A stretch of DNA of 64,000 bases from a virus (Duplodnaviria > Heunggongvirae > Uroviricota > Caudoviricetes), in IMG/VR virus record IMGVR_UViG_3300049460_000121, positions 1 to 64,000 of that record, one strand, 5' to 3'. The notes below the pieces were generated by a model. The model searched no databases, was not told the DNA's origin, and was given only the letters and a program-made list of their open reading frames with translations. Shown here one piece after another: positions 1 through 64,000 of this stretch; the stretch's first letter is position 1; every line of letters begins with the position of its first letter. A program made the position numbers and the translations under genes.

Positions 1-228
1 ACTAACTTCACGCAGCCATGGACCTTTGAAGAAGTTGATGGTGCCTTCGTAGGCACGCTTATCAACCACAGCCTTCAGCGGGATGTACTGGAACTCTTCC
101 ACCGAATCGCCGCGGCGCAGGTAGGCGTGTTCGATGTTGTCGGCATTGCGGCAGATCTCGAAGGAGATCAGGTTACCATTAGCTACCATGGTGAATACCA
201 GGCCTGCTGCGTCGTGATGAACTTGCAT
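1..228 (-). CDS. Hypothetical early protein, runs off the window edge
   Basis: ATG at 228 preceded by a GAGGAGG RBS; frame (MQVHHDAAGLVFTMV...) open to the edge. Confidence 0.6.
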   Translation of the reverse strand, partial: MQVHHDAAGLVFTMVANGNLISFEICRNADNIEHAYLRRGDSVEEFQYIPLKAVVDKRAYEGTINFFKGPWLREVS

Positions 229-264
229 ATTACTGTCCTCCTCGGACTTAGGTTTGGGTACTGC

Positions 265-456
265 TTACTTGGTTGCGACTAAGCTATTCTTGACGCAGAT
301 GATCTTCCCTTCATAACGGAGAGAGTCACACCCTTTGATCTTACCACCGCGTTCCACGAACGCTTTGTCTTCAACAGACATGTGGTAATCGGCAATGGCG
401 GCGACGCCAGTGGTGAGGCCGAGCAGAGCGATTGCAGCGATGATAAGCTTTTTCAT
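265..456 (-). CDS. Small secreted/membrane protein
   Basis: Signal-peptide-like N-terminus MKKLIIAAIALLGL; AAGGA RBS. Confidence 0.65.
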   Translation of the reverse strand: MKKLIIAAIALLGLTTGVAAIADYHMSVEDKAFVERGGKIKGCDSLRYEGKIICVKNSLVATK

Positions 457-469
457 GTTTCAGATCCTT

Positions 470-706
470 TTAGATTTTGCCAGTGCGGCGGGCTACTTCC
501 ATGCGGTACTGCATGACCAGCTCTTCACCACCTGCTTTGCGGAGATTGGTTTCGATCTCAGCATCGAATTCTTTACTGGTGTCAAGGGTAGCCTTGGCTG
601 CCTTGCTGCTGCGGTGTACTACAATGGCGGCAGAGACACCGCCACCGATAGCTGCGCCGATGGCGAAAGCTGCGGCACCAACTTTGATCAGGTTCAATAC
701 GCTCAT
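470..706 (-). CDS. Small membrane protein
   Basis: GGAGG RBS before MSVLNLIK; Ala/Gly-rich hydrophobic segment. Confidence 0.6.
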   Translation of the reverse strand: MSVLNLIKVGAAAFAIGAAIGGGVSAAIVVHRSSKAAKATLDTSKEFDAEIETNLRKAGGEELVMQYRMEVARRTGKI

Positions 707-735
707 GTTACTGACCTCCACGGTCTAAGGATTAC

Positions 736-1029
736 TTATACGAAGTTACGACGGTAGAAAGTGAGCATGTGCTTCAACGACTCGACTGTGCGAGCACCTT
801 TCTGGAACTCGGTGATGGCATCCTGGACGCCATCCAGATTCATGAACTTCTCCTTTCTCTCTGGAGTCAGTTCAGCAAACTGTTCTTCGAGTACGACAGT
901 GATGACTTTCTCGCTCTCCATCACTTGTTTATTGTGACGTTTGATCATGAGATTGTCGATAGTGCGGATCCCTGCATAGAGGGCCATGGCACTTGCGACT
1001 AAAACGACTGCACCTTTGATTGCGCTCAT
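736..1029 (-). CDS. Small N-terminally anchored protein
   Basis: GGAG RBS before MSAIKG; N-terminal TM-like segment. Confidence 0.6.
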   Translation of the reverse strand: MSAIKGAVVLVASAMALYAGIRTIDNLMIKRHNKQVMESEKVITVVLEEQFAELTPERKEKFMNLDGVQDAITEFQKGARTVESLKHMLTFYRRNFV

Positions 1030-1142
1030 GGTGGTTCTCCATGTATCAGTGGGATTGTTCATGGGTACTATGTATGACTGAAAGAAAGTTAAGTGGGATT
1101 CTATGACCTCCCGACAACTCTTCATTATAAGGCTACACAGCC

Positions 1143-2306
1143 ATGAGCGTACTCCGACAACTCACAATGAACCACCTGTCCATCACGCCCTCGATGGAAT
1201 GCGCACAACTCACCACTCAAATCGACTGGATGTACGACCATTTCAATCGGTTGATGACGGCACTCCCGCAAGCTATGGCCGGTGATGTCTCCACGGAATC
1301 CAGCAGCTACCTGGAGCTCATCGGGTATTCCACAGAAGCTGAGAAAGGTCCGACGCTAGTCCAACGGATCTGGCAAGGCATCAAAACCCTCTTCGGCAAG
1401 ATCAAGGAATTCCTGGGTCGGCTGTTGAGCGCTCGCAAGCACCACCTGAAGGGCAACGAGTTCAAGATCGAGAAGCTGAAGAAGTACATTCAGAATATCG
1501 ACATGGACCGCAAGCCTGAAGGCAAGATGTCTGCCCACACCGCGCTACTCAGCGCTGACCCAGCGTCCGTGATCAGTTCGCTCCACAAGTTCACCGATCA
1601 GACCAAGCAGGTGATGGCCTTCCGTACCCACGGCTTGGAAATCCTGAACCATGTCGATGTTGGTACCCTGGACAGCGTGAAAGCCAAGGACATCCACAGC
1701 AAGTTTATCGCCAAAGAAGAAGTCGTACGGGCTGTAGATGGTGGTGGTTCTACCTCATTCCTGCGTGATGCGGACAAGATCTCGTACGAATCCCATCTGG
1801 GTACCAACCGCGAGAGCACGGAGTCTGACGTCCCATCAGTCATCCTGATGAACTCCATCGTGGCTGAGTACGAGAAGATGGTGAAGGACGACGCCCACTA
1901 CGTCCAACAGATCGAGAAGGAGTCGACTTCCGGTAAGGATCTCCTCGCCAAGTTTGAGAAGCTGATGTCTTCGAACTCGTTCCAGGGCCGTAGCTCGAAC
2001 TGGACCACCGTTGAAGAATACGACGAGATCAACCGTAAGGCTGATGCCGCCTTTGCACAAGGTCGGATGTTGTTCACACTCATGACCCAGGTGCAACGTT
2101 TGACGCACAACTACGTCTGGGATGTCCTGTATAGCGACCTCGAAGACGTGTTGCAAAAAGCTTTGGGTCAGTACAAGTTCAAGAAACACGAACTGCACGA
2201 AGAAGATCGTCACGGCGATGTAGATGCCGGCGAACGCCGTTATCGCGAAGAGCAAGCTCGCGATAGAGAACGCCATAAGAACGATGGCGATCACGAATAC
2301 AGATAA
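1143..2306 (+). CDS. Virion head/internal protein, phiKZ paralogue type
   Basis: SME and two STE maturation-type motifs, then the amphipathic helix RIWQGIKTLFGKIKEFL typical of the family. Confidence 0.65.
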   Translation: MSVLRQLTMNHLSITPSMECAQLTTQIDWMYDHFNRLMTALPQAMAGDVSTESSSYLELIGYSTEAEKGPTLVQRIWQGIKTLFGKIKEFLGRLLSARKHHLKGNEFKIEKLKKYIQNIDMDRKPEGKMSAHTALLSADPASVISSLHKFTDQTKQVMAFRTHGLEILNHVDVGTLDSVKAKDIHSKFIAKEEVVRAVDGGGSTSFLRDADKISYESHLGTNRESTESDVPSVILMNSIVAEYEKMVKDDAHYVQQIEKESTSGKDLLAKFEKLMSSNSFQGRSSNWTTVEEYDEINRKADAAFAQGRMLFTLMTQVQRLTHNYVWDVLYSDLEDVLQKALGQYKFKKHELHEEDRHGDVDAGERRYREEQARDRERHKNDGDHEYR

Positions 2307-2315
2307 AAAAAAGCA

Positions 2316-2348
2316 GACATAGGGCAGGCTCACGCCTGCCTCTATGTT
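2316..2348. terminator. Bidirectional terminator between convergent genes
   Basis: GACATAG-GGCAGGC tcac GCCTGCC-t-CTATGTT hairpin; A-tract at 2305-2312. Confidence 0.75.
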
Positions 2349-2355
2349 CTATGCA

Positions 2356-2661
2356 TCAACTTACGACGGGGACCTTATAACCCAGCATCTTCTGAACGAT
2401 CTTGACATGTTCACGGATGTAGGGCTGTATGCCTTTATGCTTACCGCACCTCATCTCCATGTATTTCTTACCCTCCTCACCGGACAGGTAGCGCACGGTT
2501 GAGTTACGCTCCATCTCCAGGCACTGGGCATCGAACTCACTGTCCCACTTGGTGCAGCCGTCGTAAAACCCTTTGGGAGGGGGTACAGTCAGATCGACCA
2601 TCTCCTCCTTCGCTTTCGATTGCCCTTTCCGCAACGAGTCAATCATATCGCAATAGTCCAT
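2356..2661 (-). CDS. Hypothetical protein
   Basis: ORF directly downstream of the ligase, same strand. Confidence 0.55.
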   Translation of the reverse strand: MDYCDMIDSLRKGQSKAKEEMVDLTVPPPKGFYDGCTKWDSEFDAQCLEMERNSTVRYLSGEEGKKYMEMRCGKHKGIQPYIREHVKIVQKMLGYKVPVVS

Positions 2662-2683
2662 CTTCCCCACTCCCACTCACGTA

Positions 2684-4962
<2,279 letters not shown>

Positions 4963-5160
4963 GGTTGCGGACTCGGTGAAGTGCTAAGTGCTGAAAAGAA
5001 AGCGATGGATGGACCCATACTCCGTAGGATCATGTACGACTAAAACTTTTTAGAATGATATTCGTTGCAGCAGCCGTACATTCTATACGCATGTTAAATA
5101 AAAAAATAAATGAAAGCAGACAGGCATCACCTGCTTCCATTTACACCTGGCCGTGTAGGC

Positions 5161-5559
5161 TTAGTTGGCGTCGGCTGGTTTCTCAGTGTTCGGGCTGTCC
5201 GCGGCCGGAGCTTCGGCACTCTTGGGCGCCTCTGGGGCCTTCGCATCAGCATCAGCAGCTTTGGCCGCTTCCTTCTCCTTCGACGCTTTGCGATAGACTT
5301 CCATCACGCGTTCGCCGATGTCGGCAGCAGAGATCTTGCCCGAAGTGATGTCGTCGATCAGAACGTTCAGGTCGGCCTTCAGCGAAGTCAGGTCACCTTC
5401 CAGATCAGCCACGGCTTTCTTCAGGATGGCACACTTGCTCTCGGTCGAGATACCGGAATCATTCAGCATCTTCTTCAGACCACGGTTGGTCAGGTATTGG
5501 TAAGCGTTAGCGCCTAGGGAAACGGCAGCGATTGCACAGAAAGCGATTTTCAGGGACAT
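5161..5559 (-). CDS. Membrane-anchored coiled-coil protein with Ala/Pro-rich tail
   Basis: GAGGA RBS, N-terminal hydrophobic helix, downstream of a TACATTAT motif. Confidence 0.7.
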   Translation of the reverse strand: MSLKIAFCAIAAVSLGANAYQYLTNRGLKKMLNDSGISTESKCAILKKAVADLEGDLTSLKADLNVLIDDITSGKISAADIGERVMEVYRKASKEKEAAKAADADAKAPEAPKSAEAPAADSPNTEKPADAN

Positions 5560-5600
5560 GGTACTTCCTCAATGATTAGGGATGGAGCTTATTCACTTCA

Positions 5601-5624
5601 ATAATGTATCACCGTAATTCTTTA
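5601..5624 (-). promoter_or_regulatory. Putative early phage promoter (TAAA-N10-GATACATTAT)
   Basis: Motif recurs upstream of several minus-strand genes; resembles the phiKZ early consensus TATATTAC. Confidence 0.55.
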
Positions 5625-5629
5625 GCGTG

Positions 5630-5659
5630 CAGCATAAAGGCAGGGCACGTAGCCCTGCC
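5630..5659 (-). terminator. Terminator (hairpin + TTTATGCTG)
   Basis: GGCAGGGC/GCCCTGCC stem just after the Tad1-like gene. Confidence 0.7.
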
Positions 5660-5664
5660 GCGAC

Positions 5665-6018
5665 TTACGCTTTCTCGGTACCCAGCACACCACGTTCAGC
5701 CCGTTCCAGAGCGCGCTCTTTCAATGCATCGATCGCGCCTTCAATTTTGGTGATGGCGATATGGTTGTGTGTATTCTCGAACTTACCTTCGTTCAAGGTC
5801 CTCAGACGAATAGCGCAAACTTCCAAGAGGGCCTCGATGGACAATCCGTTAGGGTCGCCATTAACGACGCCACTCTGGAACTTGACGCAGTCTTGGAACT
5901 TACCGGATTGAAGGATGTAACTGTCAATCGCACCTGAGGGTTGGACGGCTGGACCTAAGGTAATGTCGAAATCCATCATGGATCGGCCGGTGTGGTGGCG
6001 AAATACTACATCACTCAT
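5665..6018 (-). CDS. tad1: Tad1-like anti-Thoeris/anti-CBASS nucleotide sponge
   Basis: KFQ.G...NG...E.LLEV...RL..L..GKF....N..AITKIE.A...L..R..ER.ERGVLGT matches the Tad1 family pattern; AGGAG RBS before MSDVVF. Confidence 0.8.
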   Translation of the reverse strand: MSDVVFRHHTGRSMMDFDITLGPAVQPSGAIDSYILQSGKFQDCVKFQSGVVNGDPNGLSIEALLEVCAIRLRTLNEGKFENTHNHIAITKIEGAIDALKERALERAERGVLGTEKA

Positions 6019-6069
6019 GTTTTTTCTCCTAAATTGTATGTAATTCCACATATCAGGATGGTCACAGTC

Positions 6070-7380
6070 ATGGGTTTCAGACAAGAACACGGGAAGGTGC
6101 TAAAACTACAGGTGGTCCAATCCTTGTACGGGTATCTCCCGTTCGATGAACAGGCCGAACACGAAGCTTCGTTCGAATCAGCTTGCCGTGCCGTCATGGG
6201 CGAAGCTTGGGACGTCAGCGGCCTCTCCATGGAATCGGCTGAAGGTTTGGCGCATTACCTACGTGGTGTTCACAGCGCCTCTGGCACACCTATGCGGGTC
6301 AACAACCGTAAGCTGATGATTGGCTTAGCCCATCAGGTATTGTCTCTGGAATCGCGTGAGAGCGCTTTGCCGGCTGGTACGTTGGCTGCCGCATTGGCCA
6401 GGCCGCAGCTGGAAGCAGACGCGACTGTCCTGCTGAAGCGTTACGGTCTTGATGCGCTGTCTACTGAAGGCATGGCGTTTGACGCGCTGAAGTTCGTCGG
6501 TAAGACGCTGGTGAGTCTGTTCCTCAAGAAAGGTGTCGACAAAGCCGTTGAGAAGGTTGAGAAAGCCTTCGATGCCAAGAACATCGACTATAGTCAAGTC
6601 CACAAGATGGTCGATTACATCTCCACTACCACCGGTGTTGTGCGTAAAGTGGAATACGCTCCAGTTGAAGGTAAGGTCTCTGGTGAAGGGATCGTCAAGA
6701 ACCTTACCTGGGGTCACGAGTTCGACGAAAAGGATCCAGTAGGATTCCTCAAGAAGAAGTTCGCTGAGTGGGAAAAGTTCTATCACGCCCATGAAGCTGC
6801 TGTCGCCAAGATGTCTGCTGCCGTCATGGCGGATGAGAAGTCCACCCGCGGCGCCATCAAAGCCGTTGACGTCGAAGACACCGACAAGATGGAGGAGATT
6901 CTCAAGAAGGCGAGTGACGCCCTATTGCAGATGGAGACTCCTACCAAGGTGGCTGAGAAGATGAAGCCTGTATTCCCAGGCGCACGGATGACCAGCATCT
7001 ACAAACCTCGTGCCTACGAGTACGGCTGCATCCACGTCATTGCTGATAAAGCGGCTAAAGACATCGCTCAGGTCCGTACCCTCAAGAAGGAAGAGGCTAT
7101 CGCCCTGCTTGAATGGCTGCATGGCGCAGTCAGCAACCTCAAGAAGTACACCACGGTGTTTGAGAAGGCCAAGTGGTCAGACCATTCCGACGGTGACGTC
7201 TTCTGGGATCAGGTTGAACAGACTCATCAGGCTGACTCTTACGCCGGCCTGATCTACTGGCAGTCCTGCGATGACGACTTCCTTTATGGTCTGGATGACA
7301 TTAGTGAGATCCTCGCCCGTCTTAACAACGGTATCATGAACTGGATCGATCGCAGCTTCCACGACCACCGCGCTGAGTAA
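6070..7380 (+). CDS. Virion head/internal protein (start codon uncertain)
   Basis: SFE, SME, SLE, STE motifs in the N-terminal region; TATG late-type motif at 6037. Confidence 0.6.
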   Translation: MGFRQEHGKVLKLQVVQSLYGYLPFDEQAEHEASFESACRAVMGEAWDVSGLSMESAEGLAHYLRGVHSASGTPMRVNNRKLMIGLAHQVLSLESRESALPAGTLAAALARPQLEADATVLLKRYGLDALSTEGMAFDALKFVGKTLVSLFLKKGVDKAVEKVEKAFDAKNIDYSQVHKMVDYISTTTGVVRKVEYAPVEGKVSGEGIVKNLTWGHEFDEKDPVGFLKKKFAEWEKFYHAHEAAVAKMSAAVMADEKSTRGAIKAVDVEDTDKMEEILKKASDALLQMETPTKVAEKMKPVFPGARMTSIYKPRAYEYGCIHVIADKAAKDIAQVRTLKKEEAIALLEWLHGAVSNLKKYTTVFEKAKWSDHSDGDVFWDQVEQTHQADSYAGLIYWQSCDDDFLYGLDDISEILARLNNGIMNWIDRSFHDHRAE

Positions 7381-7386
7381 TCCATT

Positions 7387-7416
7387 GGCAGGGACTTCGG
7401 TCTCTGCTTTGTGCTG
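7387..7416 (+). terminator. Terminator (UUCG hairpin + TTGTGCTG)
   Basis: GGCAGGGAC ttcg GTCTCTGCT. Confidence 0.75.
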
Positions 7417-7757
7417 TAAATGTTTACGGAACATGTTTAGGGGATAAGGGGAACCGAGGGACGGTAGGACCGACGGAGGGGATCATAATGGAGAGAGGAA
7501 TCCTCCGGATGACATCTGATTATTCTATCGAGTCATTGAGGGATTTATCCCGAGGCGAGTGTTATAACGCTGGGCAGTAGGCCCAGCTATCTGTTTATTA
7601 TTAGTCACAGGGCGGGGCGTTTTAGCGACCCGACTAATATGATCGGAACACAATTTCAACACTCGGGGAAACGCCTACTTTTCAATAAGTTACTCGTAAT
7701 TAATTACGGTGACTGAGAATGAGTTAGCGTAAAATATAGGATACCAAGGGAAATTCC

Positions 7758-10244
7758 ATGATTGAGCAAGTAGTTAAATTCGATGGTTCAGAAGAACCTT
7801 TTATTGCGAAGAAGATCAATGGCTGGGGCAAGTGGAGCGCTCGTGGGTTCTCCAAGTTTATCAACTGGGCAGACATCGTCACCAAGACGGTCTCTCAGAT
7901 GCCATCCCGCGTCACCTCCTCGGAATTGAACCAAGGTCTCATCCGCAATTGCATCGATGAAGACACCTGGGCCGGTCAGCTGATGGCTGGCCGTCTTTAT
8001 GCTATCGAATGCCATAAAGAGGTGTTTGGAAGCAAAGATCCATTGCCGCTGAAAATGATCCACGAGATCATGCAGGCTGCTAACGTGATGGTGCAGTTGG
8101 ACTACTCTGACGAAGAATACGTCAAGATCAACCGCTGGATTAACCACCGTATGGACTACGAGTGCGCTCACTACCAGCTCAAGCAAGGTCGTGACAAGTA
8201 CGCACTGCGTAACCGCATGACTGGCCGCGTGTACGAAACCCGTCAACTGGCGCTGATGCGCGTTGCGATGGTCGTCTGTGAGCGTGAAGAGCGTTCCAAC
8301 CGTATGGCTCGCCTGAAGTCCTTCTTCGCCGACCTGTCGGAAGAGCGGATCTCAGCACCTACCCCGAACCACAACAACATGGGCACTGGCCACAACGGCT
8401 TCTTCAGCTGCTGCCTGTACACCAGCGACGACACCAAAGAGTCGATCGCCACTACTACCCACATCGCCGAAGTCATGACCTACATGTCGGCTGGTCTGGG
8501 TTCGAACCATCACGTCCGTTCCCTGGGCGACCCTATCCGTGGTGGCAGCATCGTCCACAACGGTAAAGCGCCGTACTTCAACAAACAGACCGGCGTGGTC
8601 AAGTCCAACAAGCAGGGCTCCCGCGGTGGTTCGCTGACTGAATACTTCTCGGCCTTCGACCCAGAAGTCAAAGAGATGATGGTGCTGAAGAACCCACGCA
8701 CCCCGCTCAACAAGCGTAACCGCAGCATCGACTACTGCATGATGCTGAACCGCTTCCTGTTGTGGAAGTCGGCTGGCGAAGAAAACGTCTTCCTGTTCAA
8801 CTGCTACACCGCTCCTGACCTGTACGCCGCATTGTACGGTAAGGACCTGCAACTGTTCGCCGATCTCTACGACAAGTACGAGAAAGACGAGTCCTTCAAG
8901 AAGACTTACATCTCGGCCCGTTGGCTGGTGGTGAATGCTCGTTCGCAAGGTTTTGAAACTGGCCGCTTCTATAAGGCCATGATCGACACCATCAACTGGC
9001 ACACCCCGCACCGTGATGCGATCTTCAGCTCGAACCTGTGCGTTGAGATTACTCAACCGACGTACTGGTACAAGCAGATGATGGAGCTGTACAGCGAGAA
9101 GTTCATCTCCTACGTCCGCCTGGCTACCACCAAGCGTAAACAGGTGTACTTGGATGGTAACGTAGCGGTCTTGACCAAACGCGTCCCAGGTCCTATCGCA
9201 GCGATCGAACTACAGGCCGGTGACGTCTACTGCACTCTGGATGATCCAAAGGAACACAAGGTCGCCAAGGTCATCGATTCTCGCCGTGAGCCAGAAGTTT
9301 CTCTCTGTGCCCTGGGCGCTATCATCGTCACCAACTGCAAGACTGAAGATCAGTACCAGGAAGCTTGCTACAACCTGCTGTACATGATCGACTTCTGCAT
9401 CGACGTGAACGATTACGCACTACCGCACATGAAGCTGACTGCTCAGGCACGTCGTAACGCCGGTGTGGGCATCATGGACTTGGCGCACTACATGGCGCTG
9501 AAGGGTCTGAAGTACAACACGAAGGAAGGCTACGAAGAGATGCACCGCGTTGCGGAGCGTCACATGTACTGGCTGATCCAAGGTTCCCTCCGTCTGGCCC
9601 GTGAACGCGGTAACGCGCCATGGATCCACAAGACCGATTGGGTACGTGGTTGGACTCCTCAGAAGACCTACTCCCGTGAAGTGGACACGTTGGGCGATTT
9701 CGTCAACGTCTACGACTGGGATGAAGTGTCTGCTGACCTCATCGAAGTTGGTGGCGGTCGCTTCAGTTCCCTGTGCGCACACATGCCTGGTGAATCCAGT
9801 TCCAAGTACAGCGCGTGCACCAACAGCCTCATGGGTCTGCGTTACCTGTCCATCACCAAGAAGGACGGTAGCAACAGCATGGAGTGGGTTGCTCCTGAGG
9901 CCGATACCCTCAAAGATCAATACACGATCATGTGGGACCTGAATCGTTACGAGCAGATCAACCTGTATGCCATCTTCCAAAAGTGGGCAGACCAGTCGAT
10001 CAGTGCTGACTTCTACGCCGTCATCAAAGGTGACGACAAGATTGACAGCCTGGAGCTCGTGAAAGAAACCAACTACGCGTCGGACATGGGTCTGAAGACT
10101 TGGTACTACACCAACGTCGAAACCTCTGACAAAGAAGCCCTCAAAGGGACGCTCGAGCGTATCAAGCGCGAAACCCCGATGCTGGAAGATGATGGACTCG
10201 ACCTGAGTGGTGGGGTCTGCGGCAGCGGCGGTTGCTCCGTTTAA
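7758..10244 (+). CDS. nrdA: Class Ia ribonucleotide reductase large subunit
   Basis: ATP-cone-like start, PTP, SCC, SNLCVEI, SLC, MPGESSS, DQSIS, KTWYY, C-terminal CxxxxC. Confidence 0.97.
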   Translation: MIEQVVKFDGSEEPFIAKKINGWGKWSARGFSKFINWADIVTKTVSQMPSRVTSSELNQGLIRNCIDEDTWAGQLMAGRLYAIECHKEVFGSKDPLPLKMIHEIMQAANVMVQLDYSDEEYVKINRWINHRMDYECAHYQLKQGRDKYALRNRMTGRVYETRQLALMRVAMVVCEREERSNRMARLKSFFADLSEERISAPTPNHNNMGTGHNGFFSCCLYTSDDTKESIATTTHIAEVMTYMSAGLGSNHHVRSLGDPIRGGSIVHNGKAPYFNKQTGVVKSNKQGSRGGSLTEYFSAFDPEVKEMMVLKNPRTPLNKRNRSIDYCMMLNRFLLWKSAGEENVFLFNCYTAPDLYAALYGKDLQLFADLYDKYEKDESFKKTYISARWLVVNARSQGFETGRFYKAMIDTINWHTPHRDAIFSSNLCVEITQPTYWYKQMMELYSEKFISYVRLATTKRKQVYLDGNVAVLTKRVPGPIAAIELQAGDVYCTLDDPKEHKVAKVIDSRREPEVSLCALGAIIVTNCKTEDQYQEACYNLLYMIDFCIDVNDYALPHMKLTAQARRNAGVGIMDLAHYMALKGLKYNTKEGYEEMHRVAERHMYWLIQGSLRLARERGNAPWIHKTDWVRGWTPQKTYSREVDTLGDFVNVYDWDEVSADLIEVGGGRFSSLCAHMPGESSSKYSACTNSLMGLRYLSITKKDGSNSMEWVAPEADTLKDQYTIMWDLNRYEQINLYAIFQKWADQSISADFYAVIKGDDKIDSLELVKETNYASDMGLKTWYYTNVETSDKEALKGTLERIKRETPMLEDDGLDLSGGVCGSGGCSV

Positions 10245-10308
10245 TACGTTCCAACTCCGGGAGATCACCACTCCCGGTTCCCTCAACTTCTCGAAAGACA
10301 CTTAACAC

Positions 10309-11472
10309 ATGAGCGAACTGATCCTACCTCCATCCGCGAAAACAGACGCCAACTTCGCAGACATGATCTTCAACCCCAATAAGACTGACTACGACAATCC
10401 AGCATTGTTCTTAGGTCAGCGTGGTGGGTTGGGTGACACGATCCATGATCACCACCCTGAGTTGTGGAAGTACTGGCGTGCTCTGCGCTCTCTGGACTGG
10501 GACACCAACGAGTTCAACTTCGAACCGTGCAAGCTCGAGTTCCAGACCGTCAAGCCGGGCATCGCCCAAGGCATGATCCAGAACCTGGGTTTCCAATGGG
10601 AATCTGACACCGAGGCCGCAAACGGTATCAGCGCGGTAGCCAACCACTTCGTGACCAACTCGGCACTCAAGACCGTGTGGGAGCAGATCACTGCTAACGA
10701 GAACCTTCACTGGACCACCTACTCTGAGATCGTGCGTTACAGCTTCGACGATTCCAACCAGGTCCTCAAAGACGTGTTGGCGGTGAAGGAGTCCATCCAG
10801 CGATTCCAACGTATCGGCGAAGCGATGGGTAAAGCCTACCGCATCGGTCTGGAATACTCCCTGGGTCTGCGTAAAGCGGATGATCCGGAAGTCTACCAGG
10901 CAGCATTCATGTTCACCGTGGCACTGTTCCTGCTCGAGCGTGTAAACTTCATGGGTTCTTTCGCAGTGACTGGCGCTATTGCACAGACAGGTGACTTCAT
11001 CCCTATCTGTAATGCCGTCCAGCGCATCGCACAAGACGAAGCGGAAGTGCATGTGAACGTTGGCAAGTACGTCATCGGTTACGAGCTCACAACGCCTCGT
11101 GGGATCGCCTGCTGGAAAGCGAACCGTGCCTGGATCGACGACATGTTGATGGAAGGCCGTGCTTCCGAGATGCGTTGGATTAACTTCCAGCGTGACTCAG
11201 GCACGATCGTTCCAGGCGTGGGTTGGGATGAGCTGAAGACCTACGTGAATTTCAACTGCGCTGACGCAGCCGATACCCTGCACCGCCCAGTGGAGTTCAA
11301 CGCTCCAACGCAATGCAACCTGCCGTACATGACCAAGTGGCTGGACGTGTCGAAGACTCAGCACTCCCCTCAGGAATCTGACATCGGTCAGTACCGAGTG
11401 AACGTGGTGCGGAGCAACGACGAAGGCGTCAAGCTGCCGTTCAACTTACATCGCGCATTGCAACCAGCGTAA
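10309..11472 (+). CDS. nrdB: Ribonucleotide reductase small subunit
   Basis: Diiron/radical motifs ESD, ENLHWTTY, LERVNFMGSF, QDEAEVH; follows nrdA. Confidence 0.95.
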   Translation: MSELILPPSAKTDANFADMIFNPNKTDYDNPALFLGQRGGLGDTIHDHHPELWKYWRALRSLDWDTNEFNFEPCKLEFQTVKPGIAQGMIQNLGFQWESDTEAANGISAVANHFVTNSALKTVWEQITANENLHWTTYSEIVRYSFDDSNQVLKDVLAVKESIQRFQRIGEAMGKAYRIGLEYSLGLRKADDPEVYQAAFMFTVALFLLERVNFMGSFAVTGAIAQTGDFIPICNAVQRIAQDEAEVHVNVGKYVIGYELTTPRGIACWKANRAWIDDMLMEGRASEMRWINFQRDSGTIVPGVGWDELKTYVNFNCADAADTLHRPVEFNAPTQCNLPYMTKWLDVSKTQHSPQESDIGQYRVNVVRSNDEGVKLPFNLHRALQPA

Positions 11473-11485
11473 CAAAAAAGAAAGG

Positions 11486-11521
11486 GCATAGAGGCAGGGG
11501 AATGAACCCCTGCCTCTATGC
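11486..11521. terminator. Bidirectional terminator
   Basis: Perfect 15-bp stem GCATAGAGGCAGGGG/CCCCTGCCTCTATGC with upstream A-tract. Confidence 0.8.
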
Positions 11522-11534
11522 TGCAAACTGTCAC

Positions 11535-11843
11535 TTACTTCTTCTGTATCAGCAGCAGGTTCTTTTCACGAGCAGTTTGGTTCATCGCCCGTGCCTTCGC
11601 CAAACCGCCGTTACAGACTGAGTTCTCGAGAAGCTGCCTGACGTATACCTTCGACCACATTGCAGACCTGACGCCCTGTGGAGCAGCCTCGTAAGCTACT
11701 TCTTCTGGGGGTGGTACGATTACGCAGTCCTTGATCCAATCCTCGTCCATAGTGACGAAGTGGGTCTGGGTCTCGTATTTCGTTTCGGTTCTGGTACAAC
11801 CGAACAACGCAAGCGCTAACCAGAGTGTCAGGAGGTACTTCAT
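11535..11843 (-). CDS. Outer-membrane spanin (Rz1-like lipoprotein)
   Basis: Lipobox LALFGC, Pro-rich stretch and Cys pair; ATGA overlap with the upstream gene. Confidence 0.7.
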   Translation of the reverse strand: MKYLLTLWLALALFGCTRTETKYETQTHFVTMDEDWIKDCVIVPPPEEVAYEAAPQGVRSAMWSKVYVRQLLENSVCNGGLAKARAMNQTAREKNLLLIQKK

Positions 11844-12304
11844 GGGTGTGTTCCTTCAATACAGTCTTTATACGTCGGGCGAATCTTGCAGAACGACTGC
11901 CAGGCCAAAGTCAGTTCCGACACATTGTCGACCCTTGGCCCGAGAGGTTCCGGTTTATTCGCGACAGGTTTTGGAACAACCGGCTGGAGTCCTTTAATCT
12001 CCGTAGCCGGTAACTCCACAACATTTGCTTGACGCTCGGCGATCACCGCATCGAGTTGATCCTCTACCGAATTGAAATACTCGGTAGAGGCAGCCACTTC
12101 CTGACTCAAGTCCTTATTGAACTGGACAGTCAGGCCAGACATATCCACTTGGACGGCGAGGCGTTCTTCTTCTTGCCGGTTATTAACCTCGGCCCTTGCC
12201 TTCCCTTCGATGTACCCAATTGCCGCAGGTACGCCTTTATAGATGGTGAGGGCCACGACGGCGATAGCAATCACTACCGCCACGACTTTGAGATTTTTAA
12301 GCAT
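11840..12304 (-). CDS. Inner-membrane spanin (Rz-like)
   Basis: Single N-terminal TM, helical periplasmic domain, C-terminal Cys pair; coupled to a lipoprotein gene. Confidence 0.65.
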   Translation of the reverse strand: MLKNLKVVAVVIAIAVVALTIYKGVPAAIGYIEGKARAEVNNRQEEERLAVQVDMSGLTVQFNKDLSQEVAASTEYFNSVEDQLDAVIAERQANVVELPATEIKGLQPVVPKPVANKPEPLGPRVDNVSELTLAWQSFCKIRPTYKDCIEGTHP

Positions 12305-12305
12305 A

Positions 12306-12977
12306 TCAGCGTCCGTTTGGTGGAGTAAGGAACTTTCCATATATGCGGCAGAAGATCTCGCTGTACTTCAGACCTTCTTTGGACACGAAACGATCTTTCG
12401 ACCACACGTAGCCATGGCCATCCATTTCGTCTTTCATCGACTTCGGTGGGAACTCTGGGCCAGACAGCATCGACTTCAGGATGTCTGGGTGAGTATCGTC
12501 AATCAACGTGAGGGTAACGTACGACGCGCTGATCTCGTGCTTGTCCGACTTGATGATAATCGGAGGTCGCTTGTCCGGCATACCACCTTCACACAGGGTG
12601 TAGAGGACGCCTTCGTACTCCTTGACGATCCGGCTGAACACTTGCAGGCCGAAACGACTACGGAACTGGCGGGAAGACCCGGTGAACGTCACGTAACCCG
12701 CCCAAGGCAGATCCGTTTCGTACAGATCATTCATGTCGGGATGGTCACCCTCGCCAAGGACGGCCTTATCGACCTTCATGATGATCGTGTGGCGGCAGAA
12801 AATGTTGTCGCTTTTGGATGGGATATTGTAGTAGACGACATCAGCGGAATCCCGCTTACGCAGAACGCTCTGCAAGCTGGAGTTGGTGCTCGTGATCTCA
12901 CGACCTGCCCGAGCCTTCTCCAATGGGACACTGATGACATCGTATTTCTTCGCGACTTGCTTGGCTACAGCATTCAT
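12306..12977 (-). CDS. Hypothetical protein
   Basis: AAGGAG RBS before MNAVAK. Confidence 0.7.
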   Translation of the reverse strand: MNAVAKQVAKKYDVISVPLEKARAGREITSTNSSLQSVLRKRDSADVVYYNIPSKSDNIFCRHTIIMKVDKAVLGEGDHPDMNDLYETDLPWAGYVTFTGSSRQFRSRFGLQVFSRIVKEYEGVLYTLCEGGMPDKRPPIIIKSDKHEISASYVTLTLIDDTHPDILKSMLSGPEFPPKSMKDEMDGHGYVWSKDRFVSKEGLKYSEIFCRIYGKFLTPPNGR

Positions 12978-13134
12978 AACTGAAACTCCTTTACTGCTAT
13001 CCATTCGTAGTGGCACGCAACATAAGACTCCGACCCGAAGGCCGGAGTGGTGGGGTTTTACTCACGGTATATCGGAGTAAGTCTCACCCGAATATGCTGC
13101 GTAACAGTTTTGTTATACCATACCACGAAGTGTG

Positions 13135-13758
13135 TTATTTATTACCAAGGATGCTGATGGCTGCTTCGGCGATGGTATCGTACAGATTATTGGCCACGCA
13201 TGGCTTCAATCGTAGGAACGCCAAACCGTTGATGAAGTGGTAGTCCATCACAGACGACATAGTCGCCAAGCACACACGCTTAACCAGCAACGATCCTTTT
13301 GGAGTCAGTTGGTGGGTTATGTTGTCAATGAGTTCCCATTCAGGGTCATCGATGTACACAAACATCTCAGCGGGTTCGGTGGGTGGTTCTGGGTGGGTAT
13401 GTGTACCCATGTTGAACAGCCAGCCTTCTTGCAGCGGAACCTTCAACAGCCGATAGCCGAGGTTGGCCTTCTTGGCCCTGTAAGGGATCATGACAGCCCG
13501 TTGGAACATTACTCCGTCCGGCAGGTTGTTCATGATCGACTTGTACGGCCAGTGAGCTAACATGAACTGTGTCGGTGTCAGGACTCGTCTAGATTTGGTG
13601 ATCTCAATAACAACACTCTCACGAGGTGTCATCAAAGGGATCATCGCGTAGGCCAATAACTCAGCCTCCGACAACTTCTTGAGTCCTACAGGTTCCGGTG
13701 GAGGAGGAGGTGGCGGTTCAGGCTTCTTCCGGAGTCTGTCCTTAATACGCTCGAACAT
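13135..13758 (-). CDS. Hypothetical protein with N-terminal poly-Pro
   Basis: ORF in a tight minus-strand operon. Confidence 0.65.
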   Translation of the reverse strand: MFERIKDRLRKKPEPPPPPPPEPVGLKKLSEAELLAYAMIPLMTPRESVVIEITKSRRVLTPTQFMLAHWPYKSIMNNLPDGVMFQRAVMIPYRAKKANLGYRLLKVPLQEGWLFNMGTHTHPEPPTEPAEMFVYIDDPEWELIDNITHQLTPKGSLLVKRVCLATMSSVMDYHFINGLAFLRLKPCVANNLYDTIAEAAISILGNK

Positions 13759-13760
13759 GG

Positions 13761-14030
13761 TCAGAACTTTACGGTACTTGAGATGCTGTCGTCGAACAGG
13801 CGCGGAACTTCAAGACCCAGGCCGAGGTTCGCAGCAGCAAGACCCATGGCCTTCAGCCCATGCTCAGGAGTTTCAAACACGAAGAGGTTTTCATCCCAGT
13901 GTCTACTCTCGCCATGTAGCAAGTAGTAACGATCGCCAGCCTCGGAAACGATCTTGCCGTATTCAATGGTGGTGGGGAATTTACGATCGATACTAACTTC
14001 GATCTTGCGTATTACCGTACGGTCACTCAT
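13761..14030 (-). CDS. Hypothetical protein
   Basis: ATGA coupling, GGAG RBS. Confidence 0.6.
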   Translation of the reverse strand: MSDRTVIRKIEVSIDRKFPTTIEYGKIVSEAGDRYYLLHGESRHWDENLFVFETPEHGLKAMGLAAANLGLGLEVPRLFDDSISSTVKF

Positions 14031-14404
14031 ATTTGTCTCCGTATCTCACCCATCCGTTGAACCTCGATACCGAGAGATTCACAGACCTTTATTAGGAAGT
14101 TGACGAGGATGTGGCGATGGCAGAACTTGTCAGCACCGCAGTAACATGCGATGGCGACTTCTTCCATGTTGCACACTTCTAGCCAACGTGCTTGGTTTGC
14201 GCGATAAGACTCGCGCATGTGCCCAGTATAATGCTGGGTATACTCCGCTTCGGTAATCTCCCCAGCCTTGTAGGCCATGACGAGTTTACGGGGCGGAGCA
14301 AAGACTTTGTCACCGCTCTTGAATGTGGTGTCGAGAAACGGAATCTTTTGACGATCCGCTTCCCGCCACTGAGCGACCTGGATAGTCCAGACCTTCATTA
14401 CCAT
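14027..14404 (-). CDS. DUF488-like protein
   Basis: FAPP, Y...Y, CYC....FCHR motifs. Confidence 0.6.
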   Translation of the reverse strand: MVMKVWTIQVAQWREADRQKIPFLDTTFKSGDKVFAPPRKLVMAYKAGEITEAEYTQHYTGHMRESYRANQARWLEVCNMEEVAIACYCGADKFCHRHILVNFLIKVCESLGIEVQRMGEIRRQI

Positions 14405-15405
14405 TACCTACCTAGCAGGATGCGCCAGATCGCCTTCAGACGGTAGCGCCAGGTTGGAGTGCCGTAGATGAGGGCGTGCTTGTACGTCTCCAGCCACGTA
14501 TGCTTCATTGAGAACGCCGCAGAGAAGGCATGACCACCGCCGCCATTGGCAGAAGCGATCTTATCAACAGGGACGTTAGAGGAACGCAGACTGTAGATCG
14601 TCTTGCCATTGCGCTCCGTGTAGAGTACCACGTAAGGGTACTTCTTGCCGAGGATGTCGCCGATCTCGTTACGCAGGTGGTGTGGAGCATTAACGAATGG
14701 GATCTTCTTCCCACCGATGTCAATGAGCTGGATGTATTCCCGCATCACCGACTTGATGATCTTCTCGTCGTATGCAATCAGCATGTTGCCTTGAGTGATG
14801 ATGTTGTTGCGAGCATCACCCGTAGCTGTAGCAACCTGATTGAACCGCTCAAGAGTCAGAGGACCATTGATCAGCCAAGCGTTGAGCGCCTTGCCTTCAG
14901 GGATCTGGTGCTTCCACAGATCGTAGTCCTCGATCCACAACAGGACTTCAGGGACTTGGAGTTCAGCGTCACCGGTAAAGTACAACGTACCGATGTCATT
15001 GAAGAAGCGCCACGTCAACACAGCGCCGGAGCGCTCGACGTTCGTGCAGAGGAGGATAGGGGTTTCTTCAGCCTGCATCACCATCACTGGCAACTCGCTG
15101 ATGCCCTTACACTGACGGTAGCGGTGTTCCAGTTTCTCGATCGCCGACTTGTGATGGTCGATGATCATGATGAACTGTACATCATCAATCACTGAGTCAA
15201 TCTCTTCTTTGGTAAAGGAGAGGTCGACCAAGAAGACTTTCTTGCCTTTCAGGTTAGGCATTGCATCGCCGTACTGCCAAGCAATATAATCTGCGGACTC
15301 ACCTAAGTGTCCGTAGGCTACCCAGGCTGACGCGATGCCATCATTACAGCCACGGTGATAAAGAACAACTGTGTCACGCAGACACGGCTTAGGGATAGAC
15401 GTCAT
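14404..15405 (-). CDS. DHH/DHHA1-family phosphoesterase
   Basis: YH.GC.DG, VDLS, IDHH, DYDLW, SLRS, GGGGH motifs. Confidence 0.88.
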   Translation of the reverse strand: MTSIPKPCLRDTVVLYHRGCNDGIASAWVAYGHLGESADYIAWQYGDAMPNLKGKKVFLVDLSFTKEEIDSVIDDVQFIMIIDHHKSAIEKLEHRYRQCKGISELPVMVMQAEETPILLCTNVERSGAVLTWRFFNDIGTLYFTGDAELQVPEVLLWIEDYDLWKHQIPEGKALNAWLINGPLTLERFNQVATATGDARNNIITQGNMLIAYDEKIIKSVMREYIQLIDIGGKKIPFVNAPHHLRNEIGDILGKKYPYVVLYTERNGKTIYSLRSSNVPVDKIASANGGGGHAFSAAFSMKHTWLETYKHALIYGTPTWRYRLKAIWRILLGR

Positions 15406-15464
15406 GGTGGTTCCTAACTGGATAACGTGAGGGTGGACGGTTGCCCGTCCACCTTTATACGGTG

Positions 15465-15872
15465 TTACTGACCCAAGCTACCCCAGTAGAGAAAGACCTG
15501 CCGTTGCAGGTTCTTGGTCATGATGCGGCGTTCGGCGCGGTCATCAACGGCGTCGTATAAATCCCAGAAGCCTTTGCCAGGCAGGTCTTTGTCTTCGCCC
15601 GACTTACGCACCACGATCACCGTCAAGTGAGGTTGCCCTTGAGCACGGCAGAAGTGGTAGATGCTCGACAGCAGAGGCGAGAGCGTACTCCCCAACTGAT
15701 TACCCTTATTAGGGAGGCCGAACTCATTGGCAATGTTCTCGTAAGTGGTCGTGTGACCCAAGAACGCTTTACCTACCAAGTAGCTATAGATAGACCGGAT
15801 AAGGAACGGCCGGAACATGTCCTTAGTTTCTTGCAGGTCGGCTTGTTTACGCATTACGTCAATGTTGTTCAT
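15465..15872 (-). CDS. Hypothetical protein, possible winged-helix domain
   Basis: TTY..IA, P.LTVIVV.K...PG.GF pattern; GGAG RBS. Confidence 0.6.
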   Translation of the reverse strand: MNNIDVMRKQADLQETKDMFRPFLIRSIYSYLVGKAFLGHTTTYENIANEFGLPNKGNQLGSTLSPLLSSIYHFCRAQGQPHLTVIVVRKSGEDKDLPGKGFWDLYDAVDDRAERRIMTKNLQRQVFLYWGSLGQ

Positions 15873-15939
15873 GGTGAAACTCCAGCCACGTAGTGTGGCA
15901 TTACATCGTGGACGTGAATGTCCAGGAATAGGGTGGGTG

Positions 15940-16281
15940 TTACTGTACGACGGTCAGACCGTCTGTATTGTCGGTGATCACGCCAGTGTTCAGGTCGATC
16001 GACCAGAACGTATTGACGCCAGTGGAGACATTGCCTGGGCCGATGTCCACGATGGTAAAGAACACGATACCCTCAACGATGAGCTGTTCTGGATCATGAC
16101 CGATGACTAGCGACTGGTCGTTGGACAGCATGACACCAATAGGCGGGAAGTCAGGACCGTCACCGATCAACTCTTTGATGCGGTCCATGATCTTGTTGTT
16201 GAGCTCAACGGAACATTGAGCGTTGCGATCGGCTACGTAAGCCAGGATCGTTTCGATCTCTTTGATGTTGATGAAGTCCAT
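15940..16281 (-). CDS. Hypothetical protein
   Basis: AAGGA RBS. Confidence 0.6.
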   Translation of the reverse strand: MDFINIKEIETILAYVADRNAQCSVELNNKIMDRIKELIGDGPDFPPIGVMLSNDQSLVIGHDPEQLIVEGIVFFTIVDIGPGNVSTGVNTFWSIDLNTGVITDNTDGLTVVQ

Positions 16282-16294
16282 AGTGATTCCTTAA

Positions 16295-17155
16295 TTAACG
16301 ATTGCCAATGTTATCGCCGTCTTCTTCATCTTCATCGAAGGGGAGTTCAGGGTAGTCGTCATCCACTACGACAGACAGGTCTTTGTCTCGACGGAAGGCG
16401 ATATGCTCGGCACGGTACGTACGAGGTAAGAACCTCGCATGACGGAAGATGATGTCACTGTCCATGTATCGACGGAAACACCAGGTGTACAGGTAATGAC
16501 ACAGCCGCTTGATGGAGTCCAAACCAGGCTCGGAGAAATCCACCTCTTTACGGTTGTGTAATGCCAGCACGGTTTGCCAGAACTGTCCGAACGACTTGTG
16601 GTAATCGTCCCACTGCATCCGGTCTGGCCAACTGTTGATAATGCCCTGAAGGTAGACGTCGTTATGCTCTTTCAGCAAGTCTTCCATCAGCGTAACGAAA
16701 TGTCGATGGCTGGTGAAGAAGTAGTGTTGCCCAAACTCCTTACCCATCTCCCCGTATTTACCAGGTCCGGTCTTCTTCAGAATCTTGGCGCGTTCCTGTT
16801 CCTCCATCCTCGCCAAATGCGCTCTACGCATCGCCAGCCGACCTTCAAGTTCAAAGTCCTTGACGATAGAGGTTTGGGTGATGGAGGCGAGATAAGGCCA
16901 ACCCATACGCCGCGCCAGCAGATCACCGGCTTGAGTATGCGGGATCTTGTTCGCGTCAAACAGGTGGGTCCGTAGCCGGTTGAAGAAACTCTGGAGGACA
17001 TACGGCTTGCCATCGAGTAACGACAGCGTCCGTTCCAGGTCTTCACGGTCGACTTCAGGTGGAATCCAATCCATTGGATCAGGCATACCCTCCCATGACT
17101 TAGGAGGAATGATCGGTGGGAGGTAATAACGGACGGGGTTCTTCTTGCTAGCCAT
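16295..17155 (-). CDS. Hypothetical protein
   Basis: AGGAG RBS; acidic C-terminus. Confidence 0.7.
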   Translation of the reverse strand: MASKKNPVRYYLPPIIPPKSWEGMPDPMDWIPPEVDREDLERTLSLLDGKPYVLQSFFNRLRTHLFDANKIPHTQAGDLLARRMGWPYLASITQTSIVKDFELEGRLAMRRAHLARMEEQERAKILKKTGPGKYGEMGKEFGQHYFFTSHRHFVTLMEDLLKEHNDVYLQGIINSWPDRMQWDDYHKSFGQFWQTVLALHNRKEVDFSEPGLDSIKRLCHYLYTWCFRRYMDSDIIFRHARFLPRTYRAEHIAFRRDKDLSVVVDDDYPELPFDEDEEDGDNIGNR

Positions 17156-17209
17156 GTCGCGTACTCCTAGATAGATGGGGTGTAAGTTGAGTCCCCGGAG
17201 GGACTCAGA

Positions 17210-17563
17210 TCAATGGGTATCGATGATACTTGCCGACTGGTCGATGATAGTCCGATTAGGATAGTCGATGAGGATAAACGCTCTGACCGAAGCGCCCATC
17301 ACTTCTCCTACGAAGTAGCGTTCAATCAGTTGAAAGTAGAACACACCCGCAGGATAGTTCACTTCACCATCACGCCACAGTAGACTGGTGGGGTCGTTGG
17401 AATAGCGTGCCACAAAGTCCAAATCAGACTCGACATCGTACTTGGCAAGGATCGCTTCGTCCAACACGTCTCTGAACTCAGCCAGTAGAACTGGACCTCC
17501 TTTACCTTCGATCTCTTCGTAGATAGCGAGGAGGTCAAAGAGGTCGACGTATTGTTGATCCAT
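17210..17563 (-). CDS. Hypothetical protein
   Basis: AAGGAG RBS overlapping the dcd end. Confidence 0.6.
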   Translation of the reverse strand: MDQQYVDLFDLLAIYEEIEGKGGPVLLAEFRDVLDEAILAKYDVESDLDFVARYSNDPTSLLWRDGEVNYPAGVFYFQLIERYFVGEVMGASVRAFILIDYPNRTIIDQSASIIDTH

Positions 17564-17565
17564 GA

Positions 17566-18288
17566 TTAACTCCTTGGTAGGGTGACCCCTCGTTGGGACA
17601 TGTACTTGCCATCACGGTCCTTGTAGGACGTCAGGCAGTCTTCGTCGCTTTCGAAGAACAGCATCTGAGCAACGCCTTCGCCTGCGTATACCTTGGCGGG
17701 CAGAGTGGTGGTGTTCGAGAACTCCAGAGTCACTTCACCTTCCCACTCAGGTTCGAGCGGAGTCACGTTCACGATGATACCGCAACGCGCGTAGGTGGAT
17801 TTACCCAGGCAGATGGTCAGTACATTGCGAGGGATCTTGAACCACTCTTTGGTACGGGCCAGGGCGAAGGAGTTCGGTGGAATGATGCAGACATCGCCAA
17901 CGAAATCCACGAAGCAGTTCGGGTCGAAAGCCTTCGGGTCCACCATCGAGTTGTTGATGTTGGTGAAGATCTTGAACTCGTTACCGCAACGTACGTCATA
18001 GCCGTACGATGACGTTCCGTAACTAATCTTCTTGTCCTCTTCGCTGCCACGTACCTGGCCAGCTTCGAACGGAGCGATCATCGGGAACCACGGATTCATG
18101 CGATGAAAATATTCTATCGCGGCATCGTCGACAGGCGACCAGTGGCGACCATCGCTCATGCCCTGACCTACCACACCCAGATCGACAGTCGACCAGGCAA
18201 ACTCGTACGAGGCGTTCTGTACGATGTAGGTGAAGTGAGTCGGCAGGGTGGATTTGCGAACGATAAAGCGATCTGATTTGATGGACAT
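17566..18288 (-). CDS. dcd: dCTP deaminase with N-terminal insertion
   Basis: [43 protein letters not shown], YxDRxGKY. Confidence 0.96.
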
Positions 18289-18302
18289 CGGGATTCCTTG
18301 GA

Positions 18303-18668
18303 TTAATTGTCGGACGTAACAAACCGGTATTTCGGCAGATGAATATCACCTTCCACATGCCGATGAATTTGGGTCAACCATTCAACGCCATCGTTCGAGT
18401 CCATGAGCTGGAACGTTTGGCTGAACAGGTGGAGGTGTGTATCATCCCCCTTACGACACATGGCGTACTTCAGGCTATCCGCGACGTAAAGGATCTCACG
18501 ACGGACGCCGGTGTGTTTCCAGCATTCCAGACGGATTGCTCGTTTAGGCTCAACAGCCAGACCCAGGGTATTCACTGGGATATAAAGGAAAGCTACATCA
18601 CCCGGCTTCTCGATTGCAGGTGAACCACGCGAGATGCTGACTACGTTAGTCTTTGCGTAGGAATTCAT
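18303..18668 (-). CDS. Hypothetical protein
   Basis: ORF in operon. Confidence 0.55.
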
Positions 18669-18672
18669 GTTG

Positions 18673-19128
18673 TTATTTCCCTATGGTGAAGTTGTAGCGG
18701 ATGCCACTGAATCCTCTGTTCTTGAAGAACACCACATCGCAGGTGGATTTACCTGGATCGAGTTCTTCACCTAACCGGACAGCAGCTTGGTTGGCAACTC
18801 GTACTTCGTTTTCCAGCACGTACTGACGATCGTACACGTCCTCGATGATGAGGCGTAGCGGGTAAGCGGTACCGTCGTGGATGATCATGCCCACGAAACC
18901 CATGTTGTTGATGTCGTTTGCAGCAGCGTTCAGGCTGATGAACCGATTGGCGTGGAAGTCAATCAGTTCCTTCGGATTGGTGCTAGCCAGTACGCCGTTC
19001 AGGATCTCACCCCTGACATGCGGTGCGACGCGTTTGAGCATCTTCAGCGTCATCTTCTTGACAGTTGCCTTGTCATGGAACTTATGGATCAAGGAGAGTT
19101 GCAAAAGTGTATCGAGAGATTCTAACAT
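18673..19128 (-). CDS. Hypothetical protein
   Basis: AGGA RBS before MLESLD; downstream of a TACATTAT motif. Confidence 0.6.
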   Translation of the reverse strand: MLESLDTLLQLSLIHKFHDKATVKKMTLKMLKRVAPHVRGEILNGVLASTNPKELIDFHANRFISLNAAANDINNMGFVGMIIHDGTAYPLRLIIEDVYDRQYVLENEVRVANQAAVRLGEELDPGKSTCDVVFFKNRGFSGIRYNFTIGK

Positions 19129-19168
19129 CGAAATAGTCCTAGATAGTCTTGGCTGTAACACCAAGACT

Positions 19169-19194
19169 ATAATGTAGCATCAGAGATCAGTTGA
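19169..19194 (-). promoter_or_regulatory. Putative early promoter (GCTACATTAT) with downstream 10-bp hairpin
   Basis: Recurrent motif. Confidence 0.45.
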
Positions 19195-19815
19195 CTAACC
19201 GAAGATCTTGTCTAGCGTAGCCCTTACCACCGCAGCCACTTCAGTCGGATGAGGTTTACCATCAATGACGAGGAAACGCGCAGGATCTTGCACGATCCGC
19301 ATTTTGTAGCCTTCGATCGTTGCGATGGCGTTCTTGTAGAACTCTTCTTCCAGACGATCCAGCCGACCACGAGCAGCAGCCCGATGCATACTGGTTTCAA
19401 TGTCGATGTCGAAGTAGAAGGTCCAGTTCGGTTTGAAGTAACCGATGCTCACCTTTTCGATATCGGCGATTTGATGGGAACGAATCCCCTTAGCACGCTG
19501 ATAGGCAAACGTCGAGTCAGCGAAGCGGTCACAGAGGACAACGTAGCCTTTGACGAGGTGTGGTTCGATGACCTGCTCTATGTGTTGCTTTCGAGCGGCG
19601 TAGAACATCATGGTCTCGGTGACGATATCCACCGGTTCATCATGTTTGGACAACAGCAGCTCACGGATTTTCTCCGCATACGGCGTGCCCCCAGGCTCAC
19701 GAGTGACGATGTAAGGAATCCCCTTTGTCTGGAGATATTCCTCGATTACGTCACGCTGAGTTGTCTTCCCAGCCCCATCAATCCCTTCTAGGGAAATCAT
19801 AATTCCACGTTGCAT
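19195..19815 (-). CDS. tmk: Thymidylate kinase
   Basis: EGIDGAGKTTQ, TREPGGT, CDRFADST.AYQ. Confidence 0.96.
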   Translation of the reverse strand: MQRGIMISLEGIDGAGKTTQRDVIEEYLQTKGIPYIVTREPGGTPYAEKIRELLLSKHDEPVDIVTETMMFYAARKQHIEQVIEPHLVKGYVVLCDRFADSTFAYQRAKGIRSHQIADIEKVSIGYFKPNWTFYFDIDIETSMHRAAARGRLDRLEEEFYKNAIATIEGYKMRIVQDPARFLVIDGKPHPTEVAAVVRATLDKIFG

Positions 19816-19891
19816 TTATACCGCCCCAATTTTATGTATTCGCATCTTATAACCAGAACCTTTAAAGTTTTAACACAAGTGGAGTCTTGAC

Positions 19892-20371
19892 ATGTATGTA
19901 GATCGTACAAAGTCAGCCGCTGACAACATGTTAGCGTTGCTGAACACTACCAACGATGCTGAACTCACCTATGCTGACTTCCAGCTGGGCGATCCAACCG
20001 CATTGCCTCCTGTCTATCTGCCACCTGCTGACCCGGAAGATCCGGATGAGCCGCAGATCGTCGATCGCTCTGCCGACAACACCCAAATCTCCGCCACTGG
20101 TAAAGGGGACTACAGCGAAGTCGTGCAGCTGACCTACCGTCGTCTGGACCTGGACTTCGAAGTTCAGTTCATTCGTTACGACGCGGTTGACTACACCGAC
20201 TGGGCTGACTTCAAAGCCAAGTTCGCGGTGAAGAACGACATCCGTGTCGAAGAGCTGGTATTCAACCCAGCCGCCCTACCTACCGTTCCTGGTACGTACG
20301 ACATTGCCGTCAACCCAGTGGCCAAGTCGCTGATCTACTTCGGCACCAAGACCATCAAAATCACTGTTTAA
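19892..20371 (+). CDS. Putative tail/virion structural protein (YRRLDL family)
   Basis: LALLN..N, NT, YRRLDL, S..Y.G pattern seen in phiKZ-like tail-associated proteins. Confidence 0.65.
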   Translation: MYVDRTKSAADNMLALLNTTNDAELTYADFQLGDPTALPPVYLPPADPEDPDEPQIVDRSADNTQISATGKGDYSEVVQLTYRRLDLDFEVQFIRYDAVDYTDWADFKAKFAVKNDIRVEELVFNPAALPTVPGTYDIAVNPVAKSLIYFGTKTIKITV

Positions 20372-20385
20372 GGCGGTCATAACCC

Positions 20386-20835
20386 ATGCTCGTTGATACT
20401 AGCAAAACAGCGTTTGAAAACATGCTGGCCTTGCTGAACACTACCAACGGGACCGAGTACACGGAAGAAGACGTGTCGTTCGGTCCTCCGGTGGTCTACA
20501 GCGATGTAGCACACCCCGACTACAACACCAAGGTCGTGATGACGGGTATCGGTGATTACACTGGCACCATCGACTTGTTCTACAAGCGGTTGGACCTCGC
20601 TCGTGAAATCATGTACCGTGACTACCAGGGTGGGGCTTATCCTGACGTAGAGACCTTCATGGCGTACGTGGCGACGCGCAACGACGTGATCGGTACCGAC
20701 ATCATCCTGGAGATCGATTACATCCCTAACGGTCCAGGAGACATCCCCTCGCACATCCTGCCAGCGGTTGACTCTTGGCTGTACATGGGTGAGCGTGAGA
20801 TCGTGTTCCTCGGCGTACCACCCGTAACACCGTAA
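20386..20835 (+). CDS. Paralogue of the preceding structural protein
   Basis: Shares NMLALLNTTN, NT, YKRLDL, S.LY.G. Confidence 0.65.
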   Translation: MLVDTSKTAFENMLALLNTTNGTEYTEEDVSFGPPVVYSDVAHPDYNTKVVMTGIGDYTGTIDLFYKRLDLAREIMYRDYQGGAYPDVETFMAYVATRNDVIGTDIILEIDYIPNGPGDIPSHILPAVDSWLYMGEREIVFLGVPPVTP

Positions 20836-20851
20836 CAAAAAAAGAATAGGC

Positions 20852-20882
20852 TAGACGCAGGCGTGAGCCTGCGTCTATGCCG
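20852..20882 (+). terminator. Terminator
   Basis: TAGACGCAGGC gtga GCCTGCGTCTA followed by TGCCG; upstream A-tract. Confidence 0.75.
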
Positions 20883-21094
20883 TTCGCAGCACAAAGTCAG
20901 GGGATATCACCCCTGACCTCAGCCGACTTAAAAAGTCTAAACCAGCGGTGCTGGATTCCTACAGATTTATATTTCCGTACTGTTGCGATACGACAGTCAA
21001 GACTGCAATCAAAACAAAGGTTCGGAACATCTGCTTAACTAAACCACGAACAATCACGTTATTACTCACTGAAAATAAAGGTAGAACTGGCATA

Positions 21095-21445
21095 TCAGTC
21101 GTGGATAGGAACCGTTGTGCTCACGTACTCCTCACACATCGCCGAAACTTCGCTGGCGATCGTCGCGGTAGTGGTGTTAAGACTACCGCGATAAAGATCA
21201 TCGGTGATGTTTAGTAACAAGGGTACCGTAGCACGATACCCCATGTCACCCATCTTCTTCTCGTCTCGCAAATAGGTCAGCACTTCGGCTTTGGCTACCC
21301 CATCATCATGCTTCTTCGCAATACCCTTGGCTTCCTTCGCCAGGTTGTTGCAATCCTTTTGTTGTACAAGGTATTCGCCGGCCACCGCATTGGTAGCAAT
21401 CAAAGAACCCAGAGCCAACAGCAGTACTGTCGCGAGATGTTTCAT
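21095..21445 (-). CDS. Secreted/periplasmic protein
   Basis: Sec signal MKHLATVLLLALGSLIATNAVA; Cys pair. Confidence 0.7.
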   Translation of the reverse strand: MKHLATVLLLALGSLIATNAVAGEYLVQQKDCNNLAKEAKGIAKKHDDGVAKAEVLTYLRDEKKMGDMGYRATVPLLLNITDDLYRGSLNTTTATIASEVSAMCEEYVSTTVPIHD

Positions 21446-21454
21446 GTAACTTCC

Positions 21455-21979
21455 TTAGAATTTCTGTCCGCTGTGACCCACAGCTTCGACATTTAGTTTG
21501 AAACTGATCAGGCTGAGAATGTCGACCCGATCTTCATCAGTTCTGCACGAGTCGATCTCATGCACCAGGGACTTAATGTTAACCCCACCACGCCGACGAT
21601 CGGCACCCCAGGCCAGTGTAGCGATCTGGTTGATGTACAGGTTATCAATGATCCATGGCGATGCTTCGGCTAGTGTCTTCAACTGATGAACAGTTGGTTG
21701 AACCAGTTGGCAAGAGAAGTACCGACCCCCGTCTTTCTCAGCCGCTTGCTTGCGTTTCCGATGGTAGTCGGTATCGCGAGAAGTCAGCAACGAGACGTAG
21801 TTGTCGTTAACCATTGCGGCCAGGATACCATCATCCACAGCCTCATCGGAGAAATCAAACTTCTCCAGATTGCGTTGCACGTAGTCGTAGACGTTGAAAT
21901 CAACCAACGCTTCAACCACGCAGCCGTTGTAGTAGAACGGCATCCCTTTTCGTACATAACCCAGTTTTACTAGACTCAT
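21455..21979 (-). CDS. Hypothetical protein
   Basis: AGGA RBS. Confidence 0.65.
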   Translation of the reverse strand: MSLVKLGYVRKGMPFYYNGCVVEALVDFNVYDYVQRNLEKFDFSDEAVDDGILAAMVNDNYVSLLTSRDTDYHRKRKQAAEKDGGRYFSCQLVQPTVHQLKTLAEASPWIIDNLYINQIATLAWGADRRRGGVNIKSLVHEIDSCRTDEDRVDILSLISFKLNVEAVGHSGQKF

Positions 21980-22131
21980 AGTCCTATCCTCATTACTTAG
22001 CGATTCACCACCCTTACAGGGTAAGTGTTCTTACCTGTCACCAATGTCAGCATGTTTTTTCTTATCACATCGACGTTAGAATACTACAGCAGCAGGGCAG
22101 GCGCTCTAGTCCACCCTACTGCTATCCCTGT

Positions 22132-23049
22132 TTACACGTCCAGCATCAGACGGTACGTGTCAAACTTCTCACGCACCCGATGCAGGAATACTTCCTCCAC
22201 GCGGACATTTCTGGAACGCACTAGACGAGGACGATTCTTCTTGAAGCGGGTTGACTCTTTGAGTCGATCGTTTATCTCGCCTACTTTAAGCCCATCAACA
22301 ACGCACTGGGTTACTTCCGTCATCAACATCCCCATCTCGAAAGCTGGGAAATCCTCGATGACGTACACTTCGTAGTTCTCCCCAAACTGCGAGAGTCCCA
22401 CGGTGTACAGAGAGTTAGGATCACCTGGTTTGTCCGCCGCTGTCCCCATAATGGAGTAGCCATTGGATTCTACCGAAGCAGCCACATACCGGCGAGCATG
22501 CCGTTCTTCACAACGGTCAGCGAACGCCTGCATGTTCTCTTCTGTACAAGCATCATCTTCCACGAGTTTGATCAGCTCCTGGCGATAGTTGTTGTCCTTA
22601 GCGGAGGATTCAACAGCCATGGCCGCGTATGCGATCGACTGCGAGCCCAGGTACTTGTCCGCGGACGGACAGAGCTCGAAGAGGTTCATCATGGAAGACT
22701 GGGTCGGATGAAACCGATCCAACTGGAAGGAGCGTCCCTTGTCGCCCTTGTCGGCGTCTTGGAGGAACTTGCTGTCTTCCAGCAGAACTGGCTCATCGAT
22801 GCGGTCGATCTTATCGTCGACCAGACCCATGCGTACTACTTTACCACCTTCGCAGTTTACGAACATTTCACCCAATCCCCGAGCAACCAGGTACTGCGCA
22901 AAGTTCGACCAACCTTCCTTGATTGCGCTCCACCCGAAGACGGTGGCCTCAAAGTACAGGTTGAATTCTTTCGTTGGAACGAAGTACACCAAGTTAATGC
23001 ACACGCACTTACCTGGAAACATATCCCCCAGCTTTACCAGCTTCTTCAC
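22132..23049 (-). CDS. Hypothetical protein, C-terminal DUF4262-like segment
   Basis: YTVGLS..G..E motif; AAGGAG RBS. Confidence 0.6.
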   Translation of the reverse strand: MKKLVKLGDMFPGKCVCINLVYFVPTKEFNLYFEATVFGWSAIKEGWSNFAQYLVARGLGEMFVNCEGGKVVRMGLVDDKIDRIDEPVLLEDSKFLQDADKGDKGRSFQLDRFHPTQSSMMNLFELCPSADKYLGSQSIAYAAMAVESSAKDNNYRQELIKLVEDDACTEENMQAFADRCEERHARRYVAASVESNGYSIMGTAADKPGDPNSLYTVGLSQFGENYEVYVIEDFPAFEMGMLMTEVTQCVVDGLKVGEINDRLKESTRFKKNRPRLVRSRNVRVEEVFLHRVREKFDTYRLMLDV

Positions 23050-23067
23050 TACCCACTCCTTAACGAA

Positions 23068-23796
23068 TCAGTTCACTTCTTTTGCGAGGAAGTGTGCGGC
23101 TTGCGCTTCAAAGACCTGTCTTCCCACAGTGGCTTTGATCGCTTGACCGGTATACGTGTAGAACACCACAGACGCCATGAAGACTTCCTGGCGCTTGATC
23201 AGCTCTTCAGCCGAGAGGACGTTGCCGGAGCGAGTGAACTCCTGCCATAGGCCGTTCAGGTACTTGCAGCCGTGTCCCGAGAAGTTCTGCAAGATGTCAG
23301 CATCGCGCAGCATCTTTTGCAGACTGGTGGTGGGCTCGTGGATGAATGGGAATTCAGTAACCCGGATGAGTCCTTTGATCCCGTCCTTGTTGAAGCGAAG
23401 CCAATCACGCGTCTCAGGATCTTTGATGCAGGCCACAGCACCGTCGATGAAGAGGAACGCTTCAAGGATGTTCTCATGGTCAGGACGAATACCACCGGAA
23501 TGGTTAACGTCATGCAGGCACGCAGCAGCGAGCAACAACTTCAGCTGACCCTTATCGAAGGCCAACGAATCGCTCAAGTACAGCTTACCGCACCAGGACA
23601 CCATGTTTAGTAGATGCTGTTCATTGTGGTACGGTAGCGAATCCGCCCGATTGTGTTCCTGAACGTAGGACCACAGATGAATCAAGCCCATCTGGTCCAA
23701 CAGGTTGATTGCGTAAACGGCAGTGACCTGCTCGTCGATGGTCAACTGAGCGGCTGGCAGTTGGCGCTTCTGCGCCTGAGGTACTTGATCATTCAT
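23068..23796 (-). CDS. HD-domain phosphohydrolase, PDE-like motifs
   Basis: LPYHNEQH, AAACLHDVNHSG, LRDADILQ. Confidence 0.85.
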   Translation of the reverse strand: MNDQVPQAQKRQLPAAQLTIDEQVTAVYAINLLDQMGLIHLWSYVQEHNRADSLPYHNEQHLLNMVSWCGKLYLSDSLAFDKGQLKLLLAAACLHDVNHSGGIRPDHENILEAFLFIDGAVACIKDPETRDWLRFNKDGIKGLIRVTEFPFIHEPTTSLQKMLRDADILQNFSGHGCKYLNGLWQEFTRSGNVLSAEELIKRQEVFMASVVFYTYTGQAIKATVGRQVFEAQAAHFLAKEVN

Positions 23797-24497
23797 CAGA
23801 GGCGATCCTGGTGGGTGACTGGGTTAGATACGTAGCTGCGGTTGATCACGGATACATGACCGTCAAGGAACGGGAACCACTTGAACAACATAGCCATGAC
23901 CTCTTCCATCGTCACGTCGAGCGGCGGTAGAGCGAAGCCCTGGCAGTGAGCGTGGTGGATGGTGAACGGACGAGCCTCACCAAAGAAACTAACTTCCCCG
24001 GTAACGATGACGTCCCAGTTGATGTCGTCAGGCCGCTCTTCAGGATCACCGTTCGCAATGCGGAATACGGCACCCTGAACCAATGGCACGTAGATATCGC
24101 CACGACCGTGGATAGTTGCACCGTCGGTTCGCATATTGTCCACATCACCGCGCGCCTTGGCTGCGTACAGATTCTGCATTGTCTGAGAGATGAACTGAAT
24201 GTCATTCTCCCAATACGCTGCACGAGAACCCACCAGCCGGATATCCATGCCGAACAACGCGTTCACCATGTTTTTGGCCAACACCCGAAAGTTGCTCGAG
24301 GTCATGCCGTTACGACGAGTGTTGGTGGCAGAGACGTCGTAGAAGACTTTCTCGTAGTGACCGGTACCATTGGCTGCTTGAAAGCCGTAGGAGATCAGTG
24401 GCAGGTCTTTCAAACTAACAACTCGCTGCACTGCAACTGGGACAACGCGCAAGGAGCTGGATTCGAACTCAGCTTCTTTCAATGCTTGCAATGTCAT
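23796..24497 (-). CDS. Hypothetical protein
   Basis: TGATG coupling to the HD gene. Confidence 0.65.
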   Translation of the reverse strand: MTLQALKEAEFESSSLRVVPVAVQRVVSLKDLPLISYGFQAANGTGHYEKVFYDVSATNTRRNGMTSSNFRVLAKNMVNALFGMDIRLVGSRAAYWENDIQFISQTMQNLYAAKARGDVDNMRTDGATIHGRGDIYVPLVQGAVFRIANGDPEERPDDINWDVIVTGEVSFFGEARPFTIHHAHCQGFALPPLDVTMEEVMAMLFKWFPFLDGHVSVINRSYVSNPVTHQDRL

Positions 24498-24520
24498 CTT
24501 TCTATCCTTGTAATGGTGGA

Positions 24521-24769
24521 TTATGATTTACCGCGGGTTTGACACTTGACGTAGAACGTCACAATGGCGCCGTTATCCGTCTTGATTTTGCCGACGATGT
24601 AGTTCTCGCCACGACCGGTTACTTCAGTGTCCGGCATGTCGTCGATATAAGCCGACATCGATCTACGACACTCGGCCAGGTTAACGATAGGCATGGACAC
24701 CAGAGCCGGTATCGTGCCATTACCCCGGTCTGAAATACCGGTGACAATCATGGTTGCGAGTAAGTCCAT
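24521..24769 (-). CDS. Hypothetical protein
   Basis: TAATG coupling. Confidence 0.5.
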   Translation of the reverse strand: MDLLATMIVTGISDRGNGTIPALVSMPIVNLAECRRSMSAYIDDMPDTEVTGRGENYIVGKIKTDNGAIVTFYVKCQTRGKS

Positions 24770-25110
24770 TAGGCGTCCCATCCTGTTTCATCGCTAAGAG
24801 AATCCGATTCTTTCGTCCGGCAAGCTGCGCAGACGTCATAGATCGGACCACTACTACCCTCTTCGAAGTCTCGATGAGGTTTGACGATCAGATTAGCCCC
24901 TTTGCACCAGTCACACGTACCAACGTTGTGCTGATCCATGAGGTGTTCTTTCGCTACGTCGATGTGCTCGCTGCAATAGAACTGTGTTTCGGAGTAACCT
25001 CCCTCCTTAACGACAACGACCAACTTATACGTAGACGGACTGTTGCAGGCTTGACAGCCGTACATCTCGTGACGTTCTAACGGAATCGCATCGCCTAATT
25101 TTCGACTCAT
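24769..25110 (-). CDS. Cys-rich zinc-finger protein
   Basis: CQAC, C..H, CDWC, CAAC motifs. Confidence 0.6.
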   Translation of the reverse strand: MSRKLGDAIPLERHEMYGCQACNSPSTYKLVVVVKEGGYSETQFYCSEHIDVAKEHLMDQHNVGTCDWCKGANLIVKPHRDFEEGSSGPIYDVCAACRTKESDSLSDETGWDA

Positions 25111-25195
25111 TCCTAGGGCCTCGATGGCATAAGGCCCATTGCTGTATAACAATGGGCTGTTATGTAAATAATTACATCAAACTACAAGCGCGAAC

Positions 25196-25804
25196 TTAGT
25201 ACATCCAGTTCGGACGGTCGACTTCACCGGCCACCAACTTACCATCGCATTCGCGAACGATATTGTGGGATTTGCCGGCTGATGGGTAGGTCAGGTACTT
25301 GAACTCGCCACCGGCGTCAGTGCCAGTGCGGACTTCGAACTTGGCCTGCGGGATGGAGAGGTCGTTGACACGGGATTCAGGATCAGGCCAGGACTGAGTG
25401 CCACGGTTGATCCAGTGAGTGCACACGCCAGCTACGTGATAGATCGGCACGTTACCATCTTCACCAGCCAACTGGTTCATGCGACGCACGGCTTCGACCG
25501 AATAGTCGCGACGAGCTTCGAAGTGTGCACGCCACCAGCTACGCAGGGCGTTGGAGGCGTCAGTACCGGCGTCGAGCAACTCGTTGGCACGCTTCGGTTG
25601 ACCGTCGATCAGATCAGTCAATTCTTTGACCAACATCTCTTCGATACGCTGGTCGTTAGCGAACTCGTCACCGAAGGCCTTGGTGACGTATTCCGGCACT
25701 TCTTTGCCGAGGAAGGTCAGCAAGTAACCCAGGCTGTCAGCGGCGGCCTGGATACGGATGTTACGGGAAGTAGGGTTTTTGGCATCATCGTAGAATTGTT
25801 GCAT
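25196..25804 (-). CDS. Hypothetical protein, paralogue of the upstream gene plus extra C-terminal domain
   Basis: Shared LG..PE.V / ND.RIE.ML / WW..H pattern. Confidence 0.7.
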   Translation of the reverse strand: MQQFYDDAKNPTSRNIRIQAAADSLGYLLTFLGKEVPEYVTKAFGDEFANDQRIEEMLVKELTDLIDGQPKRANELLDAGTDASNALRSWWRAHFEARRDYSVEAVRRMNQLAGEDGNVPIYHVAGVCTHWINRGTQSWPDPESRVNDLSIPQAKFEVRTGTDAGGEFKYLTYPSAGKSHNIVRECDGKLVAGEVDRPNWMY

Positions 25805-25809
25805 GGTGT

Positions 25810-26247
25810 TTAGTCCTTCTGTTCAGGAATGAAGTTGTTGGTTGTGTCCCACAGGTCGGTCAGGCCTAGCAAAGCGGCCTCAGTGCGGGTGAGTTTATTG
25901 ATCGCAGTAACGACCATTTCCTGCTGCTTCACCGGAAACGGACTTTCTTTGCCTTCTAACACGGCATCCTGGATCTGGTGTTCCATCCACCAGGCATTCA
26001 GGTCTTTGACCCAATACTGACCCGATGCATTGATCTTCGCCGTTTCCTCGGAACTCAGGCTACCCAACAGCTCGCAGAGCATCGGTTCGATGCGGCGGTC
26101 ATTGGGATAGCCGTTGCGGTACTGACTATCGACCAACTCAGGTATTGGACGACCAAGCTCCAGTAAGAGGTTCCGGAGGATAGTTACAGCTTTACTGATA
26201 CGTTCCTCAGTTTCTGTCTGCGCGGGTCTTCCGTCGTAGCATGGCAT
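25810..26247 (-). CDS. Hypothetical phage protein (MPCYDG type)
   Basis: Pattern shared with its neighbour. Confidence 0.7.
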   Translation of the reverse strand: MPCYDGRPAQTETEERISKAVTILRNLLLELGRPIPELVDSQYRNGYPNDRRIEPMLCELLGSLSSEETAKINASGQYWVKDLNAWWMEHQIQDAVLEGKESPFPVKQQEMVVTAINKLTRTEAALLGLTDLWDTTNNFIPEQKD

Positions 26248-26256
26248 GTTGCGCCC

Positions 26257-26490
26257 TTACTGTATTCTTCGTGCTCTAATGAACCCCTGCATGATCAGAA
26301 ACTCGACCATGGCTTCGGGGGAAGGTTTACGGCCGCGGTGGGTCAGGGACAACTCAACCTCTTCTGGGTTGAATGCCTTGAGGATGCGGTACTCCTCGGG
26401 TAACGTGAGGTGATCTCCATCAATATAGAAGATCATTTCCTCAGTAGCGGTTAGGTCTAATGCATTACCGGTAAAGTTGATAATAGACAT
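26257..26490 (-). CDS. Hypothetical protein
   Basis: Short ORF overlapping the DHFR end. Confidence 0.45.
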   Translation of the reverse strand: MSIINFTGNALDLTATEEMIFYIDGDHLTLPEEYRILKAFNPEEVELSLTHRGRKPSPEAMVEFLIMQGFIRARRIQ

Positions 26491-27037
26491 GAGAGAGGAT
26501 TCCATTGTCATGCTTGACGCTCTCAAGTGTTTGGAAGCGCCATTCCTTAACGCCGTTCTCGAACTTGACAAACGTGTCGCAAGCATCTTCACTCGCCACC
26601 ACTGTCAACTCGACTTTGGAGCAGTAAGGCAACATCGCCTCGTAGATCTGTGCCCCACCGATCACGTAGATCCATTCCGTCTCGAAAGAGTTCGCAAGAT
26701 CCAGTGCCGCTTGAACGGAACCAACAACATGGATTTCAGCCGGCCACTCAGTTTCAGGTGTCGGTCGATCGCGACTGGTGATCACGATATTGATACGACC
26801 TGGCAGAGGCTTCCCGATGGACATGTAGGTGTTGTAACCTTGGATCACTACATTGCCCAGGGTGAAGGCCTTAAACCTCGGCAGATCGCCTTTGAGACGC
26901 CCCCACGGCAGATCGTTCTTCATGCCGATCCCACCGTACTCTGTCATTGCCAGAATAGCCACGAGTTTAGGATCAGGGGTGACAGGTGCAGGACGTTTGA
27001 GTTGTTCCAACCGCTTTCGCCATGATTCATAACGCAT
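26465..27037 (-). CDS. folA: Dihydrofolate reductase
   Basis: GIG..NDLPW..L.GDL..FK..T, GKPLPGR.NIVIT, IGGAQIY, CDTF. Confidence 0.95.
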   Translation of the reverse strand: MRYESWRKRLEQLKRPAPVTPDPKLVAILAMTEYGGIGMKNDLPWGRLKGDLPRFKAFTLGNVVIQGYNTYMSIGKPLPGRINIVITSRDRPTPETEWPAEIHVVGSVQAALDLANSFETEWIYVIGGAQIYEAMLPYCSKVELTVVASEDACDTFVKFENGVKEWRFQTLESVKHDNGILSHVYYQLYR

Positions 27038-27058
27038 TACTAGCTTCCTCAGCTATTC

Positions 27059-27520
27059 TTAATAACGGGCATTGACCGTAACATCGACCAACACGGTGCC
27101 AACGAACTGGATCGAGGATTTCTTAGCGGTTATACGGACCCGCTGTTGACCCATGTACATGTTGGCGCGGAACACGTCGACTTGATCCTCAGGGATCTTC
27201 AACATGTTGAGTACATAGCGCAGTTCGCCGTAGGAGTAATCCCTCAAAGCGAATGACCGCACGCTGAACTCGTTCACCCAGTCTTCCAACTTGTCACGGT
27301 CGTAGAAGTACCAGATGTTTTTCTTGTAGCCTTTAACAGTAGCGTTTATTTTGGTATTGGGTTCTCCTGCTTTCTTACGCACGGTTCTTGGATCAGCGAG
27401 GACAATCTCACCTAGTCGATCAACACCACCGTTGAACACTAACTCGGGGTGCTTATCGACTAGGATATTGATTATGGCGCGCTTGATCGTTTCGATAGCT
27501 GGTGTTCTAGTATCGAACAT
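27059..27520 (-). CDS. Distant member of the YRRLDL structural-domain family
   Basis: PNTKI, FYDR..L, ITAK.SS..FVG pattern. Confidence 0.5.
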   Translation of the reverse strand: MFDTRTPAIETIKRAIINILVDKHPELVFNGGVDRLGEIVLADPRTVRKKAGEPNTKINATVKGYKKNIWYFYDRDKLEDWVNEFSVRSFALRDYSYGELRYVLNMLKIPEDQVDVFRANMYMGQQRVRITAKKSSIQFVGTVLVDVTVNARY

Positions 27521-27549
27521 GATCGTCCTTAGGATGATTGATCAGTTGT

Positions 27550-27574
27550 ATAATGTATCATCACGATCAGTTTA
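27550..27574 (-). promoter_or_regulatory. Putative early promoter (TAAA-N11-GATACATTAT)
   Basis: Recurrent motif. Confidence 0.55.
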
Positions 27575-27576
27575 CA

Positions 27577-27960
27577 TCAGTGGACCGTTGTCCAGCGGTT
27601 CTCGTAGTAGTCCGAGTGCTCCTCGTCCTCTTTCGATGAAAGATCTAGCGCGTGGTAGCCACGATGCTCGTTCTTCCAGATGTCCACCCAGAGGAGTGTG
27701 ATCTCGCGTCCTCTGTAAGCCTTGCCTACGAAACCTGGTTTGGTGGTGTGCGCAAGTAGCTCATGGAACGCTGCCCTTGAGACTTCCCGCGCCTTGGTGT
27801 AGTCAGGGTGATGTCCACCCCTCGACAGCCAATCACTGATCACCACCAAACTCCCAGATTCCTTAACGTCCGCAACAAACAACGAAGGTCCATGAAACTC
27901 TGACCAGTAGTCGCCTGGCCGTGGATCCTCCAACATTTCCTTGATCGTCTTCCGAGGCAT
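27577..27960 (-). CDS. Hypothetical protein
   Basis: AAGGA RBS; P.PGDYWSE motif. Confidence 0.65.
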   Translation of the reverse strand: MPRKTIKEMLEDPRPGDYWSEFHGPSLFVADVKESGSLVVISDWLSRGGHHPDYTKAREVSRAAFHELLAHTTKPGFVGKAYRGREITLLWVDIWKNEHRGYHALDLSSKEDEEHSDYYENRWTTVH

Positions 27961-27969
27961 GGCTAATCC

Positions 27970-28350
27970 TTAGGCAATGTAATCGACGAAATACTCAGCG
28001 TGGATAACTTTAGCTCTAGGGTCTTCGCGTCTTCGCAAGTATTGTTGCATACCTACGAAGGCCTCGGTGCGGATGCAGAACGGAGTGACGTATGGTGCCA
28101 CACACGGTTGCCAACGATCCATCTGGATGCTGTATTCACGAACTTCGTACACGGCCTTGACGATAGCTTCCTCGCCAATGGACGTCACCACTTCCAGATG
28201 AAGAACGCTGGTACATTGTTCATCAGGCTTGATCGGACAGAACGCATAGGAGCCCATGCGATATTCGCCATTCTCATGGATCGAGATAGATTCATTCTTC
28301 GATTCGGTGCTATTGCTTTTAATGATGCCGAATGACTTACGCGTAACCAT
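27970..28350 (-). CDS. Hypothetical protein
   Basis: AGGGG RBS before MVTRKS. Confidence 0.55.
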   Translation of the reverse strand: MVTRKSFGIIKSNSTESKNESISIHENGEYRMGSYAFCPIKPDEQCTSVLHLEVVTSIGEEAIVKAVYEVREYSIQMDRWQPCVAPYVTPFCIRTEAFVGMQQYLRRREDPRAKVIHAEYFVDYIA

Positions 28351-28398
28351 GGTGAAGCCCCTAATGGAACGGGGGAGAAACCCTCCCCCAAGCAATCC

Positions 28399-28701
28399 TT
28401 ACACAGCCACGGGAATGTCCAAGAACCCCCTGTGGCTGTAGCCGCTGAAACTTACCGCATCAAGCGTGAAGTCATCGATCTCTTTGAGATCACGCTCGAA
28501 GTGGATACGCACATCGCAGTCAGGCATCGACTCACGACTCAATTGTTCCTTGATCGCATCGATCTGATTCACGTAGATGTGTGAGTCCCCACCGACCCAG
28601 GTCAACGACGCTGCTTCCATATTGGTAACGTGAGCCACCACATGGACCAGCAAGGCGTACTGCGCGACGTTAAACGGCGTACCCAGCGGGGTGTCGCTTG
28701 A
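28399..28701 (-). CDS. thyA: Thymidylate synthase, exon 2
   Basis: SSDTPLGTPFNVAQYALL, GDSHIY.NQ, C-terminal PVAV. Confidence 0.95.
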   Translation of the reverse strand, partial: SSDTPLGTPFNVAQYALLVHVVAHVTNMEAASLTWVGGDSHIYVNQIDAIKEQLSRESMPDCDVRIHFERDLKEIDDFTLDAVSFSGYSHRGFLDIPVAV

Positions 28702-29824
28702 CATTATGTTCAGAGTTGTTCGTTACTCAACTCTCGAGGTACCACCTGGTAAGTGGCATATTTGGGGTTATTACTCTTGACTCGATGGGTAATCAGGGCT
28801 GGAGAAACCCCTAGCGAGCGAGCCGCTTCCGATTGTGACTTATACCGGATTCCATCGATCAGTATTTCATTCGTGTTTGGAGGTAACGTACCCTTCCTTG
28901 ATTCGGAAGCGCGGCGTTTGAATTCCTCCGTGTGTTTCTTACCGTAGAACGGGTTCTTCTCACCTGTTCTGAGTTTGGCCAACTCCGAATGCTTCTGACG
29001 AAACGCATCGGTGTGCTTATGGCCAACGCAGTACGTGTTACCGGTGTGGAAATCCCTCAACTTTGCTCGCACTTCCTCCGTATGGGATCTACCATACATG
29101 GGGTTATTCTCCCCAGATTGGCGCTCGCTAGCCTTCCTACGGTCTTCATCTGTCCATTCCGCATAACGTCTACGGACACCCTGAGTCATCTTCTCGATGA
29201 TCTCTAACCGCTTAGGATTCCTCGTTAGGTTATCCCCACCCTCTGCACCCAATCCAATGTTCAGAAGATGTTGATTCTCTACGTGTTCTCGAATAGCCAA
29301 TACTTCGGCTTCGCGAGCTTCCTTGACGGTGGGATACTCCCACGTACTCTCATGAAGAGTGGTGTGGCCTGAATCCCAAAGCTCCTGCATCATCAGGTTG
29401 TGGTGCTTACCTTTAGCGAGGAGTAGACGATGAATCTGAAGCCGTCTTCCCACATTCGCAGTACTGCCGATGTAGAAGAACTGTGTATTTTGGAACCGAA
29501 TGAAATAAACATAACCTTTAGACATTCTATCACCTATGACATTGCTCTGGGATTACCATACAATACACAGATGATACCTCAGCTACCTATCGCTAGGTAG
29601 AGCAGACTATATCACGATCTCTTCCTGAGACCCCTCCCGTTTCCACTCCACTTGGAGTGTACGCCCGTCGTTACCCATGATGCTTCCATTCGGGTCTTAG
29701 GCTAGTCGTTGGACACATCCTTCATTGAAGGACTTTGTAACGGATTGTCTCTTTCGAGAGTTTCCCGTTTTAGGGAGGTTATTCGACTAAGGTTACCCTT
29801 AGAAGGCGCTCAAGCTTACGCTTA
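28702..29824 (-). mobile_element. Self-splicing group I intron (IA2-like) in thyA
   Basis: 5' exon ends in U with P1 (UGCGU/GCGUA); P10 GCUUGA pairs with exon-2 UCAAGC; P AAACGGGAA, Q AAUCCGUU, P3 CCUCCC/GGGAGG, R CAACGACUA, S GAUAUAGUC; ends UCUGAACAUAAUG (omega G); splicing restores M-R-S-S-D in frame. Confidence 0.95.
28710..29525 (-). CDS. Intron-encoded GIY-YIG homing endonuclease (I-TevI/I-BmoI-like)
   Basis: GYVY...FYIGST, R...H, E, LN; NUMOD3-type repeats GENNPMYGRSH and GEKNPFYGKKH; C-terminal HTH. Confidence 0.95.
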   Translation of the reverse strand: MSKGYVYFIRFQNTQFFYIGSTANVGRRLQIHRLLLAKGKHHNLMMQELWDSGHTTLHESTWEYPTVKEAREAEVLAIREHVENQHLLNIGLGAEGGDNLTRNPKRLEIIEKMTQGVRRRYAEWTDEDRRKASERQSGENNPMYGRSHTEEVRAKLRDFHTGNTYCVGHKHTDAFRQKHSELAKLRTGEKNPFYGKKHTEEFKRRASESRKGTLPPNTNEILIDGIRYKSQSEAARSLGVSPALITHRVKSNNPKYATYQVVPRELSNEQL

Positions 29825-31234
<1,410 letters not shown>

Positions 31235-32032
31235 TTACACCGCTTGCGCGATGTCGTTTTGCATGGTCTCGTAGGCCTTGTAGTGCTCCATCAGCCACTC
31301 ATGAGACATCGGAGAACCGTCGATACCAGCTTTCGCCAGCATGGCAGGTGCTTGATCCAGCAGGTACTGCGACCAGTTCTCGAACTTCAGCTCTTTGACT
31401 TCAGGAGCGTCGAATTCCATCCAGGCCGGAGCACTGATGTCGTCTTCACCGGAACGGAAAGCAACACCGTCAGCCAGTTGGAACACGCAGACGATAGCCA
31501 GGTGAGTACTACCCACGTCGTCAGCTGGTTCGTAGATCACGCCGATGTCGTGCATGATGCCGTATGGAGGCGGCAGCTTGGCAGCAGAAACGTCGGAGTA
31601 GTCGTAACCGACTGGTGCAGTCAGTTGCAGCTCTTCGTACAGTTCACGGTAACCGGAAGCCATAACGGTAGCCACTGGATCCAGAACGCCTTGTGGGGTC
31701 CACACGAAGTCGATGATGTCGACGTGACCGCCGAAGCCGCACGAGTTATCACGCAGGCGGGTTTCGGTACCGTTGGAACCACGCAGGTATTTCACAAACT
31801 TCTTGCCGGTGGAGTCTACCACCAACATGTACAGAATCGGGTGAACGATGCTGAGATCTTCTTCCATCGCCAGGCGGGTCTTGCAGACAACATCACCAGT
31901 CAACCCCGCCAGTACTTGCACAGGGTCCTGGATCGACAGCTTATTGACGTCGGTGACCAGTGCTGCAACAGCTGACCGGTTGAAACCGAGGATCAGTTCC
32001 TTCTTCTTCGCGTATTCCAAATGTTGATTCAT
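31235..32032 (-). CDS. NUDIX-family phosphoesterase
   Basis: Y.R....E.RL, S.GFGGHV, RELYEEL, VG.THL, ENWSQ. Confidence 0.85.
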   Translation of the reverse strand: MNQHLEYAKKKELILGFNRSAVAALVTDVNKLSIQDPVQVLAGLTGDVVCKTRLAMEEDLSIVHPILYMLVVDSTGKKFVKYLRGSNGTETRLRDNSCGFGGHVDIIDFVWTPQGVLDPVATVMASGYRELYEELQLTAPVGYDYSDVSAAKLPPPYGIMHDIGVIYEPADDVGSTHLAIVCVFQLADGVAFRSGEDDISAPAWMEFDAPEVKELKFENWSQYLLDQAPAMLAKAGIDGSPMSHEWLMEHYKAYETMQNDIAQAV

Positions 32033-32097
32033 GCTAGACCTTTAATCACGGTGAGAGACACACTACAGTTCGTAAGATACGTGCAGTGTGTATTCTT

Positions 32098-32577
32098 TTA
32101 CTCTCTACCGCAAAGTCGCATGAAGTCCGTGTATTCCTCGTGAGTCTTGAAGTGATCGTGGATAATGGCGTACGAGGTATCCTTGTTATTGATGAGCTCG
32201 CGTAGGATCACCGCGTAGGCGTAAGGGCTTGGGTTCTCAGCCAACTCATCGATGATCCCTAGGGTGTAAATCCGATCCTCAATGGGCGGGACTGTCCCTT
32301 GGATCATCCAACGGGTTCTGTCGAAGAGGATGGTGTTCTGCGGTTCCAGCCCCAAGCGCTCACAGACGCGTATGAGGTGGATAGCGAACACCAATGAGTA
32401 GTCATCGCCGGTATTACCTAACAACTCCCCTACGACCTCTGGTGGGATATTTTCACCACCTCCATACTTCAGGGTTGCTTTCCTCAACCTTCTTTTGAAC
32501 GCCATCTCATCGAGTCGGCGGAGGAGGTGGTCGATACGAATTTTCACGAACAGGGCCAAACGTTGCAGTAACTGCAT
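32098..32577 (-). CDS. Hypothetical protein
   Basis: AAGGAG RBS, downstream of a TACATTAC motif. Confidence 0.65.
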   Translation of the reverse strand: MQLLQRLALFVKIRIDHLLRRLDEMAFKRRLRKATLKYGGGENIPPEVVGELLGNTGDDYSLVFAIHLIRVCERLGLEPQNTILFDRTRWMIQGTVPPIEDRIYTLGIIDELAENPSPYAYAVILRELINNKDTSYAIIHDHFKTHEEYTDFMRLCGRE

Positions 32578-32616
32578 AAAGGACTCCTTACATTACCGTA
32601 GCGGATTTACACCACG

Positions 32617-32640
32617 GTAATGTATTGCTCAAGAATGTTA
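32617..32640 (-). promoter_or_regulatory. Putative early promoter (AATACATTAC) overlapping an 11-bp inverted repeat
   Basis: Recurrent motif; TACATTACCGT/ACGGTAATGTA. Confidence 0.5.
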
Positions 32641-33684
32641 CTCGGCCGATCCCTTCGGAACGGACACATGCTCGACGATCGAGATGATACCGCCGATTAC
32701 AACGTCGTAACTCTTATCCAGAGCACCGGCGTCGAAACCTTTGACAGATCCCGCGAATGGGAAGTGGTTCAACATCGGACCCCATTCAGCATCCTCGTCT
32801 GGGAAGTGGTGGGCCCACCATTTGACCTCGTCAGTATCGTCGAGAGTCCAGTAGTCTTCGTACGGACTGTCGCGCTCAAACAGTTCACGACCCAAGGTCA
32901 TCAGCTGCGTAATCTGAGATTGCGTGGGATACTCACACATGACGCGGAAACCGAGAGCGGGCCCAAACGGATGACCGTGCGTCTCACCATATTGGTTGTC
33001 GTTGTACGAGAAGTCAGCCAATGGGAAGTTAGGCTTCTCAGGAGCGCGGGCACCGAGCTTACGCATCTCGGCATCGGCGTAGGCTTTGGCTTCTGCCGGC
33101 TTCATGGATTCGCAACGCTTATAGATGCGCTCACAATCCTTGGTGTACTTGTTGACCGCAGCGATATACTTGGCAGACGACTTGACGTACAGGTCTACCT
33201 GATGGATGAGACCAGGCCAGAACGTCGACTGAGCTGATTTCAGTCGCAGCGCAGCAGCCAGGGCTGTGAAGTCACTGGTACCAGTCTTGACCACCCGAGG
33301 CTCTTTACCTGGATACAGGAGATCGTAGTCGACCTTCTTCGCAGCAGGGGCGGCAGACTTGTGTTGTGCTGCCTTACCACCGACTACCGAGGAGTAGAAC
33401 GCTTTGAACTTCTCGGTCAGGGATTCAAACGACGGGTGGACTTGTTGGTCAACGATCAACGGGATGTAATCCGGGTTGTACCAGACATCACGGGATTCCA
33501 TCGAGTGACCACCTGCACGGTCTGGAAGTTTATCAGCCCAGTGCTTATCCTTGGCGATGTGTTCTTCATCCTCGTCCAGGATACCGCGTGCAACGTCCTG
33601 ACTCATCTTGCGCGATTTGGCAAAATCGCTATCCGCTACGACCTTAATAAGGAACGCGCGCTGGGCCTTACTCTTCGATGCCAT
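32638..33684 (-). CDS. Probable virion head protein
   Basis: SME and SFE maturation-type motifs; start MASKSKAQ. Confidence 0.6.
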   Translation of the reverse strand: MASKSKAQRAFLIKVVADSDFAKSRKMSQDVARGILDEDEEHIAKDKHWADKLPDRAGGHSMESRDVWYNPDYIPLIVDQQVHPSFESLTEKFKAFYSSVVGGKAAQHKSAAPAAKKVDYDLLYPGKEPRVVKTGTSDFTALAAALRLKSAQSTFWPGLIHQVDLYVKSSAKYIAAVNKYTKDCERIYKRCESMKPAEAKAYADAEMRKLGARAPEKPNFPLADFSYNDNQYGETHGHPFGPALGFRVMCEYPTQSQITQLMTLGRELFERDSPYEDYWTLDDTDEVKWWAHHFPDEDAEWGPMLNHFPFAGSVKGFDAGALDKSYDVVIGGIISIVEHVSVPKGSAE

Positions 33685-33740
33685 GTCATATCGCCTTGAC
33701 TGTTCTATTATCTCCCTGCTAGAGGGTCCATAGAATCTCA

Positions 33741-33789
33741 CAGCACAAAAAAAGAAACAGATACCACGGAGCTTGCGCTCCGTGGTATC
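33741..33789 (-). terminator. Terminator
   Basis: 13-bp stem GATACCACGGAGC/GCTCCGTGGTATC, then T-tract and TTGTGCTG. Confidence 0.8.
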
Positions 33790-33806
33790 CACTCCCTTAC
33801 CAGCGG

Positions 33807-35003
33807 TTAATCCTGAGGCGTACGACTCTCATCGATGCAATGCATCACGTAGTCGGAGATCGATGACACGGCGTATTCGCGAGGCACCCCTGCGATGCCG
33901 TATTGGTTGCAGTACTCGCAGATGCCCCACCGACCGTCTTTGGTGATGAACAGATCCACCGACTGCATTGGACCAATAACTTCGTCCAGCAGTTGTTTGA
34001 AGACGTCCACTTCATTCTGCCCGCCCATCAGGCTGACTAGTGACGCCTCATCGATCCCGCAGATGTTTTCAAGCATCACGGTTGCACTGGTGGCTTGCTT
34101 GTAGACATCGCCGATGCGATTGCGGATGCAGGCAAAGCCGATGTCCCGTACGTGGTTGGTGAGTACGCGGATCTCGTACTGGATGTCATCCACGTAACGC
34201 TGGAAGGTGAAGTTACCCTCTTCCTTGACCTGCTGGGACTCTTGATCATCCCAAGCCTGGCCATGCGACAGATGGGCGTGAGGAGCGTACTTCTCAGCCA
34301 TCTCAGCGACCGTGGTCTTGCCGTAGAGGTCACGCAGGAACGGACCTACCGACACTTGGTCAAAGTCCACCACGAAGTGACACAGGCCACGAGCGCCGTC
34401 TTCTGGCTTGACCACGATCTTGCCAGTCAGTTCAGTACCCAGGTAGGACGGGTGGTAGTTGTCGCCCCAGTTACTGCCGTACGTTGGAACGATCAGCGCC
34501 TTGTCGGATTTGGCTTGACGCAGGAACTGGTTGATCGCAATGGCTTGACGCGTCTTGCTCAGACGCTTGGTCAGGAACAGACGGTCCTTAGGCACGATAC
34601 CGACCCACTTGTCATCGGCCGTGATGAGGATGTCGAAGTTGAAGCACGGCAGACCTTCTTGCATGACCCACTTCGGATCACTGTGCACGCTCACGTCGTA
34701 CCAGGCGCTCTGGAAGCGCGGTGGAATCATGTTGAACTGGTTGATCGAGTGAGGATCATCGATGCAGACCACGACATGGTTGCTGGACATGATAGGTCGA
34801 CTGTCGCCATCTTTTATGCCACTGAATTCAAAGCGTGGCATGGCATTCTTGATCGGTTCGGCTACTTCTGTCATTTCTGGTTCTTTCCAGATGAGTGGGT
34901 CAATGGGGGTGGTTGGTTCGACGCGGTTGATGTTTCGAGCGTCTACGGGATTCTCGACCGTCTCCCACTTGATCGGGACAAGGTCTACACGCAGTTCGGT
35001 CAT
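33807..35003 (-). CDS. ATP-grasp (RimK-like) ligase with N-terminal extension
   Basis: VVKPEDGARG, FQRYV...YEIRV, SVDLF, GICEYCN. Confidence 0.75.
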   Translation of the reverse strand: MTELRVDLVPIKWETVENPVDARNINRVEPTTPIDPLIWKEPEMTEVAEPIKNAMPRFEFSGIKDGDSRPIMSSNHVVVCIDDPHSINQFNMIPPRFQSAWYDVSVHSDPKWVMQEGLPCFNFDILITADDKWVGIVPKDRLFLTKRLSKTRQAIAINQFLRQAKSDKALIVPTYGSNWGDNYHPSYLGTELTGKIVVKPEDGARGLCHFVVDFDQVSVGPFLRDLYGKTTVAEMAEKYAPHAHLSHGQAWDDQESQQVKEEGNFTFQRYVDDIQYEIRVLTNHVRDIGFACIRNRIGDVYKQATSATVMLENICGIDEASLVSLMGGQNEVDVFKQLLDEVIGPMQSVDLFITKDGRWGICEYCNQYGIAGVPREYAVSSISDYVMHCIDESRTPQD

Positions 35004-35019
35004 GAGTCATCCTTGCGGG

Positions 35020-35694
35020 TTATTCGTGAGTGGTGGAGAGCTCACTGATGATGCAGATCGACCCATCACCTTCAGGCGTGGTGTCGGAGTAATCGATCTG
35101 GTTATAGACACCACCGTGGAACTGCAAGACCTGGTCGAACCAGGAGCTGTCCAGCTTCAGCGGGATCTTTGTCGACAACAGCCCTTGACAAAGCACGTTC
35201 AACGAGATCGAACCGCTGGCAGTCACGCCGATGCTGATCTTGAACGGTACGCCCAAGGGGACGTAACTGTGGATGGTGGTGTTGACGATCTCCGGATCGG
35301 CGAAGCTGGCACGGAAACCAATGGTGATCTTGCCTTTGCTCCAGAACACCTTCAACGGCGGGGTAGTGGCATCCTTGACGTGGATCTGTGCGATAACCAC
35401 TTTCTGTGCCGAGTTGACTTTGGTAACAGTCATCTCTTGTCGACTCCAGTGTTTAGTAGCACTGCCAATCGCCCAGTACTCAGGTTCCTTCCATTCGGTA
35501 CGAGTGCGCTTGGTACTCTTACTCGACGCACCCTTAGTAGGGGCGGTGAACTGGACCGCCCCGTCTTCCAGTTGCTCGACAACCCCAGGACATTCCACCA
35601 GGGCTAGCGATCCCATGAGCTCCAAGGCTACTGGGTTTGTTTCAGACACAGGGAGTGGTGTTGCGATGATGTAGTTGCTGATATCGACAAACAT
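35020..35694 (-). CDS. Polysaccharide lyase family 7 (alginate lyase)
   Basis: F.AP..G, RTEWKE, IAQIH, FHGGVYNQ; no signal peptide. Confidence 0.88.
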   Translation of the reverse strand: MFVDISNYIIATPLPVSETNPVALELMGSLALVECPGVVEQLEDGAVQFTAPTKGASSKSTKRTRTEWKEPEYWAIGSATKHWSRQEMTVTKVNSAQKVVIAQIHVKDATTPPLKVFWSKGKITIGFRASFADPEIVNTTIHSYVPLGVPFKISIGVTASGSISLNVLCQGLLSTKIPLKLDSSWFDQVLQFHGGVYNQIDYSDTTPEGDGSICIISELSTTHE

Positions 35695-35752
35695 GAGAGG
35701 ACCTTCAAGTAGGATATGCGACATAAGTAGGGGATCGCTCCCCTACCGATGA

Positions 35753-36181
35753 TTACCAAGCAATGGATTTCAGTACACGCTTCTCGTACTGGAGGTATTG
35801 CTCATCACCCTTACGGTAGACTTTACCCGTTTGGATGAATCCCGCAGCCTTGAACGACTTTCGACTTGGAGTGTTCGCGGGATCGATATACGCCCGACCG
35901 TTGCGACTCGCGAAGAAAGATTTGATGAACGTTGTCGCAATACCTTTACCGCGTTGAGCAGGATCCACGTAGATCGGACCCACCCGGTAGAAACCACTTT
36001 CCAGGCGAGGCATCGCAAAACCGATCAACTCGCTACCGTCCATGATAAGAATCATCTGGTCGGTCTTACGAGCGTACACGATGTCGCCTAGAAACCGGTC
36101 GTGACTTGCATCGGCCAGCATCTTCTTCAACGCTGGGGTGTCGTGGGTGTACTTCTCGTAGGTAATAATTTCAGACTCCAA
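35753..36181 (-). CDS. GNAT acetyltransferase
   Basis: IYVDPAQRGKGIAT motif A; N..S...F...GF motif B. Confidence 0.88.
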   Translation of the reverse strand: MESEIITYEKYTHDTPALKKMLADASHDRFLGDIVYARKTDQMILIMDGSELIGFAMPRLESGFYRVGPIYVDPAQRGKGIATTFIKSFFASRNGRAYIDPANTPSRKSFKAAGFIQTGKVYRKGDEQYLQYEKRVLKSIAW

Positions 36182-36954
36182 TCATAGACGTTGACCTGGA
36201 TACCGGAATTAGCGAAGACCTCATTGAGGATAGGGCGGACATCGGTCTCGTAATCCAACTGACCGGTTTCTTTGCCACACCCTACGCGTGGTAGATGGAC
36301 CTCAGTAATTCCATGAGCATCCAGGTAGTTTCGTAAACGGACGGCACTGCGATGTATTAATCGAGTGCAGGAAGCATTACGCCATTGATGCTTGGTGGGG
36401 AATAGTGCAACCCGAAAGGCTTCCTCTTGCACCACTTCCATATCGCCGGTGTTGATCTTCCCACTCTTGCACAGCCGCATGTACCGTCCAAGTGCTGTCT
36501 TGTACATGGTCCGCATGTATAGGGCAAGTCCTCTGCCATGGACACCGACCGTGTTGACTGGAATTGCTATGACAGACCCTTTGGGAGCAAGTTGTAACAT
36601 ACTCCCAGTTATGTCATTGATCACGGCACTCCTCCCTCTACAATCCAAACACACTGCCTGAGTCCTGACGCCATGTATCTCGGCTTCAAGGGGACCCTCA
36701 CAGGATGGGCATTCGGATGGAAGTGGTGGGGAAACTCTGTCGTCCATGTCGTTTGTCTCTACGAGGCTTTTAATAGCCCACGTCATTTCATCAAACTCAA
36801 CGACGTCACGTTCATCCAGTGCCAATTGCTGGTAACGGTAAGTGTTGAGGTAAATTGTGTGGTATGCACCGCCTGTTGCCATCAGCGTTACGACTGCGCG
36901 AAGGATGCCAGACGCGGTGACGTTGAAACGAATATTCTGTACCGTACCCTGCAT
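36127..36954 (-). CDS. LigA-like OB-fold/Zn-finger fused to a DarG/TARG1-like macrodomain
   Basis: Macro motifs PVNTVGVHGRGLA, FPTK..W, LPRVGCG; N-terminus aligns by eye with the ligase OB/Zn region. Confidence 0.8.
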   Translation of the reverse strand: MQGTVQNIRFNVTASGILRAVVTLMATGGAYHTIYLNTYRYQQLALDERDVVEFDEMTWAIKSLVETNDMDDRVSPPLPSECPSCEGPLEAEIHGVRTQAVCLDCRGRSAVINDITGSMLQLAPKGSVIAIPVNTVGVHGRGLALYMRTMYKTALGRYMRLCKSGKINTGDMEVVQEEAFRVALFPTKHQWRNASCTRLIHRSAVRLRNYLDAHGITEVHLPRVGCGKETGQLDYETDVRPILNEVFANSGIQVNVYDWSLKLLPTRSTPTTPQR

Positions 36955-37063
36955 GATTGGCTCGATTTCGTGCTAAGTTCATATCCTCCCGACGAGCTGT
37001 AACGAAATATATGAATCAACCTCCTCATATGGGGGTTCAATCCACAACCCGAGTGACCAAGCG

Positions 37064-38206
37064 ATGAGTGAGTTCGGCGAAGCGATTAAAGAGTTGAAAG
37101 TGAAGGCAGACGCAGATGCCATCCCGAAAGATGTGGTTGAGCATTTCCAGGAAGAAGGCGAAGTCCTTCACGCTGAGATCAACAAAGACAAAGACCTCGG
37201 CATCACTGCTGAGAAACTGGCTGGCGTTGGTGTGTCCGTGGAATCGTTCATGGCGAACTTCCTCGAGCAAGTCTCCAACGAAAGCTGGGACGGCCGCACC
37301 GCGCGCCAGTTCGACATGGGTATCCAGACCATCCTCGGCGTCGCCGGGCTTGACGCTGCCACTGTAGGCTTCGAAGAATCGTTCGAAGCCGCTGGCAAGT
37401 TCATGGGTAAGGAAGAGCAGAAGGACCACGCTGAGAAAGGCGGCGAAGGCGTTCTCAAAAAGATCTGGGGTTTCCTGGTCAATGCGATCAAGAAGCTGGT
37501 GTCCGGCATTCAAGGATTCTTCTCTACCCTGGAGCGCATGGCTGGTTCTGTCGAGAAGATCGGCAAAGACCTTCAAGTCATGGTTAAGGGTCGTAGCTTC
37601 CGCACTGGCGAAGTAAAAGGCGCCTGGGCTCGTTACCTGCTGGTCGGCACTGGGACTGTCGGTCCGGTTGAAGCGATCAGCAAATCGTCTCAACTGCTGC
37701 AATCGATCACCGGCGCCTGGTCCAAGGACACTGCTGCTGCACTGGCTGCTGCCAAGACCAGTGGGAAACCGAAGCTGTCCGCGATCACCGCACTGCATTG
37801 GCCAATCCAATGGCCAGGCGGCACTACAATGAAACTGGAAGGTGGCGACGATGTCGGCGCTGCCAAGTTCTCCGCCAGCAAAGGCGAAGGTTCCAAGGGC
37901 AGTGCTGATGCGCTGACTCGTGTTGAAGCTGATGCGCTGGTAAAGGTCATCATCGGCTCCGCCAACATCATCCGTGGCCTGCGTACTGCGCTGAAGAAGG
38001 ACGTCGATCAGTATTCCACGATCGCCAACCAACTGGCAACGTCGCAGAACTTCAAACGCGGCGGTGACATGACTTCTGGTCGTGTAGCAGCTGGCCTCAC
38101 CAACAAGGCCCACACCGTCAACAAAGCCTGTGCATCCGTGATGCTGGACAACGTCCGCTCCGCTGTATCGCACATCAAAGCAAGTTTCGGGGGTAGTGCA
38201 GAATGA
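37064..38206 (+). CDS. Virion head/inner-body protein
   Basis: SVE, SNE, GFE, SFE motifs, then KKIWGFLVNAIKKL helix. Confidence 0.7.
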   Translation: MSEFGEAIKELKVKADADAIPKDVVEHFQEEGEVLHAEINKDKDLGITAEKLAGVGVSVESFMANFLEQVSNESWDGRTARQFDMGIQTILGVAGLDAATVGFEESFEAAGKFMGKEEQKDHAEKGGEGVLKKIWGFLVNAIKKLVSGIQGFFSTLERMAGSVEKIGKDLQVMVKGRSFRTGEVKGAWARYLLVGTGTVGPVEAISKSSQLLQSITGAWSKDTAAALAAAKTSGKPKLSAITALHWPIQWPGGTTMKLEGGDDVGAAKFSASKGEGSKGSADALTRVEADALVKVIIGSANIIRGLRTALKKDVDQYSTIANQLATSQNFKRGGDMTSGRVAAGLTNKAHTVNKACASVMLDNVRSAVSHIKASFGGSAE

Positions 38207-39630
38207 GTTCCGTATTCCAAAGCCTGGTAGCCAAGCACTTGGCTACTCTCTCGACTGAAAGTGTCGAGGTTGAGAAGGTGGCTGGTGAAGGTCCGAAGGG
38301 TGCTGACTTGGTTAGCGCCGACAACACCAACCTGCCAAAGACCAAGGACAACGCTGACGAAGGTAACGACAAGGTCCATGACCTCGTTGATGCCAAGATC
38401 ACTGATTTGCCGAAGACTGCCAACAACGCAGACGAAGGCAATGATGAAGTCCATGACCTCGTCGATGCGATGATGGACGAGTCCAAGAAGATGGAAGAGA
38501 AGCAGAAGGAATTCGAAGAGGGTGGTCGCGTCCACGCTTCGATGGAATCTCTGCTGCGCGGTACCCTGGACACTTACCGTACCAACGGCATGAGTGAACA
38601 GGCTCTGGCACTCTACTCCATCTCCGTCGAATCGGCCTTCATGGCTGCTGGCCTGGATCACCTGCCGGTCTCCATGGTCGTCCCATCGTTCGAAGCGGCT
38701 GACACCCAGCTGGCTGTCGTCGACAAGGTCGAGAAGAAAGGCCAGGGCATCCTGAAGACCATCATCGCTTGGGTCGTCAAGGCGTTCAAGTACATCGGTC
38801 AAGCACTGGCCAAGTTCGCCGGCCTCTTCACTGCCAACAAGAAGAAGGTCGCTGATCGCGCTGAGCGCATGATCGGCATGATCAAAGGTTCCGCTCCAGT
38901 TGCTGCTATCGGCAAGGACGAGGCGGACAAAGACAAGGCGTCTACGTCCAAAGAAGTGGCTGTGGCTTCTGAAGTCAAGGTCAATGATGCTGAAGCGAAG
39001 ATCATGTCTCGCAACGGCACCATCGCTTCCCTGGACGATGCAGCCAAGGCTATCAGCACCAACTACAACAAGGCCATGATGGCTTGGGGTACTGCGTTCG
39101 ACATGCTGGTCAACATGCCTTCCGTATCGGTTAACACCGACGCTGGCGAAGCGCTGAAGAAGCTGAACCAAGGCATCGCGTCCAAGGTCGGCAAAGGCTT
39201 CAAAGAAGACCTGAACGTCAACGAAGAGTTGGTGGTCACTCCTGGTAAGGACAGTGCCTACCCAATGATCGGTGCCGACGTCAAGGTCGTCGCGATGCAT
39301 GAAGCCAAAGCGGCTACCATGCAGGTGCCGAGCAAAGAGTCCCTGGTCAAGCTGCTGGAGACCATCAAGGAAGAACTCAGCGGCCAGAGCAAAGCCGAGC
39401 AAGGCCTGAACAGCGCCGTGGCTCACGTCAACAAGTCAGCTGATGAATATCAGAAGATCTCTGGTGAAGTGAAAAGCGCCGATGGCCTGGACGTGCAGAA
39501 AGCGACCAGCAACCTGATGTCCGCTACCTCGATCTTCTCTCGTGGTATCGCAGCAGCAGGCACCAGCTACGTGACTTCGTACAACACGCTGATGAACGTC
39601 ATCCAGCGTAGCGTAGACCACGCAGCGTAA
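38203..39630 (+). CDS. Virion head/inner-body protein
   Basis: STE, SME, SVE, PSFE motifs; paralogue-family helix. Confidence 0.75.
   Translation: MSSVFQSLVAKHLATLSTESVEVEKVAGEGPKGADLVSADNTNLPKTKDNADEGNDKVHDLVDAKITDLPKTANNADEGNDEVHDLVDAMMDESKKMEEKQKEFEEGGRVHASMESLLRGTLDTYRTNGMSEQALALYSISVESAFMAAGLDHLPVSMVVPSFEAADTQLAVVDKVEKKGQGILKTIIAWVVKAFKYIGQALAKFAGLFTANKKKVADRAERMIGMIKGSAPVAAIGKDEADKDKASTSKEVAVASEVKVNDAEAKIMSRNGTIASLDDAAKAISTNYNKAMMAWGTAFDMLVNMPSVSVNTDAGEALKKLNQGIASKVGKGFKEDLNVNEELVVTPGKDSAYPMIGADVKVVAMHEAKAATMQVPSKESLVKLLETIKEELSGQSKAEQGLNSAVAHVNKSADEYQKISGEVKSADGLDVQKATSNLMSATSIFSRGIAAAGTSYVTSYNTLMNVIQRSVDHAA
38326..38475 (+). repeat. Two-copy 75-nt (25-aa) tandem repeat
   Basis: TNLPKTKDNADEGNDKVHDLVDAKI / TDLPKTANNADEGNDEVHDLVDAMM. 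Confidence 0.9.
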
Positions 39631-39645
39631 CAAAAAAAAGAAGAC

Positions 39646-39680
39646 GCATAGAGCCAGGGCGTAATGCCCTGGCTCTATGC
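39646..39680. terminator. Bidirectional terminator
   Basis: Perfect 15-bp stem GCATAGAGCCAGGGC/GCCCTGGCTCTATGC, upstream A-tract. Confidence 0.8.
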
Positions 39681-39682
39681 TG

Positions 39683-40123
39683 TTAACGTTCCATACGGCT
39701 GACGACATTAGCCATGTTGATCTCGCGAGTCACATTGAGACCTGTTGCAGGATTGACCACAGAGATCATGATCTCACCTGCCACGATACCCCGTTTGATG
39801 AAAGCTTCGAGGGTTAAGTCGAAGACCTCTTCCACGGTGTACTCGTAGTCCGGTTCCATCTTGACAGCGATCTCGTACTCGTACCCTTCACGCCAGACTT
39901 TACCGAGAACGGTTTCGATCTTAGCGTGAACCACTTCTTCGTTGATGATGTCAAACGCATCAGCTGACTTGGAGAGTGGGATGAGGGTAGCCTTACGCAC
40001 AGCGCCTGGAGCACGATCAGCCAACCGCTTAGCTGTTTCACACACGGCCTTGTTAGTGCCATGGATGATTGCAGCTAAGCCGAGGGTGACCATGTAGTTT
40101 TCACGTACTTGGGTTTGCATCAT
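39683..40123 (-). CDS. Hypothetical protein
   Basis: GAGG RBS, operon position. Confidence 0.6.
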   Translation of the reverse strand: MMQTQVRENYMVTLGLAAIIHGTNKAVCETAKRLADRAPGAVRKATLIPLSKSADAFDIINEEVVHAKIETVLGKVWREGYEYEIAVKMEPDYEYTVEEVFDLTLEAFIKRGIVAGEIMISVVNPATGLNVTREINMANVVSRMER

Positions 40124-40670
40124 CGCGACCTCTCACCATGTATTCCATCTTGTTTTCGATCACGATGTTGACTCCTTCCCTAACCATGGCGTAGGCGGCC
40201 GTCAGGGTTGGAGGAGGACCCATGGGGATAGCCGCAATTGTGGAGAACTCACCCTTCTTCAATCCGCCAGCAAACATAGCGCCACGCGGAGGATCAGACC
40301 ACATCTGGAATGGATTAAGTGGACCCAGTGGGATCATCAACTCTTCTACCGACAGGGACTTGCCTTCTGACCTTCCGGTCTGGAGCCTATAGTGACTGAA
40401 GTCGACCTGCCGTTGAGCGGCAGCGATCTTGGTCAGTTCAGCTACTGTCGGAACAGGCGGAAGACCCTCGGGCATTTCCTGCAACGCCTTAGCCCACTCG
40501 TTCAGCTCCAGGAGTTGCGCTTGGACCTCAGGAATGTCGCTGGCGATAAAGCGCGTCATGTCTACCTTGGTGCCGAGGTGGTCTTGACCTTCCACGAGGA
40601 AACGGCGCAGAGCGGCCAGGTCACGGTACTTCGGATGGATTTTAATACTGACTACTTTATTCTGGGACAT
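40101..40670 (-). CDS. Hypothetical protein with DnaB-like motif fragments
   Basis: GAGGA RBS; MFAGGLKKGEF motif. Confidence 0.6.
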   Translation of the reverse strand: MSQNKVVSIKIHPKYRDLAALRRFLVEGQDHLGTKVDMTRFIASDIPEVQAQLLELNEWAKALQEMPEGLPPVPTVAELTKIAAAQRQVDFSHYRLQTGRSEGKSLSVEELMIPLGPLNPFQMWSDPPRGAMFAGGLKKGEFSTIAAIPMGPPPTLTAAYAMVREGVNIVIENKMEYMVRGRDDANPST

Positions 40671-40857
40671 GTGGAGTCCTCGATTGGTCTGGATGGTAGG
40701 TGAAGCGCTTAACCATCGGGTTGAAGGTGTGTAGGCTGATTCGCGGAGGCTGTGGCTCAGTCACGACCTTAATCCAGTCAGCCATGAATAGGGTCCACGC
40801 TCGAGCATGCTTACACTTGAACTTCGGGTGATTCGAGATCGCTGTTACTGTTCCCAT
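40657..40857 (-). CDS. Hypothetical protein
   Basis: AGGAG RBS; SNHPKF motif like the IHPKY at the start of the next gene. Confidence 0.5.
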   Translation of the reverse strand: MGTVTAISNHPKFKCKHARAWTLFMADWIKVVTEPQPPRISLHTFNPMVKRFTYHPDQSRTPHVPE

Positions 40858-41608
40858 CCCACTGCACTCCTATCAGTTGCTGCCAGCGGGCTGACACCAT
40901 GTCCCAGTACGTACCTTCCAAGTGGTCGCCATAGGCGCCGATGGAGAACCCATCGTTCACTTCGACCAATGCGGTCTCGCCAGTTGAAAGGACACCGAAG
41001 TCAATAGCGTAGCCTGCGGGAGAACCATCGACCTTGAACTCGAAGACAGCGCGTTCGATTTCAGCGTAGTTAGGTACCAGATCCTGCGTGCCTGCATTTG
41101 CCCACCGTACAGCGCGGACACGCCCATCGACCACGTAGACTCGCCACTCGGTTAGAAACTCCACCACGTCCGATGTAAACACCGGTTGTTGGTTAGAGGT
41201 CCCATTGAAGCGGAAGTCGTCGCTGTGTTCTGCCACGAACCCGGTGAAGCACTTCCAGCCGTCTGGCTTGATGAAGAACTTCTGGCCTTGATCGAGTAGG
41301 TACTTGGCATCCTTCAACGAACGGATGTGACCTACGTTGCGATAGAGGAGGTGATTCAGGCACAACGGGTAAGGGGTGTGTTCAACCAGTTCTTTGCCAT
41401 ACGCACGCAGCGCATGCTTCATGAACATCACACCACCTACCACCAGGTCCGTGTCCTTGAACATGAAGAACCCACGAGAGACGATCTTCTCGGTAGTCAC
41501 GACAACCTGGATGCCAAGACTACGCGCCTTGCTGGCCACGAGCTCTTCCTCGACACCCAGTCGACTGTTGCGCTTTTCGAGGACTACACGCAGCGGTTGA
41601 CCCTTCAC
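40811..41608 (-). CDS. ATP-grasp protein (DUF4343/R2K-like)
   Basis: YP..L...L.R, FFIKP...K.FTG, EWRVYV..G, AIDFG, LVEVNDG..IGAYG. Confidence 0.8.
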   Translation of the reverse strand: MKGQPLRVVLEKRNSRLGVEEELVASKARSLGIQVVVTTEKIVSRGFFMFKDTDLVVGGVMFMKHALRAYGKELVEHTPYPLCLNHLLYRNVGHIRSLKDAKYLLDQGQKFFIKPDGWKCFTGFVAEHSDDFRFNGTSNQQPVFTSDVVEFLTEWRVYVVDGRVRAVRWANAGTQDLVPNYAEIERAVFEFKVDGSPAGYAIDFGVLSTGETALVEVNDGFSIGAYGDHLEGTYWDMVSARWQQLIGVQWDGNSNSDLESPEVQV

Positions 41609-41769
41609 TTGGTTAACAGATTGAGGTAGTCAACCACAATCGGGCCTTTGAACTGGGGAGCCTGGTAATTAGGCATGCGGTCGTTCTTCAACTGCTGAGC
41701 AGTGATGATCGTGATACCGCGCATGGTCTTGCTAAGCTTACGTATCGTTTCCAACGTTTGTTGATTCAT
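41605..41769 (-). CDS. 54-aa protein with DnaB-like motifs (below the ORF-track cutoff)
   Basis: MNQQTLETIRKLSKTMRGITIITAQQL...IVVDYLNLLTK; AGGAG RBS; overlaps both neighbours (ATGA and GTGA). Confidence 0.6.
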   Translation of the reverse strand: MNQQTLETIRKLSKTMRGITIITAQQLKNDRMPNYQAPQFKGPIVVDYLNLLTK

Positions 41770-42422
41770 GAATGTACTCCTACCAGGGTGTCTAGGGATT
41801 GCGCCAATTCAGACCGGCCGATGTAGGCTCTAAGCGCCAAGTATTCATCGGGGTACCGTTCGGAAATGTACGACATTAGTTTTGCTTCGACTTGCTGTTG
41901 CAGATCAGGCGGGAAGTCAGCGCCACTTGGGCCAACAATGTCCAACGTGATCCAGCGCTCGACGTTACGGCTGCACGAAATGCACAGTTTGGCGTAACCG
42001 AGGGTGTAACCTTTCTCAACGGTCATCAGGTGGAGATCACCTTCAGGACCATCAAACTGCCAACAGTTGTTACGGACATCCTTCACGATTGCGTCAACCA
42101 TACGGCCACGGTCGTTCAGTTTGTCTTTGTAGACTAACATCACAGCTTCTGAGACGCGTCCTACGATGCCAAGATCGAGAAGAGCAGCCTCACACTCAAA
42201 CACCAACTCACGTTCCACCAAGAGCACTCCAAGGCGCTCATACACCTCTTCTGTCTTGTAGATCCCTTCCACCCGAATCTCTTCGAGTAAATCGCGGTAG
42301 TCGAACGGCTTAGCGACGATGTAATACTTGTACGTCAGCTTATCGTTCTCATCCTTCACTAGCACGTTGAGGATGTTCCCAAACTTTACAGTTGGGTTTT
42401 CAATTGACATCCGACCATGCAT
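41766..42422 (-). CDS. Hypothetical protein
   Basis: GGAGG RBS. Confidence 0.65.
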   Translation of the reverse strand: MHGRMSIENPTVKFGNILNVLVKDENDKLTYKYYIVAKPFDYRDLLEEIRVEGIYKTEEVYERLGVLLVERELVFECEAALLDLGIVGRVSEAVMLVYKDKLNDRGRMVDAIVKDVRNNCWQFDGPEGDLHLMTVEKGYTLGYAKLCISCSRNVERWITLDIVGPSGADFPPDLQQQVEAKLMSYISERYPDEYLALRAYIGRSELAQSLDTLVGVHS

Positions 42423-42546
42423 ACTTCCTCCGACTAACTCATTATCGATTCCTTTGTGGACAGTGACATAAATCGACTCCCTCCACCATCGGCAGAGGGG
42501 AGTCTTGCTACCGCTACTTCAGTACTCATGTTTGGTGTACACATGA

Positions 42547-42569
42547 GTAATGTATTACTTAAAATTTTA
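42547..42569 (-). promoter_or_regulatory. Putative early promoter (TAAA...AATACATTAC)
   Basis: Recurrent motif at the start of the accessory region. Confidence 0.55.
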
Positions 42570-43985
42570 CAGAGCATCGATTTGCGGAGTACCCGAAACA
42601 GAGCCACCTTTAGCCACGAAGGCTTTGAAATCAGGATCCTCACGATCCAGGAACACTTCGATCATGGACTTACACGCCATCGCCCGGTTAGGGGTTGGGC
42701 CTGTGCCTTGTAAGACGTACTGACTCTTACAGCCGGTCAGTGTCCCACTCATGATCTTGATCTCACCACCACTGTCGTAGTAGACCTCCACAGCCATCGT
42801 AGGGATCAACAGGTCTGGGTTGGAACGTTCCCAAGGCAGCAACATGAACTGACCTTGACGACGAGCCATCTTCGACGCTTCGACGTACGGGTTAGCGCTG
42901 AAGGTTTTCTCCGACCGCTTGGCGTAGTGCGCACCATTCCCCACCACAGTCGTTGCAAACTCACTGTTGTTGGTACTTCGGTTCATGGTGTACTTGTTAC
43001 CTTCGGCTTTACCCATGCCACCGATCAGATTGTTAGCGTCCGCAAACCGAGTGGCGTTACCTTCGGTGTTGAGGATGTCCAGCGAATCATTGAACAGCTT
43101 AGGTGCACCCGCAGACCACACCGAGATGCAACGGCCATCATCAGTCCAGGTCTTGTCAATCCCGCTAGTCGCCTGAGACGGTGCCATGAAGATCTGCAAG
43201 ACCCGTTTAGCTTTGTCGAGACGCTTGGTGTCGTATAACGGCCAGGCGTAGACGAACTGCTGCTGGATGTAGAAGCCCAAACCCGAGGAGTAGATGCCAC
43301 CCTTCTCGTTTTGCAGCAAGTCAGGCAGGTCCACGTACATGGTCCCGTCTTCCAGCACGATGTGGTCGCGTGGAGCCTTGTTGCTTGCCTCCTCCATCTG
43401 GAATCCACTGATCTTGGATTCCACTGGAACCTGAATGGAATTCAAGGCATTGTTGATCAACGTCTTGAGCACCATGTAGGGAGGAGTAGCCCGTACGATC
43501 GTACCGATCGACATCTTCCGCAACTGTGTCACCGCCACTTCCTCCAAGACAAACGTCAGCGTCAACGTCTTGGAGCGGTTAGCGGTCTCACGGTCTTTGA
43601 ACTGTGGAGCGGCTGAGATCTCAGGACCTCGTGGGAGGTCGTCAGTGAGGTAAGCGGTGTAAGTCCTGGCCTCGATGGCTCCAGCCCCCTCACCGCCACT
43701 GACGCCCGTCAGGATGTGCTTCTTAATGGTGATCGTGAGGTCATCCTGAAACGGAGCGATGTCAAAGATCGCTGTACCCGATCCGTACTGCAACGTGACC
43801 GAGTGATCGTCCATGTAAGCGACTTTGTAATCACGATCCACGTCCATGCGCATCGTTTGCAGAGGGTGGAGTTGTCGACCCCCTGCGTTGACGAAGATCT
43901 CGAGTTTGTAGTACGGACTACCAGGCTTGCCAGTGATCCGTCTCAGCTCCAACCCGAGAGCCGATGACTCAACTGCGACTGCCAT
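42567..43985 (-). CDS. Virion structural protein (phiKZ gp101-like, baseplate-hub type)
   Basis: RDY...Y.D, LP.LLQ...GGIYSSGLG.Y.Q, WPLYD pattern; synteny. Confidence 0.6.
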   Translation of the reverse strand: MAVAVESSALGLELRRITGKPGSPYYKLEIFVNAGGRQLHPLQTMRMDVDRDYKVAYMDDHSVTLQYGSGTAIFDIAPFQDDLTITIKKHILTGVSGGEGAGAIEARTYTAYLTDDLPRGPEISAAPQFKDRETANRSKTLTLTFVLEEVAVTQLRKMSIGTIVRATPPYMVLKTLINNALNSIQVPVESKISGFQMEEASNKAPRDHIVLEDGTMYVDLPDLLQNEKGGIYSSGLGFYIQQQFVYAWPLYDTKRLDKAKRVLQIFMAPSQATSGIDKTWTDDGRCISVWSAGAPKLFNDSLDILNTEGNATRFADANNLIGGMGKAEGNKYTMNRSTNNSEFATTVVGNGAHYAKRSEKTFSANPYVEASKMARRQGQFMLLPWERSNPDLLIPTMAVEVYYDSGGEIKIMSGTLTGCKSQYVLQGTGPTPNRAMACKSMIEVFLDREDPDFKAFVAKGGSVSGTPQIDAL

Positions 43986-44604
43986 GTTCTAAACTCTCCA
44001 AGTAGCGTTCGATGGCATCCATCCGAGTGACGGACTTCGGTGTGGCTTCTGGTGGCGCTGTACCTTCCTCCTGATGACCCTGGTTGAGACCAAAGCTGAA
44101 CGAAGGACGAACAGGCATAGCGCTGTGCATCGAGCTGGACACCACCATGGAGTCGATGTCTTTGTTGAACTCTTTAGCCCATGGCCGAATGACCGTGGCG
44201 AACTCGGACATGTTCTTGAAGTCTTCAGGATCTGGAGCGACGTACGTGATGTTCGTCCGCATCTCGGCCAAGTGGAACTCCAGGTGGTCGACGATACGCT
44301 TGTACGCGTCAGCCGCTACCTTGTGGGTAGGGAAGCTGATGGAGGCGCCGTCTGCGAACAGATCGACGATCTCCATGATGGTCCCACCCGTCGGGATCAT
44401 CTCACCAGTCAGACGAGTCATGTCGTCGTCACTGCCGTCAGAGACGATGGAGATGTTCAGGGTCTTGTTACGAGCCCTGAAACTGACGTGGTCCAGATTG
44501 AACAGGACTTGGTAGTCCTTGTCGAACAGGAAGTACGCTGTCGACTTTGCACGGACCTTCTTAGGCGGAGCCTTATGAAAGCCAGACCGTTGGATGGGCA
44601 TCGA
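43969..44604 (-). CDS. Conserved phiKZ-type hypothetical protein (gp100-like)
   Basis: TAY.LF, I..HL, P.PEDF..M.EFA pattern; synteny; start approximate. Confidence 0.55.
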   Translation of the reverse strand, partial: SMPIQRSGFHKAPPKKVRAKSTAYFLFDKDYQVLFNLDHVSFRARNKTLNISIVSDGSDDDMTRLTGEMIPTGGTIMEIVDLFADGASISFPTHKVAADAYKRIVDHLEFHLAEMRTNITYVAPDPEDFKNMSEFATVIRPWAKEFNKDIDSMVVSSSMHSAMPVRPSFSFGLNQGHQEEGTAPPEATPKSVTRMDAIERYLESLEHGSRS

Positions 44605-44609
44605 TTGCA

Positions 44610-45965
44610 TCAGAGAACCCCAGGGGCTAATTTGATCAATGCCAAGATCACGGGGATGTAGTAGAAGCGTTCCAGGTTAGGAAACCGTGGAGCTTCCTCT
44701 GCCACACGCAAGAGGTCTTGGAGATCGGTGGATTCGGTATCGAGGCGGTCGTAGAGCAACCGTTCAAGGATACTCTTGTTACCGCCATCGTCGTAGAACT
44801 CATCACTGAAGATGTAGTTCTTGTCTTTGAGGACAGGATGGATCAGAGGAATCTCGCGAACACTGACCTCAGTGCCCTGCGTCAAGTCCAGGTGTGGCAG
44901 GAGGGCGTTCATGGTACCGCTACGCACGCCAGCTTCGATGAAGTCTTCCTGCCCATGCGCCAACTCAAGCTCAGAGTCAATGCTGAACGGAACGTCCCGC
45001 ATCGTCACCACTTGCTTAATGCCGCTGAAGTAGATCGAGTTCATCATCGGACGAGCACGGAAGGAATGGATGTCGCTGATTCCCCCGTAACGCGAAACGC
45101 TGGACAGCAAAGAGATGTCCATCCGCATGATTGCATCGAATAACGAGTACTGGTTAGAAAATACATCGTTCTGCACGCCGAGCTCAGTAATCTGCAACAC
45201 CAGCGGGAAGGAACGACTGTCCACGGTCGCACGAATGAAGCGCGTCATGTACGGATCGTAGGTCGGTACCAGTTGGCCAGGTACGCACAGGGTCTTGAAC
45301 TCGGTAGCGTAGAAGTCACGCAGGTACAGATGCGCCAGACGTTCGTAAGCACGACCCAGACGGCGGATGACATCCACCTCTTCTTCACGGATCAGGCATT
45401 GAATGCCGTTGCGCATGTTCTCACGGTCGAAGATGAAGGTGGCTACCGTCTTCTTCTTGAGACCGGCCATGACTTCGGCAGTGATATTGCGCGTGGCGCG
45501 GTAACTGATCTCTGTCCCGGATTCAGGATAGATGGTGTTACGTTTGGCTTCAGTCACCTGGAACAGTGCAGACGTCCCATTACCGATGTCGGCAATAAAG
45601 ATGTCACCCAAGTTCGGTGTCATCGGACTGTAGACCATGGAAGAGCCCGTAGACTCCCAACCACGACTGTCCTCAGCGTTCTGGCTGTGGGACAGTGGTT
45701 GTGTCACCACCAATTCCCAACCACGGATCAGGTGTAGTTGTTGCAAGGCCGCCAGCAAGTCATCCTGATAGGACGCTGCTGCGTTATCGCGCAGTTGGAC
45801 CTGGTTGTAGAAGTCAACAACCATGCGTTGGCCAGATGGGAACAAGGCCAGGGTGTCGTAACTCACCTTGCGGGTATCAACCACTGGCGATTGGTAGGTC
45901 TCTTCGTGCTTCTTGAGGTTCGGTACATCGGGCGCTTTGGCCACAGGTACTGTTGGAAGTGGCAT
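44610..45965 (-). CDS. Virion structural protein (gp99-like)
   Basis: PN.GD.FIADIG.G, YDPY, LERFYYIP pattern; GGAG RBS. Confidence 0.65.
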   Translation of the reverse strand: MPLPTVPVAKAPDVPNLKKHEETYQSPVVDTRKVSYDTLALFPSGQRMVVDFYNQVQLRDNAAASYQDDLLAALQQLHLIRGWELVVTQPLSHSQNAEDSRGWESTGSSMVYSPMTPNLGDIFIADIGNGTSALFQVTEAKRNTIYPESGTEISYRATRNITAEVMAGLKKKTVATFIFDRENMRNGIQCLIREEEVDVIRRLGRAYERLAHLYLRDFYATEFKTLCVPGQLVPTYDPYMTRFIRATVDSRSFPLVLQITELGVQNDVFSNQYSLFDAIMRMDISLLSSVSRYGGISDIHSFRARPMMNSIYFSGIKQVVTMRDVPFSIDSELELAHGQEDFIEAGVRSGTMNALLPHLDLTQGTEVSVREIPLIHPVLKDKNYIFSDEFYDDGGNKSILERLLYDRLDTESTDLQDLLRVAEEAPRFPNLERFYYIPVILALIKLAPGVL

Positions 45966-46097
45966 AACTGACTCCAAGTTAGCCATCCCAATGGATATAC
46001 CGAGCGATATACCCACTGAGACGCTCTGTAATGACGCACACAGCACGTTCTCTATAAAGACAAACGCATGTATACCTTTCGGCTAACAGCGCTGGTA

Positions 46098-47990
46098 TCA
46101 GCGCAGGGCCATGATGGAGAGGAACTGCACGTAATGAGGTCCACCGTTGGTACGGCTACGCACTCCTGGATCGGTGATGTCAACCCAACCAGGAGGATGA
46201 GGACCTACGCCACTACCGTCATTAGGCCAACCGCCATTGCCGGTGTTACCGCCTGGACGTGTATCGACCCAGTTACCGTCTTCGTCCCAATAGCCTGGAC
46301 TACCCCCGCCACCAGAACCATCCGGATTGCTGATCCCGCCATCGGACATATTCACTCGCCAGTTGCTACCGGTGTACAGACTCGGGTCACGAGGACCGTA
46401 CTGTTTAACCGCCGAGGCAAACTGCCCGCCCGCATTTCTCCCTACACCCGACAGACCACCCCGCCATCGATTGTCAATACCGCCTGGACCTTCGTAGCGA
46501 TGTCCACCCTGGTTAAACATGCCGTAACCATGAGCCATGATGAACTGGAAGAACCAGACCAGGTAGTTGGTCACGATGAACTTGCCATCGATCAACCGAC
46601 GCACTGCCCATTCGACGTCCAATGGAGGTACGACTGTTTGGAACAGCAGTAACGTCGCGATTGGGTTGGTCTTCATGTCCATGATGGCATCAGGCACGAA
46701 CAGACTGTAGTTGGTCACGAACGACATGCGCAGGTGATAGGTCCGACGCAAGTCCAGAGGCTTGGTGGTTCGAACACGCAGGTGCTCATCGATCACCAGG
46801 ATCTCTTGCGCCATGGCGGTGTCGTCACAGAACAGCGTGAACAACACCGGAGACTGACCTTTGACGGTAAGCTTCTGTGGAGCCTGTCTGAACAGCGTGT
46901 CGATTTCCTGGATGAACGTCATGTCTGGTAAGGCAGACAGGTCCAGGATGTCTTGTGGGTCGGTAGGATCGAGTACAATCATCCAGCTGATGATTGGAAT
47001 CGAGTAGACCGGTTGTGCGCTCTTCGGTGGAATCCATTCGTCGTAGTACGGCACACGCAAACCGCCCGTCGGAGCAGGATAGTAGTTCACCCACTCATTC
47101 ATGGTGTCGAGCGCCTTGATCCCGATCGATCCATTCTTGTCGAGTTCTTCTACAGAGAACTTGGCAGTCGAATCGAAGAAGTCAGCACCGACGTGTTGTT
47201 GATGGACGACCAACGGGTAAGCGAAGTACAGATGAGTGCAGCGATCGTATTGCAGCTGATAGCTGAATTCGATTTCCCACGTCGAGTTACCGGCCATCTT
47301 CCGTTCCTTCGGGATGTCGGTGAAGTCGAAGTAACCGGTGATTGCTACCTGCTTCTGTTTGACCATCATGTTCAATGTGTCTTGACGACCATCGACAGTA
47401 CCGATCAAGTGGAACGGTACACACTGGCAGGACTTGAACCACTCGGCGAACGTTTCACCGTAACCGGCAATCCCTTCCCGCAGTTCGTGGATGTGAGCCA
47501 ACGTCCCGAGCGTGCCATCAGCAATCGGGATGTCGTATTCGATCTCATGGGTGATGGACGTGCGGTTCTGCTTACGCTTGACCGCCATCTCGTCACGCCA
47601 ACGAATAGCTTCCTGTCTGGTAGCACAGGTGTACTTGAATGACAACACCAGGTCCGAAGTGACGAACACTGGACGGAGCGACAGACCCAGACGACGATCC
47701 TCGTAGAACGGAGGTTGTTCGTTGTCCATGACACTGCCAGTCAACATCGAGTCATTCTTGATGCTGTCATCAGCCACCACCACAAGGCGGCGGTCAGACG
47801 ACCAACGGATCTCTTGAGTTTCTCCGAGGGCGGTACCAGGCTGGTTGACTTGTTCAAACTCACCGGGCATGTACAGGGGAGTCTTCTGGTCAATATCGCA
47901 GATGCGCATTACATCGCGCGCAATCGACATGGCCACAGGACGTGTGATGTTTTCGTAATTGGTCGTTAAACCCAACGTGATCCGGGGCAT
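46098..47990 (-). CDS. Virion structural protein (gp98-like) with Gly-rich C-terminus
   Basis: ITRPV, YP.VVH.Q, P.YDEW, LDLR..YHLR pattern; AAGGA RBS. Confidence 0.65.
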   Translation of the reverse strand: MPRITLGLTTNYENITRPVAMSIARDVMRICDIDQKTPLYMPGEFEQVNQPGTALGETQEIRWSSDRRLVVVADDSIKNDSMLTGSVMDNEQPPFYEDRRLGLSLRPVFVTSDLVLSFKYTCATRQEAIRWRDEMAVKRKQNRTSITHEIEYDIPIADGTLGTLAHIHELREGIAGYGETFAEWFKSCQCVPFHLIGTVDGRQDTLNMMVKQKQVAITGYFDFTDIPKERKMAGNSTWEIEFSYQLQYDRCTHLYFAYPLVVHQQHVGADFFDSTAKFSVEELDKNGSIGIKALDTMNEWVNYYPAPTGGLRVPYYDEWIPPKSAQPVYSIPIISWMIVLDPTDPQDILDLSALPDMTFIQEIDTLFRQAPQKLTVKGQSPVLFTLFCDDTAMAQEILVIDEHLRVRTTKPLDLRRTYHLRMSFVTNYSLFVPDAIMDMKTNPIATLLLFQTVVPPLDVEWAVRRLIDGKFIVTNYLVWFFQFIMAHGYGMFNQGGHRYEGPGGIDNRWRGGLSGVGRNAGGQFASAVKQYGPRDPSLYTGSNWRVNMSDGGISNPDGSGGGGSPGYWDEDGNWVDTRPGGNTGNGGWPNDGSGVGPHPPGWVDITDPGVRSRTNGGPHYVQFLSIMALR

Positions 47991-48019
47991 GGATAATTGT
48001 CCTTGGTAGAAACGATACA

Positions 48020-48053
48020 CAGCATAAAACGGAGGCGGGCAACCCACCTCCGT
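48020..48053 (-). terminator. Terminator (hairpin + TTTATGCTG)
   Basis: ACGGAGGTGGG/CCCGCCTCCGT stem. Confidence 0.7.
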
Positions 48054-48066
48054 CTCATGGGCGTTA

Positions 48067-49395
48067 TCAGTCTTGGATGACCGATTCTTCAGCCAAGGTC
48101 AACACGCTGGAAGCAGCGTACAGAGTACGGGCAACCAGAACGTTGATGGTCCAAGACAAGCCGTTGATGACTTCAACGATCTCGTACTCGGTTTCCATGA
48201 CACGGCCGATGGTGCTGGTGGTTTCAGTCACGGTGGTGTAAGACGGACGACCGTCAGCATCAACGGTTTGTTGTTGCATCTCGCGATCGATCTGATACTT
48301 CGAACCGACACGCTCAACAGCGGTTTCAGCCGCCTTCAGAACGCGCATGGATTCTTTCTCGATACCACGGATGGTAGCAACGGCGCTGTCCAACAGCACG
48401 TCGATAGCATCCAGGTACGCAGACACCTGTTCTGGAGTCAGAGACTTCAGAGGCACAGCGTTCTTGGCCACCATGTCAGCGCTTGGCGAGGTGTCACGGA
48501 AAGTGACGATCATGTAATCGCCGTCATCTGGTTCGGTCATCAGCGACTTATTGCCCAGCAAGTGGGCAGGTTGCAACTTGATCGCCGCTTCCAGCTGTTC
48601 CAACACCTTGCCGAGGTCAGCACGGAACATGGCCGATGCAGGACGGTCAGTGCCCAGCAGTTGATCCAGACGGCTCGACAGGATGGACTCGATACCACCT
48701 TGAGCGCCCAGCAGGATTTGAGCCAGCTGAGTGTTCAGGGAAGCTTCGGATGCCATGGCTGCCAATGGATCAGTTGCGAAGCCATCACCTTGTACCAGGC
48801 CCGCTGCGTACTTGCCGAGTTTCAGTTCCTTGCCACCAGACCCTTTGCGGGAACCGATGCGAGCACGGATGCTGTTCAGGCGTTTGCGCAGACGCTCAAC
48901 GGTTACGAACAGGCGCCGCCACCACAGAGCGATGCGAGCAAAGAAGTTCTTCACCGACGCTTTGAAGGAAGAGGCTGCCTGACCAACCCAATCGCGCAGG
49001 GAGTCGATGGACTCCAAGGAGATCTGACCGTTGAGCTCCTGGTTCAGACGAGGAACTTCCACATCCAGGATACGTCGGATGGATTCGAGCGAAGCGTTGG
49101 CGATTGGCACGAAAGCGTCAGCCGATACTGCGTCAACAGCCGGAGCTGCATCAACGATCGACATGACAGCGCCCACGCCGCTGTTGATGGCGTCGGAACC
49201 AACGGCCGGTGCGTCAGCTTCGATCAGGCACTGAAGCTCTTCGTCGACTTCGTTGCGGTCTTCACGGATCTCGAGGATGGTTTCAGAGTCCATCGGAAGA
49301 TCGTTGGAGAGTTCGGTAGGAGCGGCCACCACTGCCGATTCAAAGCTGGCACTGCCCGCCATGAAAGATTTGAAGTCTGCTGCAAGTTTAGACAT
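48067..49395 (-). CDS. Head/inner-body paralogue
   Basis: SFE and two SLE motifs; amphipathic helix; KGSGGKELKLG linker. Confidence 0.75.
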   Translation of the reverse strand: MSKLAADFKSFMAGSASFESAVVAAPTELSNDLPMDSETILEIREDRNEVDEELQCLIEADAPAVGSDAINSGVGAVMSIVDAAPAVDAVSADAFVPIANASLESIRRILDVEVPRLNQELNGQISLESIDSLRDWVGQAASSFKASVKNFFARIALWWRRLFVTVERLRKRLNSIRARIGSRKGSGGKELKLGKYAAGLVQGDGFATDPLAAMASEASLNTQLAQILLGAQGGIESILSSRLDQLLGTDRPASAMFRADLGKVLEQLEAAIKLQPAHLLGNKSLMTEPDDGDYMIVTFRDTSPSADMVAKNAVPLKSLTPEQVSAYLDAIDVLLDSAVATIRGIEKESMRVLKAAETAVERVGSKYQIDREMQQQTVDADGRPSYTTVTETTSTIGRVMETEYEIVEVINGLSWTINVLVARTLYAASSVLTLAEESVIQD

Positions 49396-49399
49396 GGGA

Positions 49400-50581
49400 T
49401 TACCTTTGAGCTTTCAATGAAGAATGGCAGTAGTGAAGGACCGCCTTACATACCGAGATTGCATCGTTGCCCAGAGGGCGACTGATGTTTGTTGTCCAGT
49501 ACATCAACGCGTTGACCGTCTTACGAATGTAATCGCGATCACCTGCGCTCATCGCACCGTCTGAAGCAATGCGCATGCTGAAGTTTTCAGCCACGCTCTT
49601 CGCACGCTTGATCTTAGCGAGCGTTGTACTGTTACTTGCCCGACTGATTGCACCCAGGATCTCGACCAGGATCTCTGGCATCTTGACGATGTCGAGAGGA
49701 CCCAAGGTATCGAAGTCGCGTTGTGCGGCGTAGGTGAATTGCTCAATCGTGGAATCCGAATACACGAACCCATGGAAGCGCAACCCCACCGTACCCTTAT
49801 CACGCAAGTCCGATTGGAACAGGTACACCGTCTTACCGCCGATCAGCGGTGAAGTGCCCTGCACACCGTCGCGCCTGAAACGTTCGCGGGGAACAGGCTT
49901 CATGTTCAGTCGATTAGCGAGCCGTTGGAAGGGAATGGTTTCGACGATGTCAATACAAGCCGTCTTCTTATCCTCACCCGTCACCACGGTTGGCATCTTG
50001 TCCAAAGCACGCAACACGTCATTAGGCAGGTCGCCGAATGTCACGTTACATACGTTCAACAAAATCCGCAGTTCGTGTTCCATACGGATCGAGTCGGACA
50101 TGTAGTTGTGTCCGCGACGCAGATAACGGTGCAGACGGTTCAGGGTAACGAAGGGTTTATCCACCGTACGACCCCGAGCAGCAATGGCAGCCTTCTGCAT
50201 CATGAAAGCACGACGACGCAGGATGGTCACCATGATGTCGATCTCCGACATCCACTGCATGAAGCGTTTGAAGAACTCAGCGATTGCTCGACCGATAGCC
50301 TTGGCCACAGAGACCAACGCGTTCTCACTGGCTTCGAAACTCATGTCCACACTTTCAAGACTGATGTCCGTGCCTTCAACCGCCAGACGATAGACGTCAG
50401 TGGAAGCTTCACGGAACTCATGGTCTGTCATGTCTGGTTTAGCCAACACGAGGTGGGACAGAGCGTCGTGGGTGTCCAGCAAACGGACCACTGCCTCGAA
50501 ACTCTCGTCAACCAACCGGTCGTGTTCTCGTAACACGTCTACCGACTCATCGTCGTCGATAGTTTCAAGTTCTGACTCCAT
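49400..50581 (-). CDS. Head/inner-body paralogue
   Basis: SFE, SLE, SFE motifs; helix AIGRAIAEFFKRF. Confidence 0.7.
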   Translation of the reverse strand: MESELETIDDDESVDVLREHDRLVDESFEAVVRLLDTHDALSHLVLAKPDMTDHEFREASTDVYRLAVEGTDISLESVDMSFEASENALVSVAKAIGRAIAEFFKRFMQWMSEIDIMVTILRRRAFMMQKAAIAARGRTVDKPFVTLNRLHRYLRRGHNYMSDSIRMEHELRILLNVCNVTFGDLPNDVLRALDKMPTVVTGEDKKTACIDIVETIPFQRLANRLNMKPVPRERFRRDGVQGTSPLIGGKTVYLFQSDLRDKGTVGLRFHGFVYSDSTIEQFTYAAQRDFDTLGPLDIVKMPEILVEILGAISRASNSTTLAKIKRAKSVAENFSMRIASDGAMSAGDRDYIRKTVNALMYWTTNISRPLGNDAISVCKAVLHYCHSSLKAQR

Positions 50582-50621
50582 ATCCTCACCACTGGTAGGT
50601 TAAGCTATATGATTCAGGAAA

Positions 50622-50648
50622 CAGCATAAAGGAGGACCGAAGTCCTCC
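50622..50648 (-). terminator. Terminator (UUCG hairpin + TTTATGCTG)
   Basis: GGAGGAC ttcg GTCCTCC. Confidence 0.75.
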
Positions 50649-50668
50649 CCTACACTAATTGCCGTACA

Positions 50669-52006
50669 TCAGACTACAGCGACGCCAGTACCTGGCTCCT
50701 TGTCTTCTTTTGTAGCAGCAGCTGCGCCTTTGTGCTTGGCAGCCGAGGCCATGCCCAGGCTGTAAGCTTGCTTGGCAACAGTGCCCATGAAGGCCACGTA
50801 TTGCGGAGCGTAGGAGGACACCTGCTTGACCAGGGACTGAGCAGTGCTGAAGAGTTTCTTCGCTTCTGCTTGGTCAGCTGCGTCGCCCGACTTGTCTGCG
50901 CCTTTCTTCGCAGCGTCGATTACCGCGTGTGCTTGGCGAACGGATTCGCTGCTGTCGGTAGCGATCTTTTCCATCAATGCGCCGATGGATTCCAGCTTGC
51001 CACCCAATGCCACGATCTGAGGACCGGTCAGTGGAGTGAAGTCTTCGCCGGCCTTAGGCGATTCGCCTTTGGTGATTGCGAACTTCGCTTTCAGTACGCC
51101 GTCGAGACCGCCGCCTTCGCCTGGAGAGAACTTGATGGCGTAGCCGCCGGTCAGGTCGTGATCCTGCTTGTGCAGTTTGGTGTCGATGGTGCGAGCGAAC
51201 GCGCCGATGGTGCCAGCGTCTGCTTTGCTCAGCGCGTTGACGATACCGGTGCTGATAGCACGCAGCTCTTTGGTCACGGTCAGTACGCCAGAGGTCCAAC
51301 CGGACTCTACGGCAGACAGCGCGTGATCAGGATCGACCTTACCGCCAACGACCAGGGCGCTGTAGGACGAACCTTTCAGCTTGCCAGTGGCTTCGCCGCT
51401 TACGCCTTTACCCACGCCTTTCAGCTTGGCACCGGAAGCCTTGACGGCCTTGGCGGATTTGCCGATGGTGTTGACCCAGTTGGTCAGGCGAGTGATCGCG
51501 CCCAGGACGGCAGTCTTCAACACGTTCCAGATGCGGGTCAGAATGTTGCCAGTCTTTTCCTTCGCTTCCGGAGCGGCGTCTTTGGCACCGTCGTGGCCGA
51601 TGGCCAGGGCTTCGAACGAGGCTTGTGCTGCCATCAGGTCGTCAGCGAACAACTCTTTCGGAATTTCACGGGCTTCCAGGGAAACCGCGACGCCTTGCAG
51701 GAACAGCTGCGATGCAGCACCGTCCAGAGGAATGCCGCGAGCTTCGAAGGATTCCAGTTGCAGCATGAACGATTCCATCGATTCGGTCGCGTCAACGAGC
51801 TTCTGCGCGCCAGCGTTCGATTTGTTCAGCTTGATGACTTCCTGAGCGGTTTCTTCGAGGGCTTCCTCGAGGTCACTGCGGGTGTCATCAGTCACAACGG
51901 TCAGCTCGGTAGCACCGGCATCGTTGAGTTCGTTGGTAGGGGCGATGACAGCGACAGCTTCGCCAGACTCCACCGCGTAATCCATCAAGGCTTGGCCGAG
52001 ATCCAT
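50669..52006 (-). CDS. Major head/inner-body paralogue (gp93-like)
   Basis: AVE, SME, SFE, SLE motifs; strong codon bias; GGAG RBS. Confidence 0.75.
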   Translation of the reverse strand: MDLGQALMDYAVESGEAVAVIAPTNELNDAGATELTVVTDDTRSDLEEALEETAQEVIKLNKSNAGAQKLVDATESMESFMLQLESFEARGIPLDGAASQLFLQGVAVSLEAREIPKELFADDLMAAQASFEALAIGHDGAKDAAPEAKEKTGNILTRIWNVLKTAVLGAITRLTNWVNTIGKSAKAVKASGAKLKGVGKGVSGEATGKLKGSSYSALVVGGKVDPDHALSAVESGWTSGVLTVTKELRAISTGIVNALSKADAGTIGAFARTIDTKLHKQDHDLTGGYAIKFSPGEGGGLDGVLKAKFAITKGESPKAGEDFTPLTGPQIVALGGKLESIGALMEKIATDSSESVRQAHAVIDAAKKGADKSGDAADQAEAKKLFSTAQSLVKQVSSYAPQYVAFMGTVAKQAYSLGMASAAKHKGAAAATKEDKEPGTGVAVV

Positions 52007-52118
52007 AATGAGACTCCAGGTTCTATTGGTTGTGCGGGGAAAGAGCTCCCCCGCAGTACACATGGTTACGTCTTGCGGCGTAAGGTATTCATACTAACTA
52101 CCTCACGCACTCCAGCTA

Positions 52119-52625
52119 TTAAGCTTGGATGTCACCGACGTAGATTTTCATGGTGCCGATCAGGTCTTCGAAACCGGCGGTGAGGATCCATTGCTGGATC
52201 AGCGCTTCGAGCGACAAACCTGCACACATCTGCAAGGTCTGTTTGGCCGCATCGTTCAGCTGTGGGGGACCCACGGTGGTGTCTTCGCACGGCTTGAGGA
52301 GTAACGCCCAATCCTGGAACGACAGACCGCGACGGGTTTTATCACCGTTCACGATCGCAGCCGTTTCCAGAACGAAAGACGTCACGGAAGCCGATACGAG
52401 TACACCGGGTTGCAACAGGTTGTCGAACAAACCACCAGCCGCAGACCAGGCACGCAGCACCGTCTCCAAAGTCTCGAGCTCCGCAGGGAAACTGATCTCT
52501 TGGTTAGTGGCGCTGCTCGCATACAACGCATCGATATTAGCGTCGTGATACAGAACAGGAGCGTCCTGGGTCTGTGGAGCTTGGTTGTTCGTAGGAAACC
52601 CGCTTACGGTGTAAACGAGGCCCAT
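52119..52625 (-). CDS. Conserved hypothetical protein (gp91-like)
   Basis: IQQW....GFEDL motif; TAATG coupling. Confidence 0.6.
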   Translation of the reverse strand: MGLVYTVSGFPTNNQAPQTQDAPVLYHDANIDALYASSATNQEISFPAELETLETVLRAWSAAGGLFDNLLQPGVLVSASVTSFVLETAAIVNGDKTRRGLSFQDWALLLKPCEDTTVGPPQLNDAAKQTLQMCAGLSLEALIQQWILTAGFEDLIGTMKIYVGDIQA

Positions 52626-53527
52626 TAGTTCCCCTCCATCGAGGCGATCTTCGCACGGACCAGAACGAGTTCACGTTCGTAGCCTTCGATGATCGATTGG
52701 GTGCGCGCGTCGGTAGCGCCGCGACCTGATTGGGTCAGCGCTTCGAGACGCATCTCGCAGGCACGGCGTTCTTTCTTCGCACGCTCGTAACGCTCGATAT
52801 CACGGTTGACGGAACGAATGCCAACCGAGGTAAAGAGGCCAGAGAGCAAAGGCACGACGCCGAGTTCAAGAGGATCACCGGCACCGCCCATCAATGCTGG
52901 TACCGGGATAGCCTCATGGCCACCGTTGGAAACCACCAACTCCGGGATGCCTTGTAACTTCCCCATGATCACACGAGGGTCGTCATACAAGAGCTCGAGG
53001 ATTCGGAAGTAGGCCGCACGGTTGTTGTCCAACCATTCGATTTCAGCTTTGCTCAATTCACCTTTCTCGGGAGACTGGAAGACCAATACGTTGGTCTCAG
53101 CCGTCACCAGCCGCAACATGAAGCGGCTGGTATAGTCACCGAAGAAGTCAAGGATCTCAATCAGGCGCAACAGCGTCACGGTCTGATAGGTGATGCCTTC
53201 CACATGGATGGTATCTTTCAACACCTTCGCCGTGTGATCGGTGAGTAGCTCACCGAGTTTGAGGGCATGGTCCTTGGCCTGCTCGATCGTCTCGAGCAGA
53301 GGGTTGCGCAGGTTGCGAATGCGCGATGGCACGAACTTCAGGAACGCCGCCAGGAATTCCTTGCCGTACTGCGAGGAGTACGTGGCACCAGGCAAGGCCT
53401 GGATGAGGTTCTCGAGGGCTGGACCGACGACGTCAGCCAGTTTGGACATTGCCAGGCGCAATTTCTCACGCACATCCTTTTTACCGAATGTAGGCAACAG
53501 ACGGCGGATAAACTCAAGGGGCTTCAT
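52625..53527 (-). CDS. Inner-body protein (gp90-like)
   Basis: LLP.F.K start, DP...G, C-terminal coiled coil; synteny. Confidence 0.65.
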   Translation of the reverse strand: MKPLEFIRRLLPTFGKKDVREKLRLAMSKLADVVGPALENLIQALPGATYSSQYGKEFLAAFLKFVPSRIRNLRNPLLETIEQAKDHALKLGELLTDHTAKVLKDTIHVEGITYQTVTLLRLIEILDFFGDYTSRFMLRLVTAETNVLVFQSPEKGELSKAEIEWLDNNRAAYFRILELLYDDPRVIMGKLQGIPELVVSNGGHEAIPVPALMGGAGDPLELGVVPLLSGLFTSVGIRSVNRDIERYERAKKERRACEMRLEALTQSGRGATDARTQSIIEGYERELVLVRAKIASMEGN

Positions 53528-53556
53528 AGTGGCTCGCTCGATGCAGGGGTGGGGAA

Positions 53557-54801
53557 TTACAGACGACCAGGAACGCGGCCTTCCATGAACATCTTCATAA
53601 CGTCAGTCAGGTCGTTAGACTTGCCGCCGCCTTTCAGATCTTTCATGGCGTAGACGCCAGCCTGTTCGATGTCACGGGTGTACAGCGTGACGGTGTCGTG
53701 GTCGGTGTCGATCACGAACAGCAGCATCATCAGCGAGTCGTCGAAGATCTGCTGGCGAACGCTGAAGTCGTCGATACGACCGTCGATGGTGTTTTCCAGA
53801 TCACGGATGGTGTCGCGGGTAGTGATAGCGATCGAGGACGCTACACCGACCGAAGTCTCACCAGTCATCAGGGTGGCCAACAGACCTTTGTTCGCACGCT
53901 TGTACGCCGAGCGGAAGTAGCCGGACTTGTCAGCCATGGCCGCTTGACGATAACGGTCGATGTAATCCTGGTTCATGACCAGATCACGCCACATCGAGAT
54001 TTCGCCCACACGCCATTTGCGCATACGAGCCGAACGAGAGCGATCTTCGCCACCGAGGGCCAGGATCTCTTTCATGACGTGTGGATCAGCACCGATGGTG
54101 CGCAGACGGATCTGCACAGGCAGAGTGGCTTTCTTGCCATTCTTCTCGATGGTCACGTCGACGATCTGACCAACGGCCAGGTTGTCGATGTCCTTCACGG
54201 TAGCAGCCGCAGCGTTGACGCTGATGCCAGTATCGCGTTGGTCGTCAGCACGAGCACCAGCCGCATCCATTACCTTGGAGAAGGCGCTAGGATTGGACTG
54301 AACCGACTGCGGAAGCGCGGCTTCAGTGCAGTAGTTGCTGTAGCGTTCCAGACCAGCAGCTTCGCCAACAAATGGCAAGCCGAATTGGTATGACTCGGTA
54401 GACAACAGGTTCAGTGTGGCCGCACCAGCAGAACGGTCCGGCGCGAACCGATCCAGGTACTTGGAGACCTTGATGCCTTCGATGGTGTTATCCGCAGCAA
54501 CTGCCATCAGGTAGTACGCAGTGAACAGGCGCTGAGCGGTGTTCAACACGTCTTTGATGTTGGCGTAGCGCGCGGCGCGTTGGTCGATAAGGGTGAAGGG
54601 TTCGATCCGAACCGATTGAGTGGCACGGACATAGTTACCAGGAGAACGCTCCATGGTAGTAGTCAGCGCCTTCAGTGCGGAATCGATACCGGTATCAACG
54701 CCTTTCTTGACGACAGCTTGAATCCCTGCATCGAGCGCGGATTTGGCGGCTGCGAGAGCAGTGGCTTTAAGCACATTGCCCACAATTAATCCGAGGGTCA
54801 T
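53557..54801 (-). CDS. Inner-body protein (gp89-like)
   Basis: R.EP, YYL.A, LSTE, NLAVG, GEI..W.DL..QD pattern; synteny. Confidence 0.7.
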   Translation of the reverse strand: MTLGLIVGNVLKATALAAAKSALDAGIQAVVKKGVDTGIDSALKALTTTMERSPGNYVRATQSVRIEPFTLIDQRAARYANIKDVLNTAQRLFTAYYLMAVAADNTIEGIKVSKYLDRFAPDRSAGAATLNLLSTESYQFGLPFVGEAAGLERYSNYCTEAALPQSVQSNPSAFSKVMDAAGARADDQRDTGISVNAAAATVKDIDNLAVGQIVDVTIEKNGKKATLPVQIRLRTIGADPHVMKEILALGGEDRSRSARMRKWRVGEISMWRDLVMNQDYIDRYRQAAMADKSGYFRSAYKRANKGLLATLMTGETSVGVASSIAITTRDTIRDLENTIDGRIDDFSVRQQIFDDSLMMLLFVIDTDHDTVTLYTRDIEQAGVYAMKDLKGGGKSNDLTDVMKMFMEGRVPGRL

Positions 54802-54859
54802 GGGGTTCTCCTAGAGTGCGTAGGGGTGTTGGACATAAAATTTGAAGACGAGGTTCACG

Positions 54860-55930
54860 ATGGCAGCAAACACAGAGGATTTCCTCTATAAGGAAGTCCT
54901 GACAGCATTAGCCGCACAGCAGGGTCAGCAGAACACCTGGGATGTTGTCGATAACATCTCTAGGGCGATGGGTAGCGGCTCCGAGTACAGTCGTTACGGA
55001 GACTACTTCTACGGCCTCAATCGACTCCCAAACCTTGCACCACTCCCAACACATCAAGAGCTGCAAGGCCTAGTCCTCTTTACAAGGCCAAGCCTTAATC
55101 TGTCATACGATAACATCTCGTATCTCAGGCCGATGACTCACCTACTGACTCAGGATCCTCAGACGTACCAGTACGCGGTCCGCATGATGCTGGATACCAC
55201 GACCAACCGAGCCACTGTAAACAAGTCGCCACTGGTCGATCCGTACATGCCGTACCTGACTTTGCTGAGCAACAGTATCGTCACCATGAGCCCTCCACCC
55301 GACATGGGAATCAACACCTATGTCAGTCCGGAAGGCCTGATGAAAGAAGCGTGGATCATGAACGACTCTATCGCAGAGTATAATGGCCGCTACGACATCA
55401 CGGCCACGTTCAACAACGTGAAAGGCGGTGCGATCCCGATGATGTTCCACGCGTGGCTTTCCTACATGGGTGCCATCCGTATCGGTCCTGCTGTTCCTCA
55501 CGCTGAAGCGCGGCGTAAAGACTGTATGGATTACTTCACTCGGATTGAGCGATTCAAGTTCGACACGAGTGGTCGCTTCATCGAACAATGGTTCCACACA
55601 GGTGCCAGCGTTCCGACCAACATCTCGATCGGTAGTGCGTTTGGTTACAACCGGGAAGAAGGCATCGAGATGGAGAACAAACAGTTCTCCGTTCAGTTTG
55701 CCTCGGTGGGTGCTGTCTACAACGACCCTATCCAGTTGATGGAATTCAACCTGCGGATGGAGAACTTCAACAAGAAGCTGGTGGCTCCCGGTTTGTACTA
55801 CGTGAAGATCCCGCATTCTCTCATCGCCGCGACGAACTACTACGGCTATCCGTATATCAACCTCGCCACTTACGAGATGGAATGGTGGATCGAGAAAGAT
55901 CTTCTGGACAAATTGACGAAAGGGCTTTGA
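54860..55930 (+). CDS. Virion structural protein (gp88-like)
   Basis: GLVLFTRP.LNLS.DN, DY.TRI.R, YNDP, YPYIN..T.E.EWW. Confidence 0.7.
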   Translation: MAANTEDFLYKEVLTALAAQQGQQNTWDVVDNISRAMGSGSEYSRYGDYFYGLNRLPNLAPLPTHQELQGLVLFTRPSLNLSYDNISYLRPMTHLLTQDPQTYQYAVRMMLDTTTNRATVNKSPLVDPYMPYLTLLSNSIVTMSPPPDMGINTYVSPEGLMKEAWIMNDSIAEYNGRYDITATFNNVKGGAIPMMFHAWLSYMGAIRIGPAVPHAEARRKDCMDYFTRIERFKFDTSGRFIEQWFHTGASVPTNISIGSAFGYNREEGIEMENKQFSVQFASVGAVYNDPIQLMEFNLRMENFNKKLVAPGLYYVKIPHSLIAATNYYGYPYINLATYEMEWWIEKDLLDKLTKGL

Positions 55931-55931
55931 A

Positions 55932-58865
55932 ATGAAATCCAGTGACATCCTTGCCCAGATGGCGGACTTGCGCTACGAGCCAACTCGCCTTCAAGGTTAC
56001 TTGATGGGATTGGTGGAAGACGTGTTTGAGGGGGAAGTTCTCCTGACTGACCCTGGCCTCCCCTTTCCGTTCCTGATGGAGTCTTCTGTTATTCTGACAG
56101 CGGCGGCCATCCAACGTGATGAAGTGTTGACGTCTCGCCAGTTCCCCAACATGGCCAAGACTGATGAAGACCTCTACCACCACTTGACCGATGCGGACTT
56201 CAGCAAGATGTTCGGTTCGGCTGGTGAGGCTTGGTTCTACATCTACCTGTCCAAAGAAGAAGTGCTGGCGTCTGCGGTGCAGGTCGGTCAAACCCGTACA
56301 CGTAAGCTGACCATCCCACGCCATACGTCGATCACGACCAACGGCATGGTCTTCACCATGCAGTACCCGATCAACTTCATCGTGAAAGCTCACGGTGGCA
56401 TTGACGTGGTGTACGACGCCTCCATCCCTTCTCCGTTGCAGACCCTCAAGGGCAACCGGGTAATCGTGGAGCCCGTCTGGTTGAAGATGGTGACGCCTGG
56501 CCAGAAGCCAGTGGAGTTCCTGCGGTTGAAGGTCAAGCTCAAGCAAATGAAGTTGACCAGCTACATCGCCGCCTTGACTCAGTCGACCTCCTTGAAGAAG
56601 GTCTACGAGCTGTCCGATAACTACTTGTACACTCGTGCGTTCTACATGCGTTCGGATGGCAAGTGGGAACCGATGCAGACCACGCACTCCCAACAAGTGT
56701 TCGATGCCTTGAAGCCTACGCTCTTGCTCAAGGTAATCGGGAACGAGTTGACGGTCGAGCTGCCGTACGTCTATTACCTCAGCGGTGCAGTCACCCGGAA
56801 CATTCGTATTGATGTCTACACCACCAAAGGTGAGATCAACATGAACCTGGGTAACCTGGATGCGAAGGCGTTCACGGCTGACTACCTCGATTTGGACAAC
56901 GATGACGCTGGCATCTATTCCGCTCCATTGGAAGTGATGTCCACCATCGCCATCATGTCGACTGACACAGCGTCGGGCGGTACTTCGGCTCCGACCTTTG
57001 CTGAACGTCGTGACCGGATGCTGAACAACGCTACGGGTCCTCAGGTGATCCCGATCAGTAACGCTCAGATGGATACCACGCTCGCCGATCTGGGCTTCAA
57101 CGCTCAGATGTACATGGATGACGTGTCGATCCGTACCTACCTTGCGTCTAAGGCTATGCCTAACAACGTGGGCGGTCAAGCGTCGACGGGTATCGATACC
57201 GCAGTGATGACCATGAAGACCACGCTCGAGCAAATCGCTGGGCTGGAAACCGTGATTGTCAACGGCGATCGGTACACGATCACTCCGAAGACCATGTACC
57301 GCAACATGGACGGCGTGTTGACCATCCTGAACGATACGCAGCGTAAAGCGCTGGAGTTGATGTCGGGTGAGCAACTGGTGAACGGTATCTCTGGCAAGAA
57401 CTTCTTGTTCACGCCACTGCACTACGTGCTCGATGCAACAGAGAATCGGTTTGTGGTGCGTCCGTACTATTTGGCTGATCCTTCGTTCGACCTGACCTCC
57501 TACTCGGCCAGTAACGACACGCTGGGTCTGACCATCAGTAGCTCTAACGTCCGCAGCATCAAGCAGACGGATGCAGGCTACGTGATTCAGATCGTCACTG
57601 ACTCCAACGATGTCTGGAAAGCGCTGGATGATGAGCAGTGTCATGTTCAGCTTGCATACATGCCGAAGTTCGAATCCAACTTTGCGTACCTCAAAGGCAC
57701 GTTGCTGGGTAAGACCGCGACCAATGAGCGGATCTACGAGTTTGTGATCGGCACCAACTGGGACATCGATGAGCAGCATCAGCTGACCACCCGTTCGTTC
57801 CAGATGTTCGATGACACGCCCCGTAACTTCAAGTTGGACTTGGACGTGGACCTACACCTCCTGTGGTCTGTCTCTGACTACACGGTGATCGGTTCTGAGT
57901 CTTCTGACGTGGACAGCTTCCTGGGCCGCTTCCAGCTGCCTTACGAAGTAATCGGTGTCTACCATGAGAACATTGGTTTGAAGTTCGGTGACGAGCTCAC
58001 AGGCCTTTGGGCGATGTCTCGCGGCATGGTGGGCGATCGTAAGCCGCTGGTGTACGACGAAGACGTTCCAGCCCGTTACCCATCGACGGTGTACGAGATC
58101 GATCCCGTCACTAACCGTCCTAAGGTCATCACTGACGGGGATGGTAAGCGGACCTTGGTCGTCAAGTTCGCCAAAGGTGAGTTGGAGAAGAACGAAGACG
58201 GGTCGCAACGCATGCGCTACTTCAAAGGTGAAGCGCAGATGGACGAATACGGGAACGTCATCTACGAAGGTGAACGTAACCTGCTTCGTTGGTGGGATGT
58301 CTGCCTATTCGACGCCGTGTACCGTTACAGTACTGACGTGCTCGACGTGGCGTACCTGCGGACCGTACCTGCGATTCTCGTGGAATGGATCAACGACCTG
58401 TTGGCTCCTATCCGTTCGTCGGTATTGGACCGTACCCTGTTGTACTACCAGCCGTTGAACTCGTTGAAGCACATCGACGTGCTGGTGGAAGACGGGGAAG
58501 ACCGTGTTATCTACGCCGCACAAGACCTGAAGATCGACTACTACGTCAGCAAGCAGGTCTACGAAGACTCAGGTCTCCGTTCCAGCCTGCAAGCCTCGGC
58601 AATCGCTGCCGTGATCAAAGGGTTAGACAAGGTTGTGGTGTCACGTAACGGTCTGGAGACAGACATCAAGGGCACAGCTGGGGCTGACGTGATCAGCGTC
58701 CGTGTCAGTGGTCTGGGTGGGTTGGAGAATGACTTCAACGTGATTACGATCAAGGATGAATCGGCACGTATGTCGGTGGCCAAGTCGTTGGGTATTCGTC
58801 CTGATAACACTATCAGTGTCGTGGACTCGATCAAGGTCAACTTCCTGCGTCACACCGAAAGCTAA
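55932..58865 (+). CDS. Large virion structural protein (gp87-like, baseplate-wedge type)
   Basis: Size, synteny, DLY.H, DVYTTKG, FTPLHY motifs. Confidence 0.7.
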   Translation: MKSSDILAQMADLRYEPTRLQGYLMGLVEDVFEGEVLLTDPGLPFPFLMESSVILTAAAIQRDEVLTSRQFPNMAKTDEDLYHHLTDADFSKMFGSAGEAWFYIYLSKEEVLASAVQVGQTRTRKLTIPRHTSITTNGMVFTMQYPINFIVKAHGGIDVVYDASIPSPLQTLKGNRVIVEPVWLKMVTPGQKPVEFLRLKVKLKQMKLTSYIAALTQSTSLKKVYELSDNYLYTRAFYMRSDGKWEPMQTTHSQQVFDALKPTLLLKVIGNELTVELPYVYYLSGAVTRNIRIDVYTTKGEINMNLGNLDAKAFTADYLDLDNDDAGIYSAPLEVMSTIAIMSTDTASGGTSAPTFAERRDRMLNNATGPQVIPISNAQMDTTLADLGFNAQMYMDDVSIRTYLASKAMPNNVGGQASTGIDTAVMTMKTTLEQIAGLETVIVNGDRYTITPKTMYRNMDGVLTILNDTQRKALELMSGEQLVNGISGKNFLFTPLHYVLDATENRFVVRPYYLADPSFDLTSYSASNDTLGLTISSSNVRSIKQTDAGYVIQIVTDSNDVWKALDDEQCHVQLAYMPKFESNFAYLKGTLLGKTATNERIYEFVIGTNWDIDEQHQLTTRSFQMFDDTPRNFKLDLDVDLHLLWSVSDYTVIGSESSDVDSFLGRFQLPYEVIGVYHENIGLKFGDELTGLWAMSRGMVGDRKPLVYDEDVPARYPSTVYEIDPVTNRPKVITDGDGKRTLVVKFAKGELEKNEDGSQRMRYFKGEAQMDEYGNVIYEGERNLLRWWDVCLFDAVYRYSTDVLDVAYLRTVPAILVEWINDLLAPIRSSVLDRTLLYYQPLNSLKHIDVLVEDGEDRVIYAAQDLKIDYYVSKQVYEDSGLRSSLQASAIAAVIKGLDKVVVSRNGLETDIKGTAGADVISVRVSGLGGLENDFNVITIKDESARMSVAKSLGIRPDNTISVVDSIKVNFLRHTES

Positions 58866-58866
58866 C

Positions 58867-58911
58867 AGCATAAAGCCACCTACCCCGCAAGGAGTAGGTG
58901 GCCTTGTGTCG
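58867..58911. terminator. Bidirectional terminator
   Basis: GCCACCTAC/GTAGGTGGC stem, GCAA loop; tails TTTATGCTG (-) and CTTGTGTCG (+). Confidence 0.75.
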
Positions 58912-58912
58912 C

Positions 58913-59698
58913 TTATGTTTCTGGGGACTCTTTCGCGAGCAGTTCCCGATCCTTCTGATACATCGCAGCAGTGTCGCTGGCGATCGCGTCTACCAGTTCG
59001 GCGCTTGGCTCCCAACGCTCCCATTTCCGCTTAGGGGTGTTGATGCCGATGGTGCAGAGTGGGAAAGGTTCCGCTTCCGTCTGCGCCGGGATCAGACGTA
59101 TAGTGGACGGCATGTCTGGAGCCTCGTCCTTCTCCCAGACGTACTCGAAGTTGTGACCGTACAGATGCACGTACTTACTGCGATCAAACTGAGCGGTCAC
59201 CCAGTTTACCACCGCGCGCCATTCGTAATTATCGACCGGACCCAGGAATAGGTACTCGCGAACATACCGAGGTTGGCCCACGGTGGTCGGACCTTCTTTA
59301 CTCATCCAGACCGTAGCAAACGTCAAGACCATGTGGACATGACGTTTCCTGCAATCGAAGAAGTACTGACGCTTGACCAGCTCTTCGCCTTCCTGCGCAG
59401 GGTCTGCGTGAGGGAAGAACGTCTCGGCAGGAGGCCGGCGAACGTCATGCTGGTTATAAGTGCCGTTGAAGAAGTGCTGGAACTGCGCTGCGATCGCCGA
59501 GAAGATCGGACTGACGTTGAATTCCTTCGGACCATCGGGCGTTACGATAGTCAGGCTAGTGGCGTAGTTAGCGCCATCCGGATTCAACAGACCAAGTAGC
59601 TCATTGATACTTTGTTTGACCAACGCCTGATCGGCTGTGCGGTGGACCTCTTCAACAGCGAGCTCCTCGTCGGTCTTGAAACGTACGTGTTCGGTCAT
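58913..59698 (-). CDS. Hypothetical protein coupled to the polymerase subunit
   Basis: GGAGG RBS, ATGA overlap. Confidence 0.7.
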   Translation of the reverse strand: MTEHVRFKTDEELAVEEVHRTADQALVKQSINELLGLLNPDGANYATSLTIVTPDGPKEFNVSPIFSAIAAQFQHFFNGTYNQHDVRRPPAETFFPHADPAQEGEELVKRQYFFDCRKRHVHMVLTFATVWMSKEGPTTVGQPRYVREYLFLGPVDNYEWRAVVNWVTAQFDRSKYVHLYGHNFEYVWEKDEAPDMPSTIRLIPAQTEAEPFPLCTIGINTPKRKWERWEPSAELVDAIASDTAAMYQKDRELLAKESPET

Positions 59699-61488
59699 GC
59701 GGCCTCCATATCCAGTTTGGCTTGTTCGACCCATTGATCGAGAGTCGGCATCTTGCAGATCGTTTGCACGATTTCAAGACAGTTCTCTTGCGGGCCAGTA
59801 AGGTTGATCGATGCATGCCGCTGTACCTCACGACCCACACCACGGATTTTACAAGGTTCATTCATCGTCGTCTCTTTCGAGAGGTTCTGAATGATCTCCG
59901 CCGTAGGGTAAGTAGTTTCAACGTCGGCGTCGGAGTTGAATACGTGAATCATACTGCGGACGTCTGGCATGTCCTCGAAGAGGAACAGTCCACTGTCCAC
60001 CACGTTGTGGCTTGGGAAGGTTACGATCCACCCATCCTTGCCCATGACCTTGGCATCATTCTCGTCAGCCATTTGGTCAGAGGTGGAGCAGATGATCTTC
60101 TTGCGACGTTTCATGATGGAGAACATCATGTCGATCGCGTTGATGGTCGGTTGCGAGTTGAAGCGCGAGTAGTCACACGCACCCGCCAGCATGGAGATCT
60201 GCGACGACAAGTCGGAGTTCTTCTTGTCCAACACCCACAGACCCAAGGAGTCAAAGATGTTGTACACGCCGTAACGGACTTTGTGGTTCTTCTGCATGTC
60301 CATGTGCCAATGCAGAGTACCGGATGGGATCGCCGAGTCTTCGACATCGTACTTGATCTTACCAATACCCAACTGACGCGTCAGAACTGCGTCCAAGCCG
60401 TACCCGCCTGATTCCTTACCCTTTGCCTTACGCAACTGCCAATACGTCTGCATGGCATCCTGGATACGCCAGGAGGAGGTAGTCAGTGCAATGTCCCAAC
60501 GCTCTTGAGGATCCAGACGCATTTCACGTCCAGAGGCGGTGCGCTTGATTGCCTGCCCCTGTTTCAGGAACGTGTTACGGAACTCGTAAGGAACGCGACT
60601 GTCCGAGGTCAAGTCAACCATGTCAATGCCAGCATGTTGGCACGACGCTTCGATTACCTTGGCGTCGTACATGACGTTCCAACCGGTGACGATGTCAGGC
60701 TGGTCTTCATGCAGGTCGTTGATCATGGAGCTGGTGATACCGATGTGGTCAGCAGCCTCATGAACACGGACGGGCATCTTCATGATGTCGTCCAAGAACG
60801 ATGGATACTCACCGGACTCTTTGTTCTTGAGTTTGTTGATCACCGTCTGCTGCCATCCGACCAGAGCCAACTTGAACTCTGCGATAACCTGTTCGGTGAA
60901 GTCAGTGATCTCAGGACACCATTCACCCTGAGCCACGTACAGATCGATGCCATCATCGTTTACCGCCGACCAGAGGATCGGACGAGTCCAATCACCGAAC
61001 ACGTCGGTCTCGGAGTCGATCACGGTTACGCGGTTCGGGTGGAATTGATCCGGCCACTTCTGCGCGTAGGTTTGTTTCATGAAGACTTCAGGACCCGCAT
61101 CCAGTCCGTAGAGGTATTGGCTACGTGCCAACATCCTTACACCGTGAGCTGGGTTGCCGAAACCTAAGCGGAAGCAGATGTCTTGACGCAGGTTCATTTG
61201 CGTTGACTTGAACATGTCCACGCGAGCCAGGTCTTCGAACTGGATCTTGTCCGGGTGAGTACGGAAGTGTGGCTTGGTCACCCAGTACGGACGCTCGAAG
61301 TTCTTGCGTCGACGCAGGTTTGGAATGCGGCGCCCATCTTTGAGGATCAGGTATTCCTTGATCGTGAGCATGTCATCACGCGAACCCTCACCGCTCGAAG
61401 TGGTGTAGGTAATGTGCTTACATTCACGCGCCACGACATCGCCCGGTTGTAGGGAGGCGATAATGGCATCAGCTTCTTTACGTTTCAT
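59695..61488 (-). CDS. Split family-B DNA polymerase, 3'-5' exonuclease subunit (gp82-like)
   Basis: ExoI IDSETD, ExoII GWNVMYD, ExoIII YNIFD, polymerase motif A-like DADVETTYP near the C-terminus. Confidence 0.85.
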   Translation of the reverse strand: MKRKEADAIIASLQPGDVVARECKHITYTTSSGEGSRDDMLTIKEYLILKDGRRIPNLRRRKNFERPYWVTKPHFRTHPDKIQFEDLARVDMFKSTQMNLRQDICFRLGFGNPAHGVRMLARSQYLYGLDAGPEVFMKQTYAQKWPDQFHPNRVTVIDSETDVFGDWTRPILWSAVNDDGIDLYVAQGEWCPEITDFTEQVIAEFKLALVGWQQTVINKLKNKESGEYPSFLDDIMKMPVRVHEAADHIGITSSMINDLHEDQPDIVTGWNVMYDAKVIEASCQHAGIDMVDLTSDSRVPYEFRNTFLKQGQAIKRTASGREMRLDPQERWDIALTTSSWRIQDAMQTYWQLRKAKGKESGGYGLDAVLTRQLGIGKIKYDVEDSAIPSGTLHWHMDMQKNHKVRYGVYNIFDSLGLWVLDKKNSDLSSQISMLAGACDYSRFNSQPTINAIDMMFSIMKRRKKIICSTSDQMADENDAKVMGKDGWIVTFPSHNVVDSGLFLFEDMPDVRSMIHVFNSDADVETTYPTAEIIQNLSKETTMNEPCKIRGVGREVQRHASINLTGPQENCLEIVQTICKMPTLDQWVEQAKLDMEAA

Positions 61489-61595
61489 TGATTCGGTGGT
61501 CCTGCTTGGTTAACTATCCAATGAACAGAGCTTGTAATTAATTAATGCGACTGCTGAAAAGGGTATGTATAAAACCTCATTCGAAGGACCCCACT

Positions 61596-62909
61596 ATGTT
61601 CGATCTTTCTGATCTGTCCGAGGAAGCGATTAGCGTCCAAGTGAACAGTGTATTCCCTAAACGCGTTGGGGAAATCTTTGCCAACTGCCTCGCCAACAAG
61701 GACGATCACGCGTTTGTCCTGATTGAGCTTGAGAAGCTCGCTAAGCTCACCTTCGATGAGACAGGCATCAACCTGTCCTTCGGTTACCTGAAGGCTGAAC
61801 TCATCGCTGGCAAGTACCTGTGCAGCATCAAGCAACCACAACTGAGTGCCTTCAACCCACTCATGCCGAAGATGTTGGCCAAGCTGGCAGCACTCGATTA
61901 CACCAACTTCGTTTCGGACGAACTGTTGAGCGGTAAGCTCGACATGCAGAAGGTCAAGGCGTCTGGCTTCTACAGTCAGATCCAGTTCCTGATCAAGTTC
62001 ACCCCTGAGATGTTTGATGGGCTACTCGATGCGAAAGAACTCACCTCGGTATTCATCCACGAGTGTGGTCATGCTTGGACCATCCTCGAGTTCATGGGTC
62101 AAACCGTGATCACCAACACGATCCTCGCTGAGTCGATCGGTAAGTTGGGTCCTGATGATTCAGCTGAACGCGTCTTCGAAGTCGGCAAGGCTGCCATCCT
62201 GATGGCTGGTGGTGAGGTTCCGGATGAAGTCTCTGACATGATGGACATTCTGGTCTGCATTCAACAAGGTCAGGAAACCCGTATCCAGAATCGCCTGAGC
62301 TCCAAGTACGTGGGTAACCGTCTGGTTGAGCGTGTAGCCGATCAGTTCGCTTCTCGCTTCCTGTTGGGCGCATCCCTGGTCACCGCCTTCGGTAAGATCG
62401 AACGCAACCGTAACCCACTCCTGGCGTCCTCTGGATACGACCCTAAGTGGGTGGGCATTACCTCCAACCTCTTGTCCGTCGTTACCTTTCCTTATAAGGC
62501 GCTGAATGCCGGTGCGTTCAAGTTGACCATCAGTATCCTTAAAGGTTACGCGTTGGCCACGGCTGCTCCGCTGCTCAAAGCTGCTACCACCGACTACATG
62601 AACGATCGCTTCGGCCTGGCAGATCGTGAGACGCCGTTGGAGCGTACTGCGTCGATTCGCCGTGAACTGGTAGGCTTCTTGAAGAACGGTGCCCTGGCTG
62701 ACGATGTACGCCGTCAGGTGCTGGCTGACCTCGCGACCATCGATGTGGAGATGCGCAACGTCCACAAATACGGTGACGTGATCACGAAGGCGTTCACAGG
62801 CGCCTATAACCTGGCGATTGGGCGTACTCATGCTGTGGGTCAAGCCACCGTACAGGAGTCTCTGGCCAACAACCGTTTGTATGAAGCCGCTGCATCCCTG
62901 AAAGGATAG
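61596..62909 (+). CDS. Virion protein with M48-like zinc metallopeptidase motifs (gp84-like)
   Basis: ELTSVFIHECGH, ERVADQFA, LVTAFGKI, TPLER; AAGGA RBS; upstream TATG. Confidence 0.7.
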   Translation: MFDLSDLSEEAISVQVNSVFPKRVGEIFANCLANKDDHAFVLIELEKLAKLTFDETGINLSFGYLKAELIAGKYLCSIKQPQLSAFNPLMPKMLAKLAALDYTNFVSDELLSGKLDMQKVKASGFYSQIQFLIKFTPEMFDGLLDAKELTSVFIHECGHAWTILEFMGQTVITNTILAESIGKLGPDDSAERVFEVGKAAILMAGGEVPDEVSDMMDILVCIQQGQETRIQNRLSSKYVGNRLVERVADQFASRFLLGASLVTAFGKIERNRNPLLASSGYDPKWVGITSNLLSVVTFPYKALNAGAFKLTISILKGYALATAAPLLKAATTDYMNDRFGLADRETPLERTASIRRELVGFLKNGALADDVRRQVLADLATIDVEMRNVHKYGDVITKAFTGAYNLAIGRTHAVGQATVQESLANNRLYEAAASLKG

Positions 62910-62916
62910 AGTCACC

Positions 62917-63333
62917 ATGAACAAACTCGCCATCGCCCAAGAACTCGCCTCCCTCCCTCCAGGCGTCATGATCGAAAACCGGCGTCAGCGCATTACCGCA
63001 CAACTGGGCCTGGCATCTGGACTGATTGTACCCATGTCCAGTACCGAGCTCCCACCTGGCGAACAACGTAACTACTTCTACGCCAACGTGGAAGAAGTCC
63101 AATCCATCCTTTACCAGATCAACGAGTGCATTCCGTTCCACGTTGAACGTTCGTTGGAGATTGGTTACCGCGTCTGGGCTGACCGTCACGAGAAGACCTT
63201 CCGTCCGAAAGCCATGGATCTCTATGGCGATCCAATCATCCGGGTAATCACGCCCGAAGCCACCGACCTGCTGATCACAGCCGCAGACGTAGAACGCGGC
63301 GTTGCGATGATTCGCGAAGGTCTGTCTGTTTAA
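62917..63333 (+). CDS. Conserved virion-block protein (gp85-like)
   Basis: Synteny; ORF in operon. Confidence 0.55.
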   Translation: MNKLAIAQELASLPPGVMIENRRQRITAQLGLASGLIVPMSSTELPPGEQRNYFYANVEEVQSILYQINECIPFHVERSLEIGYRVWADRHEKTFRPKAMDLYGDPIIRVITPEATDLLITAADVERGVAMIREGLSV

Positions 63334-63352
63334 CGTCGAAACATAGAAGGAC

Positions 63353-64000
63353 ATGAGCATGAACGCTGTAACCTCCCTCAGTACATTCTCGATCGAATCG
63401 GCTGAAGTCGATTTCAACGAACGTGTCGATGCCGAAGTTGGGTTCCGTGATCAGATCGAAAACCCGATCTTCACCAAAGAGTACGAAGACGCCGAACGGG
63501 TGTTCTCGACTTTCAAACGTATCAACGAGCGCGGCTTTGTTTGCCGGGCTGACATCAGTGGTGTTGCTGACCTCGCTGAGTCCTACCCTGCCATCAAGCG
63601 CATGCTGGCGCGTTACCCGCTGAACAGCTTCACCGAAGAGCCTAGCCGGGTAAACTTCGAAGTGTCGAACGAAAGCGTGATCCGTTCTGTCCTGACCGCA
63701 TTGAAGGAAGCCTTCTTCCGGATCGTCAAGTTCCTTCGTGAGTCGCTGACTCGTGTGTGGGATAACCTGATCAACGGGAAGAAGCGCACGGTCGAGGTGG
63801 ACAAGATTGGTCCACGCGTCGATGCGATGCAGCGTTACATTGTCGAAGTCGACAAGATCATGAGTGAAAGCAAGGTCGGTGAAGATTACGGCAAGTGGCA
63901 ACGCCGTAACATCAAGTCCGCTGCTGACAACCTCAGCAAGAACTGGAACGCCCTCAAGCACGTCGTGACAACTGACCAGGTCCGCAGTAAAGAGCTCGTC
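63353..64000 (+). CDS. Head protein (gp86-like), 3' truncated by the window
   Basis: MSMNAV..FSIE..., P.NSFTEEPS.VN..VSNE, then amphipathic helix; frame open to the edge. Confidence 0.7.
   Translation, partial: MSMNAVTSLSTFSIESAEVDFNERVDAEVGFRDQIENPIFTKEYEDAERVFSTFKRINERGFVCRADISGVADLAESYPAIKRMLARYPLNSFTEEPSRVNFEVSNESVIRSVLTALKEAFFRIVKFLRESLTRVWDNLINGKKRTVEVDKIGPRVDAMQRYIVEVDKIMSESKVGEDYGKWQRRNIKSAADNLSKNWNALKHVVTTDQVRSKELV

Follow-up and report, generated by a model that had tools for sequence, protein, structure and literature searches.

A ligase-like OB/zinc module fused to a DarG2-type macrodomain in a nucleus-forming phage: a candidate anti-DarT2 enzyme

Erasers of ADP-ribose on DNA in bacteria and phages

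The bacterial antitoxin DarG2 combines a macrodomain with a second domain that inhibits DarT through mimicry of single-stranded DNA, according to the account of Deep et al. 2023 given in PMC13309987. A phage counterpart, AdfM (anti-DarT factor macro), comprising gp104 of PhiKZ and its homologues in other chimalliviruses, was described by Morgan et al. (Cell Rep 2026; PMC13309987). PhiKZ AdfM strips from DNA the ADP-ribose installed by DarT2, relieves the toxicity of DarT2 and is required for resistance to DarTG2; its activity is reduced by the mutation N23A, and K78 was named as an active-site residue (PMC13309987). Import of AdfM into the phage nucleus requires PicA, and the proteins of PhiKZ, PhiPA3 and Asesino enter the nucleus without any module of the OB/zinc type considered below (PMC13309987). 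A further group of phage enzymes, AdfN, consists of orphan NADAR antitoxin-like proteins of T4-like phages (PMC11825919).

Here we analyse a gene located within a window of 64,000 nucleotides, corresponding to positions 1 to 64,000 of the IMG/VR record IMGVR_UViG_3300049460_000121, which is itself a complete virus record of 267 kb. Coordinates given below are those of the window, unless otherwise stated.

Genomic context and domain organisation

The gene extends over 36127..36954 on the minus strand, where the initial annotation had placed it, and verification of the ORF and its translation confirmed an ATG start, a TGA stop and a product of 275 amino acids. Its N-terminal residues 1-70 (36745..36954, minus strand, as for all of the following segments) are predicted to form an OB fold with the order b1-b2-b3-helix-b4-b5, based on the AF2 secondary structure, superposition on LigA OB domains and hhalign comparison with a divergent ligase designated P0019. 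A C4 zinc ribbon follows at residues 78-108 (36631..36723), with the signature LPSECPSC ... CLDC contributing C82, C85, C102 and C105. All four cysteines are invariant in the 12 family members, the model places a beta-hairpin (residues 88-102) between the two knuckles, and the ribbon aligns with the LigA zinc finger inside the range 320-439 of the E. coli structure 2owo. The linker at residues 107-117 (36604..36636) leads to a macrodomain of the DarG2/AdfM type at residues 118-259 (36178..36603). The Pro/Thr/Ser-rich tail, residues 260-275 (36130..36177), is apparently disordered, with a pLDDT of about 30; it occurs only in relatives that are at least 76% identical and is missing from a subgroup at 61-63%.

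Since the pLDDT of the linker drops below 50 when the whole protein is modelled (pTM 0.51), no fixed packing of the OB/zinc module against the macrodomain is predicted. A Pfam scan of the 275-residue protein revealed no adenylation domain with its KxDG lysine, no HhH domain and no BRCT domain, all of which are present in the real LigA of the phage (2684..4678, minus strand). Taken together, the profile and model evidence holds for a two-domain fusion of the OB and C4-zinc block of the NAD+ ligase LigA with a DarG2-type macrodomain.

An ORF of 661 amino acids at genome positions 92167-94150 (minus strand) matched chimallin (7sqt) at 3.8e-10 and PhuN (8fne) at 3.4e-7 among PDB sequences, and a tblastn search of annotated phages with this chimallin candidate yielded only unnamed hypothetical proteins. 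Internal head proteins of the phiKZ_IP type adjoin the fusion gene. As judged from its encoded proteins, the phage is a nucleus-forming chimallivirus. The fusion gene is the only macrodomain gene in the genome.

Directly downstream lies a gene for a GNAT acetyltransferase (35753..36121, minus strand), identified by Pfam (Acetyltransf_1, _10 and _7) and PHROG. Comparison with relatives suggests that its true start is likely to be the ATG at 36121, giving 122 amino acids. The two genes are probably co-transcribed and they are also adjacent in loci L004, L005 and L006. A 19-nt AT-rich element, TTCATATATTTCGTTACAG (36997..37015, minus strand), precedes the start codon of the fusion gene by about 45-60 nt. 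It hardly varies among three loci with proteins just 62-77% identical, and it may be a promoter or regulatory site for the fusion gene. The 19-mer was rejected as a genome-wide promoter motif, as it does not recur in the genome, and a scan for sigma-70 promoters and terminators produced nothing above shuffled sequences.

Origin of the two domains

When folded alone by AF2, the N-terminal module reached a pLDDT of 84 (about 88-92 in the OB part). It superposed on residues 320-439 of E. coli LigA (2owo) in VIA-align with Z=10.7 over 110 residues, whereas generic OB folds reached at most 6.9, and its two parts together retain, as one rigid unit, the geometry seen in the ligase, with a TM of about 0.7 to ligase OB+Zn. 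With hhalign, the module matched ligase P0019 at a probability of 96.9% and E=2e-10, while in an HMM alignment residues 5-92 pair with residues 324-418 of E. coli LigA. When 1.84 billion representatives were searched exhaustively with the profile, the only matches were NAD+ ligases, at their PF03120 regions, a single multi-zinc-ribbon protein and the family's own members. Structure searches of the PDB, BFVD and ESM Atlas yielded essentially NAD+ ligases alone, including the best matches in BFVD and all ten of the nearest cluster sets listed for the ESM Atlas. A Pfam scan of the module gave exclusively sub-threshold zinc-ribbon matches, with DNA_ligase_OB (PF03120) and ZBD (PF03119) also below threshold. 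From the profiles and predicted structure we conclude that the module is a true homologue of the OB and C4-zinc block of LigA.

The initial annotation had proposed that the N-terminus is of the LigA OB/zinc type, which the above superposition bears out, and that its first ~105 residues align in register with the phage's own LigA, the phage having grafted a ligase DNA-binding module onto a DarG domain. Here the results are mixed. The register is correct, in that an hhalign comparison of the family profile with that LigA pairs residues 37-89 with 367-421 at E=4e-4, but the pairwise match is no better than chance: BLASTP detected only the CxxC stretch (E=0.34), and the HMM score was 4.7 bits. Profiles and structure are thus needed for the homology to LigA to reach significance. 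On the basis of the BLASTP and HMM values, a recent duplication of the phage's own ligase was rejected as the source of the module, and a graft from that ligase does not stand, because the module is, by profile comparison, much closer to the divergent ligase lineage represented by P0019.

For the macrodomain, the Pfam Macro model (PF01661) scored 28.3 bits against a cutoff of 22, and PHROG assigned it to phrog_335 (5e-19), a group annotated as 'phosphatase'. The best matches in a PDB sequence search were to DarG (5m3i at 4.6e-10 and 5m31 at 1.6e-8), followed by TARG1. Foldseek retrieved TARG1 and DarG at about 1e-8, with a target TM of about 0.71, in the same ranking as by sequence. DarG models matched most strongly, namely PADLOC DarG at 3.9e-26 and NCBIfam antitoxin_DarG at 1.5e-25; the latter score of 90 bits, against 28 for the generic Macro model, lies below the 250-bit equivalog cutoff and the match spans profile positions 18-147 of 338. 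The C-terminal DarT-binding domain of DarG was not found in the protein. Identity to the AdfM-type macrodomain of PA7 (Phikzvirus) is 32% (E=7e-16). By these comparisons DarG lies nearer to the C-terminal domain than any other macrodomain class does, and the earlier assignment to a DarG/TARG1-type macrodomain with an FPTK lysine is confirmed.

Three motifs, VNTVGVHGRGLA (carrying N134), FPTK (carrying K188) and LPRVGCG, are invariant in all 12 family members. N134, within VNTVG (codon at 36553..36555, minus strand), and K188 (codon at 36391..36393, minus strand) align with the catalytic Asn and Lys of DarG and AdfM, being equivalent to N22 and K80 of Taq DarG and to N23 and K78 of PhiKZ AdfM, respectively. 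The lysine lies in a stretch, FPTKHQWR, that pairs with FPTKKHWR of DarG.

The fusion occurs in 12 clusters of uncultured phages that form one small clade, at least 61% identical, and it is intact in every cluster. The 11 full-length relatives, at 61-97% identity, all start at the same position. In the distant subgroup the N-terminal module has diverged faster (51-55% identity) than the macrodomain (61-63%). Among annotated phages, tblastn found no match covering 80% or more of the protein and megablast of the locus found none at all. Literature searches for an OB/Zn-macrodomain fusion found no description. As had been supposed from the outset, no described protein with this architecture emerged from the profile, annotated-phage and literature searches, and among the proteins searched the family is the only non-ligase carrier of the LigA OB/Zn block.

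Proposed function and comparison with known systems

On balance, the gene probably encodes an AdfM-type anti-DarT2 enzyme to which an N-terminal module, a putative DNA tether, has been added. The macrodomain would most likely hydrolyse ADP-ribose off thymine in phage DNA, the mark to be erased being that installed by the host toxin DarT2 of the DarTG2 defence, and it would employ the chemistry of DarG and AdfM, via N134 and K188, as expected from its homology to enzymes that have been studied experimentally. The N-terminal 108 residues, an OB fold and C4 zinc finger apparently taken from an NAD+-dependent DNA ligase and flexibly linked, would most likely hold the hydrolase on DNA, possibly on distorted or interrupted duplex. 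Such tethering could raise the local concentration of the hydrolase on the replicating genome in the phage nucleus. The anti-DarT role suggested for the macrodomain in the initial annotation fits the 2026 experiments on the stand-alone homologue AdfM, PhiKZ gp104 (PMC13309987), while nothing was found in support of its further suggestion that the protein cleans nicks for the NAD ligase.

In LigA, the OB/Zn block lies on the minor groove, opposite the nick, and binds duplex; the substrate of DarT2 and DarG is single-stranded DNA, a mismatch that counts against the tether. It is conceivable, though doubtful, that the block has become a lesion or structure sensor for ADP-ribosyl-thymine in duplex, nicked or gapped DNA, or a second, non-enzymatic prong directed at DarT2. 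If it were a sensor, duplex, nicked and gapped substrates would be poorly served by the stand-alone DarG and AdfM, whose action is on single-stranded DNA. We consider it rather unlikely that the macrodomain is an AdfM-type DNA de-ADP-ribosylase while the ligase-derived module has no DNA binding and serves protein interaction or localisation, examples being recognition for import by PicA, or attachment to the phage's own LigA or to some protein of replication or repair. Favouring this, R333 and R378/R379, essential DNA-contact residues of LigA, are replaced in the module, where A14 and D55/E56, respectively, stand opposite them (position 56 is Arg in five of 12 relatives). Moreover, all members have an acidic module, with a net charge between -2 and -7, a pI of 4.6-5.9 and D47, E48, D50, D55, E66 and D72 invariant. 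However, the OB/Zn segment of the phage's own LigA is slightly acidic too (-2), so charge does not discriminate. The b1-b2 hairpin, with its exposed and conserved residues R9, N11, T13, G16 and R19, aligns with the DNA-contacting GRTG loop of LigA, and its conservation argues for a retained DNA-binding role, as does the preserved ligase geometry of the OB and Zn parts. The faster divergence of the module and the dependence of AdfM on PicA for nuclear import would suit a localisation role, but the AdfM proteins of PhiKZ, PhiPA3 and Asesino are nuclear without such a module (PMC13309987).

Two other explanations carry less weight. That the substrate is something other than DarT2-modified DNA, for example protein- or RNA-ADPr, ADP-ribosylated DNA ends, O-acetyl-ADP-ribose or ADP-ribose-1''-phosphate, appears improbable. 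The structure also matches TARG1 and Poa1p-type macrodomains well, the PHROG annotation and the conserved GNAT neighbour would fit, and an earlier proposal assigned jumbo-phage macrodomains to the processing of soluble ADP-ribose derivatives (PMC7824862); but the scores of the DarG models greatly exceed that of the generic Macro model, the nearest characterised relatives, DarG and AdfM, act on DNA, and the fusion to a module from a nucleic-acid enzyme argues for a DNA substrate. Reversal of an ADP-ribose modification made by the phage itself is unlikely, given that no ADP-ribosyltransferase families were detected in its genome and that DarT (PF14487) gave no match in the complete 267 kb at E values up to 1, and hence no adjacent darT, a weak negative. 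It is highly improbable that the acidic module binds DarT2 as a nucleic-acid mimic, making the protein both an eraser and a direct toxin inhibitor. Such a pairing would resemble that described for DarG2, and the acidity and missing LigA arginines are compatible with it, but the module has no homology to the C-terminal domain of DarG, which lies outside the matched part of the DarG profile, and we know of no OB/Zn blocks that act as DNA mimics. Positive evidence of any kind was absent. A predicted complex of the module with DarT of E. coli EPEC (DART_ECO27), a stand-in for the host toxin, scored 0.02 against a mark of 0.32, which gives weight to neither side of the question of binding.

The results for AdfM show that the phage nucleus by itself does not shield chimallivirus DNA from DarT2, and the fusion suggests that some lineages have improved the eraser by borrowing an existing part of a DNA-repair enzyme. 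Should this part direct the hydrolase onto DNA in general or onto particular structures in it, the places where DarT2 damage counts for these phages would become apparent, whether at replication forks, at nicks or in duplex before packaging, and the protein would provide a natural design for DNA-tethered ADP-ribose erasers. If the module were instead a sensor or a prong directed at DarT2, it would be the first element of the ligase DNA clamp exapted into an anti-defence enzyme and would extend the substrate range of AdfM. As the sole non-ligase carrier found here, the family also bears on the modularity of the LigA OB/Zn element.

Over 110 residues the module has the same fold as E. coli LigA 320-439, with its domains in matching order and in matching relative positions, and it shares core motifs (F-N/Q, G16, N37, the G/D-D50 turn and LP-x-x-CP-x-C); it differs in its second zinc knuckle, CxxC in place of the Cx4-5C of ligases, and in the DNA-contact arginines discussed above. 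Human TARG1/OARD1 (4j5s), mainly a protein-Glu/Asp-ADPr hydrolase, belongs to the same macrodomain subclass, having a PR-I/V-GCG loop and its catalytic lysine on the corresponding strand, but the position of its catalytic Asp125, just after GCG, is variable in the phage family, where K228 and E229 are not conserved, and the sequence similarity is weaker than that to DarG. Bacterial DarG2 of T. aquaticus and M. tuberculosis (5m31, 5m3e and 5m3i) shares the macrodomain subtype and active-site residues, whereas the phage protein lacks both the C-terminal DarT-binding domain and an adjacent darT, and its accessory domain, derived from a ligase, stands at the N-terminus. AdfN likewise represents a phage-borne enzymatic half of a DarTG antitoxin that erases ADP-ribosylation of DNA, but it has the NADAR fold, targets the guanine-ADPr made by DarT1 and carries no fused module from a DNA enzyme.

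The closest likeness is to AdfM, with which the protein shares a DarG2-like macrodomain, the catalytic Asn and FPTK Lys, a nucleus-forming jumbo phage as its source and the status of sole macrodomain in the genome. AdfM is a stand-alone protein, of 162 amino acids in PA7 and about 150 in FLC9, whereas here a ligase-derived OB/Zn part adds 112 residues and the GNAT neighbour is conserved. No synteny with the PA7 AdfM locus was detected for the GNAT or head-protein genes, and the gene upstream of PA7 AdfM was rejected as a split-off OB/Zn (hhalign probability 0.1%). Since the stand-alone AdfM works without one, the OB/Zn module is not required for basic eraser activity, and the AdfM experiments, combined with homology, place the enzymatic half in a known anti-defence family (PMC13309987). 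That phage DarG-like macrodomains are already characterised lowers the novelty of this half; the new part of the protein is the ligase-derived N-terminal module, not the macrodomain.

The fusion gene and its locus

The fusion protein P0001 is encoded by an ORF of 275 residues on the minus strand (36127..36954), which is the only macrodomain gene in a virus record of 267,467 bp whose completeness is given as 100%. A 661-aa ORF of the same genome matches chimallin (7sqt, 3.8e-10) and PhuN of PhiPA3 and, therefore, the phage is a divergent chimallivirus. Searches of this genome yielded no DarT and no member of the ART, exotoxin-ART or PARP families.

Eleven full-length relatives of P0001, sharing 61–97% identity, were detected in metagenomic assemblies after clustering at 90% identity, and all of them have the same start position and two-part layout. 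Dozens of contigs, the longest reaching 267 kb, carry one relative, P0007, and several of these contigs derive from wastewater-type samples. A comparison with 50,697 annotated phage records gave no protein spanning at least 80% of P0001; the homologues that it did find match the C-terminal half only and mostly belong to jumbo phages, whose hosts include Pseudomonas, Erwinia and Vibrio. The disordered C-terminal tail of 16 residues (36130-36177, minus strand), rich in Pro, Thr and Ser, is confined to relatives that are at least 76% identical and is missing from the 61–63% subgroup. In the full-length AF2 model the linker, residues 107-117, is of low confidence and the pTM is 0.51 and, consequently, no fixed packing is predicted between the two domains.

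A GNAT acetyltransferase gene lies directly downstream on the minus strand (35753-36121), its start likely being the ATG at 36121, six bases past the P0001 stop codon. This adjacency is kept in relatives down to 62% identity and the GNAT gene is absent beside the AdfM-type gene of the Phikzvirus PA7; its product may constitute a second anti-defence or host-modifying enzyme of the same operon. Further downstream, all on the minus strand, are an alginate lyase gene (35020-35724; PF08787, E=5e-41), which may point to a host that produces alginate, for example Pseudomonas or Azotobacter, and two large conserved genes encoding 398 and 384 aa (33807-35003 and 32638-33792) that matched neither Pfam nor PHROG under the thresholds applied. 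Upstream, the 19-nt AT-rich element TTCATATATTTCGTTACAG (36997-37015, minus strand) is nearly invariant in three diverged loci and has no second copy in the 267-kb genome; a promoter or operator specific to this gene is one possibility. The two upstream genes, divergently transcribed, encode phiKZ-type internal head proteins.

Ligase origin of the N-terminal module

The initial annotation described a ligase OB/Zn block fused to a DarG-like macrodomain, and this architecture was confirmed by profile, hhalign, fold and structure searches together with DarG models. Homology of the N-terminal module to the OB fold and zinc finger of NAD+ ligase is established by the first four of these. A profile of 12 N-modules, searched exhaustively against 1.84 billion representative proteins, recovered nothing at E values of 1e-3 or better beyond its own family, six NAD+-ligase proteins and a single protein with multiple zinc ribbons. 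The matched ligase stretches coincide with PF03120 OB domains. Five of the six ligases are tandem double ligases, whose scores each add up two stretches worth about 20 bits apiece, and the single-copy match, P0019, reaches 34.8 bits within one stretch; hhalign aligned the family profile with P0019 over 95 columns (96.9% probability, E=2e-10).

The N-module folded alone (pLDDT 84, pTM 0.74) shows the predicted topology b1-b2-b3-helix-b4-b5 and then a hairpin flanked by two CxxC knuckles, whose cysteines C82, C85, C102 and C105 are invariant across the family. Its top seven Foldseek matches in the PDB are all LigA (TM 0.62–0.70, about 110 columns), its top BFVD matches are viral NAD+ ligases, and all 10 nearest cluster sets listed from the ESM Atlas are LigA families (TM 0.73–0.78). 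VIA-align superimposed 110 residues on E. coli LigA residues 320-439 with Z=10.7, whereas generic OB folds reached Z values of at most 6.9 over residues 1-67 only.

The phage's own LigA (2684..4678, minus strand) is a full LigA by Pfam. The three segment pairings proposed earlier between this protein and the N-module are in the right register but are not significant pairwise (BLASTP E=0.34; HMM 4.7 bits). An origin in an NAD+ ligase OB/Zn block stands, but the comparison does not support grafting from this particular LigA.

Some of the matched proteins are unusual in themselves. P0019, the best single-domain relative, is a 247-aa piece from a 2.9-kb JGI contig on which a small NAD+ ligase (L008:1731-2705, plus strand) is apparently split into a 73-aa gene, carrying an adenylation fragment, and a 247-aa gene with the remaining adenylation part and OB/Zn. 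The next nearest ligase relatives, metagenomic proteins P0013 and P0015-P0018 (1328–1396 aa), each contain a pair of adenylation domains and a pair of OB/Zn blocks, with degeneracy at the position equivalent to R333 of E. coli LigA. The sole non-ligase match outside the family, P0014 (659 aa), carries Trm112p/DZR-like zinc ribbons in four or five tandem copies, and its match is limited to the zinc-ribbon part of the profile.

Possible roles of the N-terminal module

P0001 lacks the adenylation, HhH and BRCT domains of LigA, and its second zinc knuckle is CxxC as opposed to Cx4-5C. In HMM and MAFFT alignments, R333, R378/R379 and V383/I384 of E. coli LigA align with A14, D55/E56 and A60/I61, respectively, with position 56 being Arg in five relatives. 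Mutational work from the Shuman laboratory reportedly identified R333 and R379 as essential DNA contacts; the R333 position also varies in the divergent ligase copies nearest to the N-module.

Most likely, the module would serve as a tether to DNA or to a DNA structure, given the role of OB/Zn in LigA, the retention of its rigid geometry and the conservation of a hairpin matching the LigA DNA-contact loop. The loss of contact arginines and the acidity of the module, with a net charge of -2 to -7 in every family member, make it possible that it is instead a protein-interaction or import module, or that it binds DarT2 directly. The charge is not decisive, since the OB/Zn segment of the phage's own LigA also carries -2, and a complex predicted for the module and a surrogate DarT speaks neither for nor against DarT2 binding. 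The initial interpretation is partly supported, in that the anti-DarT reading has backing whereas no support was found for a role in cleaning nicks for the NAD-ligase.

The macrodomain and its relation to AdfM

The macrodomain is mostly basic across the family. Pfam Macro matches residues 132-228 above the gathering score and PHROG 335 matches at 5e-19. The best sequence matches among solved structures are the DarG macrodomains 5m3i (M. tuberculosis, 4.6e-10) and 5m31 (T. aquaticus, 1.6e-8), followed by human TARG1, and Foldseek with the AF2 model retrieved the same families at about 1e-8. The PADLOC DarG (3.9e-26) and NCBIfam antitoxin_DarG (1.5e-25) models both score well above the generic Macro model; the DarG-model match spans the macrodomain part only (positions 18-147 of 338), with a score under the equivalog cutoff. 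By alignment, N134 of VNTVGV and K188 of FPTK, both invariant in the family, correspond to the catalytic Asn22 and to Lys80 of Taq DarG.

By homology, the most plausible function of the C-terminal half is to erase DarT2 DNA ADP-ribosylation in the manner of AdfM, and the anti-DarT role suggested initially is backed by published work on AdfM (PhiKZ gp104), a DarG2-like macrodomain present in about half of chimalliviruses (Morgan et al., Cell Rep 2026, PMC13309987). AdfM is imported into the phage nucleus by PicA, strips DarT2-installed ADP-ribose from DNA in vitro, with N23A lowering the activity, rescues DarT2 toxicity and is required for PhiKZ resistance to DarTG2 (PMC13309987).

The words OB-fold, zinc and ligase are absent from that paper, and a jumbo-phage comparison that records macrodomains, as well as a free-standing DNA-binding domain from ATP-dependent ligases, mentions no OB/Zn-macrodomain fusion (PMC7824862); no description of such a fusion was found in the literature searched. 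The AdfM-type genes inspected encode stand-alone macrodomains of 150–162 aa, whereas that of P0001 is fused to an OB/Zn module. The enzymatic half is a new member of an already known family, and the ligase-derived OB/Zn block is the new element.
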